A stretch of 64,000 bases of DNA, taken from Pelomyxa schiedti (taxonomy: Eukaryota; Protista; Evosea). The notes beneath the pieces were generated by a model. It searched no databases. It saw nothing but the letters and a program-made list of their open reading frames with translations, and was not told the origin of the DNA. The stretch covers positions 80,868-144,867 of the forward strand of contig JAHLWZ010000799.1 in assembly GCA_020536535.1 (NCBI GenBank). The letters run 5' to 3'. Shown in pieces: positions 1-64,000 of the stretch. The translations under genes were made by a program, and so were the position numbers. Position 1 is the first letter of the stretch. The number at the start of each line of letters is the position of its first letter.

Positions 1-2893
1 TATGTACTTTTCCACTTTTTTGTTTTTCTTTTCTGTGAACAGTAACTTATCGGAGAACATAAACATGTGCCTGGGGGAATGTGGGTATAAAATTTGTTCC
101 TTAGGATGTACCTGGTCTTGGATTTCTTCTTTAAAAAGAAGGACACTTCCCCATCCCACAAGAAGATTCGCTCATCATCTGCCTTCATAAACTTCGAGGT
201 ATGAGTAATAATAACGGCTACAAGAAACGTGTACCTTGGCAATCTCAGAATAGCCCCCAAGCTTATTGATTGCGGCATATATCACTCTCTTTTGTTCAGC
301 AAGTCCCAATGCTTGTTGCACAACCTTGCAGTGGCAAGATTGTCAGTGGTTTCATGAAAAAACAAAAACATGAAATACTTGATTTGTTTTTCCAATGTAA
401 GATAGGGCTTCTGTTAAAGAGGCTGCTTCGGGATGTGATGGAGGTGTATTCTCCACCATGCATTGTAAAACTTGGTCATATTGCTTTATTTGTTGTATAG
501 GACAAGACAGCAAGTCTCGTAAAGGAGGTGCTTTCATAGATGCCGTCTTGTTATTCTTTTATTTAAAAAGATACTTCTCCCAACCAACCTTCTGTTTGAT
601 GAAGTCGACAAAGGCAGTATTTTCCCTCTCTAATCTTTCAAGTGTATCGGCATGAACGGCTGAGTGTTTCACAAAACTTGAATATATCCTAAATCTGGAA
701 GCAATGGACGTAAACAGTATGCCTAATCCGTCTACAGCAGGCCAGAAGTCCAATATCTTTCTCATTGAATACTTAAATGGGTAAAGCCCTTGAGGGAATA
801 AGTACCTTTTCCAGGTTTTGGTAAATAGCTTTGTGGAGCACAAACAAAGGGCGAGCTTCCCCAAATAGCATTGTGATCTCATCCTCAGTCATTATTGGCT
901 GCTGAGTTCCATTTGAAGCCAGGGCCTGATCACGCTGTTCTTGGAGAGGTTTCAAAAAACTCTATGTGTGAAGGTCAAACAAGGTATTGTTTCTTTTTTT
1001 TTTTTGTCCTACCTCAGAGAGACAATCAAGTTTGCCCACCAAAACACGCTCTGTACGAAGTAGCTGTTTAAATGCTTCACTTCTGCCTTTGATATATCTG
1101 GGGACTGCCAGGAAAGTTGATGAACAACTTACAGTGAGAAGTACATACGAAGTGATTTATAATATCTTCGAGCAAGCCACCCTCGTACTCGTGCTTGTGC
1201 TTTTACAAGTAATCTATACGATCGAGCAAACTAGTAAAAACTGTTTGAGTGCAGCTATTGGAAAAAAGAAATACCTTCATAAACTCCCTGCAAGATTTTA
1301 TTATGTCACCCTAACAAAACAAAAGCTCAGTAAAAACTCATTCCACAAGAAGATTACACACTGCTGCTGTTGTAAGGGGAGATGGGGCAGGAGGAGTGTG
1401 AGGCATTCTTTCTTTGATTTTTTCTTTGAGATACTGAGATTGAATATTTTGAAATCCAAGGCACTTGAAAATGAGGTCTACTAGTTGCCTTTGGGCTTCA
1501 GCAAGCGAGGCCTCATTGGGAGACTGTTTTGAAGAGAAAATTATTAAGTCTCACAGAACAATGGCCTTACCGCAACAAATTGTTCACAAGCTGTTATTAT
1601 CGCCGGCTTTGACGAGATTAGCTCCAAAAAAAAGAGAGAAATGGTACATAAAACTTGTCTGTAACAAATTTTGGCCTAATTTTTGTTGATGCCTGATCCA
1701 CAAAAAAGTCAGTGTTGAGTTTATTGAAACCATGCATCAGCATTATCTTACTAAACACATATTTCCAGGATTCTGTCCACAACTTGGGAAATCAAAGTAA
1801 GTAGAGTGAAACGCAAGGGGTTGCAACTGACATTGGCACGGTTCTCTGATGTCAAGTCAGGAAGCCAAGAAATATCCACTGGGGTTGCGGGTATGATTGG
1901 TGGTTTTGATACAGAAACACTACTAGTGAGCTGTGATTCAGTACTAGGTGCTGTTATTGGTGATACAGAAATAGGGGTAACTGTTGTCGTTTGCTGAATT
2001 ACAGGGGTGGATAATGGAGTAGGTGGGGGTATGTCAAATGAAGGAGGAGGGATATCTAAAGAAGGCGGTGGTAATATAGGTTGAAATGAAGGGATGACTG
2101 CTGGAGCTTGTATAAGTGGTGCAATGGATGTTACACTATTTACTGGAGAAGGAGGGGTGATGATACTGCTACTACTGGGTGGTGGTGGTGCAATATTACT
2201 TGGAGGAGGCGGAGCAGCATTAGTTGGGGGTGGAGGAGGAATAATCACAGGAGGGGTAGTAATAGTAGGAGCAGTGATACTACTAGGTAGGACAATCTGA
2301 ACTCCACAAACACCCAAGTTAGGTAGGGACAGAGTGTCAATATGCACAACCGGCGGAGGAATTTGAACTGGTTCGGTGCCGGGGGTTGGAATTGGAGGGG
2401 GTATTACAGCAGAAGTGAATGCAGGTGGTGGAATATCAACAACCACCCCCGGAAGCTGTGGTGGGGGTGGCAACCCGGAGCTCTCATTCAGAGCCATAAC
2501 CTGAGACTGCGAATCCTCCTCGTAAGGGTTGTAGTTACCGCCGCCATAATAGGAATCCGCAGAGGGCGGGGTCGAGACCGCGGCACCGCTGGTTGAATTC
2601 GCAGAGGGAGAAGTGGGGATGGGGGCGGGAGAGGGAGAGGGAGACGGAGACGGGGTCGGCGAGGGGGGGCAGGGGGCGGGGGCGCGGGCCGCGGGGGGCC
2701 GGGGAGCCGCGGACGGCGGGGGCCGGGCGGCGCCCCCTCCGGGCGTGGCCGCGCCCCAGGAGGAACCCCCGCGGGTGGCCAGCGGCGAGGAGGGAGAAGG
2801 AGGGGCCTGGGGGGCCAGCCCGCGCGGGGGTCCCGTCGACGTCCTCAGCGGCGGCTGCTGCGGGGTGGCCGTGGGGGGCGGAATGTCTGCCAT
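1..2893 (-). CDS. Rho GEF (DH-PH) with long Pro-rich N-terminus; multi-exon, 3' end runs off the window
   Basis: ATG at 2893 (MADIPPP...). Later exons read FLKPL...EDEITMLFGEARPLFVLHKAIYQNLEK, LGILFTSIASRFRIYSSFV and LRDLLSCPIQQIKQYDQVLQCMVENTPPSHPEAASLTEAL, a typical Dbl-homology pattern. PH-like exon (ERIFLWDG) near 130-240. Confidence 0.85.
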
Positions 2894-3183
2894 TGAGCCC
2901 TGTGTGTTGTTCGGGCACGTATGTACCTCACAGCACGAATGATGCAAAGATTTCTTTGCTTTAGACGAAAAAACAGCATGGGTGAACCCATTTTTAGGTA
3001 GGTGCACGGAATTCTTCACAGCTCTCAGCGTGGGTGCGGGCACTAACGAGGCGCGTGAGAAGTGAAGTTCGAGAGCTATATACTGAACAAATAAACATGT
3101 TTCCTTATACAGGGTACATTACTGTAGTAACACTAGTGCCTGAAAAGTGCAATCAAAAATTCTTTGCTTGGTTTTTTGTGTTT

Positions 3184-5069
3184 CTAGGATGTGAGGCTTG
3201 GGAGGGGTTCGTTGCAGGAAGAGCAAAAGATAGAAGCTGAGGGCCAAATCTGTTGCACGGAACGAACAATGTCGGGTAGCATGTTTCTGGCAACCTCCTG
3301 CAAAATTGATTTGGTATGGGTTTGGCATTTTGGAAGTACCTTGGAGTGGGCTGTGGGAAGTTGGTCATACTCCACATATAATTTCTTTGAAGAACTTCGG
3401 GGAGTGTCACATACAGCACAGGAATCCGCCTCTGGACTGTTCTGTGATGTGCAGCACTCACAGACCCACTGTGTAGAGTCCTGCCAGTCCCGGCTGTTAC
3501 TTTCTGGGGTGGGTGTTCTTTCAGAACCACACAGAGTGCATGCGGTGCTGGATGAAGCGTTTATGAAGGTACAGGTAGAACAGGACCAATTTCCGGCAGC
3601 GTGATTGGATGATGTGGAAATTGGTGGCTTCCGGGATCCGCACACCTGGCAGGATCCACAATGTGACTGGTTGACAATGGTACATGAGCTGCAGGACCAA
3701 CTCCTGCAGACGGTGCAGTGCAAGTTGGCTGTGGGGTTGGCTCGGCCACAGTTACAGTTCCACGAGATTACTTTCTTGGGAGATGATACTGTGACCCCAA
3801 ATAAAAACGTGGGCCTGCCTCCGCTCATTTCTATCCTGGTGTCCACCAGCTTCACACCGCTGTCGGGTGGAATTGCTGACGGTCTGCATTTCCCGGACAG
3901 CCAAACTTCGTCGTGGAGGGCAGTGAGCAACGTGAGTCTGGCTCCTGACATCTCTGCTCCACCAACGGTCCAATGCAACCGTGACAGTCCATTAAAATGG
4001 AGAAGTTCCAGTCTTTGTCCAGAACGGATCGTTGCTTGAGAGGGAGTCAATCTCAAGTCCTTGCACCAGAGTGCAGTATAGTGTCCGCCACAGAGAACAC
4101 ACCAAATGGGAAGTCGCGGAAACCGAACGCAAGACTGCTGGGTGATGATCCCGATCTCCGATGCCATCGGCGGGTTGGAATATGAAGGCGGATAAACTAT
4201 GGCAAGGTGTGAGGGGTCATCACTCACGTCACTCAGAGCACAGCCATACAGGAGCAAGTGAACAAGTTCTTGAGTGCAGAAAAGCCCCTTCCTGCTGTAG
4301 CTGGGCTCGAGCATTGTTGAGAATGAAGATGCAGCACAAAGTCTGACGTCTCGCAACAATGATTCGACGCCTAGTGACTTATTGTCATTGTTGAGTTGCC
4401 AATAAAATAAGACTACCTCTTGTGGCAATGCACGAGTACACCAGCAGCAATATCCCACCACTCCGCATAAACTGAGGCAAAAGGATCTTGATTTGATTGT
4501 GAAGATCACTTTGAGGAACTCTGATCAACTGCACATGTGCATTAAATTCACCAATTGTCCCAAAAGGGCCAGGCTCACGCAAAACAGCAAGTGACACTAA
4601 ATGGTAATTTTAATAAAACTCTTAAAAAAAAAAAAAGAAGGATCAGTAGAGGGAAACATAGATAAATATGCCTACCAAAAGTTTCTGTCATGCAACCTTC
4701 CAGAATATTCGCCAGGGCGCGAACCATCACCTCGTCGACACTCAAGTCCTCGAGAGACCCACAATTTGCAACCACGCGAACCACGTGGCACTGCACGGCA
4801 GCCAGCACTCCGCACGGCCCGTCCTCCTCCTGGGGCCCCACAAGCGGCCACTCCGTCGGTGGATTTTGTTGGCGATCCACAGACGCGGACGCCACGCCGG
4901 TATAAGAAGGCACTGGCAAAGCCTGTGCGGCTCTGCCGTCGCACGCGGCATCATGGGACGACAGCACAAGTGGGTGACTGAGCCACGTAGAGCATGAGCT
5001 GGAAGAGCCAACCGAGGTCGGGAACACGAGACCACTCACAGCCCCCAACAGCGAACCATCACTACTCAT
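3184..5069 (-). CDS. MINDY-3/4-family deubiquitinase with four RanBP2/NZF zinc fingers
   Basis: Catalytic motifs QEEDGPCGVLAAVQ, PIWCVLCGGHYTALW and LLHFNGL. Four W-x-C...N...C-x2-C fingers. Introns near 4600-4675 and about 4380-4415. Confidence 0.8.
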
Positions 5070-5078
5070 TCTTCAAAG

Positions 5079-5360
5079 AAAGGATCTGAAGGTTTGTCGC
5101 TGATCTTTCCGAGCGCAGGAAGTTTATAGCCATTATGAATGTGAGGCCAGAGTCTTTTCAAGTTCAAGAAGGGGAGGAGAGGTCTAAAAGACTTTAGAAC
5201 CAATTGGCTGAGTGGTCTAATCGCCAATCGTGGGATCGCCGGTTCGGTTCTGCCCAAGGTTCATCAGGGACTGGAGGGGTGACCACCAATTTTTTGACAG
5301 AGGACCTCAGCCCTCGTCAGACGAAGGGTGAAAGCCTCATTTTGTGGTTGGCGCTATGGA
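5079..5360 (+). ncRNA. Candidate structured element containing a Pol III A-box match
   Basis: Long terminal stem 5123-5147/5334-5360 with G-U pairs and several inner hairpins. TGGCTGAGTGG (5205-5215) fits the A-box, GGTTCGGTTC (5241-5250) is an imperfect B-box, and there is a T6 run at 5290-5295. Confidence 0.3.
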
Positions 5361-5417
5361 GAACAATGAAATGAAGGAGTGTTATTAATCACAACCAAGG
5401 TTGGAGCATCACAAAGA

Positions 5418-5759
5418 GTTCATATGAAGAGCTTCATCAAGCTGTTGCAACCATGCTTGGGAACAACCCATAGAGGGAAGTCGACGAACTGGTGAGGGAA
5501 AAACCTGGTCACTGAGAGAATAGGGGTGCAGCAACTTTNNNNNNNNNNNNNNNNNNNNNNNNNNNNNNNNNNNNNNNNNNNNNNNNNNNNNNNNNNNNNN
5601 NNNNNNNNNNNNNNNNNNNNNNNNNNNNNNNNNNNNNNGTTCATATGAAGAGCTTCATCAAGCTGTTGCAACCATGCTTGGGAACAACCCATAGAGGGAA
5701 GTCGACGAACTGGTGAGGGAAAAACCTGGTCACTGAGAGAATAGGGGTGCAGCAACTTT
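5418..5759. other. Scaffold gap (100 N, 5539-5638) flanked by an exact 121-bp duplication; assembly artefact
   Basis: 5418-5538 is identical to 5639-5759. Confidence 0.9.
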
Positions 5760-7263
5760 CAGGGAGCGCCATTGTGAACAACCTTGTTCCAGTTATGGCA
5801 TCCATGACCACCGTCCAAGTGCGTAGCCCACCAAAGGCAGCAACACTCTTTTTGGAGAGAGTCTTGACATTGGCACATGTGTTAGGCGTAACTTCCCTGG
5901 AGAAGAACAACAGCCCGCATCCAGCGGCTACAGAATGAGTTCCCCATGGGAAGGTGTGGTTCACGCACGGTTGGCGCTTTCTGTAGGCGGTCTTCTCCTT
6001 GCGGCTCCTTGTTTTCCGGGAATCACCAGGTGCCAAGGTGGTGCAGTTGGGGTACCAGAGCGGCTCGAGTGAGTAGAGAGACACAAATGGATGCCGGCTT
6101 GTTTGCTCATCCTTGAGTGTGCACAGGTGGGCATCGTCAACAGCAAGCACACCCATGTCGGTGGTATGCTGGAGCCATGTTGTAACCAGTCCAGAGTGTA
6201 ACTGTACGAGTCTCTCCCTGTAGCAGTCATCACACGTGGACATGCCTTTGGTGAAGTGAAGGTAACTGGCATTGTTGTCAACAAGTGGAATGTTGTTAGA
6301 CCCAAGTCCCAGATTGCCCATGTTGTTGTGTTGCACAGCCTTCATGGGGTTGGCGATGGATCGCTCGTTCCACAGTGTGAACAGATCAACGGCAATACAG
6401 TTGAGAGTGTGATCGATATCCCTCTTGTACCATATTTCCACCGCGTCACCATCGGGGTCATACTGACCAGTCTGTGAGATAAACCTGATGTGGAGTATCC
6501 CGTTCAAGGAGCCGCCAATCAGCACGTGCTCCTGAGGTACACCTTGAACCACCCTAAAGAGAACAAGCCGGTCAGAGAAGGGCATCACAATCCAGCTTCT
6601 GTTTCTAGCAATAAGCTCGTAATTGCGTTCTCCAGGCAGAGGAAGAGATACATCACCAATGAGGTTCCGGTCCTGAACAGGGCGGCCAACAACAGTTGGC
6701 AGGCGCACGAGTCCCTGTGTCGGGGAGATAGCGAATATCACGCAGGCATCACCAATCTCTTCATTCAGCTGCAAGCAAACCAACTTGCCACGTCGCACCA
6801 CCCAGTCCCTGCCTATCATTTCCAGCACCGTGGGAGGCAGCATCACAACGGGGCCGCTGGGCCCGGAAGCCCGCAATCTCGCGTCGGGAGCAGCGGCGAG
6901 GCCCGGCGCTGAGGCGGCGGAGGCGGAGGCGGCGGCCGAAGAAGAGGGCGCGGGAGGGGGCCACGCGGGCGAAGAGGCAGGGGGGGCAGCCAGGGACGAG
7001 GCGAGGGAGGGCACGACGGGGGCAGGGCCGGAGACGGGCGCGAAGGCGGAGGCGGAGGCGCAGGCGCAGGCCAGGGCCACGAACTGGTCCCGGGCCATCA
7101 GGGGCGGGGGCGTCGCAGGGTCGTCGTTTGATATGTTCACGACGTGGACCTCCCCGTTCGGTCCCAATGAATTGTAGAGCGCCTGCATCAACTCCAGGGG
7201 TGTGTGCTGGGTGTGGTCGGTTGTCGGCGCGAAATCTCGGCACTGACAACTCGAAAACAGCAT
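5641..7263 (-). CDS. Intronless lineage-specific orphan family protein (copy A, divergent)
   Basis: 540-aa ORF sharing motifs with the ORFs at 13082-17485: QF.A.A.A, IG..WV, NR.W.VM, VD..HL, VAAGCGLL, DA..G..LF.M. Confidence 0.75.
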   Translation of the reverse strand: MLFSSCQCRDFAPTTDHTQHTPLELMQALYNSLGPNGEVHVVNISNDDPATPPPLMARDQFVALACACASASAFAPVSGPAPVVPSLASSLAAPPASSPAWPPPAPSSSAAASASAASAPGLAAAPDARLRASGPSGPVVMLPPTVLEMIGRDWVVRRGKLVCLQLNEEIGDACVIFAISPTQGLVRLPTVVGRPVQDRNLIGDVSLPLPGERNYELIARNRSWIVMPFSDRLVLFRVVQGVPQEHVLIGGSLNGILHIRFISQTGQYDPDGDAVEIWYKRDIDHTLNCIAVDLFTLWNERSIANPMKAVQHNNMGNLGLGSNNIPLVDNNASYLHFTKGMSTCDDCYRERLVQLHSGLVTTWLQHTTDMGVLAVDDAHLCTLKDEQTSRHPFVSLYSLEPLWYPNCTTLAPGDSRKTRSRKEKTAYRKRQPCVNHTFPWGTHSVAAGCGLLFFSREVTPNTCANVKTLSKKSVAAFGGLRTWTVVMDAITGTRLFTMALPESCCTPILSVTRFFPHQFVDFPLWVVPKHGCNSLMKLFI

Positions 7264-7455
7264 CAGTCAAGTTTGTTTTTGGGGTTTTTTTCTTGAAATA
7301 TCAAACAAAAAATAATTTTTTTTTCCCTGGGTGACAAGACCCTAGGATACGGAGATATTGCACACAACGTGTTGTGAGTGATCTGGTAAGAATTGTTGTG
7401 CAGAAAAGCACTAATGTAAATAGAAGAATGGGGATGCATACTAGGTACTTTTCCA

Positions 7456-8587
7456 TTATAAAGAAGCGGTGTATGACTGTGTGACGAATTTGTTAACTAT
7501 TAAGCATCTGCAGATATCTGGAGCCACCTGATCCATTATGTTTTCACAGAGGTGTATTGGGGAAGCTTGAACTACACTTTCTGCGAGTACAGCATCCTCA
7601 CTCAAATAATACACATACAAAGGGGGTTGGGAGTGCCAAGAATGTTGGAAATTGCATTGAAAAGTTCTTCAGTATCGAGTTGAAAGGAATGCACTACAAA
7701 CTTTCTGAAAGAAGTGATATATGCAAGCACGGACATAACGTTAGTGTTGGTATGCTACAAGTCAACTTAAAGCCAACGATCCAGCTATTCAAATAAGGGA
7801 AGTACCTGGCCAATGTTTTCGCAACATGTGCCTGCTCGGTATTTCTCCATAGTCGTGTGGAACGATACAAACAAATCAATTTGAGGTCTACTGGATCATC
7901 CAGGGCGCTCCACTCCACTGGAGTAACATTTTCAGGAAACTGTGAGTACAACCAGCGCTAGCAGTAAAGTGTGAATTCCAGAAGAAAGAAACTGATTATC
8001 GTGTTAGCTGATTGCATAGACAACAAAAGGCGTACCTTCTTTGTTCAGTTTTCTACGTATCTTTGTCCTACTCAGAGAAGAAAACTGGAGTTGATTTGGA
8101 TATGCCTTAAAAATAGGGTTATTTTAACACGTTGTCAGATTACAGAAATAAAGCAGTTTGCAGTATTTAGTACACCGCAACTTTGGTTTTTAACCCTGGC
8201 TGAGAAGGCATTACGACCACTGTACCTTCACGTCATTGCGTGCCCATGCACGATCCTCCAGAGATCAATTCATCACTTGAAGTCGAAGTGCCCAAAAGTT
8301 CCTTGTTCCATTCACTAATAGCTCTACGGTATTAACATGTCATTCCAACTCCCTTCCAGTACATTATAAAACGCCAACCGTCACTAAGCACGCAGTTCCG
8401 TAGGCTACGGACCGTGGCCAGGTTTTTTTTTAATCCTCTTTCTGTTGGTAACTAAGACAGGAGAGCGAAGACTACTACAACCAAACAACGAACATATATG
8501 AATTTGGTTGGCATCCCCAGCAATAGCGCTGCCAAGATCTCCAAAGAGTGAGTTACGCTCGTTTGGTGGAATGGCTTTGCTACTCAT
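7456..8587 (-). CDS. Hypothetical multi-exon protein
   Basis: ATG at 8587 (MSSKAIPPNERNSLFGDLG), several GT-AG introns and coding-like exons (PVEWSALDDPVDLKLICLY; KFVVHSFQLDTEELFNAISNILG). No family recognised; exon structure uncertain. Confidence 0.5.
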
Positions 8588-8954
8588 TTGCTGTCTCGTT
8601 TTCCTACTAACTACAGGCAAGAAGAAAACGAGACGGTGGGTCTTACGAAGTGTCACAGTGGGTGCATTCAAAAAAAAAAAAAAGCACATTTCACTTTCCC
8701 TTCACAAAAACCTGCTCCAAGGCATGCAACCTGTGATAACGTAAGCTTCCATATTTATTAAAGGTAATGACTAACGTTATCGTAGGTGGGTGACACTGAC
8801 GTCTGGACTCTTGGCTTTGATCAATTCTGTTAAGAATAGGCACCTTCTGGACGAATTTGCACAAGTTATCATCAACTCTAATGACAAATTTACTCACTGA
8901 GAGCCAAGGATTTCAAGCTTCGGGTCCAGTTGAGAACTTCTGGTTGTTTTTTGA

Positions 8955-9402
8955 TTTTCTTTCTTTCGGCATATTATTGACATCCTTACTAAAGAACCTT
9001 GAGCGGAGAAGGAAAAGGCCCAGCGAGTGGAGGCAAAACTTAAGGTGTTCTCTGAGCTCTGTGATGCTCTTCCCCAAGTAGAAAGGACAATGGTGGAAAA
9101 AGAGCCAATGTTAGGAGGTATTCTTCCTGTTCTTCACACATTCGCATTAACAGCATGGCAGAGTTTGTTGAGATAAAAGCTACATTGCAGAGAAGTTAGC
9201 CACAATAAAAGCACAAGAAGCTTGCCAAGAACCCAAACGAGGTAATTGTACCAGATGTTATCACACTGGCATTTAACTCCCAATAGATGAGTTGAACGCT
9301 CTTATCAGCTAAGCATTGGAGGCCCTCACAGGGCAACGACCTCCAGTCAGGACTTTGAGTACCACAACAAGCACTTCACATGCCGAAAAGAAGGCCTCTT
9401 GA
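8955..9402 (+). pseudogene. Degenerate duplicate of the last two exons plus intron of the gene at 10552-12755
   Basis: Colinear with 12301-12755, including the intron and stop codon, but with small frame-breaking indels. Confidence 0.8.
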
Positions 9403-10551
9403 AAGCAAAAGATGTTCATTTTGTTGACTATTGTGTCTACCCTCAAAAGAAAGTACGATAGTGGACTTAAGAGAAAGCCAACGCAATTTATCACAGGGAC
9501 ATCCTTGCGGACAAAGGCACAGCTGATCATGTTTTACTTGAGTATTCCCTGATATTGAACATGTGGGTGAAGCTTTCCCAGTCAAATACATTTTATTGGA
9601 AAGACAGTGCTTGTACACTGTATCAAGTATGTGTTTAGAAGCCATTTTATTTTCTCATACCTTTAAATCGAGGAGGTTTCTGCCGGTACATTCCCTTCGA
9701 GAATCGAATACTCCCCTTCTTATTCAGTCAAGTTTGTCTTCTTACATTTAGATCACCGAACAGCCAGTTTCTCGAACTCATTTTGGTCCCACTGTTCAAC
9801 AATAGAACAACAGGACATGAGAATTGCGCACGGAATGTGTTGGAGTTGACCCATCCCCCGCGTGCTCAACTGGCATCCTGCAGGCATCATTCGTTTTTTT
9901 GGGTGGGTCAGAGGCAGTACCAGCATTGGGGTACTGTAGTATTTTTTTTTAAAGACCGACATCCTACTCAAACTACAACGTCCTCCTCCCCAAGAGTTTT
10001 ATGTAAAAACCCAATAGTGGAATGGGAAAAAGCATAGATCTGCAATCAAAAGATTCCTGCTGGCGGCAACCAAAAAGTTGACCAATGGATGTGCGAGTCG
10101 AAGGTGGATCTTTTTAATACTCAATTTCCTTCTCCCATGTTCTGCTTTGTCAGCCTGTTGCTGCGCTTGTAGCAAGCTCGCCAAATATGTTATGGCTGCT
10201 TACAAGGTATCAAAACAGCACCTCCACCATAAAATCGTGAACTACTATGAGACAAAACAAATTATTTTTCCTCTCTTTGGTTACAAAGATCAAGTGTGCA
10301 ATGCTGTCAACGCCGTTTAGCTTTCCGCAACTTGGCATTAGATCTAGGACTGCTATTCTAAGCGTCGCTCGATCCAATGGATCTTTTTAAAACTCTATTT
10401 TTTTTCTCCCCTGTTCTGACTTGGACCGGTGTAGTGTTTGGCAGATGTAGAGATGTAGATGTTTGGGAGATGAAAAATGCGCCAAGAACATACTCACAAT
10501 TGGTATTGTAACACAGTACACTGGCAGCCACATAACACGAGATCCTACACA

Positions 10552-12755
10552 ATGAGTTCTCAGGTAACACAGCAGATCTGACTCTTCACACAGATCTACA
10601 GATACCAGCCCAGCACGTAACCGCAACCAACTACGTTGTGGACACCACCAAATCCAAGTCTTCTCGCAAGAACCGCATTCAACACAAAAAGGGGGGCCGT
10701 GCTGGAAAGCCACAGACAGAACGCTGTTTCCAGAACAAGCCCAAGCGCAAGCAGTGCTTTTTTGACCATAAGTTGCCTCCGGCAGAGCAGCACCCCGTGT
10801 CTCACCCGCAGCCCTTGCGCGAGTATGAGCCCTTGGACGCCTATGCAACCATCACTCGTGCCAAATCGACTCTCGACCGCCACCCATTGCCTGCTCCACC
10901 CGTACCCAACGACGGAGACGCGATGATGAGCAATACCTGCGCTCTTGGGAATGTGGTTTCTAGTCCAAGCTCTGAAAATAATGGCGCATGTGGTGTCGAC
11001 CAAGTTGGGGAGGCTGAGCCATCATCCCTTGGTCCTGTTTCCGATAGTGCTCCTACCTCTGCTCTTCATCGAAGCCAAGCCTCGTTATCTGTTCCTACAG
11101 GCCATCAGCGTGATGTTCAACCCCCATTCCAGAAAAAAGTAAGTGCTTTCATATTTCCCGACTGTTATCACTTATTGTTTACTTGCACATAGATAAGAGT
11201 TATTCCTAGATGTGAGCCTTTAATTCAACAAAATCTAGCACAAGCATTGGCCCTCCTTTCTCAAGAAGAAGCTGAATGTGAACTAGCATGTAGGAATACA
11301 CTCGCGGACTTATGTTCTTGTCAAAACAAAGAAGCAGTAAGCAAAAGCCCAGGTAAGTACAATGGGATATTGAGCTATACTAAACATGGATAAGAGGATC
11401 AATTTCCAGACATTTGGACACATATTGAAAAAACCACACAGGTTGGTTGGGAAAGAAGATATGAAAAGTTTACACTAACCATCAATAGGCCCTTGATCGT
11501 TTTAAAGCGAAGCAAGAACATGGTATTTTTCCAGTCTTTCTTTTATCTGTTGAAAATCAAGCAGCAGATAAAATTCAAAGTAGGATAGACGAAGAACGAG
11601 ATAAGCGGCTTGCATCTGAATTAGAGCGTCTAGTAACAGAGTACCAGTTGGGCCAAATACAGGCGGCCAATGAGAAATTGTCGGCGGATATAGCACAGGT
11701 GGAATCATTCTTGGAGAATATGAAAGGGCTGCCCAAAGAAATTGAAGGTTCTACTCTAGTAACTAGTAATCTGAGGTAACATTACTTGCAGAATTGGAAC
11801 AAGAAATTGCTGCATTAGAAGAAGAGTGCAACACTATAGACCCTAATCAGAAACCCCTTCGTATGGGCTTATGAGGGGCTTCCTTTGCTTATCGATTTCA
11901 AACAGAGGTGCTTGAAGCTTCTATGGAGCAAATCCGTTCCATTCTTTCATCTACTGCTTCCTCTGTGGATNNNNNNNNNNNNNNNNNNNNNNNNNNNNNN
12001 NNNNNNNNNNNNNNNNNNNNNNNNNNNNNNNNNNNNNNNNNNNNNNNNNNNNNNNNNNNNNNNNNNNNNNGAAACCCCTTCGTATGGGCTTATGAGGGGC
12101 TTCCTTTGCTTATCGATTTCAAACAGAGGTGCTTGAAGCTTCTATGGAGCAAATCCGTTCCATTCTTTCATCTACTGCTTCCTCTGTGGATGGTGCCTCC
12201 TGATTTTTCCTTGAAAAAAAAGGCAACTTTCTGAGTGTGTAAACTTGAAGTCTAAGTAATAGAAAAGTGTGTGACAGAAAGGGAGTGTTTTTTCATCATA
12301 TTCTTTCTTTCGGAAAATTATTGACATCCTTAATAAAGAACTAAGAGCGGAGAAGGAAAAAGCCCAGCGAGTGGAGGCCAAACTTACTGTGGCCAGGAAG
12401 TTGTTCTCTGAGTTCTGTGATGTTCTTCCCCAAGTAGAAAGGAGAATGGAAAAAGAACCAATACTAGGAGGTATTCTTCCTGTTCTTCACACATTAGCGT
12501 TAACAGCAATGGAAGAGTTAGTTGAGATAAAAGCTGCATTGGAGAAGTTAGCCGCATTAAAAGCACAAGATGCTGCCGAGCACCCAAAAACGAGGTAATT
12601 TTATCCGATCTTATCACACTGGCATTTAACTCCCAATAGATGAGTTGAACGCTCTTTACAGCCAAGTATTGGAGGCCCTCACAGGGCAACGACCTCCAGT
12701 CAGGACTTTGAGTACCACAACAAGCACTTCACATGCCGAAAAGAAGGCCTCTTGA
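10552..12755 (+). CDS. Hypothetical multi-exon coiled-coil protein
   Basis: Probable ATG at 10552 spliced into ORF 10638-11192. Heptad-like exons (IDEERDKRLASELERLVTEYQLGQIQAANEKLSADIAQ; ILNKELRAEKEKAQRVEAKL). TGA at 12753-12755. Interrupted by a gap artefact. Confidence 0.6.
11850..12191. other. Scaffold gap (100 N, 11971-12070) flanked by an exact 121-bp duplication; assembly artefact
   Basis: 11850-11970 is identical to 12071-12191. Confidence 0.9.
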
Positions 12756-13081
12756 AAGCATGTTCCTTACAAAAGGGAAAAATCCCAAAATACATGCAGA
12801 AGTTGAAGCACACAGAAACAATTTCACCATAAGAGACTGAACCCAGTGCCTCCTTCCCAACTCATTCGTGACGCAGAAGCCGAGGCTTGAAAGAAACAAA
12901 ACCAACAACTAGCTCCCCAATGCGGTTGTCGTGAACTGGCCTCCAATAAGGCACCATGCCCCAACCCAAACATCAAGTACCACGATACAGGGTAACTCCT
13001 ACAAAAACGAAGAACATCAGAGAAAAGTGTTGCTTTGATTAGGGAATCGGCACGCTTGTCGTTGGCAAAATGACTGATTGT

Positions 13082-14518
13082 TCAATACCTTCTGTGAGCC
13101 ACACCATCATCAATCATCATTGGTAGAACGAAGGGAAACTGCGCGACAGAGTCAGGAAATACTACAAGGTTTGGGTGTGCCATGTGGAACAACGTGGCTC
13201 CGGATACGGCATCTACGAAGCTGTGTGTTGATGTTGTACAAGTGGTTCCACTTCTGAAGGGCTTCATTGCAGTTTGCGTTCCATAGAAGTGATGCTGAAA
13301 AGAAATGGCGATCAATAAGCCACAGCCAGCAACAACTGACGCAGTGTCACTGGAGTGTTGGATGGTCATCACAGGAACCACAAGTGGTCGTTGCCGTTGC
13401 CGTTGCCGATTAGGCTCGTGGTATGGCTGTGTTCGGCGCCGCTTTGGTTCTGGGGCCCCTCGTTGTTGCCTTTCTGTTGTGGTTGGATGAATGAGTGATT
13501 GCAGGGAAAACACCGAAGTTGAGCTGGGCTTGTGGTTGATTGCTGCTGATGTTGCGCTTATATGTGACTCGTCAACGGCTTGCACCCTGAGTCCTGTAAT
13601 GTTCTGAAGCCATGTGATCGTACTCCCTGTGGCCATGTCCAACAAGTTACAGCTTTTCCGAACAGTAAAGAATGGAAAGTGATAGTTCGCTTCTGCTCGG
13701 TCAAAGAGAGGGGCACATAGTGCATGTCTTGTCAAATTTAATTTGGCCAAATTGCAGCTTGAAATAGAGGAGGGTCTGAGAGGGCTAGAATTCCACACTG
13801 TGTTGAGGTCCAATTGACATCCACAAAAAAGGAGCTGTTTAGTGAAGAACACTTGAAGAGTGTCAGATCTCTCGTTGTATACTCCGCTTGGAGAGATCAA
13901 TTTCAGTGAAAAGACATCAACTTTGCTTTCTGTAGACAAGGGAAGAAGATGATGGAGAGACGAGGGCACACCACACTCGACCTTCCACACCACAAGGTTG
14001 CTTTGATCGCGTTGTGCCATTACAATCCAGTTTCTGTTGCACGCCACCATAGGGTATTGCTCGTAGGAAGGCAGTGCTATTCGCTTGATCAGGACCGAAT
14101 GCGGTACAATCACGCACACTTCATTGCCCAGTCGGCAGTTCATTCTGAGAACCCTGTCAGGCCCAATGAACCCCAGCACACGCAAACTCCAGCCAATGCT
14201 TCCCGGCATCCTCACCAGACCCACCGTGAATGACAAAGAAAATAGCACCGGCGGGGTTCTCAAGTCGCAGCCTGGGTCCGCACCTCCCTCCACGTCAGGA
14301 TTACGGGTTGTCCCCGCAATCGAGAACTTGGCGATCACGACCCTCTCAACGGCCATCACCCACCTCTTTCCAATGCATTCCGTCACGACAGTCTGTGGCA
14401 GCATCGCAGCAAAACAGCCCCCGACCCCAAGGCGTGGCAGTGAGGCGGCGGCAAAGGCTGTGAATTGCTTGTCTGCACACAATGGTTCTTGCACATCGAT
14501 ATAACGGCACCACCACAT
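13082..14518 (-). CDS. Intronless orphan family protein (copy B)
   Basis: Starts MWWCRY at 14518, the same start motif as copies C and D. Colinear paralog of 14653-16065. Confidence 0.8.
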   Translation of the reverse strand: MWWCRYIDVQEPLCADKQFTAFAAASLPRLGVGGCFAAMLPQTVVTECIGKRWVMAVERVVIAKFSIAGTTRNPDVEGGADPGCDLRTPPVLFSLSFTVGLVRMPGSIGWSLRVLGFIGPDRVLRMNCRLGNEVCVIVPHSVLIKRIALPSYEQYPMVACNRNWIVMAQRDQSNLVVWKVECGVPSSLHHLLPLSTESKVDVFSLKLISPSGVYNERSDTLQVFFTKQLLFCGCQLDLNTVWNSSPLRPSSISSCNLAKLNLTRHALCAPLFDRAEANYHFPFFTVRKSCNLLDMATGSTITWLQNITGLRVQAVDESHISATSAAINHKPSSTSVFSLQSLIHPTTTERQQRGAPEPKRRRTQPYHEPNRQRQRQRPLVVPVMTIQHSSDTASVVAGCGLLIAISFQHHFYGTQTAMKPFRSGTTCTTSTHSFVDAVSGATLFHMAHPNLVVFPDSVAQFPFVLPMMIDDGVAHRRY

Positions 14519-14652
14519 GTCGATTATGAAACGGGTTTGATTGTAAGATCTGGAAAAAAAAAAAAATGGGCAAAGCCGGGGATTGGTGTCGGATGACATC
14601 ATATCATCATTCAGTGACAGCATCATTTTTTGTTCCAAGGCCAATCATCATT

Positions 14653-16065
14653 TCAAATAACCAGCAACAACAACAAAGAAAACAAGCATTTGTTAGGATT
14701 TTTTGAGTCACTCACATCACTGCGTAGGATCCTTTCTGGTTGAATGAAGGGAAATGGTGTAATTGATGCAGGAAAAACGGGTTTGGGGTAGAGCATAGTA
14801 AACAGTGTGGCTCCACAAACATCTGTGAATGCTAGTGCAATGGTTCCTACAGTAATCTGGCTGTTGAAACCCATGTACAGCTCTTGGTGCAACATCTGCA
14901 TTTTGCAAGCCACCAAAAAGCCACACCCCCCAATGACTGAGGAAGTTTCAGAAGTGTGCAGGAGGGTTATCACAGGATTGGGTGCTGCCTGATCACAATT
15001 TTTCGGTTCTGGGGCCCCTCCTTGTTGTTGCCTTTTGGTTGTGGATGGGTGAATGAGTGATTGCAGGGAAAAAACGGAAGTAGATTGAGGCCTGGCATTG
15101 GTTGTTGTGCTGAGATGAGACTCGTCAATGGCTTGCACCCTGAGTTCTGTGGTGTCTTCCAACCACGTGATACTGCAACCAGTGCTTAAGTTCAACAACT
15201 TGGCCTGTATCTGTGTACCATGGAAAGCATTCAAGTATGGAAGGTGATAAGTGCTTTCAGCCCTGTCAAAAAGGGGGATGACCACGTCTGCTGTCAAACC
15301 AGAAATTTGGCAGTCAAAGCAACATTTCATGCAAGCTCGTGAACCGTGAGTTTTCCATGCAGTGTCAAGTTGGACATGATACCCACACAGAGCAAGGCCA
15401 TTGTCATGCACAGTTAAGATCACCTCAAGAGTATCAGAGTTCTCATCGTAGACATCACTAGACAGCATTCTCAGGGAGATGACTGTGATTGGGCCGGAAT
15501 CGCTTAAGTCCAGCACGACACCTTCAGCTTCCGGAAGAGAGTCCACAACTGCCCAGACTGAAAGATAGCCCTGACCGTGCGGCGCCATCACAACCCACTT
15601 CCTGTTGCACACCACCAGAGGCTCTTCATCCGCGAAGGGGAGAGGGATCGGCCCCGCGACTTCTCTCCCCTTCGCGTTAACCACACGCATCGAAGCGTCC
15701 CGAGCACGGCCCCTGACCACGGCCCTGCCGGGCGCGGTCCACCCCAGCACGCGCGCGTCCCACCAGATCACGCACGGCCTTGTCAGCAGCCCAACGGTGA
15801 ACGACACCCTGAACATAATGGGCGGCGCGTAGTCGCGGCCCCACAGAGGCGACGCGAACTCGACCAGCACGACCCGCTCCGTGGCCATCACCCACATCTT
15901 GCCGATGCACTCGGCGACGATCCACAGGGGCAGCTTCGCGGCGTAGCAGGAGGCATCGGCAACAACACCGGGACGGCGAGACGAGTAATGCGCGGAGGCG
16001 AAGGAGGAGAACTGGTGCTGCGCCACTAGCGGGTTGTAATACTCTGGGTATTCACACCACCACAT
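14653..16065 (-). CDS. Intronless orphan family protein (copy C)
   Basis: Starts MWWCEY at 16065. Shares ECIGK.WVMA.ERVV, CNR.W.VMA, PLFDRAE..YH.P and TSVFSLQSLIHP with copy B. Confidence 0.8.
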   Translation of the reverse strand: MWWCEYPEYYNPLVAQHQFSSFASAHYSSRRPGVVADASCYAAKLPLWIVAECIGKMWVMATERVVLVEFASPLWGRDYAPPIMFRVSFTVGLLTRPCVIWWDARVLGWTAPGRAVVRGRARDASMRVVNAKGREVAGPIPLPFADEEPLVVCNRKWVVMAPHGQGYLSVWAVVDSLPEAEGVVLDLSDSGPITVISLRMLSSDVYDENSDTLEVILTVHDNGLALCGYHVQLDTAWKTHGSRACMKCCFDCQISGLTADVVIPLFDRAESTYHLPYLNAFHGTQIQAKLLNLSTGCSITWLEDTTELRVQAIDESHLSTTTNARPQSTSVFSLQSLIHPSTTKRQQQGGAPEPKNCDQAAPNPVITLLHTSETSSVIGGCGFLVACKMQMLHQELYMGFNSQITVGTIALAFTDVCGATLFTMLYPKPVFPASITPFPFIQPERILRSDVSDSKNPNKCLFSLLLLLVI

Positions 16066-16220
16066 GATGATTGTTTCGAAAACTGCCACAGCACTGACGC
16101 ACCATAGATCTGGGTGACAAGGCAGCGGAGTAGTGCCAAAAATTTTGTGCCCTCTGTAGATCCAATAGAACAAAATTTTTACAGACACAAGTGCGAAAAT
16201 TTCAACTCAATGTCTTGTTT

Positions 16221-17485
16221 TCATCCATGCGTGAACAACGTTGCACCACACACGTCAGTGAAAACCATTGACATTACTCCATAGACCATGACACTACTAG
16301 CCAATAAGCCACACCCTGCCACCACTGAGACAGTTCCCGGGGTGTGCCAAAGAGAAATCGCAGGTTGCAGTTGTAGCTGTTGTTGAGTTCGCCGTCGCTT
16401 TGATTCTGGAGGACCTTCTTGTTGTATTGCTGTAGTCGTGGGTGTGGTAAAGCTTGTTGCCGTTGTTGGGTGTGTCAGGGATCTAAGGGAAAAGACCGAA
16501 GTCGATTGGAACCTGTAGTTGGTTTCTGTAGTTACGCCGAGATTAGACTCGTCCACACGCTGAACCCTAAGTCCTCTGATATCTCCCAGCAAAGTGAAAT
16601 CCTTCTGCGTGCTTAAGTTCAACAAATTACAGCTTTCGCTTCTGGTCAAGAATGGCAGGTGATACTCTCTTGTGACCCTCTCATAGAGTGGAGCACACAA
16701 TAGATTTTCGGTGAGTATTGACAAATTGCATTTCACGGTGTATTCCACGCGCGTATACAGGTTGATCTGAGTAGTCCACGCCGTTTGGAGGTTAATCTGA
16801 TGCCCAAGCAAATCAAGGCCATTCCCATGTACAGTGAAGAACACCTCAATAATGTCGGAAGTCTCATTGTACACCCCGCTGGGAGACATTATTCTCAGGG
16901 ATATAATGTCGATCGGGTTGGCGTCAGGCGAAATTGGCAGCACAACATATCTCAGTGATGGTACAGAATCCACAATTGCCCAAACCACAAGGTCGCCACA
17001 AAAGTCGCCCTGCTTTGGTGCCATTACCATCCACTTTCTATTGCATGCAACCAGTGGCACTCCATCTCTGAAAGGTAGAGGCATAGGCGCCCCTATTTCT
17101 CTTGCTTCCTCGTCGACCACCCTCATAGTAGGGGGCGCATCATCATGACCAGCTCTCCTTATCACCGCCCTGTCCGGCCCAATCCATCCCAGCAAACGGG
17201 TGTCCCACAAATCATGCATGGCCACGTCAGCAAACCCACTGTGTACGACACTCTGAACATCACAGAGAGCGCCCCGCGCTCCGCGAACTCGACGAGCACG
17301 ACCCTCTCCGTCTCCATCACCCACCTCTTTCCAATGCACTCATAAACTATCTACTCGGGAAGCATGTCAACACTCCTAGCACGACCATTACGGCGGGGCC
17401 ACGAGTACAGCGCCGAGGCGAGGGCACAGAGTTGCTGTGACGCACGCAGCGTGTTGTGGCACTCGCAGTATTGACACCACCACAT
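16221..17485 (-). pseudogene. Disrupted orphan family copy D
   Basis: Starts MWWCQY at 17485. In-frame TAG at 17351-17353 where copy C has Trp, a frameshift near 17210, and a truncated C-terminus. Confidence 0.8.
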
Positions 17486-17631
17486 AAGGACAAAATATGC
17501 ATGGATCTCTTGTTTTTTGATGGTTTTTTTGGTGGTGCTTGCACCTGTGTTGGAGTCCGCAGAGTTGGCTTCTGTGTGTAACGGTATTTTTCTAGTATCT
17601 CTTTATTTGTTGACAATCAATAAGCTGATAG

Positions 17632-17764
17632 GCTCCAACGTGCTATAGACGAAGAAAAAAACAAGCGTATTGCTGCTGAATTCGAACTTCAAGTGACAAA
17701 TTACGAGCTCGCTCAACTTACAAGTAGGGCCACCAACGAGAAAATTTCCGCTGAAATAGCAGAA
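17632..17764 (+). pseudogene. Orphan exon paralogous to exon ~11584-11698 of the coiled-coil gene
   Basis: IDEEKNKRIAAEFELQVTNYELAQLTSRATNEKISAEIAE aligns with IDEERDKRLASELERLVTEYQLGQIQAANEKLSADIAQ. Bounded by AG and GTAAGT. Confidence 0.6.
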
Positions 17765-17819
17765 GTAAGTTCACTTACTTTTTCAGGCACATTAAAATCT
17801 CACTGGAAACCCACAAACC

Positions 17820-19997
17820 TCAACCAAAAAGACGAAGGAGGTGTGGTATCACAAAGCACTGGAGTGGCTCAACTGGTATCCGCTCACCATCAATCCCCAT
17901 GGCGTGATTGGACAGCGGCTCCAACGTGAATGCTCGCACCTGCGTCATTCGTTGGTTATATGTGCAAGGGTGAAGGGGATCACCTTGTGATATGAAACGC
18001 CAGGCCGGCTGGAAAATGTGCCTCGAGACGCGCTCAACAGGGCAGATAAGCAACCAAGTCTGGTTGCAGAGTCATACCGCTGGAACACCATGTCCACGCA
18101 CCCGTCTCCAAAGTGAGCATGTGGTGCTGCCTGTTTCGTTTGAAGGAAGATGGAGGGAAAGAATGTCAAGGATCATACATAAAGATCAGGCGACAAGTGT
18201 GATGTATTCATAACAGTGAAAACAAAGAAATTGTCTTCGATTGTGACCCAACTGGGCGGCGTGGATGAACTTCCAATGATGTACCGTTCCTGGGGGATGA
18301 AGCTGCATTTCATTAACTCGTTAGAACTTGCCAAAGTACACAAATGGCTCCAGTACATACGAAGAAAACCCTTCAGGTACCCATTGAGGGTCCCACCCAA
18401 GCTGTGTAGAAGAATGTAACGGCGGAGTTTCTTGCGCTCGTTGGTGTTGAATGCGTGGGCAAGTTCCCTTCTCATCATCATAGTGGATGGGTGTAACTTG
18501 TTTGCAGACAGAGCAGCAGGGTGGACAAGAAGTATGTTGTGTTTCCCATGAATCAGACTCAACTGGGAGAAATGAAAGCCTGGATAATTCTATTGGTTGA
18601 ACGAATGACGGTATTAGGGTTGAACTTCATTGGAAAAGAAGGCATGTCGATGAGCTTGAACAGACCACAGAAGTACTCCCGCAGTGGTCCCATGCACCGG
18701 AACTGGGTAGGAGCGAATTAATAGGAAGGAACTGTCTTATTGAAAGTTTTTTACCTTCTCTGAATTGAAATCAATTTCAGCAAAGAGTCCCCACAATAGA
18801 TTCACAATACCCCAGTGAACTCGCTTGGACTTTGGTTGCACAAATAACATGGCATCAAAAGGCCGGATAACTCCTATTTACAGTGTGTAAGAGTGCAGTT
18901 TCACCACATCATAGTACCACATAAACACAAACCTCTCAAAATGTTGAACATGGAGACAGTGGGCGATGTCACCAGCAATGAGGAGGACAGTCCGTTCATG
19001 GTGCCTTCAAAGGGTATTTATAGGTTAATCTCCAACTAAGGTCCTAAAAGAGAAAACCTGCTGGAATGACACCGATTGGTGTTTGTATTGCTTCATGCCA
19101 GTCCTGTCTTCCAAGCATCCCGTTCACGAGTTGTCCAAGTAACCCTGAGTGCTTCTTAATTTGTTTACAAAAGTATCGGGTTCTAACCGTCGCCACTGAC
19201 TGTGATTATGCCACTGTAAGCGCCAGTTTGGAAGGATTTCCCAATTTCCGTAGCGTGAGACTCGTATCTGGTCTCTTTGTCGTCTTTATTAGTGGGTTCA
19301 AGATGTGTTGGTTCAAAACCCATGAGTTGATGAGAAACCCCCCAGAAGTGAAGAAGAGGAGCACACTGAGTGTGAAACACATGGGAGGCATATCCCTTGC
19401 CGGAAATGGGGTTGAGGATGAACAGAAGTGACTGCTTGTGGCTGTAATGACCTTTCCACAATGTTAGCACATACAAGAGGCACAAAAAATACCTGAACAA
19501 AGGTCTTGCAATGATTTCACCCACTTTGACAAAGTCAATGAGGCTTCGTAAATATAAGGTGGTGTGAACAGGCACCGTGTAAATATCTCTCCAAGTGAGT
19601 TGTGATGAGCAGAAATCCTACATAGACTGTCAAAGTATTTTAGTCTGTCTCTGTTCAAACCAGTCGAAAGTGTGCACCACGTGAGTTCTCCCTTGAGAGA
19701 TACTGCAAAGAGGACACGAGTGCACATTTAGAACGCCATTTCCCTCCACCGCGTAGACAACGTCACAGACGCGCACAGTATGTAGAGTCTCGGCATGTGC
19801 TGGATATTGTTAAATCCACAATTCCAATGTAAAATATCAACATACTCCAAGTCAGTTGCTCCTCAGTAAGGGTGACCTTATGAAGAGGAAAAAAAGTGTG
19901 AGGTGCCTTGTAAAAAAAAACGAATGGGACGTGCACAACGCAATACCAGCGTCAGATCTCCACCAACACGAAAGCGATCTCGCAGTATTACAACCAT
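17820..19997 (-). CDS. Sphingosine/ceramide kinase-like protein (DAGK catalytic domain)
   Basis: ILNPISGKG, ETRYESHA, IITVSGDG..LVNGM, PIGVIPAG/TMNGL, WGLFAEIDFNSEK and MGIDGERIP motifs across multiple exons. Start codon approximate. Confidence 0.85.
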
Positions 19998-20105
19998 GTC
20001 CACGTCACCTCAGCAAATAGACTACAGGTCTCACGCCAAAAAAAAAAGGCATACCTGCCTTCCCACCACATCATCCCTCTCGTTTAATTTTCCAGCTATT
20101 TGTGG

Positions 20106-20232
20106 GATCGCTCAACTTCGTGAATTCCTGTGTGTCCTGTGACACTACTCCCCTGCGCAACAGTCGTCCTCCACAGTGAAATTGTCTTGCGCAGTTTCCT
20201 CGGAATTGAGATTTCGCCCAATCTCTGCGATC
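20106..20232. promoter_or_regulatory. Nested inverted-repeat element in a divergent promoter
   Basis: Stems GATCGC/GCGATC, AATTCC/GGAATT, GTGTC/GACAC, CTGCGCAA/TTGCGCAG and GAGATT/AATCTC, all mutually compatible. Confidence 0.4.
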
Positions 20233-20285
20233 AGCAAAAAACAAAAAAAAAAGAGGGGACGTTGAGGTGGGTGCGCAGTACGACG

Positions 20286-23200
20286 ATGACAGCAACGAAC
20301 CAGCAACAAGGGAGTAGGGGGAGATCTGGGGTGATGTCTGGCGGTTGTATGCGTATTGGTGTGTCGTCATCGCCATCGCGCGGTGTTCCCGGTTCGGCCG
20401 TATCCGCTTTGTTCGATAACATCATGTCTCAGTTGAACACGGACCTGGCTTACTTCAAAACTGGTTTGTATTTGCACTCCGTGATTATAGGCTTTTTTTA
20501 CCCCCACTAACGGTTGTCACAGACAAGAAAGGAGAAGGATCTCAAGAAAAAGGTGCTAAAGCCGTGCCCAAGTCTTCACATGATCACAAATCTGTCTCTC
20601 GTCCAAAACCCGTTGATGAACTTCAGGGGTTGTACAATAAAGGGGTGCAACAGCCCCTGCCGAACCAAGTTGTATGGGTTTTTTTCTTTTTGTTCTTGTT
20701 GTTTTTCCCCTTTTCCTTATTACTTCTAGAAAAAGACACCACCTTTGATACATCACTTCAACTACAAGAAAAAGCAAGGTTTTTTCGACATGAACTATGT
20801 CTGAACTTATAACAATTAGGAAGGAAAAAAGTAAAGGATATGGTTTACAATCCCGATAATTACACGTGGTCTGGTTTAAATACTACAGAGGCACAAACCT
20901 TCCCACAATACCCGGGTCTAATTTATCACAAGAAGGACCTATCTGCTCCTGAAGGTAGTAGGGTCTACTTCCCTTTTTAATTTAAAAGGCTCCCTAGTTC
21001 CCGCAATAAGTGGCTCTATGCGCTACGATCCCAAACAAAAAACTTGGGATGGGAATGAGGAATCCTTGGATATGTTCAACACAACCAAAGTTGGGCTCAT
21101 TGCCCCTCTTGTTAACTCTCCAACATCGGGGGTTAAGATTGTTTCTGGAATGAGATTTGATCCAGAAAAATTCCTGTGGGTTGGAAATGTGGACGGTTGT
21201 TTCTTGAATTGCACCACTCTTTTGTGACTTTGTTTCTATAGATACAACTTTATTCCCAAACGACGAGCCCCCAGATCCCCGTGTGATTGGCTCCCACCAT
21301 AGTGACTTTTGTCTATCCCAAGAGCAGATTTCCACCTTTCGTAATTGTGGTGTGACCCTACATTAAATCAGAAGTTCTACTCTAAAACTCACGAATTAGA
21401 GTTACAACATGTAAAACAAATGAGAGGGTGGACCAAATTAGATCGAGAAGCGAACAGGGACACCAACTTTTTGCGGTCGGTATGTTATCGTTGTTTCTTG
21501 GGACTATCTTACGAGCAAAATATTAATAGGATAACGTAATGTTGCAACTACTTGTGCGCAGTATCAAATTACAGCAACCGCAAGACAATGCAGACATGTC
21601 ACTTTTATCTGACAGTGAGATGGCCCCTCCTCCAAAAGAAGTTAGCAACCTCCCTCCTTTGTTCCGTTCACAACACAAGAGAAGCAAAAAGATGACCTAG
21701 AAGATTACACAAATGAATTCACCTTTCCATCTGAAGCAGAGAAACTCAATATCAATCCCAAGTAAGAACTGATTTGATGCACACCTATCTAATTAATGAA
21801 TGCAGCCCAACAGATGATGTCCAAGCAGTACTGTCCGAATTACCTAACCCAACACAACCACCAACACCTTCGCGACAAGTGCCTCAATTGATCACCAAAC
21901 CTATCACTCTACTAACACCATCCCATTTTCAAAGTTCCACTGTTCCGCCTGCCATGTCAAATCTCCCTCAAAGAATCACACAATTACCCACATCTGATCC
22001 CGCTAAATTCCCTGGAACCTTTAGCAACAGTAGCGCAAACTTTGGTGTTGGAATTGCTGTGTCACAGGTCGATTTAAAAAAGGCTTTGGAAGAGTGCGTA
22101 CCTTTAACCCCAATATACAAGCTCTGTGGTGAGCATACTTACAATGACAAAAAAATCAGAAGAAATAAAATGGTACTTGGAGAGCCTGAGGAGGTAGATT
22201 TTGGAGATGAAGAAGGTTGGGTTACTGGACTCCTTTCTTCATTCTAACTTTTTTTAGTCACCATACAACCAAGTCAGCAGCCAATTCTCCCTTCCAGTGT
22301 GCCTTGTACTTACCCCCAGAGCACAAATCCCACATCAACAAATCCTGCATCTTCCATCCCGACTTCCACAGCCCCCATTCTCAACCGCATTCCCACACTC
22401 TTCACAAGAGGTACAAAGAGCAATGACTCTGCTAACGTGGATCCTGCGAAATTTCCTGGTGTGCTAACACGAAGTAGTGCCAACTTTGGAGAAGGCTTGG
22501 CACTGTCTAATGTTAACTTGGCATCTCTGTTCGCAAAGTATGATATTAACTGATTTGTAGTTATTTCTTACTGTTTAAAGGGGTCAAATTAATACTGCCG
22601 CCGAGTATGGGCCTGTTGTTTTTGGAGACGAGGACCGCTATGATGGTATGAAGTCTAAAATCGTCCTAACAGCAACCTTGCATTTTAGACCTTGTGGAGC
22701 GACCACAGATCAAGGCCCAAATCCATGACTTAGGTATCCCTGTTACTGGACAACAGTCCAACGAGCAGCCTCAATTTCCGCCACTGGCATTTAATCCTGG
22801 GCAACAAACACTCACCCCAATACCACCAGAAGGGTTACCAGAAAGTAACGATCTATCCAAAATTGAGGTAGCCAGCAGTGACAACGATAGTGATATTGTT
22901 CGTGACTCGGAAAGTGGAACAGAATATGAAACAGAAGACTGGAAGGATATTGAAATTCCTGGTGTGTTTCTACACAAAAAAACAGAAAGAAATAAAAGCA
23001 CTCAAATAACTTTCACCTTAGAAGGTACATTGTCAATGCAAATGAAAGGCAATCAATCTGTTAGCTCGTCGATGGACAAAAGAGGCTACTCTTCCCGCAA
23101 TGATGACGAATTTGAGGGACTACAACTTCCCACCGGGGACAAGCCACTCATCCCGGTTCAGCCAATACCGGCGGATGTTCTTGAGGTAGAAGGAGATGTT

Positions 23201-23569
23201 TCCGGCGTAGGAGATGGAGGAGACAGCAGCCTTAACCTCAGCCTTGTCAAGAATCCAAGCCCAGCCCCAAATCGCTTTGTCAGCCTTCCTCCTGCTTCCC
23301 TTACAGCCGGAGTAAGCGGCCTTCCACCAAGCAAGTCTACACCATCCAAACCCGGCAATACTGTGGCAGTAAAGCTAGCCTCGGAGGAGGTATGGGACCG
23401 AGAATTTGAAGGACTCGAAATACCCAGCACCCCAATCAAACTCCAAATTCCAAAATCATGCAACAACACACCAACATTCACAACCACCCCAACAAACAAA
23501 ACACCTTGTGAAATAGCCAACACCAGACAACCACCCCTCCCATCCCCCAGCTTCCGAACTAAAACATAG
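20286..23569 (+). CDS. byr4: Byr4/Bfa1-like SIN/MEN GAP scaffold subunit
   Basis: Repeats MVYNPDNYTWSG, MRYDPKQKTWDGNEESLDMF and GMRFDPEKFLWVGN with GLI linkers, then F.LS.E..F...E..H....GW. Acidic W/F-EGL.IP motifs lie downstream. Continuity as a single gene is inferred from splice sites. Confidence 0.7.
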
Positions 23570-23800
23570 AAGCTAGCAAGTCCATACCATAACCCAGCTC
23601 TCCAGGAATTATTTAAAAATAATGAACGAACCTTTTTTCATGTGAAATTTTGTCACGAAAAGGGAAAATGAAATTTTTAGTACTGTTGTGGGTGCTGAGC
23701 CAAAAAGAAAATTGAAGAGCCCTCCCAAAAACTGAACAAGAATAGGCCAACTGTTGGCCTTTTTTTTATTCCCTGTGGTTATGTAGTGCGGGTATTTGTC

Positions 23801-25751
23801 TTAGTAGGGTCTGTCTCTGCGTTGGCGGCGGTCATCCACTCGGTCACGTTCCGAGCCGTACAAAGTCTCGCTGCTACCCCTGTCTCGCTCCCTCTCCCTG
23901 TCACTCCCTCGGTCCCTCTCCCGCTCTCTTTCCCTGTCACTGCCCCTATCCCTCTCCCTCTCGCGTTCTCCTCCCCTGTCCCTTTCTCTGTCCCTTTCCC
24001 TGTCGCGCTCTCTGTCCCCCCCGCGGTCCCTATCTCTCTCCCTTTCCCTGTCACGGTCCCTGTCCCCCCCGCGGTCTCTCTCCCTGTCATAGTCCCTCTC
24101 GCGGTCTCTGTCCCTATCTCTATCACCACGGTCTCTGTCGCGGTCATGGTCCCTATCCCGGTCGTGGTCCCTGTCATGATCCCTGTCACGGTCACCATGT
24201 TCATGCTCTCTGTCTCTGGGTCCCCCTCCACCCCCACCGCCACCTTCAAATTCATCCCTTCCGGGTCTGGTTCCTCTGTAGGGGAAGTTAATGGTAATAG
24301 TTTTGTTGTTAGGGGAATTTACAGACCTTCCTGCATCACCACCAAAGACGGCTCCGGGCTTGGCTAGACCACACCTATTGCACTGTGTTCTGCGTGCGAA
24401 ATTTACATTGCCACAGCTAAGTAAACCCAAGCTAAGTTAGGAGAACCGGGAACCTCTACCCCAACCAGAACTTTAGGAATGTGAAAGCATTACATACTCA
24501 GAATTTGGGCAAACCCAATCCCCATCCCTTGCGACAGGGGGTCCGCCTCGTCGCGGAGGTCCCCCACCCATACTTCCTCCCATCCCACCTCCCATCCCAC
24601 CTCCAAAACCACCAAGAGGCGCGGGCCTTGGAGCACTGCACCTATTGCACACTGTGCGTCGGGCAAAGTTCAAGTTTCCGCAGCTGTAATTTGTGAGAAT
24701 CAACAGAAACAAGATAGAAATGTACTCTGGGTTTGGGCATGTCCAATCACCACCGGGAGGTGCACCACCAAAGCCACCTGGAGTTGTTTGAGGGAACTCT
24801 CCTGACTCAAAGTCGCCACGGCCTCTACCTCTACCGCCCCCACCGCCGCCACCACCGCGTTGCATGAAATCCATTGGTCGTTCCTTCTGCTCAGCAAGCT
24901 GAACTGAAATTTTTTGGTTCAAAAATGGGGCTCCTATTTGTCTATCAGAACAGCAAGAGAGTGATACAATTGTGACCATCAAACCACTTGAGGGCGGCTT
25001 GCGCAGCAGCTGGATCATCATATGTTATAGTAGCATCACCTTTTGGCACATTGGTAGTTTTGTCACGGTATAAGTGAATTCTTGGCTCCTTTGTTTTCTT
25101 ATCCAACTGTTGTTTTGTATGTTAATACAACCAATTTATTTGTAAAAAGTACCTTAATAACACCAATAGACCCGAACATATCAGCAAGTGCTTTAGTTGT
25201 TGCCTCTGCTGGTAACCCAGTCACGTAAATTGTATCCACAGGCATAGGTGGAGGTGCTATTTCATGTAAAATTTTGGGAAGCGGAAAAGTTAACACACGG
25301 TTGTGATCAGCATAACTATTTCCACTTCTACCACCCCTTCCACCACCTCTTCCACCAAATTCCCCTCTGCCCCTACCTCTGGAGGACTCGCCATAAGAGG
25401 ATGAACCATATTCTTGGGGAGGCTGTTTGATAATTAGATAAAGGAACTTTTTGATAATATGATACATATTGTTGCTGTTGTGATTGATCGAAGTTATATC
25501 CATAAGAGTTGCCACCCTTTTTGTTTTAGTGTTTAGAGTGTTTGTATTTATTGTGTAGAAAAGGTAAAGTTCACCTGTTGTTGCTGTTGCGGCGGCGGTT
25601 GCTGTGGCATATACTGCGAGTAATCCTGCGGGTTGCTGTAGGCTTTATTATACTGTGCATACATTGCTTGCTGGTCATAGTAAAGCTGCTGAGCCTGTGG
25701 GTCACCACCCATGCTAGGTGGTGGCATTGATTGCTGAGGATCACTGGGCAT
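23801..25751 (-). CDS. TAF15: FET-family (TAF15/EWS/FUS/cabeza-like) RNA-binding protein
   Basis: QYS-rich N-terminus, RGG boxes, RRM (TIYVTGLP...FGSIGVIK...IHLYRDK...[11 protein letters not shown]), two RanBP2 fingers (GDW.CPN..CGN.NFARR..CNRC) and a C-terminal PY-NLS (RRDRPY). Confidence 0.85.
23878..24215 (-). repeat. Degenerate hexamer repeat (GA[C/G/T]AGG-like) encoding an RD/RE dipeptide tract
   Basis: Translates as DRDRDHDRD...RERERDRG. Confidence 0.85.
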
Positions 25752-26212
25752 TTGGTTTTCACAAGCGGTTGTTGATTGGAAGGCAGTATATGTGCATTCA
25801 AATTAGTTTCGATGGCGAAAGAGTGAATACGTTGTGCTCGCTTGAATGTGTCTATTTGTACCAAACCCACCCAATATTTAAACTACCACCATAAACACAA
25901 TACCACTACCAACCGAAAAAAACTGAAAAAACCTTCACCACTGGGTTTTTTACCACCAAAATAAAACAACAAACCAAACACCACCTAACCGTACTACATG
26001 AGCGAGAAATAACAACGCGAAACCACACGCAAACAATTTAATTAGAAATAAAAAAAACACACGTCGACATTAGTGCCGCTTTTTCGGTATCACCACCACT
26101 AACACCTCCTTGTGTATTTTCTTCTTCCTTGTGTATTTTTTTTTCTCATCTTGCGGGAAAAATAAGTTATTTTCTTCTAAAAGCAACTGCAAGCTCTGAG
26201 AAAATTTTCAAT

Positions 26213-29200
26213 CTATTCTACCTTGGCTAGAACTATTGCCGTCCTGCAAGGGATGTAGGCCTGAGGGTATTGTTAAATGGTTAAAGAATGGATGCAGAGC
26301 AAAAAAAATACCTGAACAGTGTGATCGTAGGTACCCATTTTGTTGGGACTGGAGAAAATTTGTTTGGATGTGTCTACCCTGATGTAGCCACCAAATTCCA
26401 ACCGGTCTGAGTCGAGAACAATTGAATACCTTAAGCGAGGTTAAAAAATGATTTCGGGAATCGTAAGTGAAGAAAGAGGTACTCACGTTCCAGGGCGTGA
26501 TACTGGAAACTTCCGATCCGGATAGCTATTTGAAGTGTGGAAGTTGAAAATGCACACCAACCCTCCACGTTCGAAGCAGAGGAGCTTGTCTTCCTCATGT
26601 GTATAAGTCACGTGAGCCTTTGAATTTTTAGTACATCGGTAGTATGTAAGACTGTTTGTACCCCCGGAGACATCAAAAATTTGTGTTTTTCCTCCATTAG
26701 AATCATTGCAGAATCGAAGACCTTAGGGATATCAACATGTTGATTTAAGTTAGGTTGTGGTATACCAAAAGGTGTCTGTACCGCAGCAGGGGATCGTGGG
26801 CCAAATCCCACCGTCTTCGTGCATAATGGTGACTAAAACAAAAATTAGTGCGAGTCGAGGTTGGACCAACCAAACCTATAATTGTTCCCTGGTCTTGGAA
26901 AATCAACCCACTCAGGGTGGCCGAACTAAAAAAAAGGTTTTTGACCATTACTAATGTGACCTCCTCGTACCTCATTTCCCATAAAGTTCAGATATCCTTC
27001 TCCACCAAGGAGTAACGTCACAAGCCTGTAACAGTAAATAACTCGCCAAACCTTTGAAACGAAACCTTATCATTTTATGCAAAGCTATTCCACGGTCTGT
27101 GATTGCTGAAGGTGGCTGAAGAACACTCATATTGGTGTACATCTCTTTATCCATTAACCAAAAAGCACCTAGATTGGTTTGGTACACCAATAAAAAAGAG
27201 CGTGGGAAATACAAGTTTTGTCACCGACTAAAGATTGGTCATGTGATTCAGCATAGGATATGCAAGGTTCCTAAAATGACATGAAAACATAGAAGTATTG
27301 AAAGTGGCTAACCATCCACCTCCTGTTCATAAGGGTCCATGCTATAGAACCCATATTCCAGTTTTCATCCTAATTTACTTCATTAAGGTTCTTAATCTGC
27401 CATCTATGAAGGAAAAACCTTGACAGACTTGAGTAAATGAACCCATAAATCTGGACAAGCCATTTGAAGTCTGAAATCAAACCCAACACCACCTTCTGAA
27501 ACTGGTCTGCAAAGGCACGCAAATCCAGAAACCTGCAGTCTGTTAAATTACGGAAGTAAGAGGGTTGACAACATCTTCAGCAATTGAAAGTGCACCAGGC
27601 CTCACTTCATGAATAACGTCATTTGCCTATCAGTGGTGAGGGGATAACACTGGAATAGAGGTACCAAAGTAAGGTATGTAAGAGCATCGTGATCTACCGA
27701 ACCTCCAAAATAGTGGTCGTAATTGAAATTATGGTCTCCAATCCCATGCTGTGCCAACAGTAAGACAAGAAAGCAAACAATAAAGAGTAGATACGTGATG
27801 ATAAAGCATTGATGTTACTCCATCAAATCTTGTGTTAGTGTCAAGCAACACCAGAGTCACAAGAAACTTACCGGAAACCGTCAAACCGGTACTCTTCCAG
27901 ATAGAAAACAAGGTTGGATAAGAGAAACCGCAGTGTTTCCCATTTAGCATAATCAAAGAGACGGCTACAATTAAGTAAGATAAATTCGTCAGAAATTACA
28001 GGATACCTGCCCCAAATCTGCATGTAGATAACAAAAGAGGAAGGGGAAAACAGTTAGAAGTGAAAGAATCTGGCACTGCTTACTCCATGGTATCCTCTTT
28101 GACCACTATGGAAGAGGTAATCCCCACCATCAAAATTATTTATCCCATCCAGAACATTGAGACTTGCATGGCTAAACATATTTGGTAAAGGGAGACAATA
28201 AACGCTAACGCACCTGTGAACCACATCAAGTAAAACATAGATGTTAAACTTGTGGCATTGGTCAATGAGCTCTTTCAAGTCTTCAGGAGTACCATACCTT
28301 GATTTCAATGTTGAATGCTGTTTAAACATAAAGACAACATGTACCTACTGCTCACAGCAAAGAAATTTGTTACCTGAAAGTTAATTAAATAGTCTGATAA
28401 AAATGGGAAGTGAGTAAACCTGATATCCAAAACTGGCATAATAAGCATGCTCCATTACTGCCATGAGTTGAATGCAGTTATAACCTAAGTCAACCACATG
28501 GGGCAACACATCTCGCATGAATTCCTGATAAAGGAATTAACCAGATCAGTAGAAAAGTAACACTTACTCTGTAGGTTCCCACCCTAGGTTCAATAGACGC
28601 CATTCCAACTGTTGTGCATCACACATCAAACAAAGGAAATAAGGATAAAGTACTGTGGCATTCATAAATCTTTGGGCCATCAAGAGCAGAGTTCCTTGAA
28701 GGAAGTGGGTATTTCCAGGCATATGGGTTTGGTGGGTCCCAGTACACTCCTTTGATACACAATCAGAAAAGGAGTTGAGGAATGAGCAGTGATACCGTCA
28801 TAAATAAATTTGTCATTTTGTACCGCACGAGTGATCCATGGAGGTACATGATCGGACCACTTGCCATGACCATTTTCGACACTTACCTAGACATTAAGAA
28901 TGAGGGTGTGTAGTAGCAGGTAAATGTGACGTCTACCTTGAGCTTAGAATTGTGGGCAATGCCAGGAGTTCCATCAGGGTGGTCAGGAACGAAAAGATGC
29001 CAGCGCCCCCATTCTACCTTTCTCATGTAATGTGTGTTTGGGTTCCATCCATTGAAATCTCCAACGAGTCGCATGTTTGTAGCTATATGGAACAAGTTAA
29101 AATAACGCCAAGGTCTACTGATGCGAAAATCTACCTGCAGGAGCATATTCAGTATAATGTACACCCCGAACACCATTAGAAACGCCTCTGTGAAACCCCA

Positions 29201-29863
29201 GCGTTTTATATGACCTAGCAAAGTCCAGCAAGGAACTCTCTGTCTCTGCAATCCTAGACTTCATCCACGCATAGTGAGAGTACCTGCACATTTTTAAAAA
29301 AAAAAAAAAAAGCTCAATCAAGTAGAAACCGGCGGCTATTTAGCTGCACAGACAAAATGAACCAAGTAACAACAGCACAGCAAGGCAACAAAACTAACGA
29401 ACGAACGAACGACGAACAAGCAAGAGCAAGCAACAGAGAAATACCTGCCACGCAAGACACCGACATATGGCGACAACCAACTGTCCCAAAGCACTACGCC
29501 CGTCCCGTCGCTCGCGTTGCGGTACTTCTCCCAACTCTTCGCCGAACCGTCATCGGCAGCAGCAGTAGTAGTAGTAGCAGAGGCAGAGGCAGAGGCAGAG
29601 GGCGACGCTGCCGACGGAGGAGGGGGCTCCGAGGCCGCCGAAGACGACGCTGGGGTGGCCGTGGTCGCGGGCACGTGGTCGACGGGGAGCACGCGCGTGT
29701 GGTAGTCGTGTGGCGCGAGGGGCTCGTCCGTGGCCCCAGGCGTCGGCGACGACGAAGGGGAGGGCAGCAAAGTGGGCGAGGGCGACGACGATGTGGTCGT
29801 GGTCGTGGAAGTTGTGGGGGAGGCTGCCTGGGCGGCCTCCGGTGCCACGGCGTTGGTGCTCAT
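26213..29863 (-). CDS. GBE1: 1,4-alpha-glucan branching enzyme (GH13), many short introns
   Basis: [107 protein letters not shown] stop at 26213. Confidence 0.95.
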
Positions 29864-30168
29864 GATGGTTTAATTGGCAAAATGAGCCCCGAAAAGGTGG
29901 AAATGCAATTTAGGTGCATGTTTCCTGGTTGCTCTGTTGTCAATCTCTCATTGCAAACGGGCGTGCCTGCTGATGAGGCAGCACAACTTGCAGGGCAACA
30001 ACCTCTCCATCAACCTTCTGCATTCCCCGAAGAGAAAAATACATGGCTCTTCAAAGGCATACAACGTGGCGTTGGCAATTTCCTGCATTCAGATTTTTTT
30101 TTTTTGTTTTTTCGTCAATTGAGGCACAGGAAAGATTCCTTAAATTTTTATGCTCACTGGTGTTGTGG

Positions 30169-32338
30169 TTATGGTGAAAAGACTGAGAGGCTGTTGTCCA
30201 TGGTAGAGGTAAGCAAAAATGTGGCGTCCTTTCCGAAAATTGCATCAGTAACCGCGGCTGGGTGGGCGAATGTGCTGTTGAGAGAGAACTGCTTTCCGTG
30301 ATACACTCTGTTACTGCGTTAAGCACTGCGAGGAAAAGTAAAGATGTTAGTACTTGAGATCGTTGCTGGCAATGGAAATGTATAAACCAGAGTGGTCATA
30401 GGAAACGGCGTTTACTGGAGCAAGTTTGTTTTCGGGTCCCGGCTCCTGTGTGAAAGTGTGCAGGCACGACAACTTCCTGAGGTCCCAGAGCTTGGCTGTC
30501 CCATCCATTGAGCCAGTCAATAAGTGGAATCTGGATGAAGTTATTTTCCGATGTGGCATTTGTGTGATTACCCGTTCTCAGAGAAGCACAGGTCAGTAAT
30601 TGGACCAGTATGCTCCGTAAACGAGGCGACGTTTTGTTGGTTCAAGACATCCCATAGATGTACAACATTACTTTCGAGACCAGTTCCGAGAATCAAGCCA
30701 TCAGGATGAAAAGCAATACTCTTGTACCTGTGCAAAGTGAGTTTTCTTTGAATTTTTGGTTCTACGTACGGCATAGGTCCTGTTGGATTGTGCTTAAAAA
30801 CACACTTGCTTGTAGCAATATTAGTGAGTGCCCAGGATTGGTCTAATGAAGCAGTGGCAAGGTATTCATTTGTGCAATGCAGAGCACTTCCAACAACTTT
30901 ACCACTGTGTGTGCGAAGAGTTGAGGATGTATTGTATACACCTCCTATGAGCCGTTAGTTTTTTGGTCAAAGAGAACATTTCGGAAAAGTACTTGAGGTT
31001 GGGCGCCAAATTCTTGTAGTTGAATCATGTGACGACGATAAAATTACGTCTTCAGTGGGATGCATAATGACCTAAATGTGTTGTTAGTTAGCTACTCGGC
31101 ACCCATTTGTGTGTTGTTCAGTCGTACTAAGAGGAAAGGGAAAAGAAATAACCAATATGTGCGAGTTAAACAATGATAACACACAAGGAAAAGGCCAACC
31201 TGTGTGATTCCAACCAACCAGCATGGTTGGAAGCTCTCACCCACTCCCGTTTTTGTGTGGTGCGCGTGACAAGTGCATGTGCGCGGATGGTATGTGCGGG
31301 TGATGGGTCATGTGCCTGGGAAATAGGTCCTGAGTGCCCTGTTAGAGACGCTGTGACACTCTTTGATGCAAGATCGAACAATACAACATCTGAATCAAAA
31401 CCACCACTTGCAACAGTGTTGCCTAAAACACTCAGACAGAGGATCCCAGGCTCAGTTCTCTTGTGGTGTGTAAAAGGTCCTTTCATAGTGAAAGCCTGGA
31501 ATTGTTCCGCAGGTGTCAGCGTCTCGGAGATTTTACGTCGTCGGCGGACTTGGGTGAGTCTGTGCCACATCAGTCGCACAAAAGATGAATTGACATACTC
31601 GTTTGATTTCTCCTTGAATTGTTGTTTGACTTCATCAGGAATTTCAATTTTTGCTTCAGGGGTCATTGGCTCAACTGCAACCTATTATAACACAGAGAAA
31701 TAAGAAAGGTTTTTCAGCGGTGAAGGGAACAACCGATTGCTGAGCGCTTGCTAAAGACCTTTTAAATTAGTTTAGGAGAGTTATAAAGTTATAGAACATC
31801 TACACACTTGAGCGCTTCATCACGTTCACGTTTTAATCTTGCAATAACTCGGCAGGCAGCGTCGTGCTGATATAGAGCGTGGGCAAGTTCCTTTGGCAAA
31901 CGTAAGATCGGGCTGTTACACAACAAGAAAGCACGCCTGTCTTGCTGTATCAAGCTGTTGCTTCAGGGTAAAAGTTTCAAGCATAAGGGCGTCCCATTCG
32001 TTTTGAAACACCTGAAGCATGCCAGGTAAACTGGTTGCATTCGCGGGTCTTGGATGTGCCACAGGACCAGCTGTGGTAGAAATGAATATACCTTTAGAAT
32101 CAAAGCGAAGGCGTAACCTTTTACGGCCACGAGGTCTTCTGGAGTGAGAGGTTCGCCGGTGATGGGACACTTGTTGTCATTGGAAGCCAACATTTGCAAA
32201 ATAAGTCGCTTTTCGAAAACATGTCCGCTCTTGGTTGAAATCACGGGCTCAACAGGAGAGGTACCAGACACTACAAGTCGTTAGAAACGAGCCTAGGTGT
32301 CGCATTTCCGGGGACGAAGTCGTACGGGAGCACAGCAT
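30169..32338 (-). CDS. PRP19: Pre-mRNA processing factor 19 (U-box, coiled coil, WD40)
   Basis: [28 protein letters not shown]...[36 protein letters not shown]...[19 protein letters not shown], and WD40 repeats ([24 protein letters not shown]). Confidence 0.95.
31072..31315 (-). other. Long (244 nt) GC-AG intron of PRP19 with internal hairpins
   Basis: Splicing CAG|GCACAT...TTTAG|GTC restores GPISQVIMHP. Contains 9-bp stems at 31107-31115/31178-31186 and 31208-31216/31224-31232. Confidence 0.65.
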
Positions 32339-32481
32339 CTTGCTTGGCTCTTTAATTTTTCCTTTGTTGTGGTTTTCCCTCTTTTTTTCTGCAATTGAGC
32401 CAGAGATGAGAGTCCGGCTAATCATGTCAAACCAGACAAGTCATGCAACCATAGTGGAAAAGGATAATAAACAAGGACAAC

Positions 32482-34703
32482 ATGACCAGCGGACAAGAAG
32501 ATCACGTGGGGAAAACAGAAGCCAAGCAACAATGGATCGTCCGGCTGATGGACATATCACGTCTCGCGTGGGATTTGGTCGTCGTGCCGACGGTCCTGGA
32601 CCCAATCAGGCGCCGCGATCTGCCGACCGCGGAGGACTGCGTCTGGCTTATGGGACTCGCCGACGCCTTGTTTCCACTCGTTCCCCGGGCCTGCCGCGCA
32701 CTGATGGGCATCACGGTGTCTGCTTACGCAGAGCACAGTGTTGCAGTTCCGAGAGAAAATGGGCGTGTCTTCAGGCTTTCCAAGATCGCGAGCAGGAAGA
32801 CGTCGTGGTATTTCGCGCTTAAGTGTGCGGGGGTGGCTGGGAGTGCGAGGTGCATTAAGTGGATTGTGGGAAGAAAAGCAACCAGGAATAGCAGGAAGGA
32901 GTGCCTTGCTGTGCTTAGGGGTCTATGTTATGGTAGATATAATAATTTTCTTAGTATAAATAAACATAATAGGGTTATAAGGGTTTTTCCCTCACACACT
33001 GTGTAGGAGGACACCTTGGAATGGCACGAGAACTTGTTGACAGTTGTGACACAAACTGGAGGGGTGCACTCAAGTGGCCTGCGAGTGATCCAGACCTTAT
33101 CTATGACATCCGGGATGTGAGCGAAGGGCACCCAAGCCTGTTACATGATGCATGTGAGGGAGGCCATTTGGATGTCATCAACTGGGTGATGTCAAAGTTT
33201 GGTGTGGGGCACGAGTCGTGGGAGCTCGCCGGACCATTTAGAGCTGCCCTGCGACGGGGACACTTGGACGTGGCGCGATGGTTGGTGGCATGCCCTACCG
33301 GGGTGGTACCATCATGCCGCCCGGGAATGTGCCAATGGTTCGGCACATTCCGTTCCCAGCCAGAGTTTACCACACCTTATTATCCATGTGCTCCTGAGGC
33401 GTTTGTGGAAATATTCGCGGAGTTTTGCAAGGTGGGGTCCAGAGAATCTGAGGTTTTTGCCAAGTGCATTCACTGTTGTGACAACTTTGAGGAAGCATGT
33501 GAGCAGCTGTTTACGGGACCTGCCCAGAACTACGGAATCTGGATCCCAAGATTTGAGTCTATTGAAAGCAGCAAGGGGCTCAAGTGGGTGCTCAACAAAT
33601 TTTATGTTCATCAACCTCCTGCTAATGTTTTCTGGACTGGCAAAGTCCAAAGTCAAGATGAACTTCTGTCACACGCGTGCAACACAATTGCAGATGTGAA
33701 ACTCCTCGAGTGGATTTTCACACAATTTACGTTTGAATCAGTGACCTCCGGAGACGTCATTGGTGCATGCGGTAACAAGAAAGACAGTGTAGAAGTGGTG
33801 AAGATGTTGTTGGAAAACGCAGGTGCACTTCCCACACAAGAAGAATTTCAAGACTGTATGGCGCTATGCCTCGCCAACAACAACACCGCTATTGCAGAGT
33901 GGTTGGAGAGCACATTCCACGTGATGGATGGTGTGAATTCTGATCCCAGAAAGACAGAGAGAATCTTCGGAACCAGTTCAAGGAGTAGCGGCATAGAAGG
34001 TGTTCAGTGGTTCCTTTCACGTGCGAAAGTGTGCAACATAAGTGAAAAAGCAGTGGTCTCGGCTATTAAAGAATCTTGCTGCCTCACAGTGAAATTGTTT
34101 TTGCTGAAGCAATTCAATGTAAGAGTTTCCGAAAAGTCATCATCCCTCCTTCGCAGGCTGGTTGAGGATGGTGATGTTTCTCAGGTTGAGGAAGCCAGGA
34201 AATACTGCGACTTCTCTTCATCCGACATTCAGGAAGCACTTGCTGGTTGCAAGAAAGTTCAGTCTGGAAAAGTGGTCAAGGGATTGCTGGGCCAATTTAT
34301 GCTGAGTGAAGGCCAACCCAAAATCAAATACGGCTTGCTGTCTTTGTTGATTAAACACCACAAAGTTGGCTGTGTAGAGTGGTTCCTGCATAAATTCCCT
34401 GTACCGCTGCATGAGTTCATCACTAGAATGAAGGCTTCTGATAATACTGTACCTATCACTGTCACTGTGGGCATGTGGAAAATGATGATGAGGGTGCTTC
34501 CCCTGTCTGTCTCTTATGTGAAGTGGTATCTGATGGGGTGGGCTACGTGTACACCACTCCACACAACTCTCACAATGAAAACCGTGGGGCTCACAATGGC
34601 CAACATACTGTCGTATGAAGAGACGATAAAAACATCTTATCCCCACCAACACCACACTGCTTCCCCAAAGTTGAGCGAGTCCTTGGATGAGAGTGCTGTG
34701 TGA
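32482..34703 (+). CDS. Degenerate ankyrin-like repeat protein (two exons)
   Basis: LLHDACEGGHLDVINWVM and AALRRGHLDVARWLV motifs. Intron about 32933-33008. Confidence 0.7.
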
Positions 34704-34793
34704 TGTCTAAACAACGAGCGGAAAAAAAAAAAGTTGATCATTTTTTAAACAGCCAAATTCCTTTCAGGAAACAACATTACAGTCGAAGCTCTC

Positions 34794-37700
34794 TCACAGG
34801 CCAGGAGGTTGAGCCTCCCTTATAACAGAGCCAAACTTGTCAGTCACCACCAGGATTGAGAACGCCTTGACCTCTGACAGATCTGCAGCCGCGTCACTCA
34901 GCGAGCAATAGTCTGCCCTGCCCCTCAGGTCCGTGTACAGATCCTTCCAGAACGAAGTATCCCCGCTCGCCAATCTCGCGTACACCTTCACGTAAGCCCC
35001 AGGAATTGGCTTTGGCGATTTCGTAGTAACGGTCGATGTCGGCGTGGCTGAGGAACCACCAGATCCGGACGCAGAAGCCGGCCTCTCCAGGACCTGAAGC
35101 TGGCCAACTTGGGGCTGAAGAGACAGCAAAAGTGAGTTTGCAAAGTACGTGAGGGTCCTCCTCAGTCCTCCAGGGGCGACGACTTCGACGATCAGATTGG
35201 AACCGCACAGATTCTCAGGAACAGACACGCAGTGTGTCTGAACCGGGATCGACGAAGTCGGCGGGGTGAACGTCGGCGAGGCGGCCGCAGCCGAAATTAT
35301 GGCATCGATTGGATTTGGAAGCTTCACGGTCAGAACGCTGTTGGGCTTGATGAACATGTTGTTCTTGGACTTGTTGGTGTTGCTGTTGGATTCCGCTGAC
35401 ATGAAGAAGGGCTGGGTGGAGAATAGAAGTTCTAAGTCCATGACATAGAACCGGAGTTGGAGTTCCACGAGGTTGCAGTAGTCGATTGACACCATTGGCC
35501 CGTTGAGGGTAACATCAAGTGACGGGCGGGAAGTCTGCCAAGTCCGCTCCAGAAGAACCCTCATTCGCTCGGGATCCGGCTTGTTGTCATCATGGGATGC
35601 CTCTTTCTTGAGTGCCTTGGTGGCAGAGTCCGCGGCTCTCTTGGCATCTGTGTCTCCCGCTGCAACTGACATCACGAAGCTGGATGATGCCTCTGCGTGG
35701 AACGCCTCTATCTCCTTTACCTGCTCTTCCATATCCTTGAATCTCGAGGACCACCGCGACACGGGATAGTCGTGATAGCGCGTGCACATTGCACGAGCAA
35801 CGGCGGGTACCGAGTCCAAAACCCGGTACTTTTCATCCATGAAATCAAGGTATGCTGCCATGTAGTCATACTGCATCTGGCAGGAGAACCACCTCAGAGA
35901 ATCGGCGGGTGCTGCTGGCCCCACAGGATCGGAGACTGGACTGCTAGCTAGGATGGCGGTAAAGTCCCGTTTCACTGACCCTGGAGTGGTGCTTGGGTTG
36001 CCTTGCTTGTCCAGAGTGGGCTGCTTTATTGCCAGTGTGGCAGATGGTGCAGGTGGGAGCGTTGCAATTCGCTCAAATACGTGGCGGGACTCATCAAGCC
36101 TGTCCTGAAGCAGAAGATAGTAGGAGGCAGCCATCAATTCCGATGCTGCGGGTGGGTATGGCTCACGAACAAGTACTTCTAGGAAGTTCTTGTACTGTCC
36201 AGCAAATTTGCTATTGAGTATTTTCCGGCTCTGCCCTAGAGTGTGGGCACGAGCGTTGATTAGAGGGGCATATTCAAGATGTTGGTAAAGATGTAAATCT
36301 CTTGCTTCGAGAACGAGCAACCGAGAAGAGAAGGGTGGGTGAATACGGCACCAAGAATTGCCGTTTGGAACAAGTTGAGGCTGAGATAGGAACTCGGCAA
36401 CTCCCTCAGCATTATAGTAAGCAAATGCCCAGCTTAGCGAATTGCGATGAATCACATGTCGTTTACGTAGAAGTTCACGGAGCTTATTCCAAAATGGTTC
36501 CGATTCTTGGCATCTAAACTGAATCCAGTCAAGATTCAAGTTCTGGGGTGTGCTTCGATCGATAAACTCCAGAACTTCTTCGGCAGTGCCACATTGAGAT
36601 ACCCATTCCCATTTAGTTTTATCCACAGGTGGCTGAGGAACAACTGGTGGTGGAGTGAGAGAAGAAACGACATTAAGCACGAATGGTTCAGCAAAGGCAA
36701 CCAAATTATTGTCAACACTAACGTGAGCAGGATAGTGATTGTACTGCCCAATAGCAGGGAAATAGAAGAAGAAGTCGATCACACTGCCTGAAGAACTAAC
36801 TTGAACCATTCTAGACTTGGTGTAGTAACCTGCGGTACCAAGAGGAAGAGCACCTACAGGTATTTGTGTCATCACATCTACTTTCCTCGACTCCTGGGAT
36901 GTCAATTTCACTGAACAGCCGTACACCTTGTTGACTTGGAACTCATGAACAACCCAATAGTCTAGTGTTTCACCTGTGTCATTGTTGGTTTGTTTGCGGA
37001 ATTGTGGATCAAAGTAGTGTTGTTCGACTGCCACCCTCAAGGCAGGGGTAATATTACTAGTTGCTGGAGCCTCCCCCAAATCACGGTAAAAAGCAATCAT
37101 TGGTTGAGAAGAGGAAATGGTTACACGAGAGGGGGAAAATTGCATTGAAAGAGGAGGAGCCTTGAATGGGAGGTCAATTAAAGAGAGACCAACCATCTGG
37201 TCAACAAAGGTCCCTTTTCCTTGCGTAACAAAGGTTGGAGTGAGGAAAAATCCGTCACTGTGCTGTTTCCTCTCAAGTTCAAAGAAGTCTGAATTCTTCT
37301 CAACAGCCTCAGCCAAAGCAACCCAGAAAGGCGATATTTTCACCCTATCCTTCTCATAGGAAAAGGTGTTGAGCTTGTCAAGAGGAACTGGTTGGCTCTG
37401 GTAATACTGGGACTCTGCCCACTCTTGCGTTTTTTCGAGCTGCTTGAAGGTTTGTTGCACTGTTCCGCGTCGAGAAAGGTCGGAAGCAATACGACTTTGC
37501 TTTTGCTGCTCCTGTGCACGCAGTTGTTTTCCCAGTGTCTGCTGCGCCGCCTTCCCTCCAGAGCGAGAAGCAGACGGAGCGGCCGATTTTTTCTTCATCT
37601 TCCTGCTGCATTCATAGTCTCGCTCTCTGCATTTTTCCTCTTTCTTGCATTCTATGTCCAAGGACTTCCTGTAATAACAAAAGGTGAGGGGCAGAAAAAT

Positions 37701-40700
37701 AAAAATTGGGCGTCGCACTTCAAGCTCGGCGAATGAGAAATACTGTTCATCAGGCTAGAGGATGACGATGGGGCTGCACATAAAGATTGCCTACTCATCA
37801 TCATAGCTCCTGGTGGTGGAGGTGGCGGACCTCCACCAAAACATGGCGGCGGTGGGGGCGGAGCACCACAGCCAGGTGGTGGGGGCGGCGGCGGCGGCGG
37901 CCCACCGGCGCACAAATTCAGTAGTTGTTCTGCTTCTTCTTCACATTCTTCCGCGTAGCTATCATCGAAGTCGTCCTCCTCTGCTGGAGGAGGTGGGGGA
38001 GGGGGCGGTGGTGGCCGAGCTGCTGTGGAATTGCTTTGGGCAAGCGTTGCCTTGATTGTGTCTGGGTCGAGGCCACCACAAGAAAGTGTGTTCTTGAACA
38101 AGATTGGATCGTCTAACTCGGAGATGTTAATTCCACTCTTGGAGGCTGTTGCCTTCAAGTCATTGACGTGCTGCACGATTGTTGATGTAGGACCCGACCA
38201 AGGCCAAGCTCCAAGGCGTTTCATACGGTAATACAAAAGTATGCGTTCGAAAATATTGAGGGACTCGAATCGGGAAGGTATAAGGTATCCCATGAGTGCC
38301 TTGATGGATAACGCCGCTGCAGCTCTTGCGTACACATCTGCAGATGGATCGGATTCCCAAGAGGCTATGAGCCAATGATCTAACAGCTGTTTCTCCAGCT
38401 TCTGTGCAATGTGAGGGCGTACTGCAGTTCTGAAAAATTCATTGTCTTTGCAGTAAATAAAGAAGTTCAACTCGTGGGATGCGTATTGTGAATAGAGAGT
38501 TTTCTTCTCGGAATCAGAAAGTAATCCCCATCTTGTGACAAACTCAAATGACTGCAACTGAGATGACGCATTGAGAGCAGTAAACAGAGCATGAACTTTG
38601 GAAAGTGAGTCATAAAGACCAAGAGTGGCATTAGTTATGTCTGAAACAACTAGGTATGACCCTGGGAGCATAGAGTTTGTGGCTCGCCTTTCTACCATAT
38701 GGGAAGATGGGGGAAGGGCAGCAAGAGGCAATAAACGCAAATCGCGGAAAGGGAAACTGCGCGGAATGAGAGCCTGAGTGAAGGCCTCTTGCTCACGCAG
38801 TTTTGCAAGGTTTTCCTCCCTTGTTTCTGCGATCTTGGCTGGCAGAGGAAGACGAGGTATAGGAAGGAAACGGCAGTGTACATTTAAGCCATCTACAGCA
38901 TACACTTGTACAAAGCCTCCTGTGCCCAGAACACTGCGGGGAATTGCGATACTGAGAGATTTTCCACTTGGACGAAGGTTTGAAAGTACAGTTGAACTTT
39001 CCCATAAGAAATCCACAGAAGACCTATCATCAACAGTGCGCAAAACGCGATCTTCACGAGAGCCCATCTTAGCATCACGACGAGCTCCTGAGGACTGAGA
39101 TGCAAAAGTAGTTCCGTCTTTGGCTGACTGTGTAGCTGTATCTGTGGCAGAAAGGGCCCATGGGTTGATCAGAAGTGTTGGTTGCCTGTTCATGTTGCCC
39201 AGCCTCCTTGACGCTAGCTTTCGGTCTAAGACATACCTATACTCCTCACCAAGTATTCTTCCATCAAGGTACTGTGACGCCCGGTTGGTCATTGTGATGA
39301 CTGAAAGTTCAGGCACAGATGTAACATTTAGAGCGTCGAAAGCCGAGTACAGAGGCAATAATTGCGTGCATAGAACATGAACGCGGGTATTTTTTGTCAG
39401 TGATGATAGTTGAACGTAAAGCCATTCACTATCTGCTGCTTCGGTATTGGTAACCCTAGGGGTACCCTCTGATGCTGTAGATACACAGGGGGCATTGCGC
39501 TCCCATGCTTCTATTGCTGGTGCAGGTACCTCCGACTTCCTTGCCATACCTGCTTTGACTACAAGTACTGGAATAGCTTGCTGTGTCTCAAGGAATCGTG
39601 TGCGCCCAAGGAGGCACTGTGGTTGAGTCACAGGTGCTACTTCCTCCTCACCTGTAGTACCAGGAGGAGTTGGAGGAATCTCTGTTACACGGATCTGGCA
39701 GTGGTGGTCCAACATTGGGTAATACAACTCATAATCACCAGGAGAGAGGTTCACGACTTGTAAAGTACTGCGTTGTGGGTCCACAACGAGACACTGAGAT
39801 ACATCAGCTAGATAACTGCCATCTCCAGCCATGGAAAAGAGAACAGCATTCTGCCTTGGAGGCTGATGCCGCCTATTTTCCACTGGGTCCATAGTAGGAT
39901 ACGGGCAAGCCAGAACCACACCATCAGTTCTTGCAGCCCCATGTAGTGCTTTAGGAAGAGAAATGAGTGGCTTGTTAAAGACTTGAAGATCCCATCTGGT
40001 ATTCGAGATTGAGCATTGAACACTTGTGATATAGTGAAGTTTCCCAAGGTGAATTTTTCCTTCTTGGTCTGTTGACATAGAGACTGAGTTGGTGGAGTTC
40101 TTGAAGTAGTGTTGGAAAGTGACCGTAACATTTTGGAATGGTTTGGGCTCGCCAGTTTTCCCAACAACCAGTAACTCAAAGTTTCCATCATCAGCAATGC
40201 GCAGGTGTGGATGTAATGGTACATTTGTGTTCTGGTTATCAGACTGATTGATGTTACAATTCCATTGCTGCTGCAAATTAATTTTGGCGCCGCTTCCACT
40301 ACTATGCTGAGTTACTTTCGCTTCCAGTTTGACAGTCAGTTGTCTTAAGTCATCAGGAACACGGAAGCTATAGGTAGACTCACGGTCATCAAACAACTCG
40401 AATGGCTTGACTGTTTTGACATTGTTGACTCCATCTTTGTCAACAGTTGTTGCAGTGAAAACAACATCTTCCAGAATGGTGAGAGGAACAGGTTGGCTGT
40501 TAAGATACAGTGCTGCGCGAACAATAACTTGTAAAGTTGCGTCCTTGATCAGCTGCTCCCTGTCTACAACAAAACCTGCAGCAAGACTATAGGACTCGGA
40601 ATTGTGTGCGAAATGATCGAGGCAAGCATAATCTCCTTTTTGTATGACAATTGCACGGTTTGAGTTAGGGGAGGTGGAAAACGGAATGATGATTTCCCCG

Positions 40701-43700
40701 GTTGGAACAGCAGGGCCTCCTCCTGGTTGAGGTGCCAAATCAGAGTATTCATTCCCATCAACATAGACTTTGCATCCAGTTACAACACGATTTTTCTCAT
40801 CAAGAATGGACAATGCTTGCCCGGCAACAGAAACACGCTCAATAAATCGGAATCCACCACGCCGTATAACGGCACGAGAACTTTTTCCTTGTGCAATGAA
40901 CTCTATCACATACACACCGCGTTGGGACCCAAGTTCAGGAAAAGCGAACTTTCGCTCCACCCGCTGGAGTGGAGAGACATCATCATATTTGTATTGAGTT
41001 TCGAAATTTGGTGCCAGTCCATCAAGATTAATATCAGTCGTTATTTCCTCTGTGCTTTGTTTATAGAACGCTTCTGTGTTGATCTCGAATACTTTTACAA
41101 GTAGTGATCGGACATTTTTAATAAACACAGAGAGGGAAATTGGTGTCTCTGGATCAGGGTAGTATTTTGGATTTGATGGCGCAAGCTCCAAATCCACTCT
41201 GTCCTGGAGTTGTTGCTGAATGTCACTGGGAAGGTGCGCTTGTACATCCGGTTTTTGTAGCATCTCAAACCAGACTGCAGGTTTACCTTGCCCACTCAGC
41301 AATCGCGTCGTTGCTAAAATACTTCGTAGCCACGAGTCTTCAAGAAACTCGTTAAATGCAGTGCCATCATTCTCTGAAGGGTTGATGGAATAGAACTTTT
41401 GAATATATGCCCGTAACATCTCTTCTGCATCGCTGGAAGGTGGGTCGAGATTGGGTATAGAGCAGGCTCCATCATCAAGCGAGGCATACTCCACTGAAGG
41501 GGTTTTATTTAACCTCGTTCGCCATTGAGAAGACTGGAGATGGGTGGTACTATCGCTTCGAGGAATAGCAATAAACTCACGGAAGCGTGCCCAATTAAGT
41601 TGATCTGCGCTCCTCTCGGCCTCAAGCCAGTGGTAAAGAATAAGTGCCTGAAGGCTTATGTACTGGACAGAGCATGGATCAGGTGCGCGCTTTTTGCAGT
41701 CTTTCACAAAATTGTATATTGCCTCGAAATAGGGTCGCTTCTGAGAGAAATCAAGAGTTGACCAACCGCCAAGATCCGCGTTGGGTAGTAATTTTCCGAG
41801 ATAGCAAGTCACAAAGTGCGATGAAGAGAAAAGGTACTGCCCATAGACACGGTGCGCCATGAAGTCTTGGAGGGTTTTCAGTGTGAACATTCTTTGGTAC
41901 GACTTCAGGGCTTGATGGACTGTGCGGCACCGAGTATTCTCGGCATTAATCTTGAAATCTTCTAGAGTTTGTCCGTGATAGTTCTTTTGGGCTACTACTG
42001 TCTCGTGGTGAGATATAGATTGAGCAATTTCCCGGAATCTGAAATCCAAGTAACTTTTTTTTTTTTCTGTTAGAAGACATAAGCAAAGAGTATGATTTAC
42101 CCAATCAGCACATTTAAGAACTCGGGCTGCCCGGGGTGTGTATAATGTGAGAGAGTATCACTGAGAAGGGACTTTTCAAGGTGACCAGAGATCATCCCTA
42201 TTTTCAACAAAGTCAAAGTTAAGGAACGTTAAACAATAAATTGGCTACCAAGCCACCAAGCTGTGGATGAGTTTTTGGCCAGGAAGCTCAATGATGGGTT
42301 ATGGTGAGAACTTGACTCCAACTCAGAGGCAAAACTTTTGGGAATTTCTCCATTAAAGAGGTTTGCTTCCGCGGCAATCAGTGATTGATCAAGTTTAGTG
42401 GTGTAGGATGGGGATGTGGGAATATAAGGGGAAGGCCTGGAAGGAGATTAGTTTCTCCTTATGAAAAAAAAAGGGGGTCAAACGATGGCCAAGTTAATCC
42501 TCTTTTTTCTTTTGGTGTCCACAGCGAGTCATTTTTAAACCTATATATTTTCTTTAGTGGTAAACAAAATCTAGTCGAGAAGACAGCACCATGACGAGAA
42601 GTGACTGTGCAACTTGGTAATTGGTCCATGTTTCTTCTTTCTCTCTGGTGGGTAATTCATGAAAGCAGCAATTTTTCCGAGAAAAATCATGGACTCTTCT
42701 CTGGACATCTAATACAGTTAAAAGGTGGGGAGGGTAGTGGAACAAACCATATTTGCGTCAAATCTTCCAAATCTGGCCCGCCACTGCAATTCGCGGTATC
42801 TTTCTCCTTTCCCAAATTGGGAAAAGCAAGTCATGAACTCCTTCCTGAAAAAAAAATAAGGAAGAACTCTCAAAGGATATTCCACAACCAACGAGGCCCT
42901 CCAGTACCCTTCGAAGTATGCAATAATTGCAGTCCAGTAAAAAAGAACCTAAAATACTTAACCGTGAAAAGAGAAACAACTAGACTCACAGCTGTTCACT
43001 TCCAGGTGTTGCCAAAGATAGGGCATCAGTTCTCGAAGGGGAAAGGGCAAACGTTCTTTTGGGTACACAAAAAAAAAAAAATTAGTTGCAGGAAAACCTC
43101 AACCTAGGAAAAAAGCATACTCTAGGAAACCATAAGGGGATCTTGATGGGTCAATCTCCTCAAATGCACCCGAAGTGGGAGGAATAAGTGGTGTAAAACT
43201 CTGAGCTCCATAAAGGGGAACAACAACTATTTTTTTTGGGGAGGAAGAAAAAAAAAATTCGTCAGTCACTGGAAAAGCTGATTTGGAAACTAAGCTTACC
43301 AACTGGAGGAGGAGTGGTGGAAGTCGACGTTACTTCCGGCTTTGCAGTTGGAATAGGAAGAACTTCCGCTTTTGCTTGATTGAAACATCCCTCACATACA
43401 TCATACTGGCAGGGATCGCAATGCCAAACCTACAGACCCATAAGTACAAATTTATGGCAATAACTGGTAGGTGAGAGTGTGTAGTAGTAGTATTATTAGG
43501 TGGCTTAGAATGGTAACGGGTGAAGAAAGGGGAAAAAAAAGAAAAAAAAAAAATTACCGGAATCTCCTTGCCGACTTTTTTACACAGGTCGCACTGCCAA
43601 CCGGCTTTATACTGCGGGATGACAAGTGACAACTCGTGCTCATGGGAGGGGTGTGTGCCCTTGGGCGTCTTCTTGTGCCTCGAGTGGTGGTGCCCATGCG

Positions 43701-43923
43701 ACGACCCCGTGCTCGTGCTGTTGTCGGCCGGAGGGGGCGTCGTAGTCGTCGTGGTTGTGCTGCTGCCGCCGCCGCCGGTGGTGGTGGTCGTTGTCGACGC
43801 CGCGGGGTCGTCGCGGTGGGGCTGCGGTGGCGTAGTGGGCTGCTCGGCGGCGGGCTTGGAGCTGCCCCCTTTGCCCTTGTCGTTGCCACCTTTGTCCTTC
43901 TTCTTGCCAAACACGTTGAGCAT
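34794..43923 (-). CDS. Giant (~2,700 aa) protein: N-terminal DC1/C1-like zinc finger plus conserved large uncharacterised domain (AbpF-like) with a polyproline insert
   Basis: ORFs 37652-42049 and 34794-37718 join via intron 37669-37718. Upstream exons give MLNVFGKKK...HPSHEHEL...WQCDLC...WHCDPCQYDVCEGC and GFLETFALSPSRTDALSLATPGSEQLFFF. Motifs LGEEYRYVLDRK, YQHLEYAPLINARAH and AYVKVY...FWKDLYTDLRGRADY. Confidence 0.75.
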
Positions 43924-44223
43924 TGTTGTGTGTGTCGGTTGAGGAGGAGGGTTTTTTTTGTGTGTGTGGTTCTTTTTTGTTTGGTTTGTTTGTTTGAATT
44001 TGGGTTTGGAGAATTGTTCGTTGAGCGGTTTTCGACTGCATTTGAAGAGTGCAACGTTTTCCAGCAATGGAAAACAAAAACCCCTCCATAGTGGTGTTCT
44101 TGGTCGAAAGTAAGTGGTACCAATTGGCACTAGGACCAAGCAAACAAGATTGGCCAAGGTGGTAGCGGTCCAAATTTCGCTTCGGATCTCTGCGGTTTGA
44201 GAAGCGAAAAAAACTCCGTGGCG

Positions 44224-45995
44224 ATGGGTAAGGCGTCGTTGGTGTCGCCGGATCTGTGGGGGATGTATTCGAGAAAACTGGTGCAACGTGGGTATACACT
44301 TGAGCGTTAGATCTGCGGCTGTGTGGTAGCGACTTACGTGGTCTTCGTTTTTCTCTCTGGCAGGTTTGTTGCACCCGACTCGATGCGGAGACATCGAATT
44401 TCCACCAACCGCAGTTGGATCTGATTCTGTTGTTGTTACTCACGCAACCAACCCTGACGCCTTTATGGTCGTACGCGCGTCTGTGGGTGGAAAATCTTGC
44501 GGCGACGAAATTGCTTTGTCACTTCTTATTGACCGTTCCAACCACCGCATATTGGATTCGAAATTCCGAAGCTTTGGCTGCGGTTTCTCTATTATCTGCA
44601 TGGTGTAAATGTAACTCATTTAAGGGGTTGCTATTGCCGCCAGCGATATGATTGCGGAACTTTGTATTGGAAAGACTGTGGATGAAGCTCTCTTGGTTTG
44701 TTACCTTCATAAAACCCACCTACATGCTTAATTACACGTACTTTGGCAGATTACAAATCCATCAGTGGAAGCGGCACTAAGAGATACACCCGATACACCT
44801 TCCATGCCATCTAAGAGGCTACAATGTAGTGTTCTTGCCAGTTCAGTTATTCGCAATGCTGTTGCTCAATACAAAGGTTTGCAACTTTAAACATTGCTTG
44901 TATATAAAAGCCCATGCTAGGTATTTCTGTAAGTGACTTAGATGGAAGTTCGGATGTATGCCGATCGAATCCTTTTGGTGATGGCGAAGTAAATAAACCT
45001 TTCAAAAAAAAAAGTGTTTTCAAATGGACAAGCTCCGGACTTGTTGAACAAAACATTGATATCATTGTTGAAAAAGCACTTGAGATACATGTCAATGGAA
45101 AGGCGTAAGTAACCTAAATCCTACAAAGGAAGATTGAGCATCCTTCAGATACTCAGTGACTATGCGCACTCCCCCAAAAGAAATGCGACCCAGGGATGAT
45201 GACCACGCACTTGTTGCTGGGTTTTGTTTCAGTGATGGAGTATTTTCCTCTTTCATCAAAGATGTTCGGTTTGCTATATCCAATTACTGTAGTACAGTTC
45301 TAATTCAAAAAAAACAAAAAAAGGAAGATTGCGCCATGCCAGTTCAAACCCCTGGGATCGAGGATGCTGGTAGAACTTAATGCTGACGCATCCAAGCTGT
45401 TTGCAGTTATGCAGACACGGAGTGCTTATAAGGCTGTAACTTCTTGCGGTCTTTGTGGGAAACATTCAGCTGATGTAACCCACTCCCGTATCAACTATCG
45501 TTACTTATTTCCCTCTCACAGGAAATTGAAGTACCATTGCAACATGTTCCCAATACTAAAGCCACAACCACATTCGAATCTATACAGAACATGCTCTCTC
45601 TCTTTGATGAAAGACAGAAAATGTACCAAATCACCCGCACGAGCCACGCAGCCGGATTGTTTGATCATCACGGCGCACTGGTCTCATTTGCGGAAGATGT
45701 TGGGAGACACAACGCTATGGACAAAGCTATTGGGCATATTTTACTTGCCGGTGGTGGACCTGGAGCTTCTGACGTGTGGAATGGTTGTGCTTTCTTAGCA
45801 CTTCTGTCATCACGCATTAGTTTTGAAATGATGCAGAAAGCCATTCGTGCCGGCATTCAAGTGGTGTGCGGCATTAGCGCCGCCACATCAGGAGCTGTTG
45901 CCCTTGCAGAGGAATACGGGGTTACCCTGGTAGGCTTCTTTGGCAGAAATGGCACTTTCGTGCTCTACACTCACCCCCACAGAATCGTTATGTGA
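44224..45995 (+). CDS. fdhD: NifU N-terminal (IscU-like) Fe-S scaffold domain fused to FdhD sulfurtransferase
   Basis: Spliced product MGKASLVSPDLWGMYSRKLVQRLLHP...KSCGD...SKFRSFGCGVAIAASDMIAELC...ITNPSVEAALRDTPDTP...LQCSVLA (epsilon-type NifU), then IVEKALEIHVNG..TMRTP..LVAGFCFSDG..TSCGLCG..HAAGLF..EDVGRHNAMDKAIG..SSRISFEMMQKA (FdhD). Confidence 0.9.
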
Positions 45996-46063
45996 ATAAT
46001 CTACTCTAAAATACTTTACCCCCTTTCTGTTCTTATCTCTTATCTGTATCGTTTGGCTTTTCG

Positions 46064-47849
46064 ATGGAACGGATACCGGACGCTGTTCTTGAGGCCATTG
46101 TGTGGTACTGTGTGTCGCCCCCACTGAAACCACTCAGCAACTCGGAAACTGCAACTACGACTGAGTCCCGGGACGGCTGCGGCTACGATTACACAGCCGT
46201 GGTGCAACCAACATCGCCGTGCGTGGCAGCCTCAGCAGCACTGAAGCTTACATATTATGGGACTGGCACGGGTGCTCCTGGCGCGGCTGTTGTTGATGTC
46301 CCCAGCGCCGTATTGATTTGGCAACTTGCAGAGCGAAGATTGCCATTGGTGAATTGTTGCCTGGTGTGCAAGAGATGGCGATCTGTGGTATGTATTGCTG
46401 TATTGATATTTAGATGCATGGATGTCAATGTGTCTGTTTTTTTTTTAGGATGTTGAGCGGGTGTTGACTGTGGGATATCACCACTAATTTTCTTAATGGC
46501 TTGTTTTGGGCTTGGCATGCAGGTGATTAGAATGTGTGCGGGTTCATTAATTGGGTTAATGAAGAGGATAGGCAGAGTATCACTGGCCAGGGACCCGCTT
46601 GCAACAAGTACTAGAAACTGCGGGTTCAACTCCGGCAGTGAAAAGGGCTCATTTCTTCATAATGTTTTGAAATCCATTGGCAGTAGCCCCGTCAATAGTG
46701 ACAACTACGGCCTTGAGTACATTGGAACCGGCGTTTCTGGGTGGGGTTGCTCTCTCAAGCCCTTGGCCAGGGACAATTATGAACACCTAAGCCAAGTAAG
46801 AGCCGTGAGATGGAGCAGTGACAGCACCAAATTTGCTTCCACTTCTTCAGAGGGGAAGCTTCTTGTCAGAGTGTGTAAGTATGAAACAGAAAGGCAATGT
46901 AACTAAATGAGAGCAAATGTTCAGAAATGGGGAAACCGTCGTATTTCGTTCCTCTCGACTGTACAGGTGGACGCGTATACTGATTGCTGCTGTTTCTCAC
47001 CAACAGGCAATTTGGTTGCATGGGCGTCATGCTGCAACAGTATTCAAGTCTAAAGCCTTGCTCTTTCTGACTGCAGTGTGTAGATACCTGGGGTTGCGCG
47101 GACATCACTAACAGAAAGCAACGCCCAATCATCAATAAGTTTGCTGTACATACAAGCTATGTGTCTTGCTTAAGGTTTATGGAGGAACACACTGTATTGT
47201 CTGCGTCAATTAATGGATTTTGCACGCTTACAGATATAACAACTGGGCTAAGCCTTGGAGCTCTCAGTCAAGAGGTAGAATTCGCAACCTTCTTGTTCTC
47301 TTGCCCTAACCCACAAAATGAACAGCAAGACATCTTCACACTGTGTGTGAGCCCCACTAATCGAGAAACATTTCTTATTGGCTCTACCATGGGGAAAGTG
47401 AGAATGTTTGATTGTCGGTGCCTTACATCGCCAACGATGACCTGGAATCTCTCTGCAACAGATGTGAATTCCCTAGAATTTTCTTCCTCCGGAATTATTG
47501 CCGCTGCTGGTTCTGGTGTGGGCTTCCTTCTTTCATCTTTATCAATAGACTAAGACCCAATACCTAAGATGAGGGCGCACGGGTATTTGACCTTCGGCAG
47601 AATTATTTGGCCAACACATTCACGCCATGGCAAGGAGTAAATTCGCTTTCATTCAGCTCCAGTGGGCACTTTCTCATCCTTGCGGCTCGCTCCAGTGTTC
47701 AGGCCTGGTCTGTACTGACCGGCAGGCGGGAGTGGGTTCACACCTGCCCAAACCACATCAGTAGTTTACAGGTGTCCCCTGACGGCAAATGGCTACTAAC
47801 AGGTGGCTGGGATTGTGTTGTGCGGTTGTATTCTGGAATGCGTGAATAG
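46064..47849 (+). CDS. F-box-like domain fused to a divergent G-protein beta-like WD40 propeller
   Basis: N-terminal IPDAVLEAIVWY...LVNCCLVCKRWRSV, then HLSQVRAVRWSSDS..ASTSSEGKLL, CCFSPTGNLVA, HTSYVSCLRFMEE, DIFTLCVSP, DVNSLEF..GSDE..RVFDLR, GVNSLSFSSSG and ISSLQVSPDG..LTGGWD, colinear with G-beta blades. Confidence 0.75.
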
Positions 47850-47958
47850 GTTCTTTTTTTGTTACATTTCAAACCAAACAAGAAAAATGGTGTTGTATAG
47901 AACTTTGTTTTAGGAACTTCTTTTAAAAAAACATGGTTGGTAGGCTTCATCTTTGTTC

Positions 47959-48640
47959 TCAGAACCTGAAGTAGGTGTTGTACATGGAGGCATATGGAGA
48001 GGTCATGAACCTAATAAAGGTGGAGAAAGTGAATCTTGCGGAACCAAGGAAAAGAAAAAGGAAGTACATTGGGTTCGATGCCCAGTTGAAGCCAGGCATG
48101 TAGTGGGGCTTCATCATGGTTTTCATTGGGTTGCGGACACGAGGCCAGCCAACAATGAACTGCATGACTCCAAGCTTGAACTCATCATAGGAAATACGCC
48201 CATCGCGATTGCGGTCAAGGTTGAAAAGAACCCATTGAGCAATCTGCACTCAGCGTTACCCGCAAAAAACAAAAACAAAAACTGGAGTGGCTAGAGGGCA
48301 GTTGGTAACTCACATAGAAATCTACGTGGTATCCAAACTTGTGCAAGACTTGCTGAATCTCTGATTTGTGTCAATGAAGTGAGAACGGAAAGGAAGGAAA
48401 ACCATAGGGGGTGATGATTCCATCAGCAACAACTTGCCACTGTGTAAAAGTTACATCTGAGACATGCAAAAAAAAAAAAAAAAAAAAAACAAGTACATAA
48501 AGGTTGTAGAGCTTCATTTCACGGCGTGGGGTCCAGATAGGCTTGAAGTACATATTGCCAGGCAACATCTGTCCGGGGTACATCGTGTTCCAAACAGGGT
48601 ATCCCTGATGTGGGAACGCAGGATAAGATGTCCACGGCAT
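47959..48640 (-). CDS. Small EF-hand protein with aromatic/Pro/Met-rich flanks
   Basis: DGIITPYEIQQVL (degenerate hand) and LDRNRDGRISYDEF (canonical hand); introns between the exons. Confidence 0.7.
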
Positions 48641-48977
48641 CGTGGCTCGTCCATACACTGTTTGAGGTGCCAGCCAGGTTAACCTCGGAGAAAACGCGAT
48701 AATGGGAGCAACATGCAACAAAACAACAATGACAACATCTGGTACATACTGCCGTAGGTTGGAGCCATGAGGGCGGGTGTCGCATAGAACGCCATCGGTT
48801 AAAAGCACAAAAAAACAAACTTGATTTTTTGCTGTTCTTTTTTTTTTTTTGTGTTGTGTGGGGTCTGTCCGAAGGGAAATTTGTGGTGCGTTAACGGCCG
48901 CCGTTTTGCAAGAAAGTGCATTTTTCTCGGCGCCACTGTGCAAGTGACATGATGTGATCTGATCACGATGTGTGGTG

Positions 48978-49517
48978 TCAAAGATAGTACTGCAACTGTT
49001 TGTGGTTGCGCCAAAACTTGACGTTGTCGTCGCTGGGGCAGGCAGACGACGATCGGTTGTTGTTGGTGCCGCTGCTTGTTGTCGACTCGTCGCGGTCGCC
49101 GAAGTGGGCGCTCTTGGAAGAGACAACTTGGGGCTGGAGCCACGCAAGGGTTATGTTGCTGTGGTTCTCGTGGTTGGTGTCGCACCTCATTAGATCTACA
49201 TGTTGTGGGGTAGTGTCCGCGAAGGGCTTGGCGGGAGCCATAGCCGTCGGAGTGGGCGCAGAGGCCGCGAAGAACAGGGCCGTGTTCTTGGGTGATTGCG
49301 GCTGCTTGTGCGTGACCCGAGATCTCTTGTGTGATGGCGAGACCGGGGCGTTCCAGCATTGTTGCGCGGTGCTCGAGCACGTCGTGGTAGTTGCGGTGTA
49401 TTCACAATCACGGGGCCGCTTTGTTCCTGCTAAGTTTTGTTCTTCCTCTCGCAGTTGTTGCTGCTCCCCCTGACGCCACTCCCACACCACTTCTCCTTCG
49501 ACAGCCCCGCGGCGCAT
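48978..49517 (-). CDS. Hypothetical low-complexity protein
   Basis: 179-aa ATG ORF with GC-rich coding-like composition. No motif recognised. Confidence 0.4.
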   Translation of the reverse strand: MRRGAVEGEVVWEWRQGEQQQLREEEQNLAGTKRPRDCEYTATTTTCSSTAQQCWNAPVSPSHKRSRVTHKQPQSPKNTALFFAASAPTPTAMAPAKPFADTTPQHVDLMRCDTNHENHSNITLAWLQPQVVSSKSAHFGDRDESTTSSGTNNNRSSSACPSDDNVKFWRNHKQLQYYL

Positions 49518-49721
49518 TACTTGGTTCTTTTAAGTAGTGAGATTTTAATTAAATGCAATTTATGATCACAATGTGGCGGGAAAATCACGCAAAGTGCACT
49601 GAGATCTTGGCAGGAGTGGCGGCATTTCATTGCGCCAAGTTCAAGAGAAAAAACAAGAGGTTCTACTGAATTCTAAGTTTCTATTTTTTTGTTTATTTTC
49701 CCGATTTTATGCGGTTGCAGC

Positions 49722-51449
49722 TCACAGGCGCCTCTTGGCTGGCATGTACTTCATCTTTTCTGCGGGTAATGTTATCAAATGGGTACCAAAAGGTGGCAGG
49801 GAAGGTACCTGTCAAACTTCGCTCCATCCACCAGATAGCACCGCGGGCAACACCACCCTTGTTCTTGACAGCTTCCAGCAGATCATGTGCCTCCGCAAGC
49901 ATCCTCTCTGCATCACCTACTGATCGCTCTGCTTGGTTCTTGTCTTCCTCGGCTGGGTTTTTGTTCAGTTTTGGTGCTGTTTTTACTAGTGGATTGAACC
50001 TGCATTTGCTGCTGCTTCAGCCGCATTTTGAGATTCATCTGCCTCTGCTTTGCGCTGCTCTGCCAGATGCTTTGCTTCAGCGGCTTCAGCAGCTGAACGT
50101 TCTGCGGCTGCGGCGGCTTCGGCTGCCTCTGCTGCGGCTGCCTTTGCCTTGGCATCTGCCTGTATTTTGTTTGGGAACACAGGATTTTTAGGATAGGATG
50201 AGACGGAGATGAGCAGTACCGCATTGAAGGGGGCTGCTGCCTTCTCCATTTTGCGTACAGTGGCTGATTGGTTAATCTTTGCTCGGCTACGGAGGTATGT
50301 TAACGGATGAAAGGTTTCGAGTAATTACCTCAGAGGTAAGGGGTCTTTGGACTTCAATTGTTGTAGCTGTACAAGATGAGTTCCATGGGACTTATTACAT
50401 AACAATAACATACTTCATTTGCAGCTTTGTTCCGTTGTACAACTGATTGGGCTTCAGTAGATTTTTTCTCAAGATCTGAAACAGCCTTGGCGTAATCGTC
50501 TTCCTGCTTCTTCAACTCGGCAAGAGCTGTCTGGAAAGAGGGTCTCAATATCGAAAAAGGTTTGTTTTGTTATGAAGTAAACCTCATTTTCTGCAACAGC
50601 AGCTCGGTAGGGTGCAGCCACCTTCTCTGTCTCTTGTGCAGTCCGTTCAGCTTCTGCAGCGGCCACTCTGGAGGCCTCAGCTGCTTGACTGGCGGTTTCT
50701 GCCTTGTCCCTGGCGTCGTCTGCAGCCGCTGTTGCTGCCTTAACTAAAGTGTTAGTGGCAGAAAACTAGAGATGTGGATACCGCGGCTGTCTTTTGAGCC
50801 TCTGCTGCAGCAGCTTTAGAAGCTTCAGCGGATTCGGTTGCTTGTTGCAGGCGCTGAACCATCTGCTCTACAGCTCTTTGGGCTTCTTCCACCTTAGCTT
50901 GGGCTTCATCAACCTCTTTCTTATTGTCACCTTGGGACGCAGAAATCACTTGAGCAACGCTTTTCTTGAACCTAGTTTTAATTTAGAGGTGTGATACGAA
51001 ATACCCAAAGAAGAGTACCTGTGAATGAGAAATTCTATCAAACTCATTTTCTTATCAGAATCGACATCAATAGCGCGAAGCAGTTCACGCATTTGGATAA
51101 CAGTCATGGTTGTTCCTAGAGTCTCCAGGAATTTGTGACTCCAAAACTCATCCAGCGAATTTCCCGCGGCACCTTTTTCTTGATCCAACTTCCTATCCAC
51201 CTGTAAGATCCAGAACAGAACGCAGAAAGGCGATATACTCACGCGAACAACTCGACCCACTTCCATACGTTCTCCGCTTCGCCACTAATTTCCTCCCAGA
51301 AACCTTTTATTTGTGGTTGTGAGAACGACGTCGCAAAATGAGAGTCGGATCTGAATACCATTAAGCACCCAAATGCCTTGGTCAGAGTACGGTAGCGTGG
51401 CTATTGTTTTCCACTTCGCCGCTTGTGCCGGTGATACTTTCGCTGCCAT
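49722..51449 (-). CDS. ABP34-like Ca2+-regulated actin-bundling protein with EF-hand and Ala/Glu/Lys coiled-coil expansions
   Basis: LPYSDQGIWVLNGFWEEISGEAENVW, GNSLDEFWSHKFLE, IDVDSDKKMSLIEFL, VVQRNKAANE..DPLPLR.AKI and GAIWWMER..KYMP. Confidence 0.75.
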
Positions 51450-51669
51450 TGGTTTTTTGTTTTCTTTTGTTCTTCGTTCCTTTGCAATCTTTCAGGAGAC
51501 AAAAATTTGAACCATTTTTCGAAGAAACTCGAAATGGGCCAGCCCAATCTTGGGCTGCCATCTCCTTCCCTTCCAGCAGGGTCGACCAACCCACTCTGGC
51601 AATGATACTAGTACAACCCAGTGGGCAACAGGCTGTTGTGGCTCACAGCGGGAAACAGATTCCACCAAC

Positions 51670-53139
51670 ATGGACACACCGTTTGTGAGCCAGATACCCA
51701 CAAAACGGCACCGTGCCCTCGTCCTGGTTGTTGTAGTCTCGGGTGCACTGTGGTGCGGGCTGCTGGCTCCCCCGCTAGCCGCCCACGCCGCCCTGCGGCT
51801 CCTCCTCCTCCCCGCCGCAGCCCGCTCCCCTGTGCCGCCCGCCCCTGGTAGCGGCGGCAACGAGATCCGCACACAGCTGGAAGACACTGCCCACGGCGTC
51901 GGCGAGGGGGACGCAGGGCAAGGCTCCTTCGCTACCACCGTGGCCGCCGTGGCCCTGGCACTCGTGCCCCTTAGCGTAGTACTCGTGGCCGTTGCCCTCG
52001 CTGTGCCCGTGCTGCTTCCTCCCTACACCAAAGCTAACAGAAACGTCGATGCCAATGCCAATGCCAATGCCAATGCCAATGCCAATGCCAATACTACTGA
52101 CGATGCCGGTGCGTGCCCCTGTGCGCGTAGTCCTCGTGAGATTGACAGTGCCCCTCTTCATCAGCAGATATTCGTAGTGCGCCCAGCCCCAGCTCATGCG
52201 ACAACTGCGGAAGACTCGCTGGCTGAATTATGGGATTCCGTTGTGAGCAGCCACGACAGACTACGTGAGCGACGAGATTTCGCCGAAATTGCACTTTTGT
52301 GCGTGTGCCTTGTGGACTTGCCTCTCACAGCATTTCTATTTCTGCGATTCACCTTGGCTTTGGGTCGGCCACAAAACTCACTCTCAAGTTCCGAATATTG
52401 TGATTAATTATACTGAAGAGGTTTGGCATGTTATGGTAGCTGGTGCCTTATCAACAGGCCTGATGGGGGTATTGGCTTGTTGCCTCATAGCCGATCCATC
52501 AAAGATTAAGCCTGTTCCGCTGGTATTACTTCGTGAACCCAATTTTGCCGGACTCCGTCAAGGCTTACAGGATTTCTCCTCCCCGTACATGACAGGTTGG
52601 ACTCATTTTTTGCTGTGGGTTTTTCCTTGACGGGACGATGTTGTTATTGTACTCCACTTTTCCGATGTTAATGAGAGTCAACAGTGAGAATGTGTACAAC
52701 TATGCCACTTCACTCACAGTGTGTAGTTCTTATCTCGTAAATATCTAGATATTTACTGACATTTAGATACCATCACTTCTGGCCCACATTCACGGGATTC
52801 TGACTTTGATAAGTGTGGCTGCGGTTATTGCCTTGTATTTCCTCAGGTATGCCATTTCCATGGAACACAGAACTCTTCTCACTTTGCAATGGAAAAAGAT
52901 CACTTCATGCACTTTACAACAGAACCATCCAGCTTTTTCCCTATGGGTACGTACACCAATCCCGAGAGTCTCCTTACATTCTTCACAGACGTGCAGCATT
53001 CACAGTTCTCCTGGTCTTCCCATCACTGTATTTACTCATCACATCGTTATTCGTCCCAACACACGCTTCTTTGCTTGGGACTGTGACTATTGTGGCTTCT
53101 CTCACTGCTCTCCGTCACTGTTTAAACTCTTGGGACTAA
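51670..53139 (+). CDS. Hypothetical multi-pass membrane protein
   Basis: Several hydrophobic segments over multiple exons. No family recognised; splicing approximate. Confidence 0.5.
52051..52092 (+). repeat. (GCCAAT)7 microsatellite encoding (AN)7
   Basis: Perfect tandem hexamer. Confidence 0.95.
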
Positions 53140-53192
53140 GAAAACATTTTTCAAAACTGTTTTATGCAGAAGGACATCGGGAAAAATGGTGG

Positions 53193-54158
53193 TCAGGATT
53201 TAGAGAAGTGTTCATACTGTGGTTTTGTTACTGCAGGATTTGAAAAGGATAAATGTACTCTTTTCATGAAGTTATCAACAAGAGCCGTATTCTCCGCCTT
53301 AGTGAGAGTTGGGCAAATGGATGCCGGTTTTGCCTCTAGAATACGTTAATAAGAAGACAAACTCAAAAAGGATGAAAGAAAAACAAACCAGGTGTCCAGT
53401 CCCAGGTGACATTCTTGGCTGGATGGAAGTGAATGGATTTCTGTAACTCAACCATTGCTGAATGCAGATGAGAGAAAGTTTTGTTCTTGTTGGATGTTAA
53501 TTTTGATACAGGAGTAAGGAGAGCTGCTCACCATTCGGCTGCAGACTAAAGTGTTCAGGTCTGGGGCCTGATAAATACTTCCATTTACCACATAATACAC
53601 AGCCTGATCCCCCCCAAAAAAGGTGAGAAGCCAAGAAATTAGGCAGCAAGTGGAGGAGAATACCAGCAGAGAGTGGGACGCAACATCGTTTTCAGTCTTG
53701 CGTTCCAGCTTTCTGATTACGAACAGCTGTGGTGACTGCTGTGACTTTGAGAACTCAGTCCCGCTTGAGAACCTCCGGAAAGTATCAGCCTCTTGGTCGC
53801 GCATGCAGCGGACGAATTCCTCTTGTGTCATTGGTGTTGCCCTGTGACTGTTGCTGGTTTTCACGAGCGCTTCAGCTTGCCTTCTGGCTTCCTCGTTCAA
53901 GCAATTTCTAGTGTAGAACCTACAAACCAGCAACCCCGGGAAAAACAAAAAAAAAAAAAAATAGACATGAAGCAACGGTTGGGATTACAATCGGTCAGGC
54001 ACGTAGGCACATACTCACTGTGAGCGAGCGAAGTAGTCGAGCACGTTGTCGAAGTTGACACCGCCGGATTCCTCCAGCCACATCTCGTCGCGGAAAACCT
54101 CGGCCAGTTGTTCCTCGTGGTATCCCCCTGGCACGACAACCGGCGGCGTGTCCATCAT
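53193..54158 (-). CDS. MED6: Mediator subunit 6
   Basis: FRDEMWL...NVLDYFARSQFYTRNCLNE...GTEF...LFVIRK..R...AVYYVVNGSIYQAPDL...SRM. Confidence 0.9.
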
Positions 54159-54172
54159 TCTCTGGGCTTCTA

Positions 54173-54486
54173 CGGTTTGACGCGAATTCCGGCCAGTAAG
54201 GAACCCTGCGAGCTTGTTGTCCCAGAATCCTGTTTCGAGGGGGTGTCTGGAAGGACATTCTAAAAACATTCCAGGGATGAATCCGAGGCCGAGTCACTGG
54301 CACAGGGAGCTGTCTGTCCCTCAGTAGCAGGAGGAGCCTGACTTCTTCTTGGCTTCTAGTGACACGACGAACATTCTTTTTCCCACTGGGATGAAGGGCT
54401 TGTTGTAGGCCTAGTTACTGAGCTTTCTCATTGATCATCTCACTTGAACCAACACCGAATTAGGTACTCGGATATTCCGTTAGCCG
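54173..54486 (+). ncRNA. Candidate structured ncRNA with RNase P/MRP-like topology
   Basis: P1-like 54173-54187/54474-54486, P2-like 54194-54199/54415-54420, P3-like 54204-54276, pseudoknot ATCCGAG 54281-54287/CTCGGAT 54467-54473, and CTAGTTAC overlapping the start of P2'. G-U pairs favour the + strand. Confidence 0.4.
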
Positions 54487-54557
54487 CTGTTGTTTTCCCA
54501 GCCCTAAAAAGCTTGTTTTAGTTTCATCGAAGCAATAAAAACGACGTTGGTGCGGTG

Positions 54558-57121
54558 ATGCAGCGGGGTTGGTGGTTGGTGGTTGTATTGGTTGTTGTTG
54601 TACAGTTTCACTTATCTGTGGGTCAAAACTCCACAGTGAAGGTTGTCATGTCACTTTTTGCTCCAACAAAACAAACAAAACCAACCCCTTTTTTTTATTT
54701 ATTTATTTTTTTTGGTGCCAGTATGAAGGAATTGTTGACTATTCGCGGGGCACCGCGAACGAGGCTGCTGTTTATTTGGTTAAAGTGTCACACAAAGTAT
54801 TGCGGCTTTTGCCTCACGAGAGCCTTTCTGACCTGAACTTGACTTCACTCGATACGGGAGAACTCAAGGACTACGCAATTGTGAGCTTCCTTCACGCGCA
54901 AGTTGCAACGACACGTGTCTCACATTTTTAGAGCGTGGGAAAACTGGCACTCCCTGGTTTTATTCTTTGCCTTTTATCCCTTATTGGCCTTATTCTTTAC
55001 TGCCCAATAATGTGTTGCTGCATGAGGTGTGTATTCTTGTACTTGTCACAGAGGTGACCTGCACCTAAGAAAAAAGAAGCCAAAGTACTATTCCTGCTGT
55101 AGTAAATATACACCAGTTATCCTCTATCTTGTGGCAGCAGTCTTTGTACTGTAAATTTTCCAGATTCCCACGCTGTGGGTCTTACTCCCTTTTTTTCGTT
55201 AGCTTTGCCCTTGCAATAGGTTGGCTGGGTACGGCTCAGTTCACCTCTGGTGTAACAGGTGCTGTCACGGAAGTTGACGGTGGAGGAGATGAAGTTTTTG
55301 CTGTTATTGACAAAGTTGTCGGTATTTCTTCTGGTTTTCTTGAATTATAGATGAAGTGTTAAACAAACGAAAAACCAAATCCAGATTTTGTTATTGCTGA
55401 AGCCATTATTGTTTACGCCTCACTTTACAACGGGAGTTCGTTAGTATCCGGTGTTCCAGCAACCATAGACACAAGTGTGGCAATCTCTCAAAGTATTGTG
55501 CAGGTTAATTCTGAGCTCAGTGATTTGGCAGGGTACCAATTCCTCTCTCCCGGGGTTTTCCCAACACCTTCAAGGATTTTAAATCAAAGTGTTGTGATCC
55601 CGGAAGTCAATCAGCTGAAAACTACTACTGAATATTTAATCTCTTATTCATCAGGACCTCTTACCGAACTCAACGACCTTGTTCAAGAGGCTCAAGACAA
55701 AGTTTCTGCAGAACCTCTACTTTCTCGAGCCTAATTTTATTTAGGCTATTGTTGTACAGGATACGATAAATGACGCTTTAAATGGAATTGGAGATAATGA
55801 AGTTTTACACAAGCTTTCCGATATTTCTCATAAAGTGATGAACACCACCTCTGAGGTTACTTCAAAGATTTCATCAACGAGCTCCACTGTGAAACATTAT
55901 GACTTGACCAGGTACCCAAATTTTTTATCGAACTTTGGAATTAATAAGAACAGAGAACTTGTTATGAACTTTCTTTCACTATTGCCTCTGTTTTCCATTG
56001 GGTTAGTTGTGCTGGGTTTGTTTGCCAAGAAAGGAAGCATGTTCCATTGGTGTGCCAACAAATGATGTAATAGTTCTGACAGTCCCTTCCTCTGACTAGT
56101 GCTAACTGCTGTGGATTTATTACTTTGATATGGTTATTCTTACTTGGTGCACTTCATGTTCTACTGGCTATTGTTCTGGATGATGCATGCCTAGTATCAA
56201 TCTCAATATCCTTATACCAGACTCTTTAATTGTTTTCAGTTTATCAACAGTCCCCAAGGGCTGAAGGTCAATTTGACAGAAGTTGTGACTGAATGCCGCG
56301 AAGGAAGAAGCTTTTTTGATGTTTTTAATATAACAGATCGATTTTCCTTCGATTTTGAATATGAGGTTGAGTTGCAACTATTCCTCGACAGCAACCAACT
56401 GTGACCTAGGATACCCTTGATGAATTCGCAGATTTTGCAACAACGGAGCTTAATCTTACAGAAGTCAGCTCGTTTTTGAGTAGCGTGGTGATTTTACCTG
56501 CTGACTACAACTTGACAGAGATTTCCTCTAATGTATTTCTGTGATGTTAGAATAATTAACTTTGTGAAAAGGATACTGCCATAGAGGCGGAGCTCACTGC
56601 AGCCCAAAGTACTCTTAAACTCTTAATTTGAGAAACTGAAAGGGGTGGGATGGGAAAAAGACCAATCAATGGTTACAAGTGCACTTGCCAGACAAACACT
56701 ACAGCAACTAGTGGAACTTAACTCCACTCTTTCTGATTTTGTGGATGACAATATAACTCAACTAGCAGCTCTTGCCGAGGTAAGTTCTTTTCCTTTCTCT
56801 GTCCCATGTCCTAACTGTGTTAAAAACAAGCACATATTCAGTATTGATGACGAACTGTTGGCGTTGTCAAATTGCTCTTGTCTGGCAGGTTTAGTCGATG
56901 GACTCACCAGTGAAGTTTGTGTATTTTTATTGTATGTGCCCTCTTCCCTTACTGGCAACTTATTTTTCTAATTTGCCAAACACAGGGACTCCACTGAACT
57001 GCTTGTACTCTCTCAATGGCTACTTTGTATTTCCATGACATTTTGTATCTTCTTAACCTGCTTCCTTATTCCCCGGTTCCCTCGCGTAAATAAAGTTGCT
57101 CCTGATGGTCCAAGTATGTAA
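54558..57121 (+). CDS. Tweety/prominin-like multi-pass membrane glycoprotein
   Basis: Signal peptide, TM1 followed by a Cys cluster (CPIMCCC), TM2, long helical ectodomains with N-glycosylation sequons, further TM pair and a C-terminal TM. Confidence 0.6.
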
Positions 57122-57251
57122 ACAGACACGTTTATTTGCCCACCCTTACGTAATGCAGAAAAACCATAGGATTTGTAAAAAAAAGAAAAGTTTTTGTATT
57201 AGGGTTTTTGAGTTACAAAATGGTATTTTTACAGAAAGTCGTTTACAAACA

Positions 57252-60200
57252 TTACAAGATAAGGTCCTGGCTCGCACCTGTTTGTCAAATAAGCAATAAG
57301 CCCATTGATGAAAGGGATGTTGGGTGATAAGTAACAAGTTCGAGCATACCTCCTAATTCTCCACTCAAGTCTTCAATTGATCCGGACACTGCTTGACTAT
57401 CATCGCTGGCAATTATTTCACCATCAACAGGTCCGCTGTCAACATTGTCACCTGGCATTTCACCCCCAGTTGGCGTGTTGCCAAGAATGTCAAAGGAGCT
57501 GTTGTCGGTGTCATCTTCCCCTGTGTGTGAAAGTGAGTGGTGGAAAACGGGTACAGGGATGATGAAGGTACCATGGTAATGCTGAATGGGTTTAGCTGGA
57601 GCAGAAACAACCCCTTTGGGTGCAGGATATTGCTTCTTGGTGGGGTACTCTTTCTCGTACTCGCTGCCGCTCTCGCTGACGCTGCCACTTTCACTCCCAC
57701 TCACACTGGCACTTCCACTTCTGCTTCCTCCTCCTTGACGGGCATTAAAGAGTTTGGCACTAGTGTGGCCACCCCCACTGCTTGGTCTGTGTCTACTGTC
57801 ACTTGCACTGCTACTTCCACTAGAACTCCCCCTGTCTTTGCGCGCTGTGTTTGCTGGTTTTGCTTGCGGTGGTGGCTCTTTCTTTGGTTGCGGTCCTTGC
57901 GGTTGATAAGAGCCCCCTCGGTTGTTCCCGGCAGTGTTGTTATGTACTTCGTCAGACTCGTCATCATCAGAGTCAGACTGGTTGTTCCGCGTTGACTGTG
58001 GGGTGGTGTTTGTGGGTGCTGATGGCGGTGGCTTGGATACAACTTTGGGTGCTGCCTGAGGGGTAGCCGCGGGCGCAGTGGGCTTGCCAGAATCTGAGGA
58101 GCTCCCTTTGGGGGTCTGCTGGGCTCCTGGTGAAAGTTAGAAAATTACAAGGGAGCCTTATGTACCTTGTGTTGTCACAGGGGAGGCTGGCTCGTCGTCT
58201 GAATAACTTGAGGAAGAGTGCCGGACCTAGCAAAAAACTAAGATACAGGGAGACAACAAAGTTACAAACAGGTGCCCAGTTCGGAGGCTTCTTCCAATTA
58301 TTTTCCACCAACAGCGGAAACTTTCTTTCAGTTTCACTGCTGCCCTCGGATGCATCACTCTGAGTGGGAGTGGGAGGAATAACCCACACTTCAGGTATAA
58401 ACCCATCCCACTTGCCCTGTGAACTTCCAGAGTACGAGCTACTGGCGGGACTATAAGACGAACTATTGCTCGCACTACTTTCTGAGCCACTCTCATCATC
58501 AGAGGAACTGGAAGAGGCGCGCTGGTGTGATATTAGGATCTGGTAAATAATTACTTGAGTACCTTGGTTGTTTTTGCCACTGGAGCTATGGTGGTTGCTG
58601 GGACAGAGGTGGCGTTGGTAGTAGGTGTGGTTGGTGTGGGTTTGGGTGGTGTGCCTGACGTTTCAGAAGTCGTCGCAGTAGTGGTAGCTGGTGCAGGCTT
58701 TCCTGGGTGTTCAATTTCATCACTTCCACTTGATTCTGGGGGAACACTTTTTTGTGTTGGAGATTTTGCAGCCTCAGTTTTTGGAGGGGTTGTATCCTGG
58801 GGTTCAGTTTTTTGAAGTACTGGAGGTATTTGTGGTTGTGGTTGTGGAGGAGCTTGAGGCGTTGCAGGAATTGATGTTGCAGGTAATTGTGGTGTTGCAG
58901 AAGGCGCCTCTGATGTTTGGTTTGGTTTAGCAGAGGGTGTTTGAACAGGTTTGGTTACCTGTGGAACTGAGGGTTGATTTATGGTAGGTATTTTTGGTGT
59001 CGGGTTGGAAGCTGGAGGATTTGGTGATGCACCTTGACTGGAAGTTGACTGTGGAGAAACTGGAGCCTGTGGTGTCGCTTCTTTTGTTATTGACACAGGA
59101 CTTGGAGTTGCAGTGGTACTATTACTATTCTTCGAGGGGGATGGCGCTGAGACAGGTGAAGTTGGCGTTTTGGGAGTTATCTTTGGTTTACTTGAAGGAT
59201 GGGTTGGTTCTACAGGAGAAGGTTTCGTCACCTGAGAACTTGTATTTACTTTGGAGGTTACAGGTGTGGAATGCCTACTGGTTGTGTGTTGTTGAGAGCC
59301 TGCTCTGCTAGGTTTTCCTTGAGACGGTGGTGGATTTATTGGTGAGGGTAGTCTGCTGGGGAGAGGTTCCTTTGCAGGTTTGATTGGTGCTGGTGTGGTA
59401 CTAGATTTTGAAGGGGATGTTGGAGGTCGGGTGGGTGAACGTGCCTTATCGGCGGGAGGGAGGCGAGGAGTGGCATGAGTACTAGGAGTATCCCCTTTTT
59501 GCTTTATAGCAGTTTGTGGTTTTCTCTGTTCAACAGTAGAAGACTCCTTTTCTCTACCCCTTTCAGAATGTCTGCTTTTCCCAGATTGAATTTCTGCCCC
59601 TCCAGTCGTTTTTGACTTTGGAAGCGGACTTTGGGCAGCGCCTCCCAGGTCCGAGCGGAATCGGTAATTTTCAGTGGGGTTCTCTAGATCAGATTTATTT
59701 CTGAGGGGTTCAGCGAAATGCCTATGGCCCTCTTCTAATGCACTGTGAGAATGGTAGTAAGGAACGAGAAAGAAAGAACTTTTTGTGTGGCTAGGCTGAG
59801 CATCTTGCAGCTGGTGGAAGAAAATCAGGGTGAGTATAGGGTGAGGAAATCTAACCAAAGAATGCATGGAAGTAGGGTCATAACTCCGAGATCTTTCTTT
59901 TTGTCCAAGAGAATTCGTTACCTGAGAAAAATAAACACAGGTGCAAAGTAGAAGATTTTTACACACTGGTTTCTCCAACGTGAAAATGTGGGGTTGTGAA
60001 TGAGAAAGAGGTAAAGTGGGAGAGCTTGTAGGAATTGCTGATTTATGGTGCCACTGCCGTATTTGGCCTTTTTCAATTGCCTCGTGCTTTAATCTCACAG
60101 ATTGCAACTTGTCATCTATGTCTTGTTTTGAGCGGGGTATGTATTTGTCTGTCCCGTATCCAGATGACTTTGACTTGCCACCGAGGTATCCAGGGGTTGA

Positions 60201-62477
60201 ATCTTTCAGGCAAGTAGGGACTGAGGGGTGCGGTAGTGGCAAAAATTTGTGTGACAATGTATCTGTGCCAAGTTTCTTTATCAAAAAAGTGGCACAAAGT
60301 AAACAGCACACCTCGAAGAATGGGAAGTAGTTCAGAATTGTTGGTAAAGAGATTTTCCTCCAATCTCATGTTAGTAACCTACATTTACGTGAAACCAGTA
60401 GAACGGGGAAGCAGGATACCTTGTTAATGAAATCTTGTTCACTCCAGGCTTGATTTGCTAGCGATTCCCGAGATATTGATGCCGTTTTACTGAGGGCCGC
60501 AATGTCACGCAAAGACCACATCTGACGGGCCTCAAGTATACGTAACCTGAGATGAGTTATTTGTGCTTTCAAAGTCAGTATCGGGAAAACCTTTTGCGTT
60601 TCAGGATACTTTCTTCACGCTGAAGTTGTAGTCTTTGTGATAAAGTCGGTGCCGGGTCCACTCTAAAGGAACATTGAAAGGGTGCAAATTGAGGAGGGAG
60701 AGTACAATACCTTGGTGAGTCAGGTTTTAAAAAAGTTGCTGCGATATGTCTGGTTTGCTAGAAGGATGTATAAGTTTCTTTTTCGAGCACCAAAATATCC
60801 TTGTTTTACCTGAAATGTCCTTGAATCGGCTCTTTCAAAACTGGCCGATCTTCTAAGAGGCTGTTAATACTATTTGGATGGGATCGTGTGGCTGAGACCT
60901 CATCATTCCTTCTGGCATTCCTTCAGGTATTCCTAGAGAGGACAGGTTGCTACTCTGTAAAGGTATAAGGTACAAATGTGAGGAAGCAAGTGTACCAATG
61001 AAGTGCTGGATCTACATGAGCGCTGAGGAGTTAAGGGGGTGTCTTCATCTTCCATGCTCAGAATACTCGGCTTGGAGGTAATTGCAGCTTCACGTGTCGT
61101 TTGAAACTTTTCAGCGTGTGTCGTGTCGCATTTAACATGGTTGAAGGGGGGAGGAGCTGTTGGCTTTGTTTTACATGAGCTGTGCTGAGAATCAGTACTG
61201 CTTCTACGGCTACCTGTGGATACTTTGACTAGCCCATTGGTTTTTTCTGGTGAATTTGTGGTTTCTATGGGGGTTGCTTTTGGAATTGTTGTAGCACTTT
61301 GTTTGGGTGCAACATCTTTCTTAGGAGATTCATTTACGGGTGTGTCTTTCAATGATTGTTGGGGAGTAGGTTCTTGCTTTGGAGTCTGGGATTCTTTGGG
61401 TTGTGTCGTTTCACGGGGGACTTCTTTGAAATTATTTGGAGGATTTGCCACAGGCTGAGTCAAGGGAACTTGTTCTGGAGGATTTATGACTTTTGGAATT
61501 GGTGTAAGAGGAGTATTTTGTTGTAAATGCGGGGATGGGAGTGGTGACTCGACAAATTCACTCTCGGAACTATCACCATATCTACTTTTTCCAAGTTCAA
61601 AATCCTGTACTTCCTAAGAATTCAGGGAAGATAGAGGAAATGTACTTCTGAGGTAGGCTCGATATCAAAAGGGTTGAAGTATTCCAAATCATCAGGATTA
61701 GGCTCTCTCATAGAAGAACTTAATGCTTTAGGTTCACTTTGAGGTGGTTGGAGAGGAATTGGCATTGATGTGGAAAGAATAGTTTTAGATGGACGGTCAA
61801 TTGTAGAGGGCTGGCTCTACATCAGAGTTTAGAACATTCAGATGCAAGAAATCAATATATACATATATATATGTAAATAAACTAATGGTATAGAGTAGTA
61901 CCGATACTGTGCCGTTTGCAATGTCTCGTTGCGGTGCCTGTGCTTTGAAAAGTACAAAGAAACAAAGGTTAAAAAAATCCAATCAACAGTGCAGTTAGTT
62001 AGTTACCTGAGAAACCGAGCTTGCGCTTTCTTTGTTGTCGTGAGCTGTCTTCTGCGCCGCGTTTCGCGGCCCGGTTTTGGCGTAGTCGCCCTTGCTGCCC
62101 TCCGACCCGCTCGCATAGCTCTCGCTGCTCCTCCCGGAGGAGCTACCGGAGCCCTTCGAGGCGGAGCGAGACCCCGACGAGCTCGAGGAAGCTCTGGACA
62201 GTGGCTTGGTGCAGCTGCCAGCCGCGGGCCGCCCCGCCCCGCTTGTTCTGGCGTCCCCGCGGGCGGCCCGCCCAAACACCCCGCGTCCGCTCAAACTCTC
62301 GTCTTCGCTCGAGATTACAATGTCGTCGTCGTTGATGTCGGTAGGCACGCTCGCCCCCAGTGCGTTCTTTTCGTAGGAAAGTGGCACCTCGTCGCTCAGC
62401 GACGGCGAATCTAAGAAGTGGTTTGTTTGGCAGACAAACAAAAAAAAAAAGGAGCCAGCCCCGTGGATACCTGTCAT
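57252..62477 (-). CDS. Large multi-exon Ser/Thr/Pro-rich disordered protein (one gene or two)
   Basis: Series of minus-strand coding exons joined by short GT-AG introns, with a short helical core (QITHLRLRILEARQMWSLRDIAAL). No family recognised. Confidence 0.55.
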
Positions 62478-62639
62478 TGCCTCCTAAAAATAGCCTGCAC
62501 GGAGGATGAGACTTAGTTCTCGTTTAACGTGTCGTGCCACGGCACTGAAACTGGAATTTCTTCACGAAAAAAACAAACCAACAAATTCGCTACCCCGAAA
62601 TGTCGTTTTTAATACTTGTTTATTTGAAAAGGAATATCC

Positions 62640-64000
62640 AGGCACTACTCACTGAGAACATCCTCCAAAGGCAACGCATCACCTTCAGTCACATGCGGTA
62701 CAGAGAGAAGAGTGAGGGGTCGTTGATGTAACCCTTTGCTGCAACAACCGCACGCCACTCAAAGCGTCAAAAGGAGATCCAACAACATATTCCCATTATC
62801 CACCAATGCAATGAAACCGTGGTTGCAACGAAACTGGTCACTTCCTCTGACATGGAACACCCTCTGTGGTTGCTGTCACTCACAGAGTACAGCTCCAGAT
62901 TCATAGTGTCGGTTCCGTAACCAACCATCGCGGGCACGAGTACGTGGCTGTTGTCTATTTTGAGTGGTGGCGTGGCTTTGGGGCACCGGTCCATGCTCTG
63001 AACTGATGTTTGACAAAGTGAAGGTCCCAACAAGATAGCGAGAATGATACCAGGGATCCCTTGGCAGCTTTTTATCACCCAGGGTCCAAATCCAAGGCTT
63101 TTGTAGTTGTGGCTGTCAGGAAAGTTCATTCTCATGGCCGAGCTCATGTCTGATGACTGGTAGAGCACGCCCAGGTCCGCACGCTTTGTACAGTAGCCCT
63201 CACGCTCATGTGTCAGTGCGTACGCTTCATCCCCCTCAGTCAATTCCACCCATCGGATGGACTCGGAGCGCGGCCAGTCGACCTTCACCATGCCCCTCGG
63301 ATCGTCGCCGATCCTCCAAAGCATAATGCGTGTGTGTCCATACAGCACCGCCCACTCCCCCGTTCCGCGAGAGCCCACGCATCCCCGAGGAGCCCGCGCG
63401 CTTTATCCGTACTCCCGCCATCAGCCTGCTTTCTGGGCCTCCCCTGAACCTCTCCACGTCAACAAAGGCAGGCCCGTGCACCCCATGCCCGCGACCTGCC
63501 GACGAAGCTCGAAGATGCCGCCGGACCCCCAGCTCAAGGACAAGTTGAACGGGAAGCTTCCTCTCACGGATGTCTTGAGCAATAAGAGTTGGCAAATTTC
63601 GTGGTTGCCTCCTGCTGCAGCGTTACGCAGGCTATTCATGGAGGGCTCTCTTGGGTCGTAATCATCAAATATCAGGAACTTTTTAGACTTCTCAAAGACC
63701 TCAACCAGAGGAAGGGCCCCTGCGTAGCTTGCTATTTCAAGAAGTTCTCTGCGATAGTTGTGGGTTGTCATCATTGATGAGCTGTAGCAACCGGGTCAGT
63801 TGAGATTCAAACCTTGCCTTGTCTGCTTGATCTGTTGCACGTGACGCAGACCTCCAGGCAAGTGCAATTCCCATGCAGCTGGCAACGTACAGGTTTCTGT
63901 TGCGACCGTCCTGTAGAAGCCTGGTTGGAAGCAACTCGTTCTGGTCACTGCTGTTGAATAACACTCTGAACGGTGAATCTGACACCCATTCTTGAAGGAA
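62640..64000 (-). pseudogene. Frame-disrupted orphan gene with an ankyrin-like segment, partial
   Basis: Coding-like segments in different frames without evident introns (SLRNAAAGGNHEICQLLL; EWAVLYGHTRIMLWRI). Confidence 0.4.

Follow-up and report, generated by a model that had tools for sequence, protein, structure and literature searches.

The NifU-FdhD fusion gene Pelo_10620 of Pelomyxa schiedti: exon structure, orthologues and a possible sulfur relay to a molybdenum or tungsten cofactor

Structure of the Pelo_10620 locus

The window, a 64,000-nucleotide stretch of contig JAHLWZ010000799.1, comes from the published P. schiedti assembly (52.4 Mb, 5337 scaffolds). Positions 44224-45995 on the forward strand are almost certainly the nuclear gene Pelo_10620, which is transcribed and spliced from eight exons into one mRNA for a 469-residue protein composed of an IscU-like NifU N-domain and a complete FdhD (Table 1). 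Záhonová et al. (2022, BMC Biol 20:56; PMC8887013) described Pelo_10620 as a NifU+FdhD fusion, termed it unique among eukaryotes, amplified it from cDNA with primers and proposed a sulfur-relay hypothesis for it. An earlier note on this DNA had left it undecided whether the fusion had been reported; that paper covers the gene and the fusion along with the cDNA evidence and the relay hypothesis, so that the fusion was correctly recognized but is not new. For Pelo_10620, the paper does not take up the exon structure, what is left of the central domain, the replacement of His by Gln or the pathway to the molybdenum cofactor, and the string 'molybd' does not occur in its main text (PMC8887013).

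The exons sum to 1410 nt, equal to 469 codons plus one terminal stop in a single frame, and the seven introns (42-76 nt) all have GT..AG borders. An in-frame stop lies upstream of exon 1 at 44131-44133, with no ATG in between. The four introns and the fifth exon placed by the earlier note were all correct, and three more introns complete the frame. We compared the model with the published cDNA-derived protein text, which crosses all seven exon junctions with identical residues and is continuous over the intron 4 junction (..AQYKGISVSD..) (PMC8887013). The published forward and reverse primers match 44224-44244 and 45972-45992 exactly, so that the first and last codons are covered. The protein carrying a C-terminal GFP tag was localized to mitochondria in yeast (PMC8887013), a signal that requires a fully spliced, fused mRNA, since any retained intron gives a premature stop.

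Table 1. Exons and introns of Pelo_10620 (positions in the window)
Feature	Positions	Strand	Content or borders	Basis
Exon 1	44224..44287	+	start codon and NifU N-terminus (MGK...LW..YS)	
Intron 1	44288-44363	+	GT..AG	
Exon 2	44364..44582	+	NifU_N core, Cys67 and Cys94	Pfam NifU_N
Intron 2	44583-44624	+	GT..AG	
Exon 3	44625..44695	+	NifU_N middle (VAIAASDM..ELCIGK)	Pfam NifU_N
Intron 3	44696-44749	+	GT..AG	
Exon 4	44750..44876	+	NifU_N end, third scaffold Cys144	Pfam NifU_N
Intron 4	44877..44920	+	44 nt, GTTTGC..TAG	
Exon 5	44921..45104	+	fusion point; NifU linker remnant and VCRS, then FdhD N-terminus (..IVEKALEIHVNGKA)	alignment A2
Intron 5	45105-45148	+	GT..AG	
Exon 6	45149..45268	+	FdhD N-terminal domain (..MRTPP...ALVAGFCFSDG..)	orthologue identity
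Intron 6	45269-45323	+	GT..AG	
Exon 7	45324..45474	+	FdhD cysteine loop SCGLCG	
Intron 7	45475-45521	+	GT..AG	
Exon 8	45522..45995	+	FdhD C-terminal domain, EDVGRHNAMDK; stop codon 45993-45995	Pfam FdhD-NarQ

Retention of intron 4 would end the NifU frame at a TAA (44888-44890), and an ATG at 44914, which reads into exon 5 in the same frame, would make an FdhD-only open reading frame possible. The earlier note had held that the fusion does not depend on splicing at the junction; NifU-derived residues and the FdhD start do share exon 5, but removal of intron 4 is formally required. Public reads on 44000-46200 included three DNA-like runs that were unspliced, for example a contig at 44238-44802 reading through introns 1-3. 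From one single-cell RNA run came just one contig, 181 nt long and internal to exon 8, which covers no junction and has no bearing on splicing either way.

Domain content of the fusion protein

We searched the Pfam profiles exon by exon and not with the joined protein. Exon 2 matched NifU_N (PF01592) over profile positions 25-61 (33.6 bits against a cut-off of 22, E 4.8e-08), and exons 3 and 4 followed collinearly at positions 64-84 and 86-121 (19.4 and 19.2 bits); in the six-frame genome search, the NifU_N match reached 57.1 bits over positions 25-123. The three conserved cysteines that serve as cluster ligands are present, as is the Asp that follows the first, with Cys67 in CGD (44498-44500), Cys94 in FGCG (44579-44581) and Cys144 in QCSV (44825-44827). 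Cys67 and Cys94 align with human ISCU chains, and Cys144 with the canonical NifU paralogue. Exon 3 is 77% identical to an orthologue described below (L017) and 71% to a paralogue (L005). Directly ahead of the third scaffold cysteine, the canonical paralogue L003 has His, Pelo_10620 has Gln143, L017 has Arg and a second orthologue, L016, has Leu; around Cys144, alignment A1 reads KMHCSV in the paralogue and KRLRCSV in L017.

Two canonical three-domain NifU genes are encoded elsewhere in the P. schiedti genome (C926 and C237; also PMC8887013). Pelo_10620 is homologous to three-domain NifU proteins (those of Archamoebae and epsilon-proteobacteria, including the two paralogues) from the first residue of the N-domain, shares their three cysteines, and still has a recognizable linker and first central-domain cysteine. 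Unlike them, it has Gln in place of His before the third cysteine, lacks the Nfu domain, and lacks the central BFD-like [2Fe-2S] domain with its four cysteines, of which a short one-cysteine remnant is left with FdhD directly after it. The remnant, VCRS..G..EV, aligns with CAC..LG..EV of the canonical paralogue and contains Cys174 (44959-44961). Exon 5 alone gave no Pfam match, but alignment A2 reveals homology of its start with two elements of the canonical paralogue (..EIVCACARVTLGTIKEV), the linker and the first cysteine of the central domain, and with the corresponding parts of L016 and L017. Because exon 5 opens with this homology, NifU-derived sequence and the FdhD start do lie in one exon. 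No exon matched the C-terminal Nfu domain in the Pfam search, and the C-terminal 250 residues are FdhD. These results agree with the earlier description of a NifU-type first part with three scaffold cysteines, a central domain reduced to VCRS, and FdhD in place of Nfu.

The FdhD-NarQ profile (PF02634) matched exon 8 with 145.2 bits (E 3.6e-42, profile 99-236); exons 5-7 gave no match singly. The two FdhD motifs are located at 45442-45459 (SCGLCG, with Cys303 and Cys306) and 45693-45716 (EDVGRHNA). The E, D, R, N and D columns of FdhD are invariant in alignment A3, and the cysteine loop and EDVGRHNA are invariant or nearly so. The FdhD of L016 is intron-free, and its product (P0003) covers profile positions 10-236 and residues 48-275 of E. 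coli FdhD (PDB 4PDE); through this alignment, SCGLCG in exon 7 corresponds to the CGVCG loop of the E. coli protein. The full-length FdhD with both motifs proposed in the earlier note is thereby upheld. Pelo_10620 and the E. coli protein are members of one family along the entire FdhD, the loop with two cysteines and the EDVGRH motif included, whereas E. coli FdhD stands alone and binds IscS directly, and the FdhD of Pelo_10620 is preceded by a fused IscU-like domain.

Pelo_10620 was the sole FdhD locus found in a search of the P. schiedti genome. A protein search with exon 8 returned orthologue fragments, including P0002, as the best matches. In a donor scan, the FdhD relatives among the matches listed were 29-41% identical and spread over Deltaproteobacteria, Bacteroidota, Acidobacteriota, Actinomycetota and others, a scatter from which no bacterial donor can be named. 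As to the origin of the fusion, the comparisons suggest that a duplicated archamoebal NifU may have lost its [2Fe-2S] domain, apart from the short one-cysteine remnant, together with its Nfu domain, and that a bacterial-type FdhD took their place.

Orthologues and other FdhD fusions

A NifU+FdhD fusion has also been reported in Mastigella eilhardi, where it was seen in the transcriptome (Záhonová et al. 2023, Microb Genom; PMC10711303). We found the fusion on two further eukaryote-like metagenome contigs (L016 and L017/L018), and all three have the two-domain order of Pelo_10620. In L016, one open frame runs from NifU_N through the linker into the start of FdhD, with no intron at the domain junction; in L017/L018, the exon order is that of Pelo_10620 and no ATG precedes the FdhD part. 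Identity to Pelo_10620 was 72% (L017) and 59% (L016) in exon 6 and 68% and 52% in exon 8; in exon 7, identity to the orthologues was 34-69%, with L017 at 69%. In the Mastigella and metagenome fusions, the three cysteines of the scaffold and the one in the linker are kept, along with the FdhD motifs. Across Pelo_10620, L016 and L017, the scaffold cysteines are kept despite diverged surroundings, with NifU_N identity of about 30-45%. The Asp of CGD is kept in L017; L016 has CGA.

Among the 20 long FdhD relatives that we looked at, NifU_N did not occur as a partner; within this limited sample, the pairing appears confined to pelobiont eukaryote sequences. The prokaryotic FdhD fusions comprised MobA-FdhD, 2-thiouracil-desulfurase-like-FdhD, PP-loop-FdhD and tandem FdhD. 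They share a logic with Pelo_10620 in that FdhD is covalently tied to a cofactor- or sulfur-handling module.

A possible sulfur relay and its alternatives

On balance, we favor a relay in which NifU_N docks on NifS and sulfur passes to FdhD, to a molybdenum or tungsten cofactor and so to formate dehydrogenase, as the reading that probably applies. NifU_N, on which NifS-type cysteine desulfurases naturally dock, would hold the protein on one of the seven NifS paralogues of the amoeba. Persulfide sulfur would then move, directly or via the retained scaffold cysteines, to Cys303/Cys306 of the FdhD loop and from there to the Mo/W-bis-guanine-dinucleotide cofactor held by FdhD, making its sulfido ligand, and the sulfurated cofactor would be inserted into formate dehydrogenase. 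Archamoebae have a NIF system in place of IscS, and P. schiedti uses NifS-type desulfurases whereas the partner of E. coli FdhD is IscS; because that direct partner was replaced, the fusion would restore a desulfurase interface. E. coli FdhD takes its sulfur from IscS (cited in PMC8887013) and hands it on to the cofactor of formate dehydrogenase; for Pelo_10620, we infer NifS binding and sulfur transfer.

The functional model in the earlier note called for a molybdoenzyme and a cofactor pathway in the genome; genes for molybdoenzymes and for cofactor steps were found, and their presence spares the model this refutation. Contig C538 encodes a canonical Cys-type formate dehydrogenase of the Fdh-alpha type (CARLCH, with the Cys-His active-site pair) that bears several Fe-S domains and would be the most plausible client. 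A second molybdopterin oxidoreductase, Pelo_718 (C53), gave weak, non-specific matches to bis-MGD enzyme families, and its exon alone gave no match against solved structures; it was named FdhF by the original authors and has no targeting signal (PMC8887013). The genome also has at least six loci of the xanthine-dehydrogenase/aldehyde-oxidase type, an intron-bearing MobA gene, a MoeA-like gene adjoining an actin gene, an ABA3-like sulfurase among the late cofactor-step genes, and NifS-like matches on at least nine contigs.

MoaA, MoaC and MoaE were not detected in the genome search, leaving the pterin source unexplained; the best match to the moaA model was a viperin-family radical SAM protein, which we rejected as MoaA. 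We suggest tentatively, as a possibility rather than a likelihood, that P. schiedti may keep only late cofactor steps (MoeA-like, MobA, NifU-FdhD, ABA3-like), with NifU-FdhD belonging to a eukaryotic set of finishing steps that act on a cofactor taken up from outside. The pterin would in that case come from prokaryotic endosymbionts or prey, provided that cPMP and molybdopterin synthesis are truly missing. Both sequenced symbionts encode Moco genes. In the P. schiedti genome, early Moco genes went undetected although molybdoenzyme genes are many. In the literature searched, we found no Pelomyxa paper with 'molybd' and no Mastigamoeba paper with 'molybdopterin'; 'molybd' does occur in some Archamoebae literature.

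Several observations weigh against the relay from NifS to formate dehydrogenase. The Gln, Arg or Leu in place of the canonical His before the third cysteine, the CGA of L016, and a long branch in the published tree (PMC8887013) suggest that the NifU_N domain may no longer behave as a normal scaffold. In yeast, the fusion was mitochondrial and both NifS proteins tested were cytosolic, and the published FdhF candidate lacks a targeting signal (PMC8887013), so the compartment of the partner and that of the client may differ. The earlier note had placed the protein in the cytosol for want of a presequence. Comparison of paralogue and orthologue N-termini supports the first half of this claim, as the N-terminus of Pelo_10620 does not reach beyond that of the cytosolic NifU paralogue, but the published prediction of an N-terminal targeting signal, on which predictors were mixed, and the yeast localization point to an organelle (PMC8887013). 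Of the earlier interpretation, the fused gene, the domains assigned to it and the proposed NIF-to-Moco relay all fit the sequence and coincide with the published hypothesis (PMC8887013); the cytosolic placement is not supported.

NifU_N might instead still be a working Fe-S scaffold that hands clusters, alone or with sulfur, to formate dehydrogenase or FdhD, rather than mainly a docking handle. The ligand cysteines and the CGD Asp shared by Pelo_10620 and L017 and the Fe-S domains of the C538 dehydrogenase would suit such a role, but we consider it unlikely, given that the His before the third cysteine is lost in Pelo_10620, L016 and L017 alike, L016 lacks the Asp, and two canonical three-domain NifU genes already serve cluster assembly. 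We also know of no need of FdhD for an Fe-S cluster, nor of its carrying one.

The FdhD domain might serve another client, such as the divergent Pelo_718, or act as a general persulfide relay. FdhD homologues also accompany other bis-MGD enzymes, as in the NarQ naming of the Pfam family, and the weak, non-specific matches of Pelo_718 to such families would fit, as would its published name FdhF (PMC8887013). We think this quite unlikely, since C538 carries a canonical Fdh-alpha gene that has the Cys-His pair of the active site. FdhD-dependent sulfuration, moreover, is documented for formate dehydrogenases.

It is also improbable that NifU_N is a decayed passenger, serving structurally or as an N-terminal signal to the mitochondrion-related organelle while FdhD obtains sulfur on its own. 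The long branch, the predicted targeting signal and the yeast localization (PMC8887013) are consistent with this, as are the altered residues; conservation of the three cysteines over orthologues so diverged in NifU_N argues against it, as do the lack of an extension, like the cytosolic paralogue, and the disagreement among predictors.

The notion that a NifU_N-only gene and an FdhD gene were wrongly joined by a predicted intron 4, which draws on the 23 nt between the TAA and the in-frame ATG and on the lack of splice-spanning RNA among the reads found, is close to refuted by the cDNA amplicon running from first to last codon and the GFP signal (PMC8887013), the donor GTTTGC that introns 4 and 6 share, the NifU-derived residues that open exon 5, the L017 junction without an ATG and the L016 junction without an intron, and the fusion in the Mastigella transcriptome (PMC10711303).

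The relay from NifS through NifU_N and FdhD to formate dehydrogenase is thus the reading that we retain. Pelo_10620 is a rare case in which a eukaryote apparently draws on two bacterial systems for the parts with which it matures a molybdenum or tungsten enzyme of bacterial type.

Gene structure, earlier description and relatives

The NifU_N-FdhD fusion gene (Pelo_10620) comprises eight exons whose 1410 nt make up 469 codons plus a single terminal stop (script), and all seven introns are of the GT..AG type, 42-76 nt in size (reading of 43900-46400 with script arithmetic). The four introns listed in the earlier note and its junction exon proved exact to the nucleotide by sequence reading and script. 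Each exon was searched on its own, and exons were joined solely for frame, stop count and residue placement. The Pfam NifU_N matches are collinear over three exons, and we located Cys67 (CGD), Cys94 (FGCG), Cys144, the SCGLCG loop (Cys303, Cys306) and EDVGRHNA. The Pfam matches, the key residues and the 469-codon frame bear out the claim of NifU_N and FdhD in a single ORF; a single spliced message codes for an IscU-like domain linked by a central-domain remnant to a complete FdhD, catalytic loop included.

Exons of the fusion gene (window positions), its metagenome orthologues and the two candidate clients
Feature	Location	Strand	Content or basis
Exon 1	44224-44287	+	frame and splice-site check
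Exon 2	44364-44582	+	Pfam NifU_N, profile 25-61, 33.6 bits
Exon 3	44625-44695	+	Pfam NifU_N, profile 64-84
Exon 4	44750-44876	+	Pfam NifU_N, profile 86-121
Exon 5	44921-45104	+	junction exon: NifU linker remnant, then FdhD start
Exon 6	45149-45268	+	frame and splice-site check
Exon 7	45324-45474	+	frame and splice-site check
Exon 8	45522-45995	+	Pfam FdhD-NarQ, profile 99-236, 145 bits, E 3.6e-42
L016 orthologue	L016:2107-3717		JGI 3300028241, metagenome, eukaryote-like contig
L017 orthologue	L017:1822-3534		ENA ERZ21831265, metagenome, 627-kb eukaryote-like contig; copy L018
Pelo_718, 'FdhF' of PMC8887013	C53:~43500-46260 (L020)	minus	weak family matches
C538 gene	C538:~3170-8850 (L019)	minus	large, intron-bearing, strong Fdh-alpha body

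Both the fusion gene and the sulfur-relay hypothesis are already known from Záhonová et al. 2022 (PMC8887013; P. schiedti assembly of 52.4 Mb, 5337 scaffolds, BUSCO 81.9% complete). The Table S2 protein text of that paper spans every exon junction modelled here, and there is a perfect match to its cDNA primers at 44224-44244 (+) and 45972-45992 (-). The authors mention the role of E. coli FdhD between IscS and FdhF, propose that additional NifS copies may partner the NifU+FdhD fusion, and conclude that NifU+FdhD and NifS may activate formate dehydrogenase, uniquely in eukaryotes. The relay put forward in the earlier note coincides with their hypothesis, localisation excepted. The same fusion occurs in Mastigella eilhardi (PMC10711303).

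Among the metagenome orthologues, L017 is 68% identical to the window fusion in exon 8 and has the same exon order (L018 is its copy). L016 is more distant, GC-rich and nearly intron-free, its sole interruption being a short in-frame intron downstream of the first FdhD residues. C2-domain, Ras and NUDIX genes neighbour the fusion on these contigs. A whole-library protein search with exon 8 matched 6675 FdhD relatives; the top three are eukaryotic orthologue fragments (70, 66 and 55% identity) and the rest reach at most 54%. A domain scan of 20 long FdhD relatives found MobA-FdhD, 2-thiouracil-desulfurase-like-FdhD, PP-loop-FdhD and tandem FdhD architectures, the others being FdhD only, and NifU_N in none of the 20. 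Bacterial proteins related over the full FdhD domain share 29-41% identity with it and come from many phyla among the matches listed, where no donor could be named.

Proposed sulfur relay and its alternatives

The three scaffold cysteines are retained in all three orthologues (window, L016 and L017), in which domain identity is only ~30-45% by alignment. In place of the His that canonical NifU has before the third Cys, the window gene carries Gln, L017 Arg and L016 Leu; the first scaffold Cys motif of L016 is CGA, not CGD; and the fusion NifU domain has a long branch in the published tree (PMC8887013). These features suggest, at the level of sequence, that NifU_N is selected for its cysteines and fold and is no longer a standard scaffold. 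They would fit docking or persulfide relay better than cluster assembly; a working scaffold that delivers clusters is an unlikely reading.

We lean, at slightly better than even chances, towards a docking relay from NifS through the FdhD loop and the cofactor to formate dehydrogenase. The IscU-like domain would dock the fusion on a NifS-type desulfurase, sulfur would pass to the FdhD loop cysteines and on to the Mo/W-bisPGD made by MoeA and MobA, and the sulfurated cofactor would then serve a Cys-type formate dehydrogenase. Profile searches of the P. schiedti genome found one FdhD locus and three NifU_N loci, counts that agree with PMC8887013, and NifS-like matches on at least nine contigs. 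A NifS-like gene at C871:1063-2229 (L104; Aminotran_5, 229 bits) is a single 440-aa intron-free frame, unlike most genes here, and may belong to the additional NifS copies of lateral origin mentioned in PMC8887013.

The genome holds two bis-MGD-type genes, on contigs C53 and C538. The exons of Pelo_718 gave weak, non-specific matches common to Fdh-alpha, DMSO-reductase, nitrate-reductase and other bis-MGD families, and the exon around its putative metal-ligand Cys, as a single-exon query, matched none of the solved structures. Reading the ORF translations of the C538 gene by eye indicates an N-terminal 2Fe-2S-like region and a GltD-like flavoprotein part; the gene also has ferredoxin motifs, and its CARLCH active-site stretch aligns with solved formate dehydrogenases, with Cys rather than Sec. 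It is probably Pelo_6878, the 'formate dehydrogenase' of the ISME J 2023 dataset, and is a better candidate FdhD client than Pelo_718. A client other than a true formate dehydrogenase, such as Pelo_718, is given little weight.

Alignment with the orthologues and the paralogue revealed no N-terminal extension: in the fusion, L016, L017 and the cytosolic paralogue Pelo_14273 alike, the protein begins ~10 residues before the conserved Trp. The claim of no presequence in the earlier note thus holds as far as an extension goes, whereas the cytosolic placement drawn with it is not supported by published work (PMC8887013), in which an N-terminal targeting signal was scored on mixed predictor output and fusion-GFP went to yeast mitochondria. 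In the same yeast work both tested NifS proteins were cytosolic, and the published FdhF candidate has no targeting signal (PMC8887013). A decayed NifU_N domain kept for structure or import is, in our estimate, improbable.

Splicing across the junction

If intron 4 (44877-44920) were retained, the NifU frame would stop at TAA 44888-44890, and an ATG at 44914, in frame with exon 5, could open an FdhD-only protein. The fusion therefore formally needs removal of intron 4, which qualifies the claim that it is independent of splice choice at the junction; the accompanying claim, that NifU-derived sequence and the FdhD start share one exon, was confirmed. The opening residues of exon 5 align with the canonical NifU paralogue encoded by contig C926 at its inter-domain linker and first BFD-like central-domain Cys; that paralogue reads ..EIVCACARVTLGTIKEV where the fusion reads ..SSDVCRSNPFGDGEV. 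Separate NifU_N-only and FdhD-only genes, which that TAA and ATG would permit, are highly improbable, since exon 5 starts with NifU rather than FdhD homology, L017 (copy L018) lacks an ATG ahead of its FdhD part, L016 carries NifU_N, linker and first FdhD residues in a single uninterrupted open frame, and cDNA amplification and a C-terminal GFP signal were published (PMC8887013). Retention of any single intron brings a premature stop into the fusion frame (script), so the GFP signal in yeast requires a fully spliced, fused message. Over the locus, the public runs searched here gave unspliced DNA-like contigs and a single 181-nt RNA contig, inside exon 8.

Molybdenum cofactor genes and molybdoenzymes

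An intron-bearing MobA gene, collinear over three exons, lies at C441:362-1454 (L013), with a near-copy on C2198 (L014). At L013:~1100-1210 a run of N is flanked on either side by an identical ~27-residue coding stretch, probably a scaffolding artefact duplicating part of an exon. A MoeA-like ORF at C189:12178-13257 (L012) has MoeA_N and MoCF_biosynth without MoeA_C and adjoins an actin gene. Six-frame profile searches of the P. schiedti genome gave no match for the MoaA C-terminal domain, MoaC or MoaE, in an assembly ~82% BUSCO-complete whose missing part could hold these genes; the search was reasonably sensitive, since it recovered 30-aa exons of MobA and NifU. The best genome match to the full MoaA model was rejected as MoaA, being a viperin-family protein. 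An intron-free 293-aa ORF at C875:13896-14777 (minus; L101:1123-2004) scored 248 bits against the prokaryote-type viperin family radical SAM model (cut-off 180).

The genome thus apparently retains late molybdenum-cofactor steps only (MobA, MoeA-like), without MoaA, MoaC and MoaE. In the amoeba's published metabolic gene list 'molybd' occurs in two rows only, MobA and an ABA3-like sulfurase, and the term is absent from the main texts of the Pelomyxa/Archamoebae papers PMC8887013, PMC10711303 and ISME J 2023. Literature searches for Pelomyxa with 'molybd' and Mastigamoeba with 'molybdopterin' returned nothing; Archamoebae with 'molybd' does match. The apparent late-steps-only pathway, which lies outside the fusion finding, may be the sole new part.

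XDH/aldehyde-oxidase-type molybdenum-binding domains were found at at least six loci (C866, C829, C290, C400, C185, C897; L112-L119), several of them split by introns. Together with the formate dehydrogenase-type client, MobA and the MoeA-like ORF, they leave the functional model of the earlier note standing, because a client and late maturation steps exist in the genome. The loss in Archamoebae of IscS, the direct FdhD partner in E. coli, would supply the evolutionary logic of the fusion. For an amoeba living without oxygen, the XDH-type loci make up an unexpectedly large set of molybdoenzymes.
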